The notes beneath the pieces were generated by a model that saw nothing but the letters and a program-made list of their open reading frames with translations, did no database searches and was not told the DNA's origin. A stretch of 64,000 bases of DNA from Rebecca billardiae RCC1528. Its lineage: Eukaryota; Protista; Haptophyta. The stretch covers positions 1,302,001 through 1,366,000 of the forward strand of contig OZ251237.1 of NCBI GenBank assembly GCA_965240325.2, written 5' to 3'. Of the stretch, positions 1 to 64,000 are shown piece by piece. Numbering within the stretch: position 1 is the first letter of the stretch; every line of letters starts with the position of its first letter. The position numbers and the translations under genes are program-made.

Positions 1-177
1 GCTCACGCCAATGATGCCTCCGCCGCAGACGATCACGCGCGGCGAGCCGGCGACGGCCATCGCGAAGAGAGCGGCTGCGACCGTCTTGCGCGTCGGGAGA
101 GCGGCCGCGCGGCCGCCGACGGCTCTGCTTTCGATGCCACGGTCCCGGGCCGGGCGGGGTCCAACCGACCCCGAACG

Positions 178-2229
178 ATGGCGATGGCGGCTTCGCGATG
201 CATCGTGCTCGTCGCGCTCGCGTGCTGCGCGGCCGTGCCCCGGACGGCGGGGCACGGCTGTGCGCGTGCAGTCATGGCGCCGCGAGCTAGTATATCCGCA
301 TCTCGCCGCTCTCGGCCGGCCATGGCCATCACCGCCCGCTCGCGCGGCCGACCGCGCGTGAAGGAGGCGGGCATCTCGAGCCTCGACGACCTAGCCGACG
401 CTGTCGAGGTCGAGCGCGCGCGGCTCGAGGTGGCTGCGGCTGACACGCCCGTGGTGCTTGGCCTACTGGCTCTGCAGGCCCTTCCCCTCCTCGCCGTGCT
501 CGACGAGCGCCTCCGTGTCCCTCTCCTCACGTACGGCTACTTTGGCTCATCCGCCGTTGCCGCAGTGTACCTCGGCGCGCGCGGCGCGCGTGCGCAGGTA
601 GGGCTCGAGTCGCTCCAGCTGAAGAACGCGCTCGCAGCGCCCTTCATCGCCAGCGCGTGGCTCTTCGGCCTGTACTGGGTGCTCAAGTACTCCGACCTCG
701 ATCCGAGCACCCTCTTCGCCATCGTGACCACGCTCTTCTGCGCACTCTCCGCGCAGGACGTGAGTCAGCCGCTGTTCGGGGTCGCGCTGCGCGGAGCGCT
801 GCCGTCGGCGCGCGCGGTGGATCTGGCGAGCTTCGGCGCGAGCGTGCTCGTGGCGCTCGGCCTCACCCTCACGTACGCCACGCACCCCGCCGCGGACACC
901 CTCCCGTCGCTCCTCGCATCCAACGTGCTCGCCCTGTGCGCTGCGGTGAGCGTCGTCTCCGCGGTCGTGCCGGAGTCGTTTGTGGCCGCGGCGGTGCTGG
1001 CGTGCGGTCTCTTCGCGTACGACGTGTTCTGGGTGCGCGCGCCGCGGCGCACGGGGAGCGGCCCACCTTGCACCGCACCCGCGGCATGCCTGACCTGTCC
1101 TGCCCGGCGCGCGCGGTCCTGCCGATGCGCGCGCACCGTTTGTGCGGCGCCGCAGGTGTTCCGCACGGAGGTGATGCAGACCGTCGCGCTCTCGCTCTCA
1201 GCGCCTGTCAAGCTCCAGTTCCCCGCGCCGCCCACCCGCTCCAACCCGTTCTCCATCCTCGGGCTGGGCGACATCGCCGTGCCCGGGCTGCTGGCGAGCA
1301 TGATTGCGCTCTTCGAGGCGCGGCGCGTGCCGGCAGACGGCGCGACGGCCGAGAGTGGCGCGGCCGGCGAGGGCGCGAGCGGTGGGGCCGTGAGCACGTC
1401 CGCGCCGGACGCGCAGCCCGCCGTGCCCGAGCCGTACCTGCCCTCCACCCTCGGCGCGTACGGCGCGGCGCTCACGCTGTGCTTCGGCGTGAACTTTGTC
1501 ACGGCCGCGGGCCAGCCGGCGCTGCTCTACATCGTGCCGTCCCTGCTGGGCACAATGGTCTCGACGAGCGCGGCGCGCGGCGAGCTGGGCGAGCTCGCGG
1601 CGTTCGAGTACGAGCGGCCTGAGCCGCTGGAGATTGAGGGCGACGCGCCGGCGGTCGACGCGATCCGCGCGACGCAGCGCTGGGTGCGCGAGGTGGTCGT
1701 GCCGCTCTCCCTCTGCCCGTACGCGCGCGAGCCGCTCGAGAACGACCGCTACGCGTACGCCGTGAGCAACGCGAGCACGGCGGATGAGTTCATCGACGAC
1801 TTTCTCGCCTCGGCGGAGGACCTCGTGCTCGAGCGCTCGGCGGACGACGTGGCGGCGACCGTGCTGATCGCGCCCGCGCTCGAGTCGTCGCTCAGCCTGG
1901 ACGACTACGCCGCGCTCTCGGCCATGCTGGAGGAGCAGTGCCAGAGCGAGGACGAGCCGATCTGCGACGGCGCGGTCGGCGCGGCGTTCTTTCACCCGCG
2001 GCACGTGTTCGACGAGATGGACGAGGCTGACGCGCTCAACTTTGAGCGGCGCGCACCGTTCCCGTGTGCCACGCTGCTTCGCAGCGCAGACGTCGGCCGC
2101 ATCGTCCGCGCCGGGCTGGCGGAGGGGCGGATCATCTCGAAGGAGATCCAGGCGAGCAACGCGCGCGTGCTCCGCGCGGAGGGCACGCAAGCGATGGCCG
2201 AGCGCCTCGCGGCGCTTCTCGACAACTAG
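178..2229 (+). CDS. Signal peptide peptidase (A22B GxGD aspartic protease) fused to a C-terminal DUF1415-like domain; in-frame intron 1033-1155
   Basis: Removing the GT..CAG intron gives YDVFWVFRTEVM. Also LGLGDIAVPG, QPALLYIVP and multiple hydrophobic helices. C-terminal TQRWVREVVVPLSLCPYA..FFHP..RRAPFP resembles DUF1415. N-terminal signal peptide plus Arg/Ser/Ala-rich transit-like stretch. Confidence 0.85.
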   Translation: MAMAASRCIVLVALACCAAVPRTAGHGCARAVMAPRASISASRRSRPAMAITARSRGRPRVKEAGISSLDDLADAVEVERARLEVAAADTPVVLGLLALQALPLLAVLDERLRVPLLTYGYFGSSAVAAVYLGARGARAQVGLESLQLKNALAAPFIASAWLFGLYWVLKYSDLDPSTLFAIVTTLFCALSAQDVSQPLFGVALRGALPSARAVDLASFGASVLVALGLTLTYATHPAADTLPSLLASNVLALCAAVSVVSAVVPESFVAAAVLACGLFAYDVFWVRAPRRTGSGPPCTAPAACLTCPARRARSCRCARTVCAAPQVFRTEVMQTVALSLSAPVKLQFPAPPTRSNPFSILGLGDIAVPGLLASMIALFEARRVPADGATAESGAAGEGASGGAVSTSAPDAQPAVPEPYLPSTLGAYGAALTLCFGVNFVTAAGQPALLYIVPSLLGTMVSTSAARGELGELAAFEYERPEPLEIEGDAPAVDAIRATQRWVREVVVPLSLCPYAREPLENDRYAYAVSNASTADEFIDDFLASAEDLVLERSADDVAATVLIAPALESSLSLDDYAALSAMLEEQCQSEDEPICDGAVGAAFFHPRHVFDEMDEADALNFERRAPFPCATLLRSADVGRIVRAGLAEGRIISKEIQASNARVLRAEGTQAMAERLAALLDN

Positions 2230-2585
2230 AACTTTTGATGATGGGACTCGCCGTGGTGCCTGCGCACCGTCCCGCCATCTGTGTGAAGAGCACCACGCGC
2301 GCGTTATATTCGTCGGGCAAAAATATGAGCAGTAGGTTGCCCCACGAATCAGAGTTGTTTCCTAAGAATATGAGACGCACAGTAGTATTTTGTGTCATCA
2401 GAAGCGGCACATCTTGCCGCTTGGCGGCCTTGGTAGGCCAATGAGCCCACGGCGCCTATGTCCGCTTTTTAGACTTCTTGTCTTATTCTGAGTGTGGCAC
2501 CGGAGCTCGTAAAACGAAGCGGTCAGGCGTTCAGTCGTAGCCAGCATTCCCGCCGTTCGCGTAAACACGCACACTAGACACTACC

Positions 2586-3914
2586 ATGACTGTTGGCGGA
2601 GCGACTGAGGACGAGGCGCCGGCGACGGTGGTGATCGCGGGCGCGGGCATCGGCGGCCTCTGCCTGGCGCTCGCGCTGAACAAGCACTGCGGCATCCCCG
2701 CCGCCGAGATCGAGGTCTTCGAGCAGGCGCGCGCGTTCACCGACGACGCGGGCGGCGCGATCGGCCTGTATGCGAACGGCCTGCGCGTCCTGCGCGACAT
2801 CTCGCCCGAGCTCCTCGCGTCCATCCGCACGGCGGGCTACGACTACATCTACCGACGCTGGCTGCGCCACGACGGCAGCGAGGTCGCGTGCGCCAAGGAG
2901 TCGGCGCTCACGGACGACGCGGACCTGCAGAGCATCGGCATCCGGCGCTGGCGGCTGCAGAAGGCGCTGCTGGATGCAGCGACGACGGCGGGCATCGTCG
3001 TGCGCTTCCAGACGCGCGTCGAGGCGGTCGGCGCCGCCGACACGAACGGCGTCGAGGTCCGCTTCTCCGACGGCCGCTCACGCCGCGCGCGCCTTGTGTT
3101 CGGCGCGGACGGCGTCAAGTCCAAGGTGCGCGAGGCCGTCGTCGGCAAGCGCGAGGTCGAGTACACGGGCGTGACCGTGCTGATGGGCACGGCAAAGGTG
3201 CCCGCCTCGCAGCGCGGCATCTGCTTCCCCGCCTCCTCGACCACCAAGAACCACGCCTGCTTCTACCCCGTCGGCGAGGCCGAGCAGGTGTTCCAGCTGT
3301 ACTACCCGGCGCCAAGCATGCCTGACGAGGTTTGGGGCACGCTGTCGGCCGAGGAGGGCGCGAAGCAGTGCGCCGAGCTCGCGACCAAGCTGCGCGCTGA
3401 CGGCTGGCACGAGCGATTCCTCGAGCCACTCGAGAGCGCCGAGGCCGTCATCCGGCTCGGCCTCTTCGCGCCCGACGAGCCGCTGCGCGTGTGGGTCTCG
3501 GAGGCGCACGGCCGGCGCGTCGTGCTGCTCGGCGACGCGGCGCACCCGCCGGTGCCGTACATCGGGCAGGGCGCGATGATGGCGATCGAGGACGTGGGCG
3601 TGCTCGCGCTCCTGCTCAAGGAGTGCTGCTGCGGCGGCGGCGCCTTCGACCCCTCCGACGCCAACATCTCGCGCGCGACGACGCTGTACGAGGCGATGCG
3701 CGTGCCGCGCACGACGGCCATCCTCGGCTCGTCGCACAAGCTCGGCGCGACGCAGCAGCAGCGCGCCAACTCGTGGCTGTACAACGTGGTGCGCGAGTGG
3801 ACGATCAAGCTCGAGGTGGCGGTGTACGGCACGCTCGCCATCATGCGACCCGCGCCGGCGTACGACTACGCTGCGGACGTGGCGGCGCGCGTGGCGGCGA
3901 GCGCCAAGGCCTGA
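2586..3914 (+). CDS. FAD-dependent monooxygenase (salicylate hydroxylase/zeaxanthin epoxidase-like)
   Basis: IAGAGIGGL Rossmann motif, FGADGVKS (DG motif), VLLGDAAHP..GQGAMMAIED (GD motif). Confidence 0.9.
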   Translation: MTVGGATEDEAPATVVIAGAGIGGLCLALALNKHCGIPAAEIEVFEQARAFTDDAGGAIGLYANGLRVLRDISPELLASIRTAGYDYIYRRWLRHDGSEVACAKESALTDDADLQSIGIRRWRLQKALLDAATTAGIVVRFQTRVEAVGAADTNGVEVRFSDGRSRRARLVFGADGVKSKVREAVVGKREVEYTGVTVLMGTAKVPASQRGICFPASSTTKNHACFYPVGEAEQVFQLYYPAPSMPDEVWGTLSAEEGAKQCAELATKLRADGWHERFLEPLESAEAVIRLGLFAPDEPLRVWVSEAHGRRVVLLGDAAHPPVPYIGQGAMMAIEDVGVLALLLKECCCGGGAFDPSDANISRATTLYEAMRVPRTTAILGSSHKLGATQQQRANSWLYNVVREWTIKLEVAVYGTLAIMRPAPAYDYAADVAARVAASAKA

Positions 3915-4791
3915 GCGGTGCTGCGAGCCGGTGCGAGCCGCCGAGCGGTGCGGACGGACAGCTCATCCCGCTCCGCGTCAGCTGTGACTGTGAAAGCAGC
4001 ACGCCCTCGCGAGTCGCGGCCTCGCGCGCGGCAGCCGCACGCCGAATCGAGGACTTGTCACTTCTACTGTATGTATACACACGTACGCGTGCGCGAACGC
4101 ACGCACACGCACCTCACTCACCACTGGCACCACGCCACCCGGAGGCGGCCGACTCGCTCGTAACACGGCGGGCCCGACGGCGACGCCCGCACCGAATCCG
4201 ACTTGGCGTCAGGTCACTGACCAGCACTGACTGGCAGCCACTGGCACCGCTCATCGACACCGTGTCGAATGATGGCATCATCAAACTTCAAAGTAAACAT
4301 CGTTGTAGTTCTACTGTCCGCGAGGCGGCCGCAGCCCTCATCCAGGCCTCGCAGGCCGAGGGACGGCTCAATCAGTGATAGTGAATCAGAGATTCTGCGA
4401 CGGCGCCGTACCATCGGCGACGGCTTCATGGGCGGTGATGAACACTCAGAACAGTTGGCGGGTGTACGTGCTACGAGGTGTGCTGGAGATGATTGTATCT
4501 CAATAAACGAGGTTGACGATCAATACTGTATCGTCGCTTCTCATCAGCAACCAATCCCTGAAAGCGAGCAAGATTGGCGTATGATAAGCACTGTAGAGTG
4601 TAGAATCAGCGCTTCCTTAGCTGTTGGTCGTCCAATCGGGCGCTCTCAAAGTAGAGGCGGGAACTTGGGGGTCGCACCCACCACACCCAACCGGCTCCGA
4701 GCCTCGTCAATCCTCTCCACTTTCGTCTTCACGGCCGGCCGCTCCGCCCCACGTCAACGCATCCGTCATCAAACAACTCGCCCTCCATCCC

Positions 4792-6891
4792 ATGGCACGT
4801 GCATCGGGGCCGGGTCTCCCGGCCATTGCCGTCGCGGCCGCCACGCTCGTCGCCGTCGGCGTGCTCATCAACATGGCGGTGCCATCCGCTCCCGGCGCGC
4901 AGCTCGCTGTGTCGCCCGGGTGCGACGCCGCCGCCCCAAGCTCCCGCACGTGCGAGCTCGAGGGGTGTGGAGCGCCGGCGGTTCCGCCGCGGGATGCCTT
5001 GAGCGTCTGCCGCTGGGGGCCACCGGGCTCCGACGGCCGAGGAAAGCCCGCCGGTTGCGCCTATTGTGGGGCCGACCAGCACTGCAAGGACAAGCTGCCT
5101 GCAGGCGCGAGCGCCACGAATGCCAACCAGTGCCAGAGCAACCAGGTGGTCAACGGCGCGTGCGCGTGGAAGGATGTCGCGGCCCTCGGCAACAGGGGTG
5201 CGATCAACGAGATGCTGGTCATACCCCTCGCGCGCGACCTCCACCCCGTGCTCATGGACAAGCTGCGCGATGCGCTGCGCCGCTTCACGGAGCAGACCTC
5301 CATCGCACAGCCCGAAAACCCGGAGGACAGCTTCTTTGCCATCAGGATGGGGCTGACGGTCAAAGGGCTCGAACTGGCCTACGACCCCAACAAGGTGACC
5401 GCCACGGTCCTCGCGCGGGACAGCACGTCGCTGCTCGTCCAGCTCGACACAGGCGCCGTGACGGCCGACGTGAAGGAAATCGACGCGGGCGTGACGGTGT
5501 TCTCCGGCTGGGGCACGCTTCCAGTTGGCCTCGCCCTCGCCGTGCGGGGCACGCTGCACGTGGGCAACATCCGCGCCACCGTCATGGTCGCCCTGGACGG
5601 CGCCCAGGCGAACACGGTCACCCTCAAGGGCACTGAGAGCGCCGTGGACAACGTGCGCATCGAGCTCTGGCCGGAGATCCCCCCAATCAGCCCGCTCATG
5701 GTCGTCACGTTCCTCATCTCCACCGGCCTCACCTTCATCGGCAACTTGTTCGCGCCCATTGCGCAGAGCATGCTTCTGAACATGGTGAGGGAGAACCTCG
5801 CGAACCTCAACGGCGCGGTCACCCTACCCGAACTCCCACCCATCAGCATCAACGGCGGCACTCTGCTCATCACGTACACGCTCGCCACCTTGCAGTTTGC
5901 AGACGAGCAGCTGCAGGCGTTCGCGCCCATCGGCTTCCAAGCTCGCCTCGCCAACGGCACCGTCGTCGCGCCGAACATCCCGAGCCCGGCCCCGCCGATG
6001 CTCCTGCCGCCCCATCCTGACCTGATGTTCTCCGCGAGCCTCGGCGATCGCACGTTGAACAACGCTGTCGCCGCGCTCATGCCGCTCGCGGTGGACGCGC
6101 CGCTCATCCTGCCGCTCGACGAGACGTGGAGCGACATCCTCTACCTCGTCTTTGGGGGGCCCTGGGGCGCGTGCGAGGTGCACCTCGACATGACGCCGCC
6201 CGTCTTCGCCTTCCAGGGGGGCAACATCTCTGCCAGCTTTGGCGTGAACTACGGCATCTTCTCCAAGCCGGACCCCGAGGACGAGGAGAAGCCCGCGTGG
6301 ATCCTCACGGTCGAGACCAACGTCACGTCCGCGGTGTCCGTCCCCACGTACAACGCGTCGGCGGCGGTCATCCAGGGCCTCGCGGTGCTCGACGTGAGCC
6401 CCGGTCCGCCGCGCGTGTGGGCCGAGGAGAAGGAGCCGGCCGAGCTGGTGGAGTGGGTGCACTCCACCGGCATCGGCGTGATCGCCGAGGCCGTCCGGAC
6501 GGTCGCGCTCCCGCTGCTCAACGACGCCATCGCCAAGACGCTCGCTGGCATCAAGCTGGCCCTCCCGCCAATCGTCGGCTTCCCCACGCCTGGCCGCAGC
6601 ATGGCGATCAACATCACCCGCATGGGCGGGCTCGCGCTCCCCGCCGTGCGAAACGTGAGCATGGCCACCCTTGCCGGTGCGGGCACACTCAGTGTGTCCA
6701 TCCGGGGCACGCCGCCCGCCGCGATGGACCCCTCGGCCGGGCCAGACCCGGAGGCGGTGCTGCGGGCGCGCGCCAAGACGGAGGCGTTCATCAAGGACTT
6801 CCCTCCGCTGCCGGCGGGTCGGAAGGTGACCGTCCTCCACCTGGGCAGCACTCTCGAGGACTTCCGCGTCGAGGACGACTTCGTCGTGTAA
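4792..6891 (+). CDS. Secreted or membrane-anchored protein, probable BPI/LBP/CETP (TULIP) lipid-binding family, with N-terminal Cys-rich module
   Basis: N-terminal hydrophobic segment, Cys-rich stretch, beta-rich body. PPMLLPPHPDLMFSASLGDRTLNNA resembles the BPI/LBP linker and C-domain start. ATG at 4792. Confidence 0.55.
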   Translation: MARASGPGLPAIAVAAATLVAVGVLINMAVPSAPGAQLAVSPGCDAAAPSSRTCELEGCGAPAVPPRDALSVCRWGPPGSDGRGKPAGCAYCGADQHCKDKLPAGASATNANQCQSNQVVNGACAWKDVAALGNRGAINEMLVIPLARDLHPVLMDKLRDALRRFTEQTSIAQPENPEDSFFAIRMGLTVKGLELAYDPNKVTATVLARDSTSLLVQLDTGAVTADVKEIDAGVTVFSGWGTLPVGLALAVRGTLHVGNIRATVMVALDGAQANTVTLKGTESAVDNVRIELWPEIPPISPLMVVTFLISTGLTFIGNLFAPIAQSMLLNMVRENLANLNGAVTLPELPPISINGGTLLITYTLATLQFADEQLQAFAPIGFQARLANGTVVAPNIPSPAPPMLLPPHPDLMFSASLGDRTLNNAVAALMPLAVDAPLILPLDETWSDILYLVFGGPWGACEVHLDMTPPVFAFQGGNISASFGVNYGIFSKPDPEDEEKPAWILTVETNVTSAVSVPTYNASAAVIQGLAVLDVSPGPPRVWAEEKEPAELVEWVHSTGIGVIAEAVRTVALPLLNDAIAKTLAGIKLALPPIVGFPTPGRSMAINITRMGGLALPAVRNVSMATLAGAGTLSVSIRGTPPAAMDPSAGPDPEAVLRARAKTEAFIKDFPPLPAGRKVTVLHLGSTLEDFRVEDDFVV

Positions 6892-7225
6892 TCGGATACT
6901 ACTCACTAATCGTGATTCGTGTCCCGGTGACCGTGAACTCCGTGCTGAGTAATGATGATGTCATGATGATGATGATCGACGGGCTGACTACCCCCGCCAT
7001 ACTACTAAGACTGACTGATGCCGTGATGACGCTATAGTCTTCGCTACTATCGATGATGATGCGGACGACATGCGGCGCCCGCGATCGTCTGGCTTCTAAG
7101 CGCGCGCACCGCGTGTACTTGACTGCCTTCTTCATCTGATGATAGCGTCGTCACGACTGGCGGCGCGGCAGTGCGCCGTCGGCGGTCGGCCTATAGACCC
7201 GGCGCTCATTGGCGGCACGCACGTC

Positions 7226-8515
7226 TTACAATAACGACTGCTGGGCAGCCAAGCTGCTGCACTCGGGCGGGAGTGCATAGTCGAAGCACACGAAGTCCTG
7301 CGCGAAGAAGTCGCAGAGCGTGCGGATCATCCGTGCATCCAGGTGCTCCCTGCTCAACGTGCACCCTAGGGAGCCCCGCGGGGCGTCAGGGGCGGATCTC
7401 AGCAAGTGGCCCTTGCCACGGTGATGAATCCACAGGCCGGGCAAGAAGTGTGCGTTGAGCTCGCGCAGTGTCACCGTGAGCGGCCCGTACTTGCCGATAG
7501 GCACCTTCTTCACCCGCGTCGCCTGCTCGAGCTTGTTCACCACCTGCAGGCGGAGGTACGACCACGGCTGCTCAGACGGCGGCCGCTCGATCGGCTCACC
7601 GCTCGGTGCAAAGGAGCAGCCCAGGTCGTGCGAGATCGTGCCCGTGTGCAGGTCGAAGCGCAAGTGCCTCAGCCGCACCGGCTGCGCGCCCTCCACGCGC
7701 AGCACGTCGGGCGTCGGGAGGATCGAGTCCGGGTCAGACCCACGTCGCGTGTCTGCGAGAGCGTTGATGAACACGCGCGCGAGCTCGACGCGGCCGTGGC
7801 AGGTCGGCTCCTGCGGCGTATGCCACCTGCGCGCTCTTGAGTGACGGATCATCGTGCCCCGCGTCTGGCTCAGCACCGTGTTGTACGCGCTCACGAACCG
7901 ATCGATCGGGTTGCGCACCGTTGTGAATGCATATCGGAACGGCTGGGGCGTCCGTTGCCGTGCGTCCACATCTGTGCTCTTCGTCTCGTTGGTGCCGTGC
8001 TGCAGCATGCGCAGCGCGGGCAGCGCGCTGCAGCGCTTGAGGTGATGCAGCGTGAGGCGGTGCACGGTCTCGGCGTCCTCCCGCTTGAGGTGTATGTGCG
8101 AGCGCGAGCCCGCCTTGTGCACCGTCGCGTACGCCACGAGCCCGTCCGTCCGAAACTCGTTCTGCCCAGACTTGTCGAATTCGCCGATGCATCGGCCTTC
8201 GCGCGACCACTCGCTCCGCCCGGGGTCGCGCCCTATTATCGGCCGCTCGCAATCTAGCGGCACGTGCTTGTCCACGTACAGCGCGTGACACGTGCGCGTG
8301 TACAGGTTGAGTGTTCGGTTGTAGCTCGTGCTCGCCTCCGCGCGGGCCCGGTGCTGCGCCTGCACGATGCGAGCCATCACCAGCGCGTGCCGTCTATCAT
8401 CCGGTGCAATCGGGCCGCCCTGCACGCTCGGTGCCACGATCGCGCGGGGTGCCAGGACGAGCAGCACGCACGATAAGAGAGCGCGCGGGCCCGCGATGCG
8501 GCAGCGCCTCGCCAT
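7226..8515 (-). CDS. Carbohydrate sulfotransferase (Sulfotransfer_2 family), copy 1
   Basis: VHKAGS (5'-PSB), FTTVRNPIDRFVSAY (3'-PB), C-terminal FFAQDFVCFDY, N-terminal signal anchor. Confidence 0.8.
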   Translation of the reverse strand: MARRCRIAGPRALLSCVLLVLAPRAIVAPSVQGGPIAPDDRRHALVMARIVQAQHRARAEASTSYNRTLNLYTRTCHALYVDKHVPLDCERPIIGRDPGRSEWSREGRCIGEFDKSGQNEFRTDGLVAYATVHKAGSRSHIHLKREDAETVHRLTLHHLKRCSALPALRMLQHGTNETKSTDVDARQRTPQPFRYAFTTVRNPIDRFVSAYNTVLSQTRGTMIRHSRARRWHTPQEPTCHGRVELARVFINALADTRRGSDPDSILPTPDVLRVEGAQPVRLRHLRFDLHTGTISHDLGCSFAPSGEPIERPPSEQPWSYLRLQVVNKLEQATRVKKVPIGKYGPLTVTLRELNAHFLPGLWIHHRGKGHLLRSAPDAPRGSLGCTLSREHLDARMIRTLCDFFAQDFVCFDYALPPECSSLAAQQSLL

Positions 8516-8662
8516 GCTGATGGGTCCTTGATTCAAGCCTCAGGCTGGTAGTGGTCCGCCGCCATCATCGCACATTCGCACCGGCCTTGCACGCCACGGG
8601 TACATCGCGGTTTACGACAAACCCCCAGTTTCCAAGTCTCTCTTCGGAGAGCGTGCGATGAA

Positions 8663-8802
8663 GGATGGCGCGGCAACCTGCCACCGTGAGCCTTACGCAC
8701 GTTAAAACAAATAAACTGTACCTGGTACGAACGTCGTACTGTACTGACATGCAAGTGAGTGTACTGTGAGCTGTGTGCGTCTCTTATTTTTAGTAAACTG
8801 TA
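8663..8802. repeat. Two fragments of a dispersed TACAGTTT-ended (MITE-like) repeat family
   Basis: 8663-8721 is the near-exact reverse complement of 61396-61455. 8767-8802 matches 28008-28043. Confidence 0.7.
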
Positions 8803-9104
8803 AAGTAGTCGTTCTACTAAGACGTTACGGAGAGCGTGCGATGAAGGATGGGTAGATAGTTACAGTACGTACCGTTACAAAGTATCTTCTGCTAGTAGTT
8901 AGTAAGACTATCAGTGACACACGTTGAAGATAGTTGGACCACACTGTCGTGCCTCGTGGTCAGGTCGACTGGCACCATCGTGATCGGGCCTTCAGAATCA
9001 CGGTGACACGGATCCGGTCACGGGTTCACGGCGGGTCACGTAGAGTCATACCGTTGGAGTAGCCCGAGCCGCCGTCACGCCGTGCCAGCCCTGCCGCGCC
9101 GATC

Positions 9105-10430
9105 TCACACCTGCTGGACAGCCAGGCTGCTACACTCGGGTGGGAGCGCATAGTCGAAGCACACGAAGTCCTGCGCGAAGAAGTCGCAGAGCGTGCGGAT
9201 CATCCGTGCATCCAGGTGCTCCCTCCTCAGCTTGCACCCCAGGGAGCCAGGCTTGCCGCCGTCGGAGGATCTCAGGAATTGGCCCTTGCCAGCAGCATGC
9301 CGGATCCACAGGCCGGGCAGAAAACGTGCGTTGAGCTCGCGCAGTGTCACCACCGACGCCTTCTCGTGCTTGACGACGGACACCTCCTTCACCCGCGTCG
9401 CCTGCTCGAGCTTGTTCACCACCTGCAGGCGGAGGTACGGCCACGGCTGCTCAGACGGCGGCTGCTCGATCGGCTCACCGCTCGGTGCAAAGGAGCAGCC
9501 CAGGTCGTGCGAGATCGTGCCCGTGTGCAGGTCGAAGCGCAGGTCCTTCAGCCGCACCGGCTGCGCGCGCGCCACGCGCAGCGCGTCGGGCGTCGGGAGG
9601 ATCGAGTCCGGGTCAGACCCACGTCGCGTGTCTGCGAGAGCGTTGATGAACACGCGCGCGAGCTCGACGCGGCCGTGGCAGGTCGGCTCCTGCGGCGCGC
9701 GCCACGTGCGCAGCGGCTGCGCGGCGCCCGTATGGCGCTGGGCGGTGACCGGGCGGATCGTCGTGCCCCGTGTCTGGCTCAGCACCGTGTTGTACGCGCT
9801 CACGAACCGGTCGATCGGGTTGCGCACCGTTGTGAATGCATATCGGAACGGCTGGGGCGTCCGTCGCCGTGCGTCCACATCTGTTCTCTGCCTCTTCGTC
9901 TCGTTGGAGGCGTGCTGCAGCGTGCGCAGCACGGGTAGCACGCTGCAGCGCTTGAGGTGATACAGGTCTAGGCGGTGCACGTTCTCGGCGTCCTCCCGCT
10001 TGAGGTTTGTGTGCGCGCGAGAGCCCGCCTTGTGCACCGTCGCGTACGCCACGAGCCCGTCCGTCCGCATCTCGTTCTGCCCGGACAGGTCGAATTCGCC
10101 GATGCAGCGGCCTTCGCGCGACCACTCGCTCCGCCCGGGGTCGAGCCCTTTCAGCGGCCGCTCGCAATGAAGTGGCACGTGCTTGTCCACGTACAGCGCG
10201 TGGCACGTGCGCGTGTACAGGTTGAGTGTTCGGTTGTAGCTCGCGCTCGCCTCTGCGCGGGCCCGGTGCTGCGCCTGCACGATGCGAGCCATCACCAGGG
10301 CGTGCCGGTCATCGTCTGATGTGGTTGGACCGTTCTCCACGCTCGGTGCCACCGTCGCACGGGGCGCTATGACGAAGAGCACCCACGAGAAGAGGGCGCG
10401 CGGGCCCGCGATGCGGCGGCGCCGCGCCAT
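9105..10430 (-). CDS. Carbohydrate sulfotransferase (Sulfotransfer_2 family), copy 2 (tandem paralogue)
   Basis: Same motifs as copy 1, with long identical nucleotide blocks shared with 7226-8515. Confidence 0.8.
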   Translation of the reverse strand: MARRRRIAGPRALFSWVLFVIAPRATVAPSVENGPTTSDDDRHALVMARIVQAQHRARAEASASYNRTLNLYTRTCHALYVDKHVPLHCERPLKGLDPGRSEWSREGRCIGEFDLSGQNEMRTDGLVAYATVHKAGSRAHTNLKREDAENVHRLDLYHLKRCSVLPVLRTLQHASNETKRQRTDVDARRRTPQPFRYAFTTVRNPIDRFVSAYNTVLSQTRGTTIRPVTAQRHTGAAQPLRTWRAPQEPTCHGRVELARVFINALADTRRGSDPDSILPTPDALRVARAQPVRLKDLRFDLHTGTISHDLGCSFAPSGEPIEQPPSEQPWPYLRLQVVNKLEQATRVKEVSVVKHEKASVVTLRELNARFLPGLWIRHAAGKGQFLRSSDGGKPGSLGCKLRREHLDARMIRTLCDFFAQDFVCFDYALPPECSSLAVQQV

Positions 10431-10803
10431 GCTGAATCGAATCGACGGTCCTGATTTGATTGTCGCGCCCGCTCCATCTCGACACAATCTCGTCGCGATC
10501 TTGCATGCTGCTCATAGCTTGCGAAGAACATACGACCGATCATAAGACTTAGCAGCCTGGAACCTGAAGGGTCTCCGGGAGAGACTCAGAGCAAGGGCCT
10601 TTGCTCAGAGAGGAGCTGCTGTCTGATGCAAGATACGCGGCTCATTAGCTGACGACTGGCATATGCTGGTCCCGCGCCCACGGGGCGCGCACCCCCGGTC
10701 CTGGGTCCCCACGCCTCGCGGTCATCACTCATCGCCAGCAGACGATGGCACTGACGCTGCCACGAGGAGGCCGTCAGCGGCCGCGCCTGTCCCAGCGCCA
10801 GAC

Positions 10804-13155
10804 TCATCTGTCATCTGGCGGCAGCGATGCATCGTCAGACTCCAAGTCGGAGTCTGACGACTTGCCAGAGGCTGTCGTGCCTGCGACGCCATCCTCATCA
10901 GCCGCCGTGCCGGAGTCGAGGTCCGCTCGCTCTCCGCGTGGGCCAGCGACGCCTTTGCCGCCATCCAAGACGTCACCTGCCACGTCCGGAAGCTGCTCGG
11001 CCTCGACACCGACGACCGCCTCTGCCGCCGTCTCCAAGGCCCGCGCCGGCTCGCTCGCCGCCTCCGCGCGCTCGGCTGGCATTGCTGCTGCCTCATCAGC
11101 GTCACCGGATACCTCCGCCTTCGCCTCTGCAGGCACATTGGCTGCGAGGCCGATATCCGCCTCAGCCTCGGACGCAGAGGTGTCCACGACCTCCACCGTC
11201 ACCGAGTCGGCGGCCCCGCTGCCTTCAGAGGCCGCTGGCTCGCCACCAGGGGCGCTTGCGGACGGGTTGGGCAGCTCGACCAGCTCGGCGGCAGCCTCCA
11301 TCGCAAAGACGCCCTGCTCCAGGGCTGAGACCAGCTCACTCGCAGCCGAACTGATCGCGGGCGGGGCCGTGGCGGGCGCACTTTCGGAGCTGCCGACGTC
11401 CGCAGGCGCGTTGTCGTCCTCATCCGCCACCCGGGCCCCGGCGCGCTCCGCGTCGTCCTGCGCCTCGGCCCGTGGGGTTGTCGCCGGCCCGCCCTCGGCC
11501 GACGAGCCCGCGTCTGCCACCGCCGCCCCGGCCTCGTCATCGGCTGTCGCTGGGTCCTTCGCATCCGTGGCATCCGCCTCCGCCGCCTCCTCCTCCTCCT
11601 CCTCGTCTTCGTCATCCTCAGCATCCTCCTCCTCCTCGTCTTCCTCCTCTTCCGCATCCTCCTCGTCCTCCTCCGCTCCGCTCGGTGTGCTCTCGGCACC
11701 CACCGTCTCGTCGCCGTCCACCACCCACCGTGTCACCGACTCCGAACGGTCCCGCTCCGCCTCCGCCCAGGCTGAGCTCTCAGCGCCGCCACTCCGCGCA
11801 GGCTGGTCCCCCTGCTCCGATGACCGCTGGGCTGCGCTCTGCGGGGCTGGCCCTTCGCCGTCTCCGACCGGCGCCGTGACCTCCTCTGCCTCCGCCTCTG
11901 CCGCCACGTCCTCCGCCACAGCCACCTCCCTCTCCGAGGCCTTAGCTCCGCGCGGCTCGTCGTCAGCGCCCTCCTCCGCGCCCTCCTCCGCTGCTGGCGC
12001 TGCCTCCTCTGGCGCCGACGCCGCCTCCGCGCCCGGCGGCTGAATGCCCTGCGAAACGGCCACCTCGGCTGCGGCAGCGGTGGTCGCGGCCAGCTTCTCG
12101 CCGTCGAAGGCGGCGGGCGCGTCCTTGAACGCCGCCTCCAGCGCCTCTCGCTCGCTCTCGGCTGCCGACGTGGAGGGGAGTGCGACAGCGGCCGCAGCGG
12201 CCACCAGCACGGCCGTGCCCACCAGGCCTGACACGGGCAGGCCTCCTTCGCCGCTCTGCGTCTTCTCCTTGCCGGCGTACTCAGCGCCCGCGACGCTCTC
12301 CAGCGTCTCCTTCGTCTTACCCAGCTGCGTGGCGAGGAGCGCGGAGCGCGCCTTCTCCGCGGCGAGCAGCCCGCCAAGCGGCACGGCGGTGCCGACCGCG
12401 CCGAGGGCGAGGCCGCACGCGCCTGCGAGCGCAGCCGCTGGCAGCACGAGCCGACGGCGCGTGCTCTTGGGCAGGTACTCACCCTTGTACGCGGCGGTGA
12501 GCTCCTCGTCGTACTCGGCAAGCTGCTCCTGCGTGCGCACGAGGGAGGTCGTGCTGACGGCCGCGACCGCGGTGGCGATGACGAAACCGACGGCTGGGAG
12601 GTCTGGAGAGGAGCGCGCCGCCGGAGGCGGCGGCGCGCGGGGCGGCCTGCGGTACTGGCCGCCGCTCAAGCTCGGCGAGGAGCCGGCGAGCTTCTCTAGG
12701 GTAGGCGGGGTGCCACTCGGGTAGAAGGGCGCGTTCACGTCGAGGAAGCCGACGCGTAGCAGCAACGGAGAGGCCAGTGCGGCGCTTGCCACGAGGAGGA
12801 GCGCGGCGCGTCGAGCGAGCTGGCCGACGCGCTCGGCGGTCTCGCGATTCATCCCGGCGTCCGGGGCGTCCTCGAGGGGAAGCGGGTCATTGGTGTTGCC
12901 CACAGCCGTCGTGAGCGCGCGGATCGCGTCGACGACGCCGAGGCCGCCGGTGACGCCAGCGCACACCGGCGCGACCGCGAAGAAGACATCGCTCGCGCTC
13001 GACGGGAGCCCGACCATGGCGGTCGGCGCCCGGAGCCGCCGCGCTCTGGCCCTGGCGACGAGTGGTGGTGCGCGCGTCGGCGCGAGAGGCGCCGCCGCCG
13101 AGCCCCCGAAGCAAAACGCCAGCACGAGGGCCCACATCGCGCGTGCGACGCTCAT
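10804..13155 (-). CDS. Hypothetical membrane protein with signal plus transit-like N-terminus and long acidic Ala/Glu/Asp-rich tail
   Basis: Long ORF with host-like codon usage, MWALVLAFCFGG signal, several hydrophobic segments, E/D runs. Confidence 0.6.
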   Translation of the reverse strand: MSVARAMWALVLAFCFGGSAAAPLAPTRAPPLVARARARRLRAPTAMVGLPSSASDVFFAVAPVCAGVTGGLGVVDAIRALTTAVGNTNDPLPLEDAPDAGMNRETAERVGQLARRAALLLVASAALASPLLLRVGFLDVNAPFYPSGTPPTLEKLAGSSPSLSGGQYRRPPRAPPPPAARSSPDLPAVGFVIATAVAAVSTTSLVRTQEQLAEYDEELTAAYKGEYLPKSTRRRLVLPAAALAGACGLALGAVGTAVPLGGLLAAEKARSALLATQLGKTKETLESVAGAEYAGKEKTQSGEGGLPVSGLVGTAVLVAAAAAVALPSTSAAESEREALEAAFKDAPAAFDGEKLAATTAAAAEVAVSQGIQPPGAEAASAPEEAAPAAEEGAEEGADDEPRGAKASEREVAVAEDVAAEAEAEEVTAPVGDGEGPAPQSAAQRSSEQGDQPARSGGAESSAWAEAERDRSESVTRWVVDGDETVGAESTPSGAEEDEEDAEEEEDEEEEDAEDDEDEEEEEEAAEADATDAKDPATADDEAGAAVADAGSSAEGGPATTPRAEAQDDAERAGARVADEDDNAPADVGSSESAPATAPPAISSAASELVSALEQGVFAMEAAAELVELPNPSASAPGGEPAASEGSGAADSVTVEVVDTSASEAEADIGLAANVPAEAKAEVSGDADEAAAMPAERAEAASEPARALETAAEAVVGVEAEQLPDVAGDVLDGGKGVAGPRGERADLDSGTAADEDGVAGTTASGKSSDSDLESDDASLPPDDR

Positions 13156-13348
13156 AATGGCGCTGAGCAAGCGGTGCCGCGACGTGCACGCGCGTGATCG
13201 CACGCCGAGCTACCGTTCGCCAGGACGCAAATTGAAGTTTGTTCACCCAGCAGTCCGGACGGCTGCGCAGCTCGGCAGGATTCACGGCCGACAACATTCC
13301 GCCCACCTGGCCGGCTCCACGGCGACCGCCACCGAGTTCATTACGGCG

Positions 13349-14881
13349 ATGCCCGCCAAGCCGTATGAGGAGGTGGTGAGGTACATCTTCGGCAATGCCA
13401 ACTACTCGGGCAACCCGCTGCCGCAGCAACAGCGCTGGGAGCGCTTCGAGCGCGTGCTCAGCCGAATCGGCGAGCCGCACCGCCGGCTGCGCGTCGTGCA
13501 CATCGCCGGCACAAACGGCAAGGGCACGACGAGCGCGCTGTGCGACGCGATGCTGCGCGCGAGCGGCGCGAGCGTCGGCCTGTTCACCTCGCCGCACCTG
13601 CACTCGTGGCGCGAGCGCATCCGCGTCGACGGCATGCTCGTCGGCCGCGCCGCCGTGACCGAGGCCTTTGACGCCATCCAGCCCACCCTCGACGCGGAGG
13701 AGGAGCTGACGCCGTTCGAGAAGCTGACGGCGCTCGCGCTCACGTGCTTCGTGCGCGCGGGCGTGGACTGGGCGGTGCTCGAGACGGGGCTCGGCGGGTT
13801 GTGGGACTGCACCAACCACGTGCTCGCGCCCGAGGTCGTTGGCCTCGCGCGCATCGGCATGGACCACGTGAACGTGCTCGGAAACAGCGTGCGCGAGATT
13901 GCATCTCACAAGGCGGGCATCATGAAGCGTGGCTCCCCCGCCTTCTCCGTGCCGCAGCCCGCGGAGGCGCACGAGGTGCTGGTTGCGACTGCCGCGGAGC
14001 GCGAGGCGCCCCTCGCCTTCGTCGACGCCGAGCACAGCCCACTCGTCGCGCGCGCCGCGCAGCTCACCGCCGGCGCGGCCGCGGGCGAGGCCGCCGCTCC
14101 GGGCCGCGCGCTGCCGCTGTGGCTGCGGCCGACGCACCAGCAGCACAACCTGGCGCTGGCGGCGGCGATGATGGAGTCGCTGCTCAAGCGAGGCGCGCTG
14201 GGATCCGCCGGCGCCGCCGCCGACCCGGCCGCCGAGCTGGACAAGCTGCTGCAGCAAGCCGTGCGCGCGCGCTGGCCGGGCCGCGCTGAGACGTTTGTGA
14301 TCCCGGCGCCGGCCGGCGCGGCGGCGGGCGCCGAGGGCGGCGGGCGCGCGACGCTGGTGCTCGACGTTGCGCACAATGAGGACGCGGTGCGCGCCCTGCT
14401 GGCCAACCTGGGCAGCCTCGCGCCCGCCGGGCCGGCCGGTGCCGCGCCGCCATGCGTTTTCGAGATCGTGTTTGGGGCGAACAAGGACAAGGACGCAACG
14501 ACAATGCTCGGGCTGATCGGCGCGGCGTGCGCGCCGCCGCCCGGCTCGGCGGCGGCGCCTCGCGTGCGCGCCGTGCACCTCGTCAAGTCCTCGCACCCAA
14601 AGTGCTTCGCGCCCGCCGACCTCGCGCGCATCGCCGCCGAGGCCGCGCCGAGCGCGCCGTGGCACACGGAGCACGGCACGCTCACGAGCGCGCTCGACGC
14701 GGCGATCGGCGCGGGCGCGTCCGGCGCTGCCGCGCCTGGCGCCGAGGCCGTGATCACGCTGGCGTTCGGCAGCGTCTTCATCGTCGCGGACGCGCGCTCG
14801 CACCTCGCGGCGGTCCGGCCTGGTGTCTTCGCCGCGGACGACTGGGCGTTCGAGCAGGCGAGCGAGCCGCCGCTCGTGTGA
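13349..14881 (+). CDS. folC: Folylpolyglutamate synthase / dihydrofolate synthase
   Basis: VHIAGTNGKGTT P-loop, GLFTSPHL..RERI, VLETGLGG.WDCTN, HKAGIMK, WPGR, LDVAHN, FGS. Confidence 0.93.
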   Translation: MPAKPYEEVVRYIFGNANYSGNPLPQQQRWERFERVLSRIGEPHRRLRVVHIAGTNGKGTTSALCDAMLRASGASVGLFTSPHLHSWRERIRVDGMLVGRAAVTEAFDAIQPTLDAEEELTPFEKLTALALTCFVRAGVDWAVLETGLGGLWDCTNHVLAPEVVGLARIGMDHVNVLGNSVREIASHKAGIMKRGSPAFSVPQPAEAHEVLVATAAEREAPLAFVDAEHSPLVARAAQLTAGAAAGEAAAPGRALPLWLRPTHQQHNLALAAAMMESLLKRGALGSAGAAADPAAELDKLLQQAVRARWPGRAETFVIPAPAGAAAGAEGGGRATLVLDVAHNEDAVRALLANLGSLAPAGPAGAAPPCVFEIVFGANKDKDATTMLGLIGAACAPPPGSAAAPRVRAVHLVKSSHPKCFAPADLARIAAEAAPSAPWHTEHGTLTSALDAAIGAGASGAAAPGAEAVITLAFGSVFIVADARSHLAAVRPGVFAADDWAFEQASEPPLV

Positions 14882-15854
14882 TGAGATGCGGAGGACCTCG
14901 CCAGAGGCATCACCGTCTGACTGGCGTCTGAGCCGGAGCATGCCGCGAATGCGGAATGGCGTCACGGTGACGGCAAAGGTGGTGACGGTACCCACGTACC
15001 GCCGAATCCGCCAGCGTATGGGGGTACGCTGCTGATTTGACATCGAAGTGATCCGGCGGAGTAGAGTAATCCCGGACTTTCCAAGCCGCAGGCGAAGCCT
15101 ATGATGGCGCACGGCCCCCCCGAAAGGTCTGAGCGTGAGCGAAAGCCGGGGGGGGCGGCGCACGTGCTCCGCAAAATCAAAAAGAGGATGCGCGCGCAGG
15201 ATTTTGGGTTTTTTTGTAGGTCGACTTAGGTGTGACAAGCGCATATGAGTGGATTTCGCTGCCAATGATTGCGTTTGTACTGCCCCTTAATTTTACGATA
15301 GTAAGTAATAGAAGAAATCGAAATCGAATATAGGACAAAGACATCTCTAGCTACCTTTCTGATAGTCAAGATTCGCCTGTTGACTACAGATTGCAAACAA
15401 GGTCTGAGATATCGAACATTCTTTTGATAGTCGTTCACTCCTCATATTCATCAAGCGACGCGAGATGTTATTATTGGCGAATATTGCGCGGGTAGTCCGA
15501 ACCGACGTTCCCGCGCGCTCTCATATCATACGGCTATCGAGCTACTGACTTGCTGATATATATACTCTTGGTCATCTACTGATACGACGTCAATATGCGG
15601 GTGGTCAAACCCCATAGGCGGGTGCTGGTATCTTTGATTCCGTTCTTTGAAGATCGAGCTACGCGCGCCCGCGCTCTGCGCTCGAAGACTGCCACTGTGC
15701 GGGTCAGCGGGTGGGCTCTCTTCAGCGAGCTCCGTTGGCGTGGAGTCAGCGATCAAGCTGAGGTTGCAGCGTGGCAACATCGTGCAGGGTGGGCGGGTAC
15801 CGACGCCGCGCTTCGCACGCCGTCTGCGACGGCATCAAACGCCGCGACCACCGC

Positions 15855-16320
15855 GGCGCCCGGCCAGCGCGGCAGCATCGGGCCTGCTGACTGACGGCGG
15901 GCGTGACGGTCGGGCGGGCGCTACTGCGGCATCCGGGCGCGGCGGCGAGTGCAGCAGCGGTGGCGGGCGCGGCGGCTGGCAGAGCGCATCTCGCGACGAG
16001 GAGTTACTCGGCGCGCACGTCACGCCGCGCGCGGTATCGATTCGTCGCCCGGCGAGCGCGGCAGCACCGGGCCTGCTGAATGCGGGCGTGACAGCGGCCG
16101 GGCGGGCGCCGCAGCGGTCGGGCGCTGCGCCTGCGCTGGCGCGGCACTGTGGCGGGCGGCGCGGTGGCAGACGCAGCGGCGGACGCCGCGGCGGCGGGTG
16201 CGACTGCGGGCGAAGCGCATCTCGCGACGAGGAGTTACTCGCCGCGCACGTCACGCTGCGCGCATCTTCGCCAGTGGTCGCTCCGCAGCGAGTGCGGGCA
16301 GCACCGGGCCGCGACAAGAA
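15855..16320. repeat. Imperfect tandem duplication (~200-230 bp unit)
   Basis: AGCGCATCTCGCGACGAGGAGTTACTCG at 15983 and 16214. GCGCGGCAGCA(T/C)CGGGCCTGCTGA occurs twice. Confidence 0.6.
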
Positions 16321-16968
16321 GACGTTCGGTGCGAACTTCATGCCGCGCACATCATCGAGCGGGGGCTGCGGTGCTGCTTCGGCGAGCGCGTCAGCTGCAC
16401 CTCCGGCCGAGCGACTAGTCGACGCAAACGACGACGCGCGACGCATCGAGCTGTTCCGAGCAGTGCCACTTGGCGCTAGTGGCAGCGGCGGGCTGTACAC
16501 GCTGACGACGTAGCGAGGAGTGAGGTGGTGGTCCACGCCACCGTCGTACCGCGTCGCCTCGCGCACCCCGAGCGCGCGCGACGAGCTGTACGGGCTCGGA
16601 AGCTGACAGCATCCCCGCGCCCGGCGCCGCCGACCGCCGGACCCGCGCAGGCCCGGGGCCCTCTCGGAGCCAGCTGACTGATTTTCGTCCGCGCGCTTTG
16701 CTGACTGGTAGCATCGTGCCGTGTGATTGGCGGTGAAGCCAACGCGACAGCAACTACCAGCCAGAGCCTACCAGGGCCGTGCGCCCTCAACTTCGTTGTT
16801 TACTACCCGAAGATCGGCGTAGCCGATCATAGTATATAGTATAGCGCCAGCGGCGGCGTGCTGACGTCAGACGTGCTCGAGCCTGAGCCCCAGCTCTCAC
16901 CGGCGCTTGTTACAAGTGTCGTAACGCAGCATGCTCGGCCCGGGGTGCTCGGTGGCATCTGCTGAGCT

Positions 16969-18309
16969 CTAGACTGTGCCGCTGCTTCTTTTCCGCGTCG
17001 CACGACTTCTGCAGCAGGCCTCGGCGGATTTCCGCTTCGTCGTCAAGGCAACCATGCCGGGCAGCTTGTGCGCAGCGCACTGACTCGGGCGTGCGTCACC
17101 CGGCATGCCGAATGCAGGCCGCTTCACACAGCCGGCCTCGTCGCACGTGCTGTGCTTCAAGTTGATCATGCCGGGCAGCTTGTGCTCGGCGCATCGGTGG
17201 CGGCGTGCGTCACCCGGCATGCCCAATGACGGCACCTTCACACAGCCGGCCTCGTCGCACGTGCTGTGCTTTAAGTTGATCATGCCGGGCAGCTTGTGCG
17301 CAGCGCACCGGCAGAGGCGTGCGTCACCCGGCATGCCGAATGCAGGCCGCTTCACGCAGCCAGCCTCCTCACACGTGCGGTTGATCACGTCGACCATGCC
17401 GGGCAGCTTGTGCGCAGCGCACCGACTCGGGCGTGCGTCACCCGGCATGCCAAAGGAGGGCCGTTTCTCGCAGTCGGCCTCGTCGCACGTCCTGCTGTTC
17501 ACGTTGATCATGCCGGGCAGCTTGTGCGCAGCGCACCGACTCGGGCGTGCGTCACCCGGCATGCCGAATGACGGCACCTTCACACAGCCGGCCTCGTCGC
17601 ACGTGCGGTGCTTCACGTTGACCATGCCGGGCAGCTTGTGCTCGGCGCACCGGCAGGGGCGTGCGTCACCCGGCATGCCGAATGACGGCACCTTCACACA
17701 GCCGGCCTCGTCGCACGTGCGGTGCTTCACGTTGACCATGCCGGGCAGCTTGTGCTCGGCGCACCGGCAGGGGCGTGCGTCACCCGGCATGCCGAATGCA
17801 GGCTGCTTCACACAGCCGGCCTCGTCGCACGTGCGGTGCTTCACGTGGACCATGCCAGGCAGCTTGTGCTCGGCGCATCGGTGGGGGCGTGCGTCACCCG
17901 GCATGCCGAATGACGGCACCTTCACACAGCCGGCCTCGTCGCACGTGTAGCTCACCACGTTGACCATGCCAGGCAGCTTGTGCGTAGCGCACCAGCAGGG
18001 GCGTGCGTCACCCGGCAGGCCAAATGACGGCACCTTCACACAGCCGGCCTCGTCGCACGTCCTGCTGTTCACGTTGATCATGCCGGGCAGCTTGTGCGCA
18101 GCGCATCGACTCGAGCGTGCATCACCCGGCATGCCAACTGTCGCTCGCCTCTCGCAGTCCGCATCAACACAGGTGCTTATGAACATGTTGACCATGCCAG
18201 GCAGCCTGTGAGCAGCGCACCGACTCGGGCGTGCGTCACCCGGCATGCCAAAGGAGGGCCGCTTCTCGCAGTGGGCCTCATGACAAGCGCGGCTCCCTAC
18301 GTCAGCCAT
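16969..18309 (-). CDS. EsV-1-7-like Cys/His repeat protein, 11 tandem 38-aa (114-bp) repeats
   Basis: Consensus CDEAGCVKxPSFGMPGDARPxRCAxHKLPGMxNVxxRT, matching the Cx4Cx16Cx2H pattern of EsV-1-7 repeats. Basic C-terminal tail, no introns. Confidence 0.85.
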   Translation of the reverse strand: MADVGSRACHEAHCEKRPSFGMPGDARPSRCAAHRLPGMVNMFISTCVDADCERRATVGMPGDARSSRCAAHKLPGMINVNSRTCDEAGCVKVPSFGLPGDARPCWCATHKLPGMVNVVSYTCDEAGCVKVPSFGMPGDARPHRCAEHKLPGMVHVKHRTCDEAGCVKQPAFGMPGDARPCRCAEHKLPGMVNVKHRTCDEAGCVKVPSFGMPGDARPCRCAEHKLPGMVNVKHRTCDEAGCVKVPSFGMPGDARPSRCAAHKLPGMINVNSRTCDEADCEKRPSFGMPGDARPSRCAAHKLPGMVDVINRTCEEAGCVKRPAFGMPGDARLCRCAAHKLPGMINLKHSTCDEAGCVKVPSLGMPGDARRHRCAEHKLPGMINLKHSTCDEAGCVKRPAFGMPGDARPSQCAAHKLPGMVALTTKRKSAEACCRSRATRKRSSGTV

Positions 18310-18591
18310 GACGTGTAATGTGTGTCTCACCCGGTGCTCGGGCAACACGTCGAGCTCAAAGAGCAGTCGTAGCCGCGAGGTGCGCCGCCGCGGGTGGATC
18401 TACGTTGGGCGGAGTTGATGAGCGACGGCCGCGCTGATGGTCAGCAGTGACGGCCTGTCCGGCCGCCCCGGCCGGTTGCATCCGGACCTGTCGTAACCGC
18501 GAGCCGAAACTTGCTGTGTCATCAACAACGCTCCGTGCGCGGACGTCGGCGCCTCCAGCACGCCCCGGCCCGCAAGGGTGGTCCTCCCCGC

Positions 18592-19971
18592 ATGCTTCCG
18601 ATCCACCAGCAGCCGCTACGTGCGCCCGGCGCCGAGGACTCTGCCCCGGCGCCGGCACGTGCGTCTGGGCGGGGTTCTTACGCGCGGTCCGTCGTGGTGG
18701 TCGTCATGTCGGCGCTCGCGATGGTGGCGTGCGCGCTCCTCGGCTGGGCCGCGCATGATTCGGGTGCGCGCGGTGAGGCGAAACTTGCTATCTTCTCGGC
18801 CTTCTCGCCTCGTGAGAAGGCCGCGCCCGCATCGGCGGGCCCGCTGGACTCGCTGCGCGCCGTGGCGCCAAAGCGGCCGCTCGTTGGGACCGCGTACAAC
18901 GACGTCCGCCTCTGGAAGCTCGACGACCCCGCTGAGACCGCGCGGTACGAGTCGGTGCTGCTCGAGCACTTTGGCGTCATCACCGCGGAGAACGTGTGCA
19001 AGCCCTCCACGATCGCGCCAAACGCCAGCGGCCCGCTCGACTTTGCGCGGTGCGACCGCGTGCTCGAGCTTGCCGAGGCGCACGGCCTCAAGTTCCGCCT
19101 GCACGTCCTCGGCTGGGGCGAGTGGAATCCAAAGTGGATGACCGAGCTGCCTCCGGACGAGCGGCGCGGTGCGCTGCTCAAGTTCGCGAGCGCGGTGCTT
19201 GAGCGCTACGGCGAGCGCGCGGCGTACATCGACGTGATGAACGAGGCGGTGTGCGACAAGGTGCCTTTCGTCGCCGCGAAGCAGAACTGCGACAAGCCAG
19301 GTGTGCCCGCGCCGCTCAAGCCAGGCCAGTGGGTGCCCTCAGTGCCCGACTACATCGACGAGATGTTCGCGCTCGCGCGGAAGCTCGCGCCGAGCGCCAC
19401 GCTCGTTTACAACGACTACGGGTTCGAGTCGGACGAGGATCCGGCCGACTCGGACAAGTGGCAGCGCGTCTACGACGCCGTCTCCGCCGCGCGCGCGCGC
19501 GGCGTGCCCATCGACGCGGTGGGCTTGCAGTTGCACATCTCGTCGCTCCAGTCGGGCGAGGGCATCATCGGCATCCCGTACGCCGGGTGGATGGACGGGC
19601 TGCGCAGCAACATGCACAGGCTCGCGCAGCTCGGCGTGGAGCTGCACGTGACCGAGCTCGACGTCGGGTGCAACATGCCCACCGTGCCGTGCTCGCCCAT
19701 CGAGAGCGCGGCCTCGCGCGACGCGGTGCAGGCTCGCGTGTACGCGGAGGTGCTGCGCGCGTGCTTGCACGAGGAGGCATGCACCGTCTTCCAGACGTGG
19801 GGCTTCACCGACAAGTTCTCCTGGCGAGACGGCAGGTGGGGCAGCGCCTCTGAGGCCTCCTGGCTGATGGATCAGCACGCGCACATGTTCGACGAGCACT
19901 ACGAGCCGAAGCCGGCTGCGTTCGCGATCCGCGACGTGCTGCGCAACGCGACCACCTCTGCAGCGGCATAG
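18592..19971 (+). CDS. Glycoside hydrolase family 10 (endo-1,4-beta-xylanase-like) with N-terminal anchor
   Basis: ITAENVCKP, DVMNEA (acid/base), YNDYG, IDAVGLQLH, VTELDV (nucleophile), WGFTDKFSW. Confidence 0.9.
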   Translation: MLPIHQQPLRAPGAEDSAPAPARASGRGSYARSVVVVVMSALAMVACALLGWAAHDSGARGEAKLAIFSAFSPREKAAPASAGPLDSLRAVAPKRPLVGTAYNDVRLWKLDDPAETARYESVLLEHFGVITAENVCKPSTIAPNASGPLDFARCDRVLELAEAHGLKFRLHVLGWGEWNPKWMTELPPDERRGALLKFASAVLERYGERAAYIDVMNEAVCDKVPFVAAKQNCDKPGVPAPLKPGQWVPSVPDYIDEMFALARKLAPSATLVYNDYGFESDEDPADSDKWQRVYDAVSAARARGVPIDAVGLQLHISSLQSGEGIIGIPYAGWMDGLRSNMHRLAQLGVELHVTELDVGCNMPTVPCSPIESAASRDAVQARVYAEVLRACLHEEACTVFQTWGFTDKFSWRDGRWGSASEASWLMDQHAHMFDEHYEPKPAAFAIRDVLRNATTSAAA

Positions 19972-20374
19972 GTCTACCGAATCGGACCGGGCGCAAATTT
20001 ATTAATGCGCTCGCCGAGACCGACTGAGGCCGCCGAGTCACCAAATCACGACGCACTCGGATCACGAGTCGTCGGAGACGATGACGACGCTTCTCTGATG
20101 CGACCTGGCAAGGGACGTCTGCCTGCGCCCTCAATCTACTGCGCGGCGTCCTGTCCAGGACTAGGTCCGCCATCAACGATGAACCGGATTCCGGAACAGC
20201 GACAGAGTGTCATACTCATATCGTCAAGCCAATGCCGTTCCGAGGGTTGCTGCGCCGTGCCAGCCAGAGCTGAGAGCGCGGCGGCGCACGGCAGTGGTCG
20301 CGCATGGTGTCACCTGCTGAGTAGCCAGGCAGCAGCCCAGCAGGCTAGGCGCATCACGCGGACACACGCTGCCA

Positions 20375-21626
20375 TCAGCGCAGCGTCGGCCGTTCTGTGC
20401 TCGGCTTGTACCGCTTGGCTGTGCTGTCGTAGCTGCTGGCCGCCGGCTTGACGTACTTGAGCTTGTGGTACTCCCACTTGGTCTGCTTCGCGCTGTTGAC
20501 GTTGCGGTCCTGCGGGCGGCAGGAGGTCGCGGGCGGCGCGCCCGGCGCCGGGCGGTGAGTCCATGGGGGGCGCACGCTCGGCACACAGCGGCGGGGGGGG
20601 CACGTCCACGCGTGCGCCCATCCGGGCCCGCTCGGCGCGCACGCGCTCTGAGCGCGCACCGCCCACGTGCTCTTCTTGAGCTTGACTGGCCTGCTGCCCA
20701 CGTACTTGTTGTCCATCTCACGCATCGCCTTGGTCATGTCCCACGGCTCGCCGAAGGAGATGAAGCCGTAGCCCTTCGGCTTGTTCGTCCGCTTGTCGCG
20801 GATCACGCGCGCGCGCTGGAAGGACGGGTATTTCGAGAAGGCCGTGGACAGGAGCGCGTCGCTCGCGTCGTTGCCTGCGGGCAGGGCGCGGCGCAGCGCG
20901 GCGGAGGGAGTGGGCGCGCACGCCGGCGCGTCACGCGTGCGCGCCCGGCGTGCGCCCGACGCCGGCGTTCGGCGCGCGCGCGCGCTGTGCCCACGCGGGC
21001 TGCGCGCCCAGCCGAGCGCCCGTCCCTCGCCGCGCACACGCGCCGGCGCGTGAGCGCGCACCCAGGTTACCCACAAACAGTCTGAAGTCGTTGTCCGGCC
21101 AGTCTGCGAGCGTCGGGTCCTCCCACACCTCGCCGCCGGCGACCCGCTTGACGGCCGTCTTCCCGCCCTGCTGGTCCGCCGGCGCCGCCCCGCCGACCGG
21201 CCGCACAGCCTGTGCCGCCGACGCCATCGCGCGCGCGTGCTCAGCGTACACCTGAGCATTCGCCTGCTGCGTCTCCTGCCGGAGCGCCTCGTTGCGGTCC
21301 TCGGTGGGCCGCGGGGCGGGCGGCGGCGGGGCGGACTGCGGCGGCGGCGGCGGAGGTGCCACGCCTGGTTGCCACGCGCCCGGGCGCGCGGCACTTGCAG
21401 CGTACGGCGCGGGTGGCTGCTGATGCAGCTGGGGCGCGGCGGCGCGCGCCGCCGGCTCGGCGCTGGCGCTGGCGCGCTGCGGGGCGGCGGAGATGGTCTT
21501 GGAGATGACCTTTGGGGCCTTTGGCGCGGCCTCTGCGCTGTTCACCTGCCCATCCTCCCCGCCGCCGCCGGAGCCGCCCGCCAGGCCCTCGAGCTCCTGC
21601 GTGAACCTCGCGAGCTCGTCATCCAT
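20375..21626 (-). CDS. RBM42: RNA-binding protein 42 (RRM); introns 20875-21061 and 20510-20659
   Basis: Spliced AGGEVWEDPTLADWPDNDFRLFVGNLG|NDASD..RVIRDKRTNKPKGYGFISF..AMREMDNKYVGSRPVKLKKSTW. Confidence 0.88.
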
Positions 21627-21698
21627 CGTTGAAGTGACAAGACGGCGTCCAGACTGCACCGCCGCGCTCACCACTGCTGGTCCGGCAGCAGCGGAATC

Positions 21699-24253
21699 AT
21701 GCCCAAACCGGACCAACCGCCCACAAGTAGCTCCTGCAAGGCTGCAACGGGCAGCATGGTGCCGGCCAGGCTGACGCCGCTGGGGCGCCAAGCTGCCTCC
21801 CAGCCCGAGGGCTGGCCCCCTCCGACGCCGCAGTGGCTCGCCGACGCGCGAGCCGACGTGGCCGCCACGTCGGAGTGGGGCGCGCTGGCCGAGGAAGTGA
21901 CGGAGACCGTGCAGCGCGCGCTCGCGATGCAAGGCATCACGTCGCTCGCAAAGATGGCGCCGGACGAGCGGCGCGCGCTCGTGCGCTCCGCCGCCGAGAG
22001 CGTGCGTGGCGGCGTGCGCTACCGCATGTGCCACACGATGGCGTGGCGCCTGATGGACGAGAGCCTCGACGCCGAGGCCAGCGCGCGCGCGGGCGGGCCG
22101 CTCGCGCCGGGCAAGGCTTTGCACATCGAGACGCTCGCCGCCGAGGGCTGCGCCGTGCTCCTCGGCTCGGCGGACTCGGCGAAGCCGACGCAGCTGCTCA
22201 ACGCGATCCTGCCCCCGCCGCTCCGCCGCGTCGTGTGGCGCCGCGCCTTGCGCAAGCCCGAGGTCTTCGCCGACTACATCGCGCGCAGCGAGCACGGCCG
22301 TCTCGCGGTGCTCTCGGTCCGAGACGCCGACCTGCTGCACGAGGTGCGCACCGTGCTGGACGAGGCGCAGCTGCGCGCGCAGCGCGGGGCGTACGGCACG
22401 CCCGGCGCGGAGCCCTCGCGCCGTGCGTCGCTCGGCTCGGCGGGCGAGCCGCGCGCGGCGCCGCGCGCTGCCGGGAGCGCGTCGGGCTCGGCGGGCGACA
22501 CGGCGGCCAGGTGGGAGGCGGCAGCCTGCGCCGGCGGCACGCTACCTGCGGCGGCGTCGCAGACAGGACGTGTGGTGTGGACGATGGGCGACCTCGATGC
22601 CGCGGCCGAGTGGAGCGCCGGACCGCCGCAGCCGCCGGGCGCGCAGCCGCCTGGCGCGCGAGCGCGCCCGTCGCAGCTCGAGCCGTCCGAGTGCGCGGCG
22701 GGCGGCGGCGCGGACGTCGGCGCGGCGGAGCAGCTCGCGCTGCTCACGCGCGCCAAGTGCGCGCTGTCGTACCACGACATCCTGCGCACGCTCGAGCGGC
22801 GCGAGCTGTACTGGATGGTGCCGCTGGCGCTCACCTTCCGTTCCGAGGACGCGCGCTTCTTCCAGAGCAACCCGTATCCGCGCGGCGCCGACGGCAGTGC
22901 CGGCCGCGCGCGCGGCGGCAGTGCCGGCGGCGCCGCGCTCGCGGATTCGGCGCTGGGCGCGGCGCCGTTCGGGCGCGCAGGCTCCGCCGGCGCCTGCGCC
23001 GCCGGACGTCCGTTCGCACTGCCCACCTTGCCCGCGTCGGGCGCATCGGCGACCACGGAAGCAGACGTGGACATCGGCCTGCTTGCTGAGCTGTATGCCG
23101 CTCTGGCCGCGCAGCCGCGGCCGAGCGTCGCGCCGGAGGGCACGCCGCGGGCGGAGCTGCGCCCGGCGGAGGCCATCTTCTCCGACGAGTTTGACGCGCT
23201 GCTGCGCCGCGCCGACCCGGCGCTGCACGCGCACCTCGAGGCTGTCCTCAACGACCGCCCGCCGCCCGCGCCGAGGCGCGCGTCGGCGGCGGCGGCGGCA
23301 GCCGGCGCAGCTTCGGCCGACGTCACGCCCGGCTACGCTCACCGGCAGCTCAGCGCGGCGGCGGCACACGGCGGCGGCGCCGCGGCGGCGGGCTCGAGCG
23401 CCGCGGAGGCGGGCGCTCGGCCCCGCGGCTTCGACGCGGACGGGAACGTGCTCAGCGAGATCCCTGTGCGCACGCTCGTGCGCGCGCCGGTCGATCGGCT
23501 GTTCGTCGGTTACGTGCCCGTGCGGACGTTACTGTATATCTGGGACACGTGCCTGCTGGCGAGCTGGTTTCTGCTCGCGCCGCTCTCGGCGGCGTGGCTG
23601 ATGAGCTGCCGCGCGGCGCTGATGGAGTGCCGCGCCGCCGCGGAGGTGCGGCCCGCGCTGAGCCGCGCGGCGCGCGCCCTGCCCGCCGAGCAGCTGCAGC
23701 AGGCGATGGAGACTCACTTCATGGCCTCTCTGCGCTCCACGCTCAAGGTCCCGCCAAGGCCCGACGCAGGCGCGTACGTCGCGTTCGCCGAGCCGCGCGC
23801 GCGGGCGATGCGCTCGAACCGGTACCTGGATGGCAGGCACGTGGCGCACGCGCCGGCTGGCGGCGGCGCGCGCGCGGGCGGCGGCGGCGGGGGCAGCGCC
23901 GCGGCCACGCCGGCGGCACAAGCTCAGCGCGAGTCGAGCGCACCGCCCGCTCCGCGCTCGGCGGAGGTGGGCGGGCCGCCAGCCCCGATGGCGGCTGGGC
24001 TTGACCTCCCCGCAGATGTTCCGCGCGAGAGCGAGCCGATGGCTGTTGTGGGCGTTGCCGCGCCCGCAGAGGCTGGCGCCAGCGGTCTTGCGGGTGGCGG
24101 CGCCTCGGCAGGCGCGGACGGCTCGGCGGGCGAGCAGGGGGAGGCGGAGGGATCGGCGCGGGGGGCTGCTGCCGACGACCAGCAGGGCGGAGGCGACGAG
24201 GAGGCTGAGGGCGAAGACGACGACGACGACGACGATGACGATGATGGTGATGA

Positions 24254-24307
<54 letters not shown>

Positions 24308-24380
24308 CGACGACGACGATGACGACGACGACGACGACGACGACAACGACTCCAGCAGTGGTGGCTCAGAGAGCAGCTGA
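21699..24380 (+). CDS. Divergent Rab-GAP TBC-like domain protein with C-terminal poly-Asp tract
   Basis: LRRVVWRRAL, FDALLRRADPALHAHL and RLFVGYVP..LLYIWDTCL resemble TBC helices. Start codon uncertain. Confidence 0.55.
24216..24350 (+). repeat. (GAC/GAT)n coding microsatellite (poly-Asp)
   Basis: More than 40 near-consecutive Asp codons. Confidence 0.95.
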
Positions 24381-24957
24381 CGTGCAATCCTGATCCTGGC
24401 TGAGCTAGATCCGAAGTCACTCACGAACTGTGAGTGTGAACGAAGCTACTCTGAGTCTGAACTGATGACGAATCAGCAGTCATCGCGATCATCGTCATCA
24501 TTGACCCGTGGTGACATGAATGAGTCGGCGAAGACTCCGTGAAGAGAACCGTGCTGCGGAAATTAAATATAATAATAAAGTTATTATTGAGCAGAGCCGG
24601 CGGCCGTGACGTATATCATATATATAGCGTAGTAGTTATTTTTAATTATTATTGATGAGCTCATCATCAGTGAGTGGCTCAGTGAGTGCTGCCACTCGGG
24701 ACTGCCAATACGGCCGGCCATCCGCGCGCGACCGCGGGGGAGGACGGACGCCGAAGCATGACCCTCCTGGGCAGCCTCGGGGCTCGTCATCTGATGGCAT
24801 GCCACGGTGCGGCAACATGGTTGCAAGGCCATGCCGATGCCGTCGCCAATCCCGCCCGCGCGGTCGGTGACGGCCGGCATCGGCCAGCAGGCCCCGGCAG
24901 GGCGTGTGCCGGTCGCCGGTGTCGCGCTCGCCCGCCCGACGCGTCGAGACGCCACCA

Positions 24958-26042
24958 CTAGACGGCACTGCGCTTCGCGGCGGAGCCGGGGACTTCGCTC
25001 ACGAGCCCCTCTTCCTCCTCCGTCTTGTCCATGTTTTGAAACTCTTTTTGGATTTGTGTACGGAGTCGCTTGTACTGAAACACGCCGAGCACGGCGAGGC
25101 CGTAGCCGATGGGCTGGATCAGCGAGAGCCGCGTGCCAAAGATGGGCACAGCGATCAGGATGTTGAGCCAGTCCTTCACCTGCCCGCAGATGCCGTACGT
25201 CACGGCGGACGTCTCCTTGAGGACCATGAAGGAGGAGACGTTGAGCGCGGCGGCGATCGTGGCGTTGAGCACGATGTGCCCTGGGATCGTCGTCATCACC
25301 ACCCACGCGTCCTGGAACTCGAAGGCCAGGAACGGGACGAAAAGCGCAAGGAAGGAAATGGGCGCCTGATAGTACACGCCGGTGATCGCGTTGAACTGGA
25401 TCGTCTGCCCCTGGAGCAGCCGCTGGGAGAGGACGAGCCGAGCCGCCTCAACGAGGAGGCCGACGATCGCGATGAGGAAGCCGTGCAGCACGAAGTCGAT
25501 CTCGCCGTACGACGCGATCGCCACGCCCACGCCGATCCAGATCACCACTCCCAGCAGCCGCCACGCGAAGCGCTCGAGGCCAATCGAGACGCCGATCAGG
25601 AAGGAGAAGGTGGGGATGGCGGCCTTGAGCATCTGCATGAACGGCACGGAGATATACACCATCGCCTGGTTCGAGAGCGCGAGCGAGAGCGACGAGCACA
25701 CCGCGATTGGCACGATCAGGTTGAGCACCTGCTCGAGCGTGAGCTTAGGCGGTGTGACGAGGCCACCCGCCGCAGCGACGTGCGACATGATCGCGGCGAA
25801 GAGCTGGTGCGTCGAGGTGAGGGCGAAGGGGAAGCCGTAGTGAGCGAAGGAGAGCAGCCACTTGTTGTACCTGCCGCCGCGCCAGGCGCGCATGCCGTGC
25901 ACGTCAGCACGCTGATGGCGCGGGCGCCGCGGGCGCCGCGCGCGCGTCGCGCGCCGCACATGATGAGGCTGATCGAGATGAACATCCATGAGATGATGAT
26001 CAACACTACTCGCACATTCTGCGCGATTGTCTCCGCCGCCAT
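24958..26042 (-). CDS. Triose-phosphate/nucleotide-sugar transporter (TPT/DMT family); one intron ~25872-25959
   Basis: ISISLIM|YNKWLL..FPFALT, LSNQAMVYISVPFMQMLKA, TSAVTYGICGQVKD, about 10 hydrophobic helices. Confidence 0.88.
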
Positions 26043-26427
26043 GCTCCCGGCGCCCTCGCGCGCCTGCTGCGCGCGATGCCGCTTCGCGGCGCTCACGCCC
26101 CGACCCGGGTGATGGAGGGATCCACCGCCACGAGTGCGCAAGTTGTGCCAGTGTCATCTAATGCGTGGGCGGGACGATGGCGGATCACACTAAAAGACGA
26201 CCGCGCCCAAAAAAGTCGAAGCCCCGCCGAAAACGGGCGGCGAAAAAGGGCACAAGGGCGAGGGATCAGATGCCTCGCGCGCCGCCCTGGCCAGGGCTGG
26301 CCCGGACTCAACAGCCGGGGTTTTCTGTTGGCCAGGCTGGTCGGTTTCAGCTCAGCTGGGTTGCGCGACGCCATCGTCACGCCAGGCGCTTGCAGCCGGC
26401 GGGGCACAACTTGGTGGCAGCGCGCCG

Positions 26428-27823
26428 ATGTCGGACGCAGTGGCGTTGCAGACCGCCTCGTCGCAGTTCGATGCGTCGCTCAGCGGCCCTGAGGCCGGCG
26501 GCAGCCGCGCCGGCGGCCGGCTGACCGTGTCGCAGCAGCGCGAGCTGATGTCGCAGAAGGCGGGCGACCGGCGCACCATCTACTGGACCAAGGTGTCCAC
26601 AGGTGGTGCGTACCAGACGACGGGGACGTACCTGGGGCAGTGGCACGCGAACAAGAAGCACGGCAAGGGCACGCAGACCTGGGCGAACGGCGACAAGTAC
26701 GTCGGCGAGTGGGTCGAGGGCAAGCCAGCCGGCTTTGGCACCTTCTGGAAGCGCATGCCAAACAAGCAGAAGCTGGTGAAGCAGTACGCGGGGCAGTGGC
26801 TGAACGGGCAGCAGCACGGGCGCGGGGTGCACTACTACCCCGACGGCAGCGTGTACGACGGTCACTGGCGCAACGGCCTGCGCAGCGGCGTGGGCATCAT
26901 GTCGTACGCGGACGGGTCCGTGTATGAGGGCTCCTTCTTCAACGACAAGCGGCACGGCTTCGGCGTGATAGACCACGTGAACGGCGACCACTTCGAGGGT
27001 CACTACGTGGAGGACAAGCGCGAGGGCGAGGTGCGGCGCGCGGGGCTCGCCCCGAGCGCACGCCGCGTGGGCGCGACGTGGCCCGCTCCGCGCGCCCGCG
27101 CTCCGCGTGCCAGCACCCGACGTCCTCACCCGCCGCGCTGCGGTGCCCGCCCCGTTGCCGCGCGCGCGCCGCCCGCCGGCTGCAGGGCGTCCTCTTCTTC
27201 TTCTCGGCGGAGAAGAAGACGCACCACAAGCGCATGGACGGCGAGTGGGTCGACGACGTGTGCAAAACCTCCATCTTCTCCGAGATGGAGCCGGACCCGA
27301 ACGTGCCCGCCTCGGAGCGGCCGGAGCCGCTGCCCAAGCTGGGGCTCGCCGACCCGGACGGCGTGGCCGCGGCGGAGCTGCGACGGATCAGGGAGCAGCG
27401 CGCACACCACCGCGCGGATCGGGTCACCGTGGACGAGAAGTTCACGCCGGAGGTGCGCCGCGCGGCTCGCCGACCGCGAGCAAAGCTCACCCCACCGCGC
27501 CTCGACCGCACGCGCGCACCGCCGCCGCTGACCGTGCCCGCTCCCCTCCTGTGCCCAATGTTGGCGCGTCGCCGCAGGAGCTCGACGCGCTGCGCGAGGC
27601 TTTCGCACGCGCGGACCCGGATGGCCACGGGTTCATCAACCTGCAGAAGCTGCGCGAGGCGTTCGCACACATCGGCATGGAGCCCGCGGACGAGGACATG
27701 GAGGCGGTGATGACGGACGTGTTCGCGCAGCCGCCTGGCATGCCGCTCGAGCAGCACGCGAGTGCTGTCTTCACGTTCGCCGACTTTGCGCAGGCATGCG
27801 ACTTCCTCTCGCCGGTCGAATGA
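26428..27823 (+). CDS. MORN-repeat protein (MORN3-like) with C-terminal EF-hand; introns 27031-27185 and 27453-27577
   Basis: Repeats of YxGxWxxGKxHGxG. DPDGHGFINLQKL EF-hand loop. GT-AG introns restore the frame. Confidence 0.85.
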
Positions 27824-28007
27824 CCCCGCTGCCGCACCGTGCGGGCGCAGATGGTTGAACGAGCGAGTCAGTCGCCGTCGGGCGGGCAGAATCTGAGAAT
27901 CACCAGGATGGCAGAATGATTACAGATTAGCAACCACTGCGCGCTGAAGAACTGTCCGCAGCCATTTAATCGGGCTTTTCCCCAGTAGCGGAGGGTACTC
28001 GCCTGCC

Positions 28008-28068
28008 TGAGCTGTGTGCGTCTCTTATTCTTAGTAAACTGTACAGTTTACTATGTTTTAACGTGCAC
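28008..28068. repeat. Palindromic junction of two TACAGTTT-type repeat ends
   Basis: Perfect 22-bp palindrome TAGTAAACTGTACAGTTTACTA at 28032-28053. Arms match repeats at 8.7 kb and 61.4 kb. Confidence 0.6.
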
Positions 28069-28190
28069 ACTTGGTTAAGGCGTGATTGACGCCATAGTAG
28101 AACTCGTACATTGAACAGAATGATGCGGCCGCGGTGCACCCTCCGCGCAGTCCTGGCCGGCGGCAGCACTCCCAAGGATACCGATCAGTG

Positions 28191-29687
28191 ATGCACAAGC
28201 AGCAGCGGCGGGCGTGCCGCCCACGTGGCGCCAACGTGGCGGCCTTCATCTGGCTGGCCACCTCGCACCTCGCGGCGGCTTCCCCGATTTCGAGCCACCC
28301 GACCTTCACCGGCTGCATCGCGAGTCCGACCGCGTGCACGGCGCTCAACCTGCATCGCAGCTCACTCACCGGCACGCTGCCGACAGAGCTGGGCTCGCTG
28401 ACCAACCTGGGCTCGCTCCTGCTCTCGAGGAATCTGCTCACTGGCCCCGTGCCGACCGAGCTAGGGTCGGCGACCAGCCTCACTGAGCTCGGGCTGGAGC
28501 ACAATTCGTTCAGTAGCTCGCTTCCGACAGAGGTGGGCGCGCTGAGCAGCCTCCCCGCCCTCTCGGTGCACAGGAACTCGCTCGGCGGCTCGATGCCGAC
28601 AGAGCTGGGAATGCTTTCCAGCTTGCTCATCGTGTACGCGCCCTCGAACCGGTTCGTCGGCCCCATCCCCACCGAGCTGGGTGCGCTGAGCAGCCTCACC
28701 AACCTGCAGCTGCATAGCAACGGGCTGGAAGGCGCCGTGCCCACCGAGCTGGGGGAGCTCACGCGCCTCAGGACCATACGCGCGTACGATAACTCGCTCA
28801 CCAGCAGCGTGCCCACCGAGCTGGGCCAGCTGACCACCCAGCTCGGCGCCTTGCACCTATACGACAACTCGCTGGGCGGGCCGGTGCCGACCGAGTTGGG
28901 CGCGCTCAGCAGCCTCGGCGAGATGAGTCTGCGCCAGAACGAGCTCGTCGGCGAGGTGCCGTCGGAGGTGGGCAGGATGACCGGCCTCTCGAGGCTCTCC
29001 CTGAGCGAGAACTCACTCACCGCGAGCCTTCCGACTGAGCTGGGCGCGCTGACCACCGCGCAGGACGTGCAGCTCGGCTTCAATTTCGTCAGCGGCACGA
29101 TCCCGACCGAGCTGGGCGCGATCTCGCCGCTGCGGACCATGGGGCTGCAGGACAACTCGCTCAGCGGCACCGTGCCCACCGAGCTGGGCGCGCTCGGCGC
29201 CGTCTTCTTGTCCATCGACCTGTCACAGAACGAGCGCCTGTGGGGCGGGGCGCACGGGATCCTCGGAGTGCAGCCAGCGGTGCTGCCGGCCGCGCCGCCG
29301 CCGTCGCCCCCGAGCCCGCCGTCGCCTCCTCGGTCGCCGCCGTCGCCGCCGTCGCCACCCTCGCCACCCTCGCCACCACCCTCGCCACCACCACCGTCGC
29401 CGCCGCCGCCGCCGTCGACATCGGGTAGCCACGGCAGCGACGACGATGATGACGACGATGAGAACGATGACGACGATGACATCAACCCGGGCAGCTCGCC
29501 GGCCGAGGGTGGTGCTGGCCCTGCTGATGCGACGGTTGGGATTGCTGTGGGAGCATCCATCGGTGGGGTCTGCTTCCTGCTGGTCGTGGGCGTTGGCGTG
29601 TACCTTTTCTTGGGCAAGCGGGCCAAGACGCAGCCTTCATCAGACGAGGCCATCGTCAGCACTACTACATCAGCACCACTACCCTAG
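28191..29687 (+). CDS. LRR receptor-like protein (plant-type 24-aa LRRs, SPPP stalk, single TM, short tail)
   Basis: About 12 repeats LxGxxPTELGxLxxLxxLxLxxN, Pro/Ser stalk, acidic patch, TM VGIAVGASIGGVCFLLVVGVGVYLFL. Confidence 0.85.
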   Translation: MHKQQRRACRPRGANVAAFIWLATSHLAAASPISSHPTFTGCIASPTACTALNLHRSSLTGTLPTELGSLTNLGSLLLSRNLLTGPVPTELGSATSLTELGLEHNSFSSSLPTEVGALSSLPALSVHRNSLGGSMPTELGMLSSLLIVYAPSNRFVGPIPTELGALSSLTNLQLHSNGLEGAVPTELGELTRLRTIRAYDNSLTSSVPTELGQLTTQLGALHLYDNSLGGPVPTELGALSSLGEMSLRQNELVGEVPSEVGRMTGLSRLSLSENSLTASLPTELGALTTAQDVQLGFNFVSGTIPTELGAISPLRTMGLQDNSLSGTVPTELGALGAVFLSIDLSQNERLWGGAHGILGVQPAVLPAAPPPSPPSPPSPPRSPPSPPSPPSPPSPPPSPPPPSPPPPPSTSGSHGSDDDDDDDENDDDDDINPGSSPAEGGAGPADATVGIAVGASIGGVCFLLVVGVGVYLFLGKRAKTQPSSDEAIVSTTTSAPLP

Positions 29688-29760
29688 CCCTGCTACCGCC
29701 ACTACTACTACTCATGCTAGGACTGTCAGACTGCGCAGCGCGTCGAATAAGCAGCGCGAC

Positions 29761-29868
29761 TATATATATATATAGTAGTAGCGCGATGTGATCATAGCCC
29801 GATATAGCGCTACATATAATATATATATATATATATATGTAGTATATATATATATACTACACACACAC

Positions 29869-29901
<33 letters not shown>
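29761..29901. repeat. (TA)n/(CA)n microsatellite cluster
   Basis: Visible dinucleotide runs. Confidence 0.9.
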
Positions 29902-29902
<1 letters not shown>

Positions 29903-29973
29903 CGACTACGACTATAATCATCATCAGCAGCTCCATATACTGTCGTCATCTGCTCATTGACTGACGCGCGCTC

Positions 29974-30747
29974 TCAATCGGCCGGGCTTTGTCTTCGGAC
30001 TGCTCCGGGACTCCGTGACGACTCTCGCCGCCGGCGGACGCGCATGCGCGCGCCGTGCAGCGGGCGCGCGGTGAGCCGATACGCAATGGTCTCGTCGTCG
30101 GGCTTGACGGGCTCAAAGTCGAAGGCGTGCACGAGCGCGCCCACGGCCAGCTTCACCTCGAGCAGCGCAAAGTGGCGGCCGATGCAGTCGCGCGGGCCGC
30201 GGCTGAATGGGCCGTACACCCACTCGCCCGCGCCGCCCGTCGCGCCACGCCCCTCGGGCGGCGGGAGAAAGCGCTCAGGCCGGAACTCGGCCGCGTCCTC
30301 GCCCCACAGCTCCGGGTGGCGGTGCAGCACGTAGTGGCTGACGTACAGGATGCACCCGCCGATGCGGTACGCACGGCCGTCCGGCGCGGTGTGCAGCTCC
30401 GAACTGTCCGGCACGTACCGCGCGCTGCCCGCCGGCGGGAAGAGGCGCAACGCCTCGCGCACGGCGGAGTCCAAGTACGCGCAGCGCTGCAGTGCCGCAA
30501 AGAGGGCGGTCGAGTCCGCGCCAGGCGGCGCATCCGAGCCCTGCCCCGTGCGCTCTGGCCACGCCAGAGCCGCGAGCGGCCCGGCGCCCACCTCAGCACG
30601 CACGCGTGCCAGCGCCGCCTGGTTGCGCGAGAGCAGCCACACCGTCCACGCGATCGCGGTCGCCGTCGTGTCGTGCCCGGCAAAGAAGAACGTCTTGAGC
30701 TGGTCGGCCGCATTGCGCACCGCCGCCTCGTCCAGCTGCTGGGTCGG

Positions 30748-30789
<42 letters not shown>

Positions 30790-31731
30790 TTCGCCCGCGC
30801 CCGCGCCCGCGCCGGCGTGCGGCCGCGCGCGCGCCGACGCACTGGCCTGCGCGAGCGCGAGCGAGAGCACGTCGCGCCCGCGCCGCCGCGAGTCAGTCCC
30901 CGCGCCGAGCGCCGCTGCGCGGCGGCGCACGATGGCAGCCATCCTGCCATCGACCGCTTCCGTGAGGATTCTCAGCCGGCGCGCAGCGCACAGGTTGAGG
31001 TACGGGCGGAAGGGGCGGACGACGTTGCGCGTGCACTCTTCCTGGAGCTCGAGGATGAGCTCGCGCGTGGTGCGCGCGCTCGCACCGGGCGAGCCCTGCT
31101 TCGCCGCCGCCTCGTCCGGCGCGCCATCGGCCCCCCACGCCACCGCGGCGATCACGTTGGCCGTGAACGCGGCCGCTGCCGTCTGGAGGGAGAGCACCTC
31201 GCGGCGCTCGGCGGCGCGGGCGCACGCGGCGAGGAGCTCGGGCAGCTGCGCGGCCATCGTGCCCACCGTCTCCCGCAGGAAGTCCGGCGTGAACCCCGGC
31301 GCGAACGCGCGGCGCGTGTGCGCCCACGTCTCGCCCTCCGCCGTGAGCATTGAGGTTCGGCCGAGGAGCGGCGCGAGCGTGGCGTACGTGGGCGCCTTTG
31401 GGTAGTTGCGCGCGACGAGCGCGCGGTGTGCGAGCCGTGGGTCCGCACACACGATCACAGGCGGGACGAACGGCACGTACATCGTCGTGAGCAGCCCATA
31501 CCGCTTCGCCCACTCGAGGAAGAGGACATCGGGATGCGCGTTGCCCGCCCAGCCAGGATCCGGGATGCGGAGGGCGTCGCCGAGGAGCCAATGCTTCGGG
31601 GCGTGTGGAGGGCGCTGTGGGTGCTGTGCGCGCCGCGTGCGCGCGCGGAGGAGCCACACCGTCGCCGCCACGAGCACCAACGCCGCGAGGACCGCGAGGA
31701 AGCCCGTCCAGTCGGCGAGGGCGGCGGCCAT
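29974..31731 (-). CDS. Cytochrome P450
   Basis: FFAGHDTTA (I-helix), EALRLFPP (ExxR), FRPERF, FSRGPRDCIG heme motif, N-terminal anchor. Confidence 0.93.
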
Positions 31732-31949
31732 CGTTCCTCCAGCTGTGACAGTACCTGGTTGCCTATCGTCGTGCCAAAGCGCGCCTCCTGGGCCCCGGAG
31801 GCTGCCTTCCGCTGCCACTGCGCTATCATTACACGCGCGCTAACACAGTATTAACAGTACGCGCGACGGCGTCGGCTCCGTCTCAGGCTCAATGCTGGGC
31901 ACTGTCACAGGCCACAACGCGGCCCCGCAGGTCGTGAGGACGGAGCTAG

Positions 31950-32726
31950 TTACTGCTCTCCCAGGCTGTTGTACGCATCGCGCCCCTCATTCTTTGCAGC
32001 CGCCGGTTTGATGCGCGGAATCGCCGTGGGCGAGAGCGGCTCCTCGTCCATCTCCATCTCGTCCTCGTCCTCAGCCTCCACGCCCGTCACCTCTGGGATG
32101 TAGTGCATCATCATGTTCTCGATCCCGCTCTTGAGCGTGATCGATGAGCTCGGGCAGCCGGCGCACGAGCCCTGCAGCTGCAGCTTGACGATCCCCGTGT
32201 TCTCGTCGTAGCTGCGGAAGACGATGTCGCCGCCGTCCTCCTGGACGGACGGCCGCACGCGCGTCTCGATGAGCTCCTTAATCATTGCCACCGTCTCGGA
32301 GTCGTCGTCCGAAATGATGGTGTCTTCGGAGATGTGATTGTGGCCCGGGTCAATCACCGGGCCACCCTCTGCGTAAAAATCCATGATGTGCGAGAACACG
32401 TGCGGCTTGACCACGGACCATGCGACGGCCTCGTCCTTCGTGACCGTGACGAAGTCCTGCGCGAAGAATACCGACTTCACCCCGTCAATCTGGAAGAGGC
32501 GCTTCGCGAGCGGCGATGCTTGCGCGTCGCGGAAGCTGCGGAACTCGGCCGAGCCTTCCTCCAGCACGGGCTTCCCCGGGAGGAACTTGAGCGACTCCGG
32601 GTTGGGCGTGTTCTCCGTCTGGATGAAGAGCGAACGCCTGAACGTCGCGGCGAGTGGCGCGCGGATCGCCGCCCGCGGGCCGGGCGCGAATGCGCGGCGG
32701 GCGATGGCTGTGGCGGCCGCCAGCAT
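31950..32726 (-). CDS. NFU1: Mitochondrial Fe-S cluster scaffold NFU1
   Basis: FIQTENTPNPESLKF, RVRPSVQEDGGD, GSCAGCPSSSITLKSGIE, Arg/Ala presequence. Confidence 0.95.
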   Translation of the reverse strand: MLAAATAIARRAFAPGPRAAIRAPLAATFRRSLFIQTENTPNPESLKFLPGKPVLEEGSAEFRSFRDAQASPLAKRLFQIDGVKSVFFAQDFVTVTKDEAVAWSVVKPHVFSHIMDFYAEGGPVIDPGHNHISEDTIISDDDSETVAMIKELIETRVRPSVQEDGGDIVFRSYDENTGIVKLQLQGSCAGCPSSSITLKSGIENMMMHYIPEVTGVEAEDEDEMEMDEEPLSPTAIPRIKPAAAKNEGRDAYNSLGEQ

Positions 32727-32918
32727 GCTGGGCGCACGACTACTTCGTGGGCGTGCAGCAAGCGGATGGCGCTCAAGCTAGAAAATCCGGCCGGGGAGCC
32801 AGCTGGCGCTGGAAACCAGGGTGGCGGCTTTGCTGGCCAGGGCGGCGTGCCTCGGCCGTCGGCGGCTCTGTCGTGGTGTAGGGCACCAAGCGAAAGGGCT
32901 CCTCGCGAACGGGGTGCA

Positions 32919-33343
32919 ATGTCGGAGGCACTCTCGAAGCAGCAGCTGCTCGATCTCGCGAAGCAGGTCGACCCAAACGTCGAGATTGACGACGACGTTG
33001 CCAATGTACGCTCGCGCTCGGCGCTCTGCCCTGCGGCCCTGGCCCAGCGTCCCTGACTGCGCTGCGTACGCTACGCTCCGCGCGCGTGTCGCAGGTGCTG
33101 CTTGACCTCGCCGACCAGTTCGTCGAGGAGGTCACGGTGGTCTCGTGCCAGCTCGCAAAACACCGAGGCGGCGATCGGCTCGAGGCGAGAGATCTCAAGT
33201 TGTGCCTGGAGAAGAACTTTGACATCCGCGCGCCCGGCTTCGTCTCGACAGGCGACGCCAAGGCGGGCGTCAAACGCCCAGGCGGCACCAACGATGCGCA
33301 CAGGCAGCGCGTGGAGAAGGTTCGCAGAACAACGCAGCAGTGA
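32919..33343 (+). CDS. TAF12: TFIID subunit 12 (histone fold); intron 33006-33094
   Basis: LSKQQLLDLAKQVDP..DDDVAN|VLLDLADQFVEEV..SCQLAKHR..LEARDLKLCLEKNFDIRAPGF. Confidence 0.9.
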
Positions 33344-34199
33344 CTCCATTGCGTGCGCGGCGGCTGTGGAAAGCCGCACCGCCCCGGCTTCAACGCCGTC
33401 GGAGCTAGATGACGCTTCAACGACGCGGATGCCATGCGCGTCGTTGCTATGCGCGGTCAGGCGTGACCTGCCGTTGAAGCAGTGACCGACGCCTGACCGC
33501 GCATAGCGTCGGTCACTGCCTCCGCGGCTCGTGGGCTGCGCTCTGACCACTGCCGCCCACTGCGCACCCCCGTGGCGCACGCGGCAGCTCCGTGACGCGG
33601 CGCAGTCACGTCACACGACCACGTGCCCGGCCCGCGCTCCGGGGCCCCGGTGCTCCGCGGCCCGCGCCTCCGGGCCCGCGGCGGCCGCCGCGGGCCCCAC
33701 TACAGAGCCACTGCCCACTGCCCGGCGAAATCCATGCGCTGGCCCAGGTTCTCCCGGCCATTCGGCCAATCAGGGATTTACCCGCTCACCTCTTGCCCAA
33801 ACCATTTCATGATTTCATCGCGTCTGATCATGATCAACATGAACGAAGGCGGGGCATCATTCTTTGCATCTTTTGCACGGATCGTTCCATTTCGACACCA
33901 GCCCAAGCACATCGCACGCGGACAATTTAATTACTGTATTCTCAGGTAGGGGACTCGGGGCGCGCGGCAACTCGGCAAGGCCGTGGAGCGGTGGTGGACG
34001 CAAGGAGTCGTAAGACCCCTTGGTCGACGGGCGCGTCGATACTTATGGCGGCCTTCATCAGCCCGCGAAACAAGAATGAACCCCATCAGCAGCCGCCTCC
34101 ACTCTTGATCGTCACTCGCACCGCATCACCGCCCGAGCAAGGGTGGTCGAGCTTCCTTGCCCCGCGCATCCCCGCCCGCCGACGGCGGGTGGGCGGCAA

Positions 34200-34903
34200 A
34201 TGGTCCCGACCCCAGGCCTCCGGGTGGTGATTGGCGCCTTGATCATCAGCCATGCCGTCCTCGCCTCCCTCTCTGACCCCGTGCCCTGCACGCACCCCTT
34301 CTTCATCGCGGCGGTCGAGCCGCCCGCCATCATGATGCAGCCGGGGGCAGCCGCGCTGCACGTCGTCGGCGTGGATCACTGCGGGGACAGCGCCCTGGCC
34401 CTGCCGGCGCAGGCGCTCGTCTTCAACCGCACAGACCTCGCCGCCGACGCGCCCGCCGACGCGCCCGCGCCCTCGGCCATGCGCAGCCTACTCGTCGTGA
34501 GCACATCGCCAGCGGGGCCGTGGACGCATGGCGGCGCGCGCCTCCGCATCGCGCTGCCGGAGGGCGCCATCGGCGCGCCGGGCGAGCTGTCTGTCACGCT
34601 CACGGACGCCGCGCACCAGCGCCTCTCCGCGCCCGTCTCCGTCCGAGTGCTGCCCTCGCCCTCCGTGCGCGCCGTGCTCCCGGCCCGGCTGCCGCTGCAC
34701 GGCGGCGTCGTCCTCACCGTCCTCGGCAACGGCTTCGTGCCGAGCGCGCGCGCGAGCCTCGAGGTGGCGGTGGGCTCGGCGGCGGCGAACGTCACGGCGC
34801 GCGTGAGCGCGCGCTACGTCAACCGCACCACGCTCGTCGCCGACGCGCCGATGCTGCCGACCATCCCGGAGCTCGTGCGCGCGGGCGTCGCGACGAGCGC
34901 GCA

Positions 34904-34937
<34 letters not shown>

Positions 34938-37900
34938 CAGGAGCAGGAGGAGGGCGCGTGGCTCGAGGGCAGCGTGGGCGTGGCGCTCGACGGCGTCTCC
35001 TTCGCCGCGCGCCGCGCCCCCGTCCGCTTCCGCGCGCGCGCGCCGCTGCGCGTGCACTACATGCTCGCCGGCGCGGTCGGCGACCTCGGCTGGTCTGACA
35101 ACTGGAACCGTGCGCGCATGGCGCTCGACCGCGCGCTGCGGCAGCACACGGTCTCGGACGTGGCGGAGCGCGTGGGCGTGGGCGCGGCGGAGGTGGAGGC
35201 GCACGTCGCCGAGCGCTGCGCCGAGGGGTACGACCTCGTCGTCGCCACCGCGTACGCCTACCACGCGGGCGCGGAGGCGGCGCTGCGGCGCGCGCCCGAG
35301 TGCACCGCGCAGCCGGCAGGCGCGCGCACGCACGTCGTGCTGGCGGGCGTGACGGTGCCGCCTCCGGGCGGGCGGGAGGAGGCGGGCGGGCGGATGGCGA
35401 TGGTGTACCCGCGCGTGCACGCGCAGATGTACCTCGCCGGCGTGCTCGCCGGCGCGCACATGCGCGACGCGCTCGGCCCGCAGCTCGCAGGGTACGTAGT
35501 CGCTCACCCGCTGTCGTTCGTGTTGCTCAACGTGAACGCGTTTGCGCTCGGCTGCCGCTCGGCGAACCCGGCGTGCGAGGTGCGCGTGGTGCAGACGGGC
35601 GCGTGGCACAGGGCGTGGGCGGAGGCGATGGCGGCGACCAAGCTGTGGGTCGAGGACGGCGCGCGCGTCGTCGCGCACCACACAGACACGCTCGCCGCGC
35701 TGCGCGTCTTTGCCGAGAGCGGGCCGCGGCCGTGCGCGCGCGCCAAGCCGCGGCCCGCCTACTGCGCGCGCGAGGCCGAGGTGGCCGCGGCGGCGGCGCG
35801 CGGCGAGGCCGACCACGGCGCGAGCATCGGGCTCAACATGGACGGGCGCACGCTCGTGGGCGAGAGCGTGCTCATCTCCGCCACGATGAACTGGGCGCCA
35901 GCGCTTGAGCTCTTCGCGCGCCGAATACTCGGAGGCCGCTGGGTGCGCGGCGCGAGGCATTGGGTGGGCAGCGGGGGCGGCGCCGAGGGCGGCGCCGAGG
36001 GCGGCGCCGAGGGCGACGGGCGCGGCCCCGACGGGAGCGCCGGCTGGAGCACGCTCGACTCGCTGCAGGCGCTCTCGGACACGTCGGCGCGCGTGTCGGA
36101 TGGGGCGCTCGCCGCGCTCGAGGCCGCGCGGCGCGAGCTCGAGGCGAGCGGCGACCGGATCTTCTGCGGCCGGCTGCGGCTGGCGAACGGCACGCGGATC
36201 AGGCCCGGGCCTCTGTGCACGCCGATGGCGTCCGCCGACGCCGACGCCGCCGACGCCGCCGACGGGCTGGCCGAGGGCTCGCGCGCGCACGCCGACGTCG
36301 GCGCGTGCGAGCCGGACGGTGCCGACGACGCGCGCTCGGACGAGCGGCCATGCTGCCTCACAGACCTCGCGCTGCTGTCGATGGACTGGCTCGTCGAGGG
36401 CGCGCGGCCCGCGGCGGGCGCGGCGGAGGCGGCGCGGCGCACCGCCGAGGACTGCAGGCGCGCGGGCCGGGCCGGCGTGGACTGCGACGCGCCGCTCACG
36501 CCGGGGCGGTGGGGCGTGTGGGCGCCTCGAGAGGACGACGACGCTTTGCGCGCCGCGCGCGCGCACGCCGGCGCTCAGCCGGAGGAGGGCGCGCTGATCG
36601 GGCTGCCCCTCGAGCGCTGGGCGTTCACGCCCCCGGCCGAGCAGGACGTGGACTGCCCGCCCGGCCAGGAGAAGTGGCGGCCGCAGGGCCCGGAGGGCGG
36701 CGCGCATTGCCGCCCGCTCTGCGACTGGGGCCTGTACGAGGCCGGCAAGTGCGAAGGGACGTTTGCTGGGCTGCTCGAGTCGCACGCGCGGCTGCGCTGG
36801 TGGCTGCGCACGCTGGGCTCGGTGTGCGCGCTCGGGCTCGTGTGCCTCGGCGCGTTCGTCCTCCTCCGACGGCTGCAGCGCGCGCACTCGGACGAGATGC
36901 AGCGCCGCCAGTGGCTCGCCGACGCGGTGCAGGCGTCACTGACCGCTCGCGCGCGGCTGCAGTACCCATTGCATGTCGTCTCGCTCGTCGACTTCGCCAC
37001 GTTCGGCGCGCTGCTCCCGTTCGAGGCGGTGCGGCAGCGAGGCGCGCACGAGGTGTACGACACGGTCGCGGCCGCGTGCGAGCGGCTCGAGTCAGTCCGG
37101 CTCATCTTCCTCTCGCACCAGGTGGGCGGCGCGCGGGGGCGCGCGCGCCGTGCGGGGGCGCGCGCGCCGCGCGGGGGCGCGTGCGCCGCGCGCGTGGTGT
37201 GGGCGTGCGCGTGGTGCGCGCGGTTGTGCGCGCGGCGGGGATGGGGCGTGTGAGCTTGCGGGCGCGCGCGCGTGCGCGTGCGCGGTGGGCGCGTGGGCGG
37301 GCGAGCGCGCGCGGCCGGCCGGGCGCGCTCGCCCCTCGCGCGGCGCGGCGCAGGGAGGCCTGCTGGCGTCGTTGGCGCCCGCCCAGGCTGCCTCGCCGCC
37401 GGCGACGGCGCGCGCGCGCGCCGACCGCGCGCGCTCCCCGCCAACGCACCGCACCGCCTCCTGCGCGCGCTCCGCGCGCGCGCAGTGGCTGGGGTACGAG
37501 GAGCCGGACCCGGACGGCCTGCACTACACGCTGATGGTGACGACGGCGCGCGCGATCGCCGCCGCCAACGGCTGGGCCGAGGGCGACGTGCTTGTGTGGT
37601 GTGACTACTGCTGCGTGCCGCAGGCGCACCCGACGCTGCAGGCGCTCGCGATCGAGTCGTTGGCTTTTTATGCGAGCCTCGCGCACGCGATGGTGGCGGT
37701 GACGCCGCCCGCGGCGCACACCGACACCGGGCAGAGCTGCGGCCGCGCGAGCTACGCGAGCCGGCTGTGGTGCCGAGCCGAGCAGCTGTGCTTTGTGCTT
37801 GCCAACGGCTCCACCCAGCTGTACGTCGCGCCGTCGGCGAGCGGCTCGGCCGCGCCGGAGCACGCGGACGAGCACTGGCTGGATGACGCGCTGCTCGTCT

Positions 37901-40211
37901 TCGAAGGGCACGCGACGTGCTGCGAGCTGCGCCACGCCGGGCGCGGGCACTGCGACAAGGAGAGCCTGGTGCGCCCGATCCTCGGGCTGTACGGCGAGCT
38001 GTTCATTGCTCACCTCGAGCAGCAGGCTGAGGCGGCGGCGGGCGGCGCGGCCGAGGGGAGCTCCGCAGAGGACTCGGATCACGGCGCGCGATCCAACCGC
38101 CGCGCGAGCGAGATCGCGCCCCTGGCCGAGGAGGTCAGGCGGTTGGCGGCGGGCGCGAGCAAGCGCGACTCTCTGAAAGAGCAGGGCAAGCGCGCGAGCG
38201 GGGGCGGCGGCGGCGCGAGCGCCGGCGGCCTCCGCCCCGCGGCCGAGGCGGCGGCGGCGGGCGGCGCAGCCGACGCAGCAGAGGCACACGGCAGCAACTC
38301 GACGCGCGCGCTCGCGCGCAGCTGCGGCCTCGGCACGCTCCGCCCGTCGTTCTCGTCGCCCGTCTCGCCGTCGGCGCCGCCGCGGCCCGCGGCCGAGGGC
38401 GAGGGCGCGCCGGACCCAAATGCCGGCACAGCCAGCGACGCGGGCGCACTGGACAGCGCGCTGGCGCAGCACGCGGAGGAGGAGGAGGAGGAGGAGGAGG
38501 CGGAGGAGGCGGAGGCGGCGGCGGGAGGAGGCCTCGCTGCCATCAGCCCGGTGGCCGAGGAAGAGCAGCGCGCAGAACCGCCGCCACCACCGCAGCAGCA
38601 GCACGAGGGCCGTGCCAAGTTCTCCGGCGCGCCGTTGGCTGCGGCGGCGACGCTGGCAGCGGCGAGTGCACACCGTCGGCGCGCGCCCAAGTCTCCACGC
38701 GCGAGATCGCTCGATGTCGCCCTCGGCTCCGTCGGCGACGAGTGCGGCGGGCGAGAGTCGCCGACGCCGTGCAGCCGGTGTGACACATCGGCGTGCGCCT
38801 CCGCCCTCGCCTCCGCCCTCCACTCGCACGGCAGCAGCGAGCGCAGCTCAGGGTGCAGCACGCCCTCGTGCGTCGCGAGAAGCCACGACCCTGCGCTCGC
38901 GCCGCCGCCCGCCAACTCGCCGGCCGCCTCGTCGCGAGGCTACCCGGCGCGCGCGGCGATGTCGCGGCAGGGCTCGACACCGATCGCCGCCTCGCCGCTC
39001 CGCGGCTCGCGCTCGAGCTCGCTGTCGTGCGCAGCCGGCTCGGTCGATGCGCAGGGGCTGCGCAGCCGCGTGGACGGCAGCGGCCGCCTCGAGAGCAACG
39101 GGCGCTCGGTCACGCTCTCGAGCTTCCGCTCAGCGCGGACGGCGGAGCGCACGCGCAGGACCAACATGCGCGAGATGCGCCGACGGCTGGTGCGCGCGCG
39201 GCTCGTGCGCGCCGCCTCCCGCGCGTCGTCTCTCTCTCTCTCTCGCGCGCGCGCGCCGCGCGGCCACGCTCACGCGCTCCTCGCGCCCGCCCGCCCCCGC
39301 CGACGGCGCGTGTGCAGCTGGAGAGCAACGAGCAGGAGCGCGCGCGGATGTTTCCGCGAAGCTTCTCCTTCGTCCAGACGGACGGCACCGCGACCGAGCG
39401 CGACCTCTTTGGCGACCTGCTCGCCGAGATGGAGAAGCTCTGCCTGCGCGTGCACCTCGAGTGCCTCGAGGAGGCGGCGGCGGCGAGCGCGGCGGAGGCG
39501 GCGGAGGCGGCGGCTGCCGAGCAGGCGGCCGCGGCGGCGGCGCGCGCGGACACTGCGGAGGGGGCCAACGCCGCCGCGCCGCCCGCGCCGCCCGTGCGGG
39601 CGGATTCGGATTCGGACTCGGACTCGGACTCGGAGGCGGAGGCGGCGGAGGAAGCGACCACACACCTGCTGCTGCCCACGGAGAGGATGACGTCGCCAGG
39701 CCTGAGCTTGAGGGCCCCGCGGAGCCCCGTGCTCCCCACCGCGCCCGCACCCTCGCCCGCTGCCCTTCGGAGGCACGACCCCGACCAGATGGCTCGCCGC
39801 CACTCGCTGCAGCGCGCCAACACGTCGCCCACGACGGGCGCCCAGGTCGAGCGGCTGCTGAGGATGTCCGTGCACCCGCACGACATCGGGCAGCGCCGGC
39901 CGGTCCTCAGCCCGTCGAAGCACACGCCCCCCGGCGCTCGCAGCAAGATGCGCATCCTGCGGGGGGCGCGCGCGTCCGTCGCAGCCTTCACGAGCTGCAA
40001 GTCAACAGTGACCGCGACGGAGGTTGAGACGATGCGCCAGCGCCTCGGCGCGCTCCGCTCTCCCGATGTGCCGTCGCCGCCCGCCTGGCACGGACGGAGT
40101 CGGACGGCCACAGACGGGGAGACGTCCGACGGGCGGCCGGCCACGGATGGAGTCGGACGGCTCCCGCCCCGCTGGAAGCCGAACAAGAATACAGCGGCGC
40201 GCACGCCTTGA
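34200..40211 (+). CDS. Predicted single-pass receptor: signal peptide - IPT/TIG - BMP/PnrA-type ligand-binding domain - TM - HET/TIR-like domain - low-complexity tail; introns 37122-37485 and 39190-39317
   Basis: Three exons joined by GT-AG introns give 1839 aa. BMP-like motifs GDLGW, GYDLVVAT, YLAGVLAG, NVNAFALG..ANP, LLSMDWLVEG. HET-like motifs FLSHQ|W, WCDYCCVPQ, SRLWCRAE. Confidence 0.78.
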
Positions 40212-40705
40212 ACAACTGCGCTTAAGGCTTGATGACGATGACGACGGTGATGATTCGCAGGCGGCTGACTACGCGATGCCTGATCGATTGTTTATTTGGC
40301 GCCGTCCGACGGCTCTGCATGTCCGCACAGTTCAGTGATTCGCGGTTCAGAGTAGGGCCGTGAGGCGTGACCTCACGCCGGCGGACCGCGCGGACCGCCG
40401 CGCGGCCCGGCCACCGGCACCGGCGCGGGCCGGAGTGCCGCGGCACCGGGCCGCGCCTGGGCTCAGGTCATAAGACAGGTGCGGTGGCTGGCACATGACG
40501 AATGTGATTATGATCGACTATATGAGTCTCGCGCTGGATCACTATTAACTATTTCACTCCCTGGTGGGCGGCCACTGGCCAGGCCCGCGGCCGCGCTCGG
40601 CGCACGAGACCGGTCCGTCACAAGTCCGGGCCCGCACCGGACCGCGGCGCCCGGCCTGTCAGAGAGAGGGAGGAGCCCGAGCGACCGACGACGACCGTCG
40701 ACCAG

Positions 40706-40797
40706 TTCTATGATTGAACGACACAGGTAGGACGGCGCAGGTCTCCTGATTCGTCATCGGCGGCGCAGTGCCCGATCGTCGACAAGACGTCGGCGTG
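40706..40797 (+). repeat. Dispersed ~90-bp repeat, copy 1 (copy 2 at 62904-62997)
   Basis: Shared TTCTATGATTxAACGACACAxGTAGGACGxCGCxGGTCTCCTGATTCGTC..GCAGTGCCCGATCGTCGACA. Confidence 0.75.
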
Positions 40798-41093
40798 TTC
40801 AAGGGTGACTGGGTGTGAGAGCCGCCTGCACAGCGATGAATGGCGACCGTTTGTAAAATCGTCACTGGAGTACCCCCATAATGTATGTATGCGGGTATTC
40901 ACCAGATTGGGGCGCGACAGATCTCAGTCATCTGACTGCGGACTTGTTTACCCAGCTGACCCGCATATTCCGATATCCGAGGCCGTGGACCAATCGGCAG
41001 TCTCGGGCCTATTTACAGCTTGGTTGGGTACTTGGGTTGGGCGGCGTCTTCGGCGCCTCGTCCCCGGCCGATCGAACGGCCGCCGTCGTCGAG

Positions 41094-44000
41094 ATGCTGC
41101 CGGCGGTCCGCGCGGCGGCGGCGCGCGCGTCGGCGCCGGTTCTCGGCGCGCTCCCCGTCGTGGGCGTGTGCGCAGCTCGCGTGCTCCCGCTGGCTCTCCG
41201 CGGCCGCGCCTTCTCGAGCTCGAGCGGCTCGGCGCCGCGCGCGCTTGTCCTGAACGCCGGCTCCTCATCGATCAAGTACGGCCTCTTCACCATCGACGCG
41301 GGCGCGAGCGGCGGCGCGACGGCGGTGTGCTCGGGGCTGGTGGAGAAGATCGGCCTGCAGGGCGGCCTCATCACGCACAAGACGGCCGACGGCGCCAAGA
41401 CCACGATGCAGGGCGACCTCGTCGACCACTCGAGCGCGCTCACCAAGGTGGTCGAGATCCTCACGGGCGCCGGCGGGCCGATCGCGGACGTGAAGGAGAT
41501 CGGCGTGGTGGGGCACCGCGTGGTGCACGGCGGGATGACGCTCACCGCGCCCGCTGTCCTCGACGACAAGGTCGAGGCGGAGATCGAGCGCTGCGTCCCG
41601 CTCGCGCCGCTGCACAACCCGGCGAACCTGAACGCGATCCGCGTCGCGCGCTCCATCTTCCCGGCGCCGCACGTGGCGATCTTCGACACGGCGTTCCACG
41701 CGGACATGCCGCCCGAGTCGTACACGTACGCGCTGCCGCGCGAGCTCAAGGAGCACCACGGCGTGCGCCGCTACGGCTTCCACGGCACGTCGTACATCTA
41801 CGTGCTCGGCAAGGCGGCCGAGCAGCTCGGCGTGCCCAAGGAGTCGCTCAACGCGATCATCTGCCACCTGGGCAACGGCGCGAGCATGGCGGTGGTGAAG
41901 AACGGCAAGTGCCTGGACACGACGATGGGGCTCACGCCGCTCGAGGGCCTCGTGATGGGCACGCGCGCGGGCGACGTCGACGGCGGCGTCCTCTCGTTCA
42001 TGGCGGGCCACCTCGGCTGGGACGCGCACAAGATTGACACGGTGCTCAACAAGCAGTCCGGGCTGCTCGGGCTGTGCGGCACGTCGGACTTCCGCTCGGT
42101 GCTGGCCGCGTGCGAGGCGGGCGACGAGCACGCCATGCTCGCCAAGCAGGTCTTCGTGCAGCGCATCCGCAAGTACGTCGGCGCGTACATGGTCAAGCTG
42201 GGCGGGCAGGTCGACGCGCTCGTCTTCACCGGCGGGATTGGCGAGAACTCGGCCGAGCTGCGCGCCGAGGTGTGCGACGGGCTCGCCTCGTTCGGCATCG
42301 CGCTGGACGCGTCGAAGAACGCGCGCGCGCTGCCCGAGGTGCAGACGAGCTACGCGAGCGTGCGCGCGCTCGTGATCCCGACCAACGAGGAGCTCAGCAT
42401 CGCGCTCCAGTCGGCGGAGGCGGTGAGCTTGGTCGAGCCGGCGCGCGCCAAGGGCGGCGCGCGCGGCGCGGCCGACGGCGGCGCGGACGCGCAGAAGAAG
42501 CACAAGATCGTGCGGCGCGCGTCGTTCGACCCGTCGCTGGTGAAGCGGCCCGGACCGACGGCGCCGTCGAGCCCGCGGCAGGACGACCTCGCGCTGCAGG
42601 CCGCGGCCGACGCGGCGCAGGCGCAGATGGCCGACTCGCCCGCCGTCGAGCCGCTCGGGCATGCGCTGTTTGTGGAGGCGGAGGGCGCGTCCGGCCTGCT
42701 CGAGGCGGCGCTCCTCGCGTCGGTGCGGCCGCGCGTGACGAAGCTCGGGTACTTCCAGCTGCTCTCGTACGGCCACGGCCACGACCGCAAGCTCGAGTAC
42801 CTCCGCTCGATCGACAAGCTCGGCCTCGCCGCCGATCCGGCGGACGCGATGGTCGGGATGACGTTTGACGAGGCGATGCACTTGTACGCGTCCTCGGACG
42901 GCCGCTCCGACGAGATCTTCGACAAGATCATCGACAAGTTCGAGGCGTACGCGAAGGGGCGCGACTTCGTGATGGTCTCGGGCGCGCGCGTCCCCGCGCG
43001 CTCCACCTCCGTCGGCGACGCGCCCGGCTCCTTCGCCTTCTACTCCTCGCTCGCGAGCGCGCTCGACATCCCTGTGCTCGTCGTGCAGGACGCGGCGCAG
43101 GGGCGGCCGGCGACGACCAACCTCTCGCGCACCGCGCTCGACGGGGAGCCGGTGGAGACGGAGCGGCTGATGGCGCACCTCACCGCGATCAAGGCGGGGT
43201 GCGAGGCCGCCTCCGTCCGCCTCGCCGGCGCGATCATGACCGGCGTGCCCACCGCCAACTACCCGAGCGTCGCGGCGGAGCTGCGCGGCGCGATGGCGGA
43301 GCACGGCATCTTCCCGGTCGCGCTGCTGCCGCTGGAGGCGCGCGTGAACCAGATCACGATGTCCGACGTCGCCGCGGCGCTGGACGCGAAGGTGCTGTAC
43401 GGCGAGCGGAACCTGGACTCGCAGGTCGTGCGCAACGTCGAGGTCGGCACGAAGCAGGTGCCGCAGCTCCTCGGCGCGCTGCAGGAGAAGCCGGGCTCGC
43501 TGACGATCACGTCGGCGACGCGCTCCGAGGTGCTCATGTCGATGCTGCTCGCGACCCAGTCGCGCAACGTGCCGCTGCACCCGGGGATCCTGCTCACCGG
43601 CGCGAAGGAGCTGCCGGAGGTGGTGTCGCAGGTGCTCTCCGGGCTCGACGTCGTGGGCAAGCCCGTGCTGCTCACCGAGAAGACCGCGTACCAGTCGGCG
43701 ATCGCGCTGGACAAGCTGCTGAGCGCAGCGCACGCGCTCGCCAACACGCCGTCGCTCACCAGCCACCGCTCCGCCGCCAAGCTCGAGGCCGCCGAGTCGC
43801 TGCTCGAGATCCACATGGACAAGAAGTTCGAGGCGGCGATGGTGCAGGACAACCCGGCGCCGGACGTCACGCCCATCATCTTCAAGCACACCATGTTCTC
43901 CGCCGCGCGCGTCAACAGGCAGCACATCGTGCTGCCTGAGGGGAACGACGTGCGCGTGCTCACCGCCGCGGGCGAGCTGCTCTCGCGCGGCCTCTGCGAG

Positions 44001-44915
44001 ATCACGCTGCTCGGCAACGAGGACCAGGTGCTCTCGCTCGCGGAGAAGGCGCACGTCGACCTGAGCCGCGCGGCCATCATCAACCCGAAGCGCGCGCTGC
44101 TCGACGAGCCCACCGAGTGGGCCGAGGCGTTGGTTCAGGGCATGCACGACGCGCGCAAGGCCAAGGGCATGACGGAGCCCGAGGCGCGCTCGTTGCTCAT
44201 GCACGACGAGGCCTACTTTGGCACGATGATGATGATGAACGGGCTCGCGGACGGGATGGTGAGCGGCGCGTGCCACTCGACGGCGAACACGATGCGCCCC
44301 GCGCTGCAGCTCATCAAGATGGCCCAGGGCTACTCGATGGTCTCCTCCGTCTTCTTCATGCTGCTGCGCGACCGAGTGTTCGTGTACGGCGACTGCGCCA
44401 TCAACGTCGACCCGAGCGCAGAGGAGCTCGCCGAGATCGCGCTCGCGAGCGCGGGCACCGCGCGCGCGTTCGGCATCACGCCGCGCATCGCGATGCTCAG
44501 CTACGCCACCGGCGACTCGAACCAGGGGCCGATGATCGACAAGGTGCGCAAGGCGACCGAGCTCGCGCGCGAGCGCGCGCCGGCCGAGCTGATCGAGGGG
44601 CCGATCCAGTTTGACGCGGCGGTCGACCCGGCGGTCGCCGCGGTCAAGTTCAAGGGGCAGGACTCGCCCGTCGCGGGGAAGGCGACGGTGTGCATCTTCC
44701 CCGACCTGAACGCGGGCAACAACGCGTACAAGGCCGTGCAGCAGGCGTCCAAGGCGAGCGCGGTCGGCCCGATCATGCAGGGCCTGCGCCTGCCGGTGAA
44801 CGACCTCTCCCGCGGCTGCACCGTCGACGACATCGTCAACACCGTCGTCTGCACCGCGCTGCAGTCGATCGCCGCGAAGGAGGCGGCCGCGCGCGGCGGC
44901 GGCGGCAGCAAATGA
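41094..44915 (+). CDS. ackA-pta: Acetate kinase - phosphate acetyltransferase fusion with mitochondrial-type presequence
   Basis: AckA: NAGSSSIKY, GHRVVHGG, PLHNPAN, FDTAFH, YGFHGTS, HLGNGAS, FTGGIGEN, PTNEE. Pta: IVLPEG, EGPIQFDAA, FPDLNAGNNAYK, QGLRLPVNDLSRG. Single uninterrupted ORF. Confidence 0.95.
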   Translation: MLPAVRAAAARASAPVLGALPVVGVCAARVLPLALRGRAFSSSSGSAPRALVLNAGSSSIKYGLFTIDAGASGGATAVCSGLVEKIGLQGGLITHKTADGAKTTMQGDLVDHSSALTKVVEILTGAGGPIADVKEIGVVGHRVVHGGMTLTAPAVLDDKVEAEIERCVPLAPLHNPANLNAIRVARSIFPAPHVAIFDTAFHADMPPESYTYALPRELKEHHGVRRYGFHGTSYIYVLGKAAEQLGVPKESLNAIICHLGNGASMAVVKNGKCLDTTMGLTPLEGLVMGTRAGDVDGGVLSFMAGHLGWDAHKIDTVLNKQSGLLGLCGTSDFRSVLAACEAGDEHAMLAKQVFVQRIRKYVGAYMVKLGGQVDALVFTGGIGENSAELRAEVCDGLASFGIALDASKNARALPEVQTSYASVRALVIPTNEELSIALQSAEAVSLVEPARAKGGARGAADGGADAQKKHKIVRRASFDPSLVKRPGPTAPSSPRQDDLALQAAADAAQAQMADSPAVEPLGHALFVEAEGASGLLEAALLASVRPRVTKLGYFQLLSYGHGHDRKLEYLRSIDKLGLAADPADAMVGMTFDEAMHLYASSDGRSDEIFDKIIDKFEAYAKGRDFVMVSGARVPARSTSVGDAPGSFAFYSSLASALDIPVLVVQDAAQGRPATTNLSRTALDGEPVETERLMAHLTAIKAGCEAASVRLAGAIMTGVPTANYPSVAAELRGAMAEHGIFPVALLPLEARVNQITMSDVAAALDAKVLYGERNLDSQVVRNVEVGTKQVPQLLGALQEKPGSLTITSATRSEVLMSMLLATQSRNVPLHPGILLTGAKELPEVVSQVLSGLDVVGKPVLLTEKTAYQSAIALDKLLSAAHALANTPSLTSHRSAAKLEAAESLLEIHMDKKFEAAMVQDNPAPDVTPIIFKHTMFSAARVNRQHIVLPEGNDVRVLTAAGELLSRGLCEITLLGNEDQVLSLAEKAHVDLSRAAIINPKRALLDEPTEWAEALVQGMHDARKAKGMTEPEARSLLMHDEAYFGTMMMMNGLADGMVSGACHSTANTMRPALQLIKMAQGYSMVSSVFFMLLRDRVFVYGDCAINVDPSAEELAEIALASAGTARAFGITPRIAMLSYATGDSNQGPMIDKVRKATELARERAPAELIEGPIQFDAAVDPAVAAVKFKGQDSPVAGKATVCIFPDLNAGNNAYKAVQQASKASAVGPIMQGLRLPVNDLSRGCTVDDIVNTVVCTALQSIAAKEAAARGGGGSK

Positions 44916-45156
44916 GCGCTCGCCGAGTGCGGGCGCGCGCCGTGATTGATTGCTGTCGTGGCACGTGGCTCGCTCGGGGACGGGTGCCGCGGGTGGTTGG
45001 CCCGCGGGGGAAGCCATACATTTACCATGTACGTACTGTCGTAGTAGAAGTACTGTACCGATACTGTTTCAAGCTGCTGCTACATACTTTACTTGATGTC
45101 GTGCGCAGTGGCACCGGCGAGACTGCGCCGAGTGAGAGGACTCGAATAAACTCTAG

Positions 45157-46623
45157 ATGGCCGCGAGCGAGACCACGTCGGACGGTCATGCATCTGTGAT
45201 CACCGCCATACTAGCCGTCATCGCGGCCGCGGCACTCATGACCATCGTGCGCCGCAGACACATGCGCGCGCTTTCCGAGTGGGCCTTGCCGCTCATCGGA
45301 CAGACCCCCGAGTTCATACGCGATTCTCTCGCTTTCGTGTGCCGCATGCACCGCGCGCACGGCGAGGGATTCACCACGAGCATCCTACTCAATCGGATGA
45401 GCGTATTCTCCTCCGAGACGGCGCACCGTGCACTGCTCAAGCATGACAACAAGAGTCTCTGCGTCGACTGGCCGCCCGTCTGGCAGCGGCTGCTCGGCCG
45501 CCGCTCTCTCACGGTGGTCTCGCCCGACGAGAACCAGCGGCAGCGCAAGGCCATTGCGAGCGCCTTCGGCCCGCGAGTGCTGGCGGACTCCCTCCCCGCG
45601 CTCCTGGCGATCACCGAAGAGACCCTCGACACGTGGGCGACCCGGCACGCCGCCCCCTTCGAGCTGCTGCCGGCAGCCAAGCGATGGGCCTTTGACGTGG
45701 CGACGACTTTCCTTTTCGGCACGCGCTACGCCTCAGCAGACGCCGCGCGCGTGATGGGCCTGTTCCACACGTGGCTCGACGCCTTCGGCGCGCTGCTCCC
45801 GCTCGACCTCCCGTTCACCGCTGTCGGCCGCGGCATGCGCGCCCGTGCCGCGCTCATCGAGCACTTTGGCGCGCGCCTTGACGCCGCGCGCCGCGCGCCC
45901 GCCTCGCTGCCCGCCTCCTGCGCACTCGCCAAGCTGCTGGCGGCGCGTGACGAGGGCGGCGCGCCGCTCGACGACGAGACCCTCAAGGACGCGATGCTCG
46001 CGCTCCTCTTCGCCGGCCACGACACAACCAGCCACGTGATCTGCACCCTCGTACACACGCTCGCGCTGGCGCCTGCCGGCCCTCCAACACTCGAGCGGCT
46101 GCGCGCCGAGCTCGACGCTGCCTGGGACGGCAGCGCGCCCTCTCTCTCGCCGGAGCTGCTCGCGCGGCTGCCCGTGCTCGACGCGACCATCAGCGAGACC
46201 CTCCGCCTGGAGCCGCCCGTCACGCACGCCTTCCGCTTGGTCACGGCCGACGTCGACATCGGCGGCGCTCGGCTTGTGGCGGGCGAGCGGGTCGCGTTCA
46301 GCCTGATAGGCAAGCAGCGAGGTGGAGCCGGCATCGGCTCCGAGGCGCTTGACGAGCCTGAGTCGTGGCGCATCGACCGGTTCCTGGGGGACGAGCCGCT
46401 GGACAAGGCGCACCCGCTCGCCGTCACCCCCTTTGGCATCGGCCCACGCATGTGCCTCGGGTACCAGCTGGCTCGGCTGGAGCTCCGCGTGCTGCTCGCG
46501 CTGCTGGCGCGTGGGTACGAGTGGGAAGTGCGGAGCTCGACACGGCTCACCTTCCCCTTTTGGGGCCACAGCCCACTTGTGTGCTTGCGCCGCCGGCAGC
46601 CCGCGGCCTTGGCCACGACGTGA
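45157..46623 (+). CDS. Cytochrome P450 (CYP120/CYP26-like)
   Basis: LPLIGQT, LLFAGHDTT, ETLRLEPP, PFGIGPRMCLG. Confidence 0.92.
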   Translation: MAASETTSDGHASVITAILAVIAAAALMTIVRRRHMRALSEWALPLIGQTPEFIRDSLAFVCRMHRAHGEGFTTSILLNRMSVFSSETAHRALLKHDNKSLCVDWPPVWQRLLGRRSLTVVSPDENQRQRKAIASAFGPRVLADSLPALLAITEETLDTWATRHAAPFELLPAAKRWAFDVATTFLFGTRYASADAARVMGLFHTWLDAFGALLPLDLPFTAVGRGMRARAALIEHFGARLDAARRAPASLPASCALAKLLAARDEGGAPLDDETLKDAMLALLFAGHDTTSHVICTLVHTLALAPAGPPTLERLRAELDAAWDGSAPSLSPELLARLPVLDATISETLRLEPPVTHAFRLVTADVDIGGARLVAGERVAFSLIGKQRGGAGIGSEALDEPESWRIDRFLGDEPLDKAHPLAVTPFGIGPRMCLGYQLARLELRVLLALLARGYEWEVRSSTRLTFPFWGHSPLVCLRRRQPAALATT

Positions 46624-47596
46624 GAAGACTCTGATACGACATAGCGCCATCGTCATGCTGCTGCTATATGATTAAGTGCAGCGCTGCGGGCTTAGTTAGT
46701 GCCGCATTGCGTTAATCTGAGGTGGGCCGAAACGAGTGTTTGGCAGACGTCGAGAAAAAAACATGGCCGCCCCTGATTGGCTGATGCTTTAACACCCTTC
46801 AATAGCGCTCGAGAGTGCAAGATTCCCGTAATAGGGAGGTCCGCAGGGACTCTTCAATCTTCCCATCGTCGCGGTTCGAGGACCAGCTCCAGCTCCGCCT
46901 TCCGACCGAGGGGAGGTGAAGCTGGCGCCCTGGCCTTTCCGTCGAACACCTGCTCGCTACTACAGCTCGGGCTGCGGTCCGAACACGGCGTGGCAGAATG
47001 GCGCCAAGCAGTAAGGTGATGGACGCGGCCGGGCGTTGACCGTTGCCCAAGACCGGCGGGTGCTGCGCGGTAAATTGCTCGTGCGCGGGGCCGGTCAGTT
47101 GGAGTCCGCGCTCCGCAGCGCGGAGCACGTGAAGCGAACAGAGTGTCCGCAGCCACAGATGCGGTGGTCAGCTCATGCAGGTTCGTGATAAACCAGTTCT
47201 CGCGCGACCATCAACACCGCCACGCCCTGCCCCTGATCATCTCGTCGCTCGAGAACCCGCGCGCGCGGGAAATGGATGGGTCGGGCACGGCGGGCATCGA
47301 GTCCTACCTCTTCTTGCAGTGCTCCCTGCAGCCGCAGTCACTGCTCGACAGCATGGGTGGTGCAGTCAGGTCGGGAGCACCGTCAGAGCCCACTGCCTTG
47401 CCAAGGCTGGTGTACTTTGACCGAAGCCACTTCTGCGCGGAGGCGGCTGGTGAGTGGTGACGCCATCATTGCCAAGCGCGCCGGCCGCGAGTCACATTCA
47501 ACACCGACGACGAGGCGAGGCGCGGAAGAAGCTGCGGTGGCTGCTGCTGTACAGGTCTGGGGTGGCCAAGACTAGGGCGATAACGGCCATCCCACG

Positions 47597-47745
47597 GTGC
47601 TGCCCGGTGAGAACGTGCTCCGATGATCATAGTGTCTGTGCGCCGCGGCCGGGCACCCGGCCGCGGCACTATTCGATCGTGCAGTGCTGCCCGGTGAGAA
47701 CGTGCTCTGATAATCATAATAGCAGTCTGCGTCTGTGCGCCGCCG
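47597..47745. repeat. Short direct repeat pair in a degenerate intergenic region
   Basis: GTGCTGCCCGGTGAGAACGTGCTC(C/T)GAT occurs twice. Another duplication lies at ~48055-48140. Confidence 0.6.
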
Positions 47746-50534
47746 GGCACCGCCACTTTTCCCGTGCAGTGTCGAGCTAGTGGTTTTCAGATCCGTGCGC
47801 CCACGTAGTGCGCTGGCGTCGGGCTCCGCGCGACGGCCGCGGCTGAGGCACCCATAAAGTAAGCTGTAGCGGGCTCATCCGATTCGATCCTCACTCAGAG
47901 TCGTTTCAATCACCATGCATGCCGTAGTCGTATAGTCGTGTATATTCCTGACAGGCTCATCAGCGCCTGCGGCCCTACGGTTGTGAATAGTAGTACAGTG
48001 TAACAGTACTGGGGCAGGGCACCCGGCGCGGAGTGACTCGGCGCACTGTGCCGTGACCGGCGGCAGCCCGCGGCGTCACGGCGTGCCTCACCCGGCGCGC
48101 GTGCCGACCGGCGGCGGCCCGCGGCGTCACGGCGTGCCTCGCATGGCATCAGATTCAGACAGCAGCAGACTACATACGGTGACTCTGCTGCAGTGTAAGG
48201 CGGTTCTCCGCCACGCTGATCGAGTGATCGAGCACTTGCTTGCTTCCCGGCGAGCGGCGCGGGCGGCGGCGACGGGATCATAGTCACATCACAGTGTCTA
48301 GTGTCAGCAGCTATACTGACGATTACTATCGTCTCGTCATACTGTAGTACGCAGCTTGTCAGTCAACGCCTGCTGGCGGCTCGTCAGTCGACGCCTGCTG
48401 GCGGCGCTCACCACGACTCACACCAGGCTGCCCGATCCGACGATTGGCATCAGCATACTGCATCATAGTAGATCAATCAATATCATGCAGCGTCGGAGTT
48501 CGACGTCACTACGTCGACGCGGCCGGGGACCCGGACAGCCGCCATAACTACATTGTTGTTCAAAGACTTACTCGGCGGAGTCGTCGGAGACTAAAGTTAC
48601 GGCCGGCGGACGCACTACTCATCAGTGTCGATCAATTGACGACATCCGACCATATCAATTCGGCGCGGGCAGCACGGTCTGACTAAAGTCTAAAGAGTAA
48701 AGAGGTCATCATCAGTCAGCAGCCTCGGACGGCACGACGCAGTAGACGGCCACGGGGACGCCGCGGCCGCGCTGATGCTGCAAGTAGCGTATATGCGATG
48801 ATGTAGAAAACGAGCCGTCGCGCTCGTCAAAAGTCCGAGGGCGAGGCCACCGCGCCCGCGGGACCGGCGTCGACCGCAGATCAGGTGTCGTCGGACAGCT
48901 GACTGACGGCGGCGGCGTGGCCGGCGCAGGCGTCGCCCGGCCGCGGCCTTGGCCCGCGCAGTCATTGACGGCACTCGGTCCCGTGGCATCCGAAGGCAGT
49001 GTCACAGACCATGATGGCGGCATACATCCGCGAGTCACACCCGCGGCCCCGCCGCCGTCCGCGTCCGCGCGCCGATGATGGCGGTCTGGCCGCGCGCGAC
49101 ACGGTCGTTCTTCTCCGGCGGATCCCAATCATGCTGCGGTGGAGGCGGCGACGGAGGCGGTTCGACGCCGCGTCTGCCAGCGTGGAAGCGCGGGGCGGCG
49201 CTGCGGCAGAATGTGGCTGCGCCACTCCAGCTGCCGCCCAATGCGGCGTGGATATGCACGCGCGCTCCTCATGTGCGCAGTCGCGGGCGAGGCTCACCGC
49301 CGAGCCTGGTAAGCACCCTCCGCCTACTTGACTGTCGGCCTGTCGACATGCTCTGCACGAGGACCCCGCACCTTGCGCGCAGATGGCCAGCAGGCACACC
49401 GTTCCATCACCGATCACGGCGCCGCTGCTTGAGCGGCGAGCGCGAGCGCGACCGACAGCGCCGGCGCGCCGGGCCTGCGCCGTTCTGATGCCGCATGCAG
49501 CGCATGCGCTGCCACCAGCGAGGCCGTGGCGGGCTGCGATTGCCGCGCTCCAGCCACCGCTGCACGCGGCACGGATGGCACAGCACGTGCCTCCACATAG
49601 TGGTCGTGGCTGACGGTAGCCGCCTCGTCGGCCTGTGGCGTCGGCGTCCTCAAGTCCGCCTGCCGCAGTCGGCCTGCAGCAGCGGGCAGCGGAGAGGGTG
49701 TGGTGCAGCGCAGCGGTGACCGAGACGGAGAGGGCCACGCAGCCGGGCGCAGATAAGCATGGGTTGGACGCTCCCTTCGCCACGCTCATGAACGACCGGA
49801 CCTGCAACATCCCGCTGGCACTCAACACCATCGAGGAAGCGTGAGCGCTCTCGTCTGACGAAATCGCGCAAAAGTGTTCCTCTGATACGCCGGACTCGTC
49901 GTCGCCCCCCGGCCTCCTCCCTGCAGGATCTCGGGCTTTGGACGTGTGTGCCTTTGGCCTCTGCTTCGCTGACATGATTAGTGCTTTCGCGAGACTCTGA
50001 TTCCAATCTGCTCAGTTTTCATTGTCTTTCATGGGACTTTACTCAAAATGTGGGTGACATGGTTCACTCGTTTCGGCCAATGGGAGCACTGCTTTCGTGA
50101 TTTTCGAGAGCCTCCCTTTTTCGCGAACACTCGTTTCGCCCCACAAGAAATTAACGCAATAGTAACACCGTCTCGCCGGATGACGATCCGATACGACTAT
50201 GAGACTGCGCTGTCGCTGCCGATGAGTCAAGCAGCCTGATGCTGATATTGATGATGAGACGACGACCGAGATGATGACGATGATATACTAGCTAGCGCGC
50301 TGCTACTTAGTCTATGTCTGTCTTAGTACTGACTACTGGCCACTGCTGCGCTGCTGGCTCCGTACGGTTAACTTAGTACGCGCTGCGTACTCGGACGATG
50401 ACGACTGCTCGATGACGACTACGACTCGATCGTCATACTAATACTATACCGCCGTCGTGCGATCTCTCAAGTCTGTAGTCTGATGAATCATCGCCGCCCC
50501 GGATCGGCATCACACGTACTGACATCATACAACG

Positions 50535-52325
50535 TCAGCTGGGCTCCGGCTTGAACAGCGCTGCTTCCCCAGCCGATGCGCCTCGCAAGGCGGTCAGCCT
50601 CTCGCCGCCGCCCGCCGCGCCCGCGGTGTGCGCGGTGAGCTGCTCGACGTTGGGGATGCAGAGCATGCGCGCGGCCACGCCGCCGAGGCTGCAGCTCTGC
50701 TCGGCGGAGAGGGCGACGACCTCCTGCGCGCACATGCACTGCGTGCCCACGCACAGGTCGTACCAGATCTCGCCGAGGCGCAGCGTCACGCGGCCCGAGC
50801 GGTGCAGCCTGAGCTTGCCCACGCAGCCGGAGCCCAGCTCCTTGCACCTGTTCGGGAACTCCCTCGGCACGCCCGCGCGCTCCGGCTTTGCGCCGTCGGC
50901 GGGCGCCGCGCCGCCCGGGCTCGTCGGCAGGTCGGCCGGCAGCTGGAAGACGTGCAGCCGCTGCTCGGCGCTGTGCGAGAGCAGCACGTCCGCGGCGCTG
51001 CCCTCGGGGTAGCGCATCCCGGCGTGCGTGCGCGGCGGCGCGTGCACGCCCAGCTGCTCGAACGGCAGCACGATCGGAGCGTTCGGGTCGTCAAGCCACT
51101 CGTCCGAAGGCTGCGCGCGGCGCGGCGCGCGGCGCGCGGCGTTGCGCACAGCGCGCGGCGGCGCGAGGCCGCGGGCGAGCGCGACGCGTGAGCAGCTGCA
51201 GGGAAAGGTGTCATCATACGGCGCGGGGCGCGCGCCCTCGGCTCGCCCGCCGGCCCCGGCGCCGCGCGCGGAGCCTCAGAGTATATTAAAGTTGTGTTGT
51301 GTCGCCACCACGTAGGTTGGTCTGGCGCTCGTGTCTCGCATCCGCAGCTCCGCGGCGCGGCGGCGGCGTGCGGCAGCCGCCCCGCTCCTCCCCTCGCGCA
51401 GCCCGCGCCCGCCCGCCCGCTCGCTCGTGCGCGCGCGCGCGCGCGCGCGCGCCGGCAGCCTCGGGAAGTTATAATTGACGGATGTGTGTTGTCTTCCGCG
51501 CATGAGCGCTCAGGGGAAGGGCACTTTCTTTCCTCATAGGCGGCCGGCCGCGGCGGCGCCGGTGGCGGCCACGGTGCGCGCTGGCTGTTGCGCGGTCGTG
51601 TGGCGCCCCGAATCCTCCCCGCTGCGCGCCTCCGGCGTTGCGCGCGCGCGCACGGCCCCGCGCGGGCGCGCGCGCGCGCAGCGCTCACCTCCGCGTGCTC
51701 CGCGAGCACACCGCCCAGCCCGGCGCTGCCAATGATGGGCTGCGCGCCGTGTGCTGAGAAGCTGACGGGGCCATGCGGCACCTGCGACTGCTTGCCGCCC
51801 GCACGCCCTCCTCTGCCGCCCGGTGCGGAGCCGCCGCTCGCGCCCGCAGCAGCGCTGCCGCCAGCGCCGCCACTGCCGCCGCCGCCGCTGCCCGCGGCCC
51901 CACCGCCACCACCGCCTGCGCCGCCGGCCGGTATGCCGCCAAACGTGACAGCTCCCGAGGCCATCGATGCGCGCGCCGCAAAACCGCGGACATCGGTGGG
52001 CTGCGCGGGCTCCTCCTTCACCTCGTGGTGGATCATCTGCTGCAACTCATGATCCTCCCTGCAGGCACCGGCAGGTGCGATCGCGGCGCGTGCGGGGCGT
52101 GGTTCAGCGCCCGAGGGCGCACGGCCATTCCGCGGAGGCGCATCGGCGCGCACGCGACACGCGCGATGCGCGCACTCTGGCACTTGCCGCTTGCGGCGCG
52201 GCGGCACTTTGGGCATGAAGGTCTGCACATCTTGCGCGAACGGGGTAGGCGTCGCAGGCGTCAGTCTCGCCGTGTGCGCGCCCGCGCCGCGGCCGAGGCG
52301 CGCGCACTCTGTGAGGGGCAGCCAT
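50535..52325 (-). CDS. POLR3D: RNA polymerase III subunit RPC4; three introns, the largest 51111-51688
   Basis: N-terminal TFMPKVPPRRK. C-terminal HVFQLP..LP and GCVGKLRLHRSGRVTLRLG..YDLCVG..CAQEVV are typical of the RPC4 domain. Confidence 0.8.
51270..51351 (-). ncRNA. Intronic box C/D snoRNA candidate 2 (18S rRNA antisense)
   Basis: Terminal stem GGAGC/GCTCC. D box CTGA lies 1 nt after ACAACTTTAATATAC, 15 nt complementary to conserved 18S GUAUAUUAAAGUUGU. C box is degenerate. Confidence 0.72.
51458..51541 (-). ncRNA. Intronic box C/D snoRNA candidate 1 (18S rRNA antisense)
   Basis: Terminal stem GCCT/AGGC, C box ATGAGGA, D' CTGA, D-like CCGA. GTGCCCTTCC and TCCGTCAATT are complementary to conserved 18S AAUUGACGGAAGGGCAC. 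Confidence 0.65.
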
Positions 52326-52506
52326 GCTTGCCGGCGAAGATCACGTCGGCGCCTCCGAGCTCACTCGGGGTCGTGCGGCGGAGTCCGGGCCAGGGAGTGC
52401 TGCAGCCGCTCGCGCGCGCGTTCATCTTGAGCAGCAAGCGCGCGCATGCGCTGATCAAGACCAGTCCGAGTGGGCGGCCGCCGACCAGTGCGCGGCCGTC
52501 CGCGCG

Positions 52507-54496
52507 ATGGAGCGTCGGCTGGACCGGCTGCGCGCGCTGCGAGGCGTGGTGTCGTCGTTCGAGGAGCTCGCGCTACCGCTCTCCGCCCCGCGCTACGCGT
52601 GGGACGCCGACATCTTCGGCGAGGAGGAGGCGCTCGAGCGCGAGGCGGCGACGATTGACGAGCGGCACACGACGCTGGCGCTCCGCCACCGGATCGACTT
52701 TGCGGGCCGCGGCATCGCGCTGTGCGTCTCGGGCGGTGGGATCCGATCGGCAGCCGTCGCGTGCGGCCTGCTCTGGCGCCTCTCCGCCGCGGGCGCGCTC
52801 AAGTTCGTCGACCACATTTCGTGCGTGAGCGGCGGCGGCTTTGTGGGCGCCGCGTACGTGAGCGACCTGGTCGAGATGGCGGCGACGGCGCCGCCCGAGC
52901 GGCACGACGCGCTCGACGCGTTCTACCGCGCGGCGCTGACCAAGACGATCCTGCGCATGCAGCGCAACGCCAACTGGCTCGTCGGCGGCCGCACGTGCGC
53001 CGACCGGCTGCTGTCGCTCGCGGTGCTGCCCGCCATGCTGCTCTTCACGCCGCTCGTGTGGATGATGGCGCTGCTCATGCCGCTGGCGATGTGGATCGAC
53101 CTGGAGTCGGGGCACTCGCTCCGCGCGGTCGCGTGCGAGCCCGACCCGGACGCGGCGTGGCGCACCGCGCGCGACCTCACGCTGCGCTCGTGGCACGTGC
53201 ACACGTGCGCGGCGTGCGTCGCCCTGTTGCTCGCGGTCGGACTCTGCGAGCTGGGCGGCGTGACGCGCGTGCTGCTGCGCCGCGCGGCGGCGCCGCACTG
53301 CACGCTGTGGCGCGCGTGGAAGGCGGGCCACCAGCTCGTCTCGCGCACGCTGCTCATCACCCTCCTCCTCCTCGCCATCCACATCCTCGCGCTCGCACTC
53401 CAGCAGCGCGAATTCGGGCTGATGGCGTTCCCGAGCGCGGCGGATGCGGACGCGGACGGAGGCGGGGGCGGCGGCGGAGGCGGCGCGGGGGAGGGCGCGG
53501 AGGGCGGCGGGGCCGGCGAGAGCGCGTCGCACCACGCGCTCGCGTGCGCGTGCGCGCGCTTCGGCGCCGCCGCGGCGGGCATGGGCGCGCGCGCGTGCGT
53601 GGACGCGCCCGTCCCGGCCGAGCTGGCCTGGCCGGTGAGCTCGAGCGCTGCGGCGGCGCTGCTGCCCGGCTGCGCGGCCGCCGACCTGCCCGAGCTGCAC
53701 GCGCACTCGACGGGCGTGTTCGTGGCGTACGGCCTCGCGGGCGCCGCCTCGACCGCGCTCGTCCTCGCCCTCGCGCTCGGCGGCGCCTCCATGTCCTCGT
53801 ACGTGTGCTCGGCGCTCGGGCCGGCCGCTCTGGTGTACGTGGTCGCACGGATCGCGCAGTGGCGCTGCTTCGGGCCGCTGACGGGGCAGGGGCTGCGCGG
53901 GCTCGGGTGGGAGGGCACGCCGGCGTGGAGCCTGGGCACGTGGCAGGCGCTGCACTGCGCCGCGACCGGCGTCTCGCTCGCCCTCCTCCCCTTCCTCTGG
54001 CGCTGCGGCTCCATCGGCCGGCTGTACTTCACGCGGCGGCTCGTGCGCGCCTTCTTCTGCGGCGGCCGGGACATGGCCTTCAGCCGAGCGCACTCGCACT
54101 ACTGCCCGCTGCTCACGTTCGGCTGCACGATCTCGGACTTCCAGACGCCGCGCGACCGGCACCACTTCGCGCCGTTCGCGATCAACTCGCACCACGCCGG
54201 CTCGCCCCGCTCCGGCTACGCGCAGACGCCCCCGTGGCTCACGCTCGGCCGCGCGCTCGGCATCTCGAGCGCAGCCATCGACCCGACAGGCGACATGCTG
54301 CTCGCCGCGCGCGCCGACCGCGTGTCCACGCGGTTCTGGCTGACCGTGCTCGGGCTCACGCTGGGCGACTGGCTGCGCTTCGAGCCGCACCGCTGCTGCC
54401 ACCCCTCCTGCTACCCGGAGACCAACCAGCTGCCGGAGGTGAGTCTCCTCTCCGCCATCTTGCTCGCGCTGCTCGGTCTCAACTTTTGGGACGCGA

Positions 54497-54530
<34 letters not shown>

Positions 54531-55667
54531 GGTTGGCGGCGGGCAGCATGCGCCCGCGGCGCTGGGGCTGGGCGGCGCGGGCGGGACTGGCGAGCTCGGC
54601 GCGCCAAGCTGCGCGCTCGTGCCGCCCACGCGCGTGCTCCTCGCCCTGTGCGTGAGCGCGTACTGGGCCCTCTCCTTCTTCGGCTCGTTTGCGCCGCTGC
54701 GTTGGGTGCAGGCGGGCTACATCATGCGCCAGCTGCGCTCGCTGCTGCTGGTCGTGCACAAGTCGACGACGCCGCCGCCGTACCTGCGGCTGAGCGACGG
54801 CGGGCTGTGCGAGAACACCGGGCTGCTGCAGATGCTCATCCGCCGGCAGCGATGGATCCTCGCCGTCGACGCGAGCCACGACCCGCACCTGAGTCTCGCC
54901 ACGTTCCGCAACGCCATGCGCATCGCGGTCGCGCGCCGACTGTGTTCCTTCTTCGACCGCGCGTGCCCTGAGCGCGACATCGAGGCGCGCGCGGCGCGGC
55001 GCGGCGCGAGCGCGGCGCGGCGCCGCGCGCCCGCGCGCCGACGCGCAGCCCCGCCGCCACCCCCGCCCGCCCGCCCGCCGCGACCTGCGCGCCGCGCGGC
55101 GCGCAGGTCGCCCTCGAGTCGCTCTGCCTCGGCGAGCGCACGCACGTGCACCTGGGCATCCGGTACGGCTGGGCGGAGGAGGCGGCGGGCGCGGCGCGCG
55201 GCGAGCTCTTCCTGATCAAGGTGCGCGCGCCGCTCGTGGACACGGCGCCGGTGCCGCCGCCGATCGCCGCGTGGGAGATCGAGCACGGCGCGTCGGCCGG
55301 GCGGCGGCACGAGCGCCTGCCGCTCGCGCGCGCAGAGCTGCGAGGCTGCTGCTGCGACGGCTGCCACGCGTGCTGCTCGCGCGCCGGCTGCGGCGAGCGC
55401 TTCCCGTACATGTCGAGCGCGAGCCAGTTCTTCACGCCGACGCTCTTCTCCGCATTCTGCCGGCTGGGCCACGAGCTGTCGGACGAGGCGGTGGAGCACC
55501 TGCTCGAGCGCCAGGAGCACGTGCTCGGCGCAGGCGATGCCGACCGGGACGCCGCGTGCCAGCCTGGGAGTGGCAACGGCGGCTACGCCAACGGGGAGGC
55601 ACCGCCGCCGCCGACTACCATCGCCGGCGCGGCCGCCGCGTCGTCAGCGTCGTCATCCGCCTACTGA
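52507..55667 (+). CDS. Patatin/cPLA2-like phospholipase with multiple internal TM helices; GC-AG intron 54985-55106
   Basis: ALCVSGGGIRSA oxyanion loop, ISCVSGGG nucleophile Ser, LSDGGLCENTG catalytic Asp. The intron restores the frame to the 55146-55667 ORF. Confidence 0.8.
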
Positions 55668-55759
55668 GTACTATGAATAATAATGTAACATAGTGCTGCG
55701 CGCTGAATTATGTCGTACTGAGACTCGTAGTACTCATACTGATGACAGTTACTACATAC

Positions 55760-55840
55760 TCTCTCTCTCTCTCTCTCTCTCTATATATTAACGACGCTTG
55801 TCCGATGCTGCCACGTCGTTAAATATATTAACGACGTGGT
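55760..55840. repeat. (CT)n microsatellite and 12-bp-stem inverted repeat
   Basis: CCACGTCGTTAA-atata-TTAACGACGTGG at 55811-55839. Confidence 0.75.
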
Positions 55841-56386
55841 ATGCAACGGGCAGGCGTCAGAGTCAGCAAGCTGTAGCAGCAGATCTATATAGTATATATA
55901 TATACTATTAAAGTGAAAATAGTGGCCAAGCCCGCATGATACCTAGTATGCCGCGCTTCAATTCCGAATCCGGCGGATTCCGAATCCGGATCCACGCACG
56001 ATCTTTTCTTGTCCCGCTCATCATCCGATCTGTCCCCTTTCTGAGAAAGCTGGCTGGTACTCTCCGCCATCGCACTCGCTTCACGCGACTACGCGAGTGC
56101 CCGCCGAGTAACGATGGCGGCGCAGTCCGGAGGAGAGTATGTACTAGACAGCCTTTCGTCAAGGGAATCAAGGGCGTTCCGCCCGGGATCCTGCCACACG
56201 CTCCCGAAAAGCAAAGCCCACCCTTGGGGGCTTTGCCTTTTTCCGTATTCAATGTACCCGCTTCAAATGGACGAAGCCCGTTCCAATACTGTAGGAAGGC
56301 GGTTCAATTTGGCGTATGACCGATGCGGGGAACGCCCCTGATTCCGCCTTTGATGATGCGACGGATAAGATCCACTACGCGGCGCG

Positions 56387-57277
56387 ATGACGAATGGGCG
56401 CGCGCTTCATGCGCGCACTTCGACTTCGTGCGCCCTGTTGCTATGGGTGGTGGCGAGCTGCGAAGGACTTCAGCTAGCCGACATACAGCTTGACTCCGGC
56501 ATGGTCGATCCGGAGGTCGTCGCATTCCTCGATTCGCGCGCCGACATCCACGATCTCTTGCACACGAAACCTGGCGGGGGCATGGCGCGCTATGACCATC
56601 AGCACATCTGGATGCTCTCGACGCTGAAGCGCGAAGTCCTGGATTCTGGGCGTGCGGGCGCCATCGTCGAACTTGGTGTGTTCAAAGGTAACATGGCGGT
56701 GCTGACCTCACTCGTCATTTCCAGGTTTGGCGACAGGTCGCGCATCACACATCATGTGTACGACAGCTTCAAGGGATTCCCTGAGGGCGACGCAGAAGAC
56801 ATTGGGCATGGGCGCCTGCCGCGCGATCCGAAGTTGCTGCGTGGCCGCCTGAACGGCTCGTACTCCGTCCCAGGCTTCGTGTCTGCTTTCCGCGCTCGCA
56901 ACACGCCGGAGCCAGTCATGCACAGGGGCTTTTTCGCGGACATACCCGATGATGACTACCCGACGCCAATCGTCTTTGCCTTCCTAGATGGCGATCTATA
57001 CCGCTCCATCACAGACAGCTTGGACAAGATCTACCACAAGTGCGTTAGGGGTGCGCCTGTCTTCATCCATGACGTGGTTACCGGCGACCCAAGTGAAATG
57101 ATGCGGAGCAAGGCAGTGACAAGGGTGCCAGGGCCAAAGACGACAAGGTGGCGAGGGCCAGCCGCCGCGATCCAGCGATTCTTTGGCAAGAGTCTTGACC
57201 AAGTTGTGGACAAGTACTTGTGGGAACTCGTACTCGTACGCGGCGGGCTGCCACGTGATCCACATGGAGCCTATTAG
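56387..57277 (+). CDS. TylF/NovP (macrocin O-methyltransferase) family SAM methyltransferase with signal peptide
   Basis: IVELGVFKG, YDSFKGFP, GFFAD, FAFLDGDLYRS, IHD. Confidence 0.8.
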   Translation: MTNGRALHARTSTSCALLLWVVASCEGLQLADIQLDSGMVDPEVVAFLDSRADIHDLLHTKPGGGMARYDHQHIWMLSTLKREVLDSGRAGAIVELGVFKGNMAVLTSLVISRFGDRSRITHHVYDSFKGFPEGDAEDIGHGRLPRDPKLLRGRLNGSYSVPGFVSAFRARNTPEPVMHRGFFADIPDDDYPTPIVFAFLDGDLYRSITDSLDKIYHKCVRGAPVFIHDVVTGDPSEMMRSKAVTRVPGPKTTRWRGPAAAIQRFFGKSLDQVVDKYLWELVLVRGGLPRDPHGAY

Positions 57278-57585
57278 CCTGGATTATGCCGACAGTCGTG
57301 ACAGTCTTATCTTCGAGCCACTGCGACTAGCGCCTCAGCGGCAGTCAGCCCGGCCACGGGCCAAGTCTTAGTCGGAGCCTGGGATGGCGGGTAGCCTGTC
57401 AGCGGACTCATAGTCGTGATGCGCGGCCGGGGCCCCACACTCGTGATTGATTGACTAGTGCCAGTGGGACTGAGCTGACTCGGGTCGTCTGAGACTGGGG
57501 CACCGCCCGTGCCGCGCAGCCTGAGGCCTGACGCCGCGGCTTCGGACGGGCGCAGCCCGTGTTGTGAGTGTCTGGTGAGGGCTTC

Positions 57586-57972
57586 GGGCGGGCCATATCG
57601 AGAGTCACCGCTGATGGCACCATCATTAGGCGATCACTCCAGTCGGTAGTAGCTGCCCACTCGGCTGAGCCTGACTAGTGAAGCCTGCGCCGCTGGCATT
57701 CCTCAGATTGCACTACGGGCTATGGCGCACGCGCGGAGGCCGCTCCGCCTCGGCGGCCTGTTGACGGTGTCACTACTGTCACTAGCTAGCTAGTTACGTT
57801 CGATCACAGTCACACCGTGGCCGAGCAGTGGATCGGGCGGGCCATATCGAGAGTGACCGCTGATGATGGCACCATCATCGTCAGGCGATCACTGGCCGGT
57901 CGGAAGTAGCTGACCACTCGGCTGAGCCTGATCCTAGTGAAGCAGAGCGCCTGCTCAGCCCCAGGCATTCCC
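57586..57972. repeat. ~120-135-bp direct repeat, two copies
   Basis: GGGCGGGCCATATCGAGAGTxACCGCTGATG..CACTCGGCTGAGCCTGA..GGCATTCC at ~57586 and ~57835. Confidence 0.75.
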
Positions 57973-60366
57973 TAGGGGGTCCATGACAGCAGCCCATTGA
58001 TTTGTGATTTTCGACAACCATGCGATTTAGGTGTCTGATGAGCGTGGCGCTTGCGGAGTCACTTACAAATATGTCCCAGAGCCCAGCCCAGCCGTTGGAA
58101 GCACTCAAAACCGACTCCGCGCGCCGTCGCGCGGTCGTGCGCGCACGCCAGCTGCGCCACTGTGTCACATACAGATTCAGCCAAACGTCAAGGACTTGTT
58201 ATGGCGGCTAAATGACGGTATGTCGTCGGACTTACTTATTCATAACCGTTGCAACCCGCCCCAACAAAATTAAGGTGGAATTGCTAAATTTTAGTAGGCA
58301 TGATGAGTGCGCGTAGCGGTCGGTGAAAAACTACTCCAAGATCGAGCATTTTACCCATTTAATTAGAGATCCCCTACCCACACATACGCACAGACTTACC
58401 CGTTTATATATAATATGGGTGCACTCTCCTATATATATATATTCATATTGGTGCCTATATGTGGGTACCGTGTTCAATATTGAGACTGGGTCATCCGAAT
58501 AGGCGGCCGCCGCCGCGGAGCAGTCACTGCCGCTGCTCATGCCACTCGAACAGTGCCGCAGCAGGCCCGCACGGGCCTGATGCGGGCGGCGGGCTGCGTG
58601 CCGAGGCACACTAGCAAGACCACCTCTGAGCATGCCACCATCCCAACACTCGCAGGAGAGCCCTCCGGCTCCGCCGTCGAGGCTTGCGTGCGCAGACTGG
58701 CAGTCGATTGCCGCCGCCAAGCTTGCCGCGGTCCGTTCGGCGACTTCCAAGCCCGTACTCTGTGTCACCGGCATCGTCGCCGTTCGTCGTACCCCGGCCC
58801 ACGCGAGGCTGCCACCGGTTCACCACTACTGCGACGGACTGCGCGCGCTTCGCCACGCGCTCGCCCCGAAGCTCCGCCGCTCTCCTCTCGCGCTTGAGCT
58901 CGGCGCCGTCGGCAGCCATGGCCGCCCGCTCGGCCGCAGCGCGATCTGTGCCACAGCACGCGCTGCGCTCGGCTTCGTCGGCGCGCAAGCTGGCGCGCGC
59001 AGCGTCGGCGACGGCGCGCACGGTCGCCTTGCGCGACGAGTCCAGCTCCACCTGCTGCTCCGAGATGATCGCGTGCTCAGCAGGAGTCACGCGCTGCTCG
59101 TGCAGCGGCACCGTCACGCGGCCTGATGCGGAAATGCGCGGCGCGTCAGCGTCGGGGTGCGAGTCGAGGTCGCGGAAGGGGCAGCTGACGTGGGCGGCGC
59201 CCAGCAACTGGTCGTCGGTGTCCAGCTCCGCCAACCTCTCCGCCGCCGACGCGCCCAGCTTCCGGCTCAGGATGCGCTCCACGTCCTGGCGCTTGCCCTT
59301 CGACCACCTGTGCACGGTCATCAGCCAGTTGCCGATCATCTCGAGCCGCGGCGAGTCGTGGCGCGCCGAGATGCCGTGCACGTCCGCGCAGGCGTGCGCG
59401 ACCTTCTTGGGCTTCCTCATCCCACCGTCGCCCGCGGTCTGGGCGTACGCCGCGGTGAACACTCTGACCAACTGCTTGCGCTTCCTCAAGTTCTTCTCGA
59501 GCATGAGGTCCACGAGCGTGCGGAGGAGGTCGAGGAGCACGAAGTTGAGCACCGATGCGTACCGCGGGTGCGTGCCGGCCACGAAGCGGCAGCCAAAAGT
59601 GTGCATCACGTGAATGGCGCGCGCCGCCGCCGCCGTCTCCTCGACCTGCTCCACGCGGACGTTGATGTCTGGCGGCAGCTCGAGCCTTGACTGCTGCACG
59701 CCATCGTGGCCGTCCGCGGAGGAGGTGAGCCCCTCTGCGGTGCTGGCGGGGACCTCGGGCGGGTCGCACATGTCCATGGACACGCGCACATCATCATCCG
59801 CCACGCCCTGGACCTCGTCATGCCCGGCGCGGCGGCCCGCAAGTTGGTCGGCGTCGAGCGCTCCTTGCGGCCGAGGCGTCGGGGGAGAGTCTGAGCACGA
59901 GAGCGCGGTGTCGGGTGAGCGAGAAGGCTGCGTCGAGTCGTTGTCGATGTCCACCCCACCGCGTAGGTCATGTTCGTCTCCGCGTAGGTCGCCAGCACGT
60001 GCTGCTAGGACTCGCTCCTTGGTCGCGAGCAGCACACGTTGAGCACGCAGATGCAAATTATGAAGCACGAGCTTCGGTTGAACCACGACTCCCAGCGAGA
60101 GCCCGGTCCGCACGAGTCATGGCTACCCGTCCGCAGCCGCCCAGCCGCTTGACGAGGCGCCTGCACCGAGGTGGGTGCGCCCAATGGCGAGCGGACGGCC
60201 GTCGATGAGGGCCATCAGCCTCGCCGACCCCGTTCAGAGCTCCGCTCCCGCGCCGGGGCCAGCCGAGCGCGGATTTGGAATCTGCCGATCGCGAAAACCC
60301 GCCGAACAAGTTCTGAATGGAAAAGAAAAGAAAATCAAAACTCAATTTAATCTGATGGACCCCCTA
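57973..60366. mobile_element. Putative TIR DNA transposon or non-autonomous derivative (~2.4 kb)
   Basis: Perfect 13-bp inverted repeat CTAGGGGGTCCAT (57972-57984) / ATGGACCCCCTAG (60355-60367), AT-rich subterminal regions, internal ORF. Confidence 0.55.
58611..60113 (-). CDS. Hypothetical protein inside the TIR element (possibly a degenerate TE or cargo gene)
   Basis: 500-aa ORF with protein-like central composition and a coiled-coil-like C-terminal part. No recognisable motif and start uncertain. Confidence 0.35.
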   Translation of the reverse strand: MRTGLSLGVVVQPKLVLHNLHLRAQRVLLATKERVLAARAGDLRGDEHDLRGGVDIDNDSTQPSRSPDTALSCSDSPPTPRPQGALDADQLAGRRAGHDEVQGVADDDVRVSMDMCDPPEVPASTAEGLTSSADGHDGVQQSRLELPPDINVRVEQVEETAAAARAIHVMHTFGCRFVAGTHPRYASVLNFVLLDLLRTLVDLMLEKNLRKRKQLVRVFTAAYAQTAGDGGMRKPKKVAHACADVHGISARHDSPRLEMIGNWLMTVHRWSKGKRQDVERILSRKLGASAAERLAELDTDDQLLGAAHVSCPFRDLDSHPDADAPRISASGRVTVPLHEQRVTPAEHAIISEQQVELDSSRKATVRAVADAARASLRADEAERSACCGTDRAAAERAAMAADGAELKRERRAAELRGERVAKRAQSVAVVVNRWQPRVGRGTTNGDDAGDTEYGLGSRRTDRGKLGGGNRLPVCARKPRRRSRRALLRVLGWWHAQRWSC

Positions 60367-60814
60367 GAAATTCCTCTTAGTCTGCTTAAACTACATTATA
60401 AAGGCTCCTACCGTTCTGGCTACGGAGTACGCCCGACACCACTCGACAGTACCGAGACCGAGTACGGGGCTACTCGCCGGGCGCACGCGGAGGCCGCCGC
60501 TCCCGCGGCCGCCTGGGCGCCTGGCCCACCTGGCGCCTCGGCGGCCTGTGACGGCCGGCTCTGTCTGTGTCTGCCGGCTGTGCGACGGTTCCGCAATATA
60601 TATATATATATATCACGACTCACTCGTCACTCATCCGACCTCACCGGCCTTTGCCGTTTCCAGTGACGCGTGGCCGTGGCGCCCCTGCTGACTTCATCCG
60701 CCATGCCGCATTGGCGCAATCAGTTGGCAATATGAACAGTCAAGAAAGACCGGCATGCGTGCGGCGTGGCCGCCGTGAATGTCGACCGCGGGTCAGAGCC
60801 GTGATGCCTGACGC

Positions 60815-61270
60815 TCAGCACGACTCGCCAAAGCGGTCCCAACGGCAGCTGAACTCGTCTTTGATGAATTGCACCACAGGCCGGACAAGTGGAACATCGG
60901 CTGGGGGCATTGGCCTTGTGCCATCGCGGAGTTGTGCAGCGGTCACCCACTCGACCTGTTGGCCCTCCGCTCCTGTAGGCGTGCCCTCCCACTCGCGGCA
61001 TGAGAAGAGGAGCATCAGCAAGCCGTCCACGGCAACCGTGGAGAAGGACACCGGGTGCACGCTCGATGGGTCCACATCGATGGCGAGCTCCTCACGCAGC
61101 TCGCGGCAGAGGCCGACTTCAGGAGGCTCGCCAACCTCGAGCTTGCCTCCGGGGAACTCCCACAAGCCACCATGACGCTTTTCGGGCGGACGTCGCGCCA
61201 CGAGCACGCGCATCCGGTCGTCAATGAGGCATACCGCGGTGACGAGCGTGAGCCGCGTCGCAGCCACCAT
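60815..61270 (-). CDS. Nudix hydrolase, MutT/NudG type
   Basis: Nudix box GGKLEVGEPPEVGLCRELREELAI, plus VLVARRP, LWEFP, EGQQVEWV, MPPADVPLV. Confidence 0.88.
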   Translation of the reverse strand: MVAATRLTLVTAVCLIDDRMRVLVARRPPEKRHGGLWEFPGGKLEVGEPPEVGLCRELREELAIDVDPSSVHPVSFSTVAVDGLLMLLFSCREWEGTPTGAEGQQVEWVTAAQLRDGTRPMPPADVPLVRPVVQFIKDEFSCRWDRFGESC

Positions 61271-61396
61271 CGGCCGCTCCACCGAGTCGCCGACACGCGT
61301 GGCCGCGTGGGGGAGTGACGACGCGTTGGCGCGGTCTTAAAAGTATTATTTGTTCAGCATGGGGGCGGTACCCCCATACGTCGGTACCCCCATACG

Positions 61397-61477
61397 TACA
61401 GTTTATTTGTTTTAACGTGCGTACAGGCTCACGGTGGCAGGTTGCCGCGCCATCCAGTTGACTAAGAATAAAACTGT
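61397..61477. mobile_element. ~80-bp MITE-like element
   Basis: Starts TACAGTTTATT and ends AATAAAACTGT (imperfect TIR). Body matches 8663-8721 inverted. Confidence 0.5.
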
Positions 61478-61659
61478 GCCCTGGCGGGCGGGAGGGTCGG
61501 CGGGCCGTGCCAGTGCTGTCGCAATGTATCCTCTGCGGGTTCGCGTCTTTCCACATTCGCTCGTGGCCGTGGGTGACGGACAGTCGAGGGCGAGGACCAG
61601 TGACACGTGAAGTTGGCTCCCCGAAGTGTACCGAAGTCTCAGTCTGTACTCTTATGCGC

Positions 61660-62300
61660 ATCAGCGAGGCCCACACCCACGAGGGAATGTGCAGCACGCG
61701 GGGCGGGACGGGTAGCTCGTTGCTCCGCGCGAGCGCGGGTACGCGCTGTATGTGCCGCATCTCGACCGCGATGGCGTAATCGAGCGCCTCGCCGCCGCCG
61801 AAGCCGCCAGAGTAGATCGTGTGCATGTCCTCCTGCCGCCAGCCGAGAGCGGTCGTCGCGAGGATGCTTGCCGATGTCCGCTCCAGGCACGATGGGCTCG
61901 GCGCAGGTCGCGTTGACGTCGTACACGGCTGCCACGCTGAGCACGAGCGCGTTGACGTTCACGCGGTCGTCGCTCTTCGCATCTTCGACAGGTCTGGCGC
62001 CCGCGTGCTCGGCGGCACGAGGAGCTGTTGGTTGTGCGCGCGCGCGCGCACAGCGACAGCGTGTGCCACTCGCGATCGAGAGTAGGCAAGCGCTGCTCAC
62101 GCGGGCACACGAATCGCAGCGCATCAGTCACCGGCGTGACGACTTCCGCCTCGTCCCGCAGCGCCTGCGCCATGGACGAGGATGACGCGGCGATGTTGCA
62201 TGCTCGACGATTCATCTCTCTGCGGATGGCATCACGGGCTTGTCTGTGTCGCGCTGCGGCGAGGGTCGCCAACTCGCGATGACGCGGTTGCTGCCACGGC
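61660..62300 (-). pseudogene. Frameshifted coding-like remnant, probably TE-derived
   Basis: Protein-like segments switch between three minus-strand frames (MAQALRDEAEVV.., VNVNALVLSVAAVYDV.., EALDYAIAVEMRHIQRV). Confidence 0.3.
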
Positions 62301-62903
62301 GACAGACCCGGGAGGTGCGTCCGCTGCGCGTCGTACGCCGTTAGCGCTGCGCTTCCGTCGCATTGGTCACCGTCGACGCCATGCAGGCCGGACGTGGGCT
62401 TCGGCTGAGGGACCGGACCGCGAGCGAGGACGGAGTCCGGTGCGCGGATTCCGGCGATCGAGTTCGAAGGCCGCGCCAAATCTTGCGTCGCGTGCGATGG
62501 CGCTTCCCGCCCGCGAGACGCCTCGTGATGAGGGCTTTCTCGCACCGAGCCCGACGCGCGGCGGTGGATCGCGCGAGGCGGCCATCGTGCGCAGCGCCTG
62601 ATACTATGGCCGGTGCGAGCGTTCGACGTGCACGTCGGGCGAGGATCGCCCCAAGTCGCACGATCGTGTCGACGCGCCGAGCGTACCGCATCAAACGGGT
62701 CGATTTCGCCCCCGTTCGACCTGCACGCGAGACGACGAGGGCAGCAATCGCGAATCGGGCGAAAAACACCCTCGGGAGTCCCCGTACGATGTCGACGCCG
62801 GCGTTGGATTTGGCGCGCGCGGCCCACGCGCTCCGCGCCAGGCGACAGATGGTTTTCGGCCGAGCGTCCCCAGTGGGACAGCTGCGAGGGCGCACGGTAC
62901 TCA

Positions 62904-62997
62904 TTCTATGATTTAACGACACAAGTAGGACGACGCGGGTCTCCTGATTCGTCGGCGGCAGTGCCCGATCGTCGACACGAAGTTGAAAGTCGGCGTT
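62904..62997 (+). repeat. Dispersed ~90-bp repeat, copy 2
   Basis: Matches 40706-40797. Confidence 0.75.
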
Positions 62998-63211
62998 GGT
63001 GGCACTCGGTAGTGAGCGAGGCGATTTTCTTTTCTTTGCGAGGCGATTTTATTTTTCCTTTTTTCTTTTTCTTATCTTTTTCCCGGGCACTACTTAACTA
63101 GGTCTAGTACAAGGGGCGGACCTACGGCCCGCCATACTCGCACCAAAGATGCTCGCTCTGAGTCGCACACAGCTCAGGCAGGCGAGATTGACGCCCGCCA
63201 GTGGTAACGTC

Positions 63212-63436
63212 TTAACCCCTATTGTGGAACGATTTTCGGGGTTTCCGCCCCTAGGGCGAGGTAGTGCGGCTCGGCGAGCGAACTTAAGGTGTCAGGTACT
63301 GGCCATGGGTCCTACCGAAGGGACCATACACCTCTGAGGGTGCGGAGCTCGGAACTCGCCCGCCCGCGCGCGCGCGCGCGCGCGCGCCCGCGGGGTGCGT
63401 CGACGGGTCGACTGACCCCTATTGTGGAACGATTTT
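63212..63436. repeat. 22-bp direct repeat spaced 200 bp apart; first copy begins TTAA-CCCCT (piggyBac-like end)
   Basis: ACCCCTATTGTGGAACGATTTT at 63215-63236 and 63415-63436. Confidence 0.55.
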
Positions 63437-64000
63437 GGTTCCTCGCTCAGGCGGACGGTGCCACTGCTGGCTCCTGAGCGTTCGCAGTCGGCCCGCTGGC
63501 GCTCGCCGGCGCGCTGGTGGTGTGGGCACCCGCCCTCGACCCCGCAGCCGCCGGGGGGCACGTCTTGCCCGCGCGAACCCTCTCCACGATGAGTGATGCG
63601 GTCAACGAGCGTGTCCGTCATCGACGCTCGCTCGCCTTCGCGTGGCGCCTGAGCCGCCGCCGACACCACCGCTTCCAGGGCATGCTGGAGAGCGTCGAGA
63701 AGGGCGCGCCGCTGCGCAGGAAGAGAAGCGCCGCATCGATGCAGACCTGCCGCGTGGTCGGCGCGAAGCTGAGTAGCGCTATCTCTACGACCTGGTCGGT
63801 GTGCATCTGCTCGACCGTCACAGCCGCTCAGCCGCGGCTGCAGCCCCAGCGGCCTCGACGGGCTGGTCGGGTCCTTCACCATCCGACAGAGCGTGGCCAG
63901 TTGTCACGGCATATGAGCCGAAGTCGGCGACAGCTGTGCCCTCACGCCAGCTCCCCGCTCTACACACAGTCCCTGATGGCTGCATCCGGCGGGTCGTAGT

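What the first reader, a model, noticed from the sequence alone, without database searches (positions are those of the whole stretch)
34200..40211. Candidate novel receptor: bacterial BMP/PnrA ligand-binding ectodomain coupled through one TM helix to a HET/TIR-like effector domain
Seen: the ORF track splits this locus into three ORFs, but GT-AG introns (37122-37485, 39190-39317) join them into a 1839-aa protein. Order: signal peptide; IPT/TIG-like repeat (PSVRAVLP..GGVVLTVLGNGF, ~34660); BMP-family domain ~35046-36400 (GDLGW, GYDLVVAT, YLAGVLAG, NVNAFALG..ANP, RIFCG, LLSMDWLVEG); TM ~36800-36870; cytoplasmic domain with FLSHQ|W (completed only by splicing), WCDYCCVPQ and YASRLWCRAE. Known: BMP/PnrA/Med proteins are bacterial ABC-transporter solute-binding lipoproteins, often for purine nucleosides. 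SH..W, WxD..C..Q and RxW..E are hallmarks of HET (PF06985) domains, which are TIR-related cell-death effectors with a conserved Glu. Inference: a cell-surface sensor that detects extracellular nucleosides or similar metabolites and triggers a TIR-like (possibly NAD-consuming) signalling or death output, in effect a Toll-like receptor built from a bacterial binding protein. I know of no described BMP-TM-HET architecture.
Basis: partly seen in the sequence, partly recalled or inferred. Interest (0 to 1): 0.9.

Follow-up and report, generated by a model that had tools for sequence, protein, structure and literature searches.

The report
Algal purine-sensor receptor with HET/TIR-like output
This is a real three-exon gene of a GC-rich alga for a cell-surface receptor that joins a bacterial-type BMP binding domain to a HET/TIR-like domain inside the cell. 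It belongs to a large, apparently undescribed family of modular receptors in marine microalgae.

Summary
Exons 34200-37121, 37486-39189 and 39318-40211 encode an 1839-aa type I membrane protein. Its order is signal peptide, TIG domain, BMP binding domain (Pfam 46 bits; E 1.4e-15 to the purine-binding proteins 3s99 and AtzT), Cys-rich stalk, one TM helix, then a conserved ~320-aa cytoplasmic module.

Codon-position GC and exact collinearity with unsplit homologues support both introns.

The cytoplasmic module is not unique. It defines a family of at least 1113 50%-identity clusters, found in diatoms, a dinoflagellate transcriptome and marine metagenomes. Named members are all "hypothetical protein". 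In relatives the same module follows Cache, ANF-receptor, several solute-binding-protein types, LRR or Cys-rich ectodomains. No BMP ectodomain was seen among 150 relatives or 81 loci.

The only recurrent Pfam match is HET, nearly always below threshold. A confident AlphaFold model has TIR domains as its top PDB neighbours, but not significantly. The window keeps every invariant residue, including the Glu of WCRAE.

Most likely this is a ligand-gated chemosensory receptor for a purine-like heterocycle with a TIR-superfamily output. NADase activity and a death role are untested. A similar binding-domain-TM-TIR protein was reported in Gephyrocapsa huxleyi in 2025.

The parts
34200..37121 (+). Exon 1 (974 aa). 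It runs from the first ATG to the donor CAG|GT and ends in ...IFLSHQ.
   Evidence: GC3 is at least 0.91 in this frame. The last 114 residues align to family profile positions 317-430.
34200..34274 (+). Signal-peptide-like hydrophobic N-terminus (residues about 1-25).
   Evidence: Kyte-Doolittle scan, residues 4-25. No dedicated signal-peptide predictor was run.
34659..34859 (+). IPT/TIG domain (residues 154-220).
   Evidence: PF01833, E 6.4e-6, 26.5 bits against a cutoff of 20.9.
35031..36401 (+). BMP/PnrA-type solute-binding (Venus-flytrap) ectodomain, residues 278-734. It carries two low-complexity inserts, at 35976-36014 and 36234-36266.
   Evidence: PF02608, 46.4 bits, E 3.5e-12, two stretches. 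E 1.4e-15 to 3s99 and 6pi5 over residues 278-516. The C-terminal motifs RIFCG and LLSMDWLVEG are located.
36651..36758 (+). Membrane-proximal Cys-rich stalk (DCPPGQ...KCEG).
   Evidence: Read directly from the sequence. Exon 1 residues 805-974 align with homologue P0017. Relatives carry NCD3G or Ephrin_rec_like stalks.
36801..36875 (+). Single transmembrane helix (residues 868-892), followed by RRLQRAH (positive inside).
   Evidence: Hydropathy scan. A TM segment lies at the same distance (median 85 aa before SHQW) in 74 of 81 homologues.
36876..37121 (+). Juxtamembrane helix, pre-core strands and strand beta-A (IFLSHQ) of the cytoplasmic module.
   Evidence: Profile positions about 345-430. 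The AlphaFold model of homologue P0002 shows helix 2-29, strands 38-42 and 64-67, and beta-A at 82-87.
37122..37485 (+). Intron 1 (364 nt, GT..AG).
   Evidence: Codon periodicity is lost here. The homologue profile is continuous from position 430 to 431 across the junction.
37486..38034 (+). Exon 2, conserved part: the HET/TIR-like core. It contains W-LGYEEPDPDG, VWCDYCCVPQ, SYASRLWCRAEQ with the invariant Glu codon at 37780-37782, and TCCELRHAGRGHCD.
   Evidence: E 1e-88 to the family profile. There are 1113 cluster representatives at E<=1e-3. All 17 invariant columns of the core alignment are kept.
38035..39189 (+). Exon 2, low-complexity insert of 385 aa rich in A/S/G/R. The family profile lacks it.
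   Evidence: The profile has only about 15 positions here. GC3 is about 0.93 over most of it and weaker over 38400-38760.
39190..39317 (+). Intron 2 (128 nt, GT..AG). It shifts the frame from 1 to 0.
   Evidence: Splice sites. The frame switches in GC3. Exon 3 aligns to the next profile block. The exact boundaries are less certain than for intron 1.
39318..40211 (+). Exon 3. It holds the conserved C-terminal beta-hairpin of the module (MFPRSFSF...RDLFGDL, 39348-39419), a 225-aa low-complexity tail, and the stop codon TGA at 40209-40211.
   Evidence: E 1.2e-11 to profile positions 620-683. F283, P284, L300, F301 and G302 are invariant in the family.

Best explanation
The locus encodes a type I plasma-membrane receptor of a GC-rich marine alga. 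It is one member of a large modular receptor family.

Proposed mechanism:
1. Outside the cell, a TIG domain and a BMP-type two-lobed binding domain capture a small planar heterocycle. This is most likely a purine base or a close analogue.
2. Lobe closure is passed through a Cys-rich stalk, one TM helix and a long juxtamembrane helix.
3. The signal reaches a ~320-aa cytoplasmic module whose core is a flavodoxin-like alpha/beta domain related to HET, and through HET to TIR.
4. Ligand binding is proposed to change the self-association of these cytoplasmic domains. By analogy with TIR enzymes, that would switch on a nucleotide (NAD+-type) cleaving or cyclising activity centred on the invariant Glu of WCRAE, which would make a second messenger.

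In this reading the family is a general chemosensory system with interchangeable sensor domains and one common output. It is not specifically a death receptor.

Shown here: the gene structure, the domain identities, the topology signals, the family and its ectodomain diversity, and the conservation of every invariant residue.

Inferred: ligand class, oligomerisation control, enzymatic output and physiological role.
For: - Gene model: splice sites, codon-position GC, and exact collinearity of the three pieces with the family profile.
- Ectodomain: Bmp passes the Pfam cutoff. E 1.4e-15 to the purine-binding SBPs 3s99 and AtzT 6pi5.
- Binding site: I mapped the AtzT site (PMC6834077) by hand onto the alignment. 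Both stacking aromatics are kept (Tyr45->Trp of GDLGW; Trp194->Trp of GAWHR). Asn169 is kept. The HTD motif matches adenine-bound 3s99. Ser97->Ala and Glu165->Phe differ.
- Topology: hydrophobic N-terminus and a TM followed by basic residues. The same TM spacing occurs in 74 of 81 homologues.
- Family: 1113 clusters at E<=1e-3 and 68 at E<=1e-30. Named members come from diatoms and a dinoflagellate transcriptome, all "hypothetical". Ectodomains are Ephrin_rec_like, dCache_1, ANF_receptor, Peripla_BP_6, SBP_bac_1/8, Phosphonate-bd, NMT1+CUB+EGF and LRR.
- Output domain: HET is the only recurrent Pfam hit. It matches 19 of 44 members at E<=1; the best is 23.8 bits against a cutoff of 22.5. In P0009 the match covers profile positions 4-93.
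- Structure: the AlphaFold model has pLDDT 96.2 and pTM 0.92. The core-only model has TIR domains as PDB ranks 1-3, plus SPARTA, ThsA, RPP1, RUN1 and nucleoside deoxyribosyltransferase. TIR, NDT and SLOG proteins also appear among viral structures.
- Conservation: 27 invariant columns, all present in the window protein, including the Glu on the predicted alpha-C helix.
- Published background: the remote HET-TIR homology, including the conserved Glu, is published, as are HET homologues in stramenopiles and haptophytes (PMC4986451, PMC9153377).
Against: - No structural match is significant. The best Foldseek E is 0.028 and all TM-scores are below 0.45. Generic flavodoxin-fold enzymes score about as well as TIRs.
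- There is no Pfam TIR hit and no PADLOC hit. A profile search of PDB sequences found nothing.
- The window's own pieces give no HET hit, even at E<=10.
- No enzymatic activity has been established even for fungal HET domains (PMC10197012).
- The family has extras absent from TIR and HET: N- and C-terminal strands forming a cap, and an invariant C-C-H-C cluster. These could mean a different chemistry.
- Two of the hydrogen-bonding residues of the AtzT purine site are replaced, so the ligand is uncertain.
- There is no transcript evidence for this gene. Part of the 385-aa low-complexity stretch might be intronic.
Confidence: 0.6

Rival explanations
1. This is a Toll-like danger or immune receptor. 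Extracellular nucleosides or purines released by lysed or infected neighbours are sensed, and the HET/TIR-like domain triggers NAD+ depletion and regulated cell death.
For: - HET domains are sufficient for cell death in fungi, and TIR domains are NADases in immunity (PMC10197012, PMC4986451).
- The invariant Glu is kept.
- LRR ectodomains occur in some relatives.
- In G. huxleyi, a binding-domain-TM-TIR gene is induced 0.5 h after virus addition (PMC12489294).
Against: - Most identifiable ectodomains in the family are nutrient or metabolite sensors: amino-acid, sugar/polyamine, phosphonate, thiamine-precursor-type SBPs and Cache. That fits chemosensing better than pathogen recognition.
- No death or NADase activity has been shown for any member.
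- The closest solved BMP relatives bind free bases, not nucleosides.
Confidence: 0.2
2. This is a nutrient-capture receptor or transceptor. The anchored binding protein scavenges purines at the cell surface for uptake or endocytosis. The conserved cytoplasmic module is a non-catalytic sorting or scaffolding domain.
For: - BMP proteins are transport binding proteins in bacteria (Pfam name; PMC6834077).
- The family's ectodomains are mostly transporter-type SBPs.
- TIR domains of animal receptors act as scaffolds, not enzymes (PMC4986451).
Against: - A ~320-aa module with 27 invariant residues looks like an active site rather than a sorting signal. Those residues include polar and charged ones clustered in three TIR-like blocks (S-H-Q-W, W-x-D...Q, R-x-W-C-R-A-E).
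- No transporter domain is fused or adjacent.
Confidence: 0.12
3. This is an artefact: two neighbouring genes, a pseudogene, or chance ORFs in GC-rich DNA wrongly joined.
For: - Long chance ORFs occur in all six frames here.
- There is no transcript evidence.
- No close homologue of exon 1 was found by three word-based searches or a metagenome scan.
Against: - The conserved module is split by intron 1 exactly between profile positions 430 and 431. Its last block lies in exon 3. Neither half would be a complete domain alone.
- Strong frame-specific GC3 switches at the proposed junctions.
- All family-invariant residues are intact.
Confidence: 0.03

Closest known systems
Toll-like / IL-1 receptors (ectodomain - one TM - cytoplasmic TIR)
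   Same: - Type I single-pass topology.
- A ligand-binding ectodomain.
- A flavodoxin-like cytoplasmic signalling domain of the TIR superfamily, with an F-[IL]-S-H type first block and a W-C-x-x-E type third block. The motif comparison is from my own knowledge. TIRs are the top Foldseek neighbours.
   Different: - No Pfam TIR match.
- The ectodomain is a solute-binding protein, not LRR or Ig.
- The module has an extra cap subdomain, a C-C-H-C cluster and a long juxtamembrane helix.
- Animal receptor TIRs lack the catalytic Glu function.
Fungal HET domain proteins (PF06985; HET-E, TOL, etc.)
   Same: HET is the only Pfam family repeatedly matched. The block order is the same: S-H/Y-x-W, W-x-D-x-x-C/S-I-x-Q, then W-x-x-x-E. 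HET homologues have been reported in stramenopiles and haptophytes (PMC4986451).
   Different: - Only 1 of 44 members reaches the HET gathering score. HMMER never aligns the third block.
- Fungal HET proteins are cytosolic, often at the N-terminus of NLRs. They are not membrane receptors with sensor ectodomains.
Gephyrocapsa huxleyi cogent1101_i1 (extracellular leucine-binding/EGF-like region - TM - TIR; PMC12489294)
   Same: It is an algal single-pass protein with a binding-protein-like ectodomain and an intracellular TIR-type domain that keeps the Glu. It is described as a candidate signalling receptor.
   Different: - It is from a haptophyte.
- Its ectodomain is of the leucine-binding type, not BMP.
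- Its TIR was called by HHsuite against Pfam TIR families.
BMP/PnrA family solute-binding proteins (3s99; AtzT 6pi5)
   Same: - Same fold family by sequence.
- The aromatic sandwich and the HTD motif of the purine site are kept.
- The C-terminal BMP motifs are present.
   Different: - It is not a lipoprotein or periplasmic partner of an ABC transporter.
- It is fused to a TIG domain, a stalk, a TM helix and a signalling domain.
- It has two low-complexity inserts.
- Ser97 and Glu165 of the AtzT site are replaced.
Venus-flytrap-coupled single-pass receptors (natriuretic-peptide receptor guanylyl cyclases, Venus kinase receptors)
   Same: The logic is the same. A bacterial-type periplasmic-binding-protein fold outside is coupled through one TM helix to an enzyme domain inside. 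ANF_receptor ectodomains occur in this very family. Venus kinase receptors are described in PMC4026697 (listed).
   Different: The output is a HET/TIR-like domain instead of a cyclase or kinase. The sensor is of the BMP type (cluster B-I SBP) rather than type I PBP/ANF.

Membership tests
BMP/PnrA solute-binding proteins (PF02608) | Sequence match to the family model above the curated threshold. | tested here: met
   46.4 bits against a cutoff of 24.1, E 3.5e-12. NCBIfam gives only a weak ABC_BMP_B6 hit: 22.6 bits against a cutoff of 400.
BMP/PnrA solute-binding proteins (PF02608) | Homology to solved two-lobed BMP structures, across both lobes. | tested here: met
   E 1.4e-15 to 3s99 and 6pi5 over residues 278-516, with a weak continuation at 544-591. 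The C-terminal motifs RIFCG and LLSMDWLVEG are present. No structure model of this domain was made.
BMP/PnrA solute-binding proteins (PF02608) | Conserved purine or nucleoside binding-site residues. | tested here: inconclusive
   Compared with AtzT on the alignment. Tyr45->Trp, Trp194->Trp and Asn169->Asn are kept. Asn218/Asn220->His/Asp, as in adenine-bound 3s99. Ser97->Ala and Glu165->Phe are changed. The mapping is my own and rests on an alignment at about 25-30% identity.
BMP/PnrA solute-binding proteins (PF02608) | Lipoprotein or periplasmic partner of an ABC transporter. | tested here: not met
   The domain sits inside a 1839-aa eukaryotic TM protein. No lipobox context and no ABC genes are nearby.
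HET domain (PF06985) | Match to the Pfam model at or above the gathering score. | tested here: not met
   The window pieces give no hit even at E<=10. Among relatives, 19 of 44 hit at E<=1, and only P0011 reaches 23.8 bits against the cutoff of 22.5.
HET domain (PF06985) | Three conserved blocks in order, the last carrying the conserved Glu. | tested here: inconclusive
   HMMER aligns blocks 1-2 (profile 4-93 in P0009; 45-105 in others). Block 3 (RLWCRAE) is matched only by eye, from my recollection of the HET motif.
HET domain (PF06985) | Cell-death effector activity. | not testable with these tools
   This needs expression assays.
TIR domain superfamily | Match to Pfam TIR models or to bacterial defence TIR models. 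| tested here: not met
   No TIR family appears. PADLOC gives nothing recurrent. A PDB profile search finds nothing.
TIR domain superfamily | Flavodoxin-like beta-A to alpha-E fold with TIR structures as nearest neighbours. | tested here: inconclusive
   The core model has pLDDT 91.8. PDB ranks 1-3 are TIRs: 8p2l_I (E 0.028, probability 0.75), 7xoz and 4c6t_B. TM-scores are 0.30-0.41, and azoreductases and lumazine synthases score similarly.
TIR domain superfamily | Conserved catalytic Glu on alpha-C. | tested here: inconclusive
   An invariant Glu (window codon 37780-37782) lies in the predicted helix after beta-C. Equivalence to the TIR Glu rests on topology and motif, not on a significant superposition.
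TIR domain superfamily | NAD+ (or nucleic-acid) cleaving activity dependent on self-association. | not testable with these tools
   This is a biochemical assay.
New algal 'sensor-TM-HET-like' receptor family (defined here by alignments A1-A3) | TM helix about 85 aa upstream, the S-H-Q-W, W-x-D-x-x-x-x-P-Q and R-x-W-C-R-A-E blocks, T-C-C-x-x-x-H...C-D, and the F-P-x-x-F...L-F-G hairpin. | tested here: met
   The three window pieces score E 1e-20, 1e-88 and 1e-11 to the profile, in order. All invariant columns are kept.

The most novel reading that the evidence does not exclude
The HET-like module is a ligand-gated TIR-type enzyme, and this family is a principal chemosensory receptor system of marine stramenopiles and dinoflagellates. 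Interchangeable bacterial-type sensor domains (here a purine-binding BMP domain) would convert extracellular metabolite binding into NAD-derived second messengers. That would be a eukaryotic signalling logic distinct from kinases, cyclases and GPCRs. It would also give the first biochemical handle on what HET domains do.
Probability: 0.2. Interest if true: 0.85.

Novelty: new variant of a known kind. Interest (0 to 1): 0.62.

Why it matters
Marine microalgae must sense dissolved metabolites, neighbours and pathogens, yet few of their receptors are known. Diatom LRR receptors have been noted to lack any recognisable signalling domain (PMC2939053).

Here one conserved cytoplasmic module sits behind many different sensor domains in over a thousand sequence clusters. 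That makes it a candidate for the missing output domain.

Its kinship to HET and TIR links algal sensing to a domain family central to immunity in animals, plants, bacteria and fungi. The BMP member also offers a receptor with a guessable ligand class, purine-like molecules, so the output chemistry becomes directly testable. The biochemical activity of HET domains is still unknown (PMC10197012), and this family could give a route to it.

Tried and rejected
- Word-index protein searches with exon 1, with its BMP region, and with the BMP N-lobe alone all returned nothing. The Ala-rich composition probably swamps the word filter. So I could not find the nearest BMP relatives, test for a bacterial origin, or build an alignment to model the ectodomain.
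- A metagenome scan with the BMP N-lobe found no relative.
- None of the 150 best family members or the 81 fetched loci carries a BMP-like ectodomain or the same stalk.
- The family profile found no relatives in viral contigs.
- Its single hit in prokaryotic genomes (L001) is a chimeric contig. A eukaryotic fragment there runs in frame into bacterial fmt-rsmB. I reject it as a bacterial homologue.
- A PDB sequence-profile search and PADLOC gave nothing useful.
- Foldseek with the full 317-aa model gave only noise. Trimming to the core brought TIRs to the top but not to significance.
- There is no paralogue in the window. The neighbours are unrelated housekeeping genes.
- Literature searches for HET or TIR-like receptors in algae found only the papers cited here. 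One of these searches was too broad to be informative.
- The supplement of the G. huxleyi paper was not available.
- The organism was not identified. Named relatives are diatoms and one dinoflagellate transcriptome, at no more than 49% identity.
- I searched the exon pieces separately throughout and did not join them.
Full report
**Observation**

The window is eukaryotic-looking DNA of 60-78% GC. Stop-free frames are common on both strands, for example a 799-aa ORF antisense to the locus, so open frames alone carry no weight.

- The proposed introns have canonical ends: 37122-37485, CAG|GTGGGC...GCGCAG|TGG, and 39190-39317, CTG|GTGCGC...TGTGCAG|CTG.
- Third-position GC is at least 0.91 in frame 0 from 34200 to about 37120.
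- It collapses to a flat 0.85 inside intron 1.
- It resumes at about 0.93 in frame 1 from 37486, more weakly over 38400-38760.
- It switches back to frame 0 at about 39300 and stays there until the stop at 40209-40211.

**Splicing confirmed by homology**

An exhaustive HMMER search with the first 210 residues of exon 2 found 1113 cluster representatives at E<=1e-3. Of these, 591 are at E<=1e-10 and 68 at E<=1e-30. The best identities are 46-49%.

In those proteins the sequence matching the end of exon 1 stops exactly one residue before the sequence matching the start of exon 2. Examples are P0001 (365-467 | 468-658) and P0006 (426-527 | 528-700).

A profile of 54 full-length relatives aligns the pieces in order:
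- Exon 1 residues 861-974 match positions 317-430.
- Exon 2 residues 1-183 match positions 431-605 (E 1e-88).
- Exon 3 residues 5-72 match positions 620-683 (E 1e-11).

So the conserved module is split by both introns and is complete only in the spliced product. This excludes the two-gene reading.

The one soft spot is a 385-aa A/S/G/R-rich stretch (38035-39189) that has no counterpart in the family. Its GC3 says coding over most of its length, but only transcripts can settle it.

**Ectodomain**

- Residues 4-25 are hydrophobic.
- Residues 154-220 match TIG above threshold.
- Residues 278-734 are a BMP-family binding domain. Pfam gives 46.4 bits against a cutoff of 24.1. phmmer gives E 1.4e-15 to PDB 3s99 and to AtzT 6pi5.

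According to the AtzT paper, both solved proteins are purine-base binders: guanine at Kd about 110 nM for AtzT, and adenine in 3s99 (PMC6834077).

I placed the published AtzT site residues on the alignment:
- The two stacking aromatics are kept (Trp in GDLGW, Trp in GAWHR).
- Asn169 is kept.
- The HTD motif equals that of 3s99.
- Ser97 and Glu165 are replaced by Ala and Phe.

A planar heterocyclic ligand is therefore a reasonable guess. "Nucleoside" is not specifically supported. The mapping is my own and rests on a low-identity alignment.

A Cys-rich stalk precedes a single TM helix (residues 868-892) followed by RRLQR.

**Cytoplasmic module**

An alignment of 44 relatives (A2) has 27 invariant columns, grouped as follows:
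- S-H-Q-W at the end of the first core strand
- W-x-D...P-Q after the second
- Y-x-x-R-x-W-C-R-A-E on the helix after the third
- a T-C-C-x-x-x-H...C-D cluster
- a terminal F-P-x-x-F...L-F-G hairpin

Every one is present in the window protein.

HET (PF06985) is the only Pfam family hit repeatedly. It matches 19 of 44 members at E<=1. One member reaches 23.8 bits against the cutoff of 22.5, and in P0009 the match spans profile positions 4-93. The window's own pieces give no HET hit, and no TIR model is hit by any member.

AlphaFold2 on the closest compact relative (P0002, 49% identical in the core) gave pLDDT 96.2 and pTM 0.92. The model shows a long juxtamembrane helix, a beta-alpha-beta core, and a small sheet built from pre-core strands and the terminal hairpin.

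- Foldseek with the whole module found nothing.
- With a core-only model (pLDDT 91.8), PDB ranks 1-3 are TIR domains: SARM1/TIR-1, RPPT and RPS4. SPARTA, ThsA, RPP1, RUN1, TIR-STING and nucleoside 2'-deoxyribosyltransferase follow.
- All of these have E>=0.028 and TM<0.45, and generic flavodoxin-fold enzymes are interleaved with them.
- The viral library gave the same picture.

Published work already links HET to TIR by HHpred and jackhmmer, including the conserved Glu. It also notes HET homologues in stramenopiles and haptophytes (PMC4986451, PMC9153377).

I therefore rate "HET-related member of the TIR superfamily" as probable, about 0.7. It is not proven.

**The family**

Pfam scans of full-length relatives show the same module behind many ectodomains:
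- Ephrin_rec_like Cys-rich repeats (8 of 54)
- dCache_1 (5 of 54)
- ANF_receptor (4 of 54)
- Peripla_BP_6 (3 of 54)
- SBP_bac_8 (3 of 54)
- SBP_bac_1 (2 of 54)
- Phosphonate-bd (2 of 54)
- NMT1 with CUB and EGF
- LRR
- NCD3G stalks

Of 81 relatives with enough upstream sequence, 74 have a TM-like segment a median of 85 residues before S-H-Q-W.

Named members come from the diatoms Skeletonema menzelii and Thalassiosira sp. and from an Amphidinium transcriptome. All are labelled hypothetical. The rest are marine metagenome or MMETSP sequences.

No BMP ectodomain was found among the 150 best relatives or the 81 metagenome loci. No close homologue of exon 1 was found anywhere. The BMP member is thus rare or lineage-specific.

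No true prokaryotic or viral member was found. The single "bacterial" hit is a chimeric contig.

**Mechanism**

The best reading is a modular chemoreceptor. A bacterial-type binding domain outside is coupled through one TM and a juxtamembrane helix to a common HET/TIR-like output domain. By analogy with TIR enzymes, its activity would depend on ligand-controlled self-association and on the invariant Glu.

This is inference. No activity is known even for fungal HET domains (PMC10197012). The family-specific cap and the Cys/His cluster could mean different chemistry.

LRR members exist, and a G. huxleyi binding-domain-TM-TIR gene is induced within 0.5 h of virus addition (PMC12489294). But the predominance of nutrient-type sensors favours general sensing.

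**Novelty**

The specific BMP-TM-HET-like combination and the family as a whole appear undescribed in the literature I could search. The concept of an algal single-pass receptor with a binding-protein ectodomain and a TIR-type tail was published in 2025 for one haptophyte gene. HET homologues in these lineages were noted in 2014.

I therefore class it as a new variant of a known kind, of moderately high interest.

**Surroundings**

The neighbours are ordinary eukaryotic genes with no evident link to the receptor:
- signal peptide peptidase
- FAD monooxygenase
- GH10
- an acetate kinase-phosphotransacetylase fusion immediately downstream
- P450
- RPC4
- patatin

Noticed in passing
window 40881-44915 (+): A single 1344-aa ORF fuses acetate kinase (residues 120-511) to a full-length phosphotransacetylase (residues 608-1332), with a 119-aa N-terminal extension. 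NCBIfam gives E 2e-133 and 8e-191. A fused ACK-PTA in a eukaryotic alga may be worth a look.
   Followed up: partly
L001:21-1124 (CAJWHT010000148.1, Desulfobacteraceae MAG): The ORF begins with about 150 aa of the eukaryotic HET-like receptor module (FIFFSHQWLGW...VWVDYVSIPQ). It continues in frame as bacterial methionyl-tRNA formyltransferase, followed by rsmB. This is a chimeric assembly at a contig end in a public MAG, not a bacterial homologue.
   Followed up: yes
window 37915-37956 (TCCELRHAGRGHCD) and 37711-37725 (AAHTD): Cys, Cys, His and Cys are invariant within 12 residues across the family, together with an invariant His upstream. This may be a metal site. I know of no counterpart in TIR or HET domains. 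It remains unexplained.
   Followed up: no
window 38035-39189: A 385-aa low-complexity insert (A 21%, S 15%, G 11%, R 11%, with a poly-Glu run at 38476-38514) lies between the core and the terminal hairpin of a domain that is otherwise compact. Several long relatives (P0052, P0109, P0114) also match the core in two separate stretches, which suggests an insertion, but at a different point: their first stretch ends near core residue 116-119.
   Followed up: partly
window 1-2226 (+): One open frame carries both a signal peptide peptidase domain (Peptidase_A22B, E 2e-36) and DUF1415 (E 2e-27). This is either a fusion or two genes read through in GC-rich DNA. The frame runs off the window start.
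   Followed up: no
window 34488-36887 (-): A 799-aa antisense ORF lies across the BMP exon, with many other ORFs over 100 aa in all frames. They are by-products of the 76% GC content, not genes. GC3 periodicity identifies the sense frame only.
   Followed up: yes
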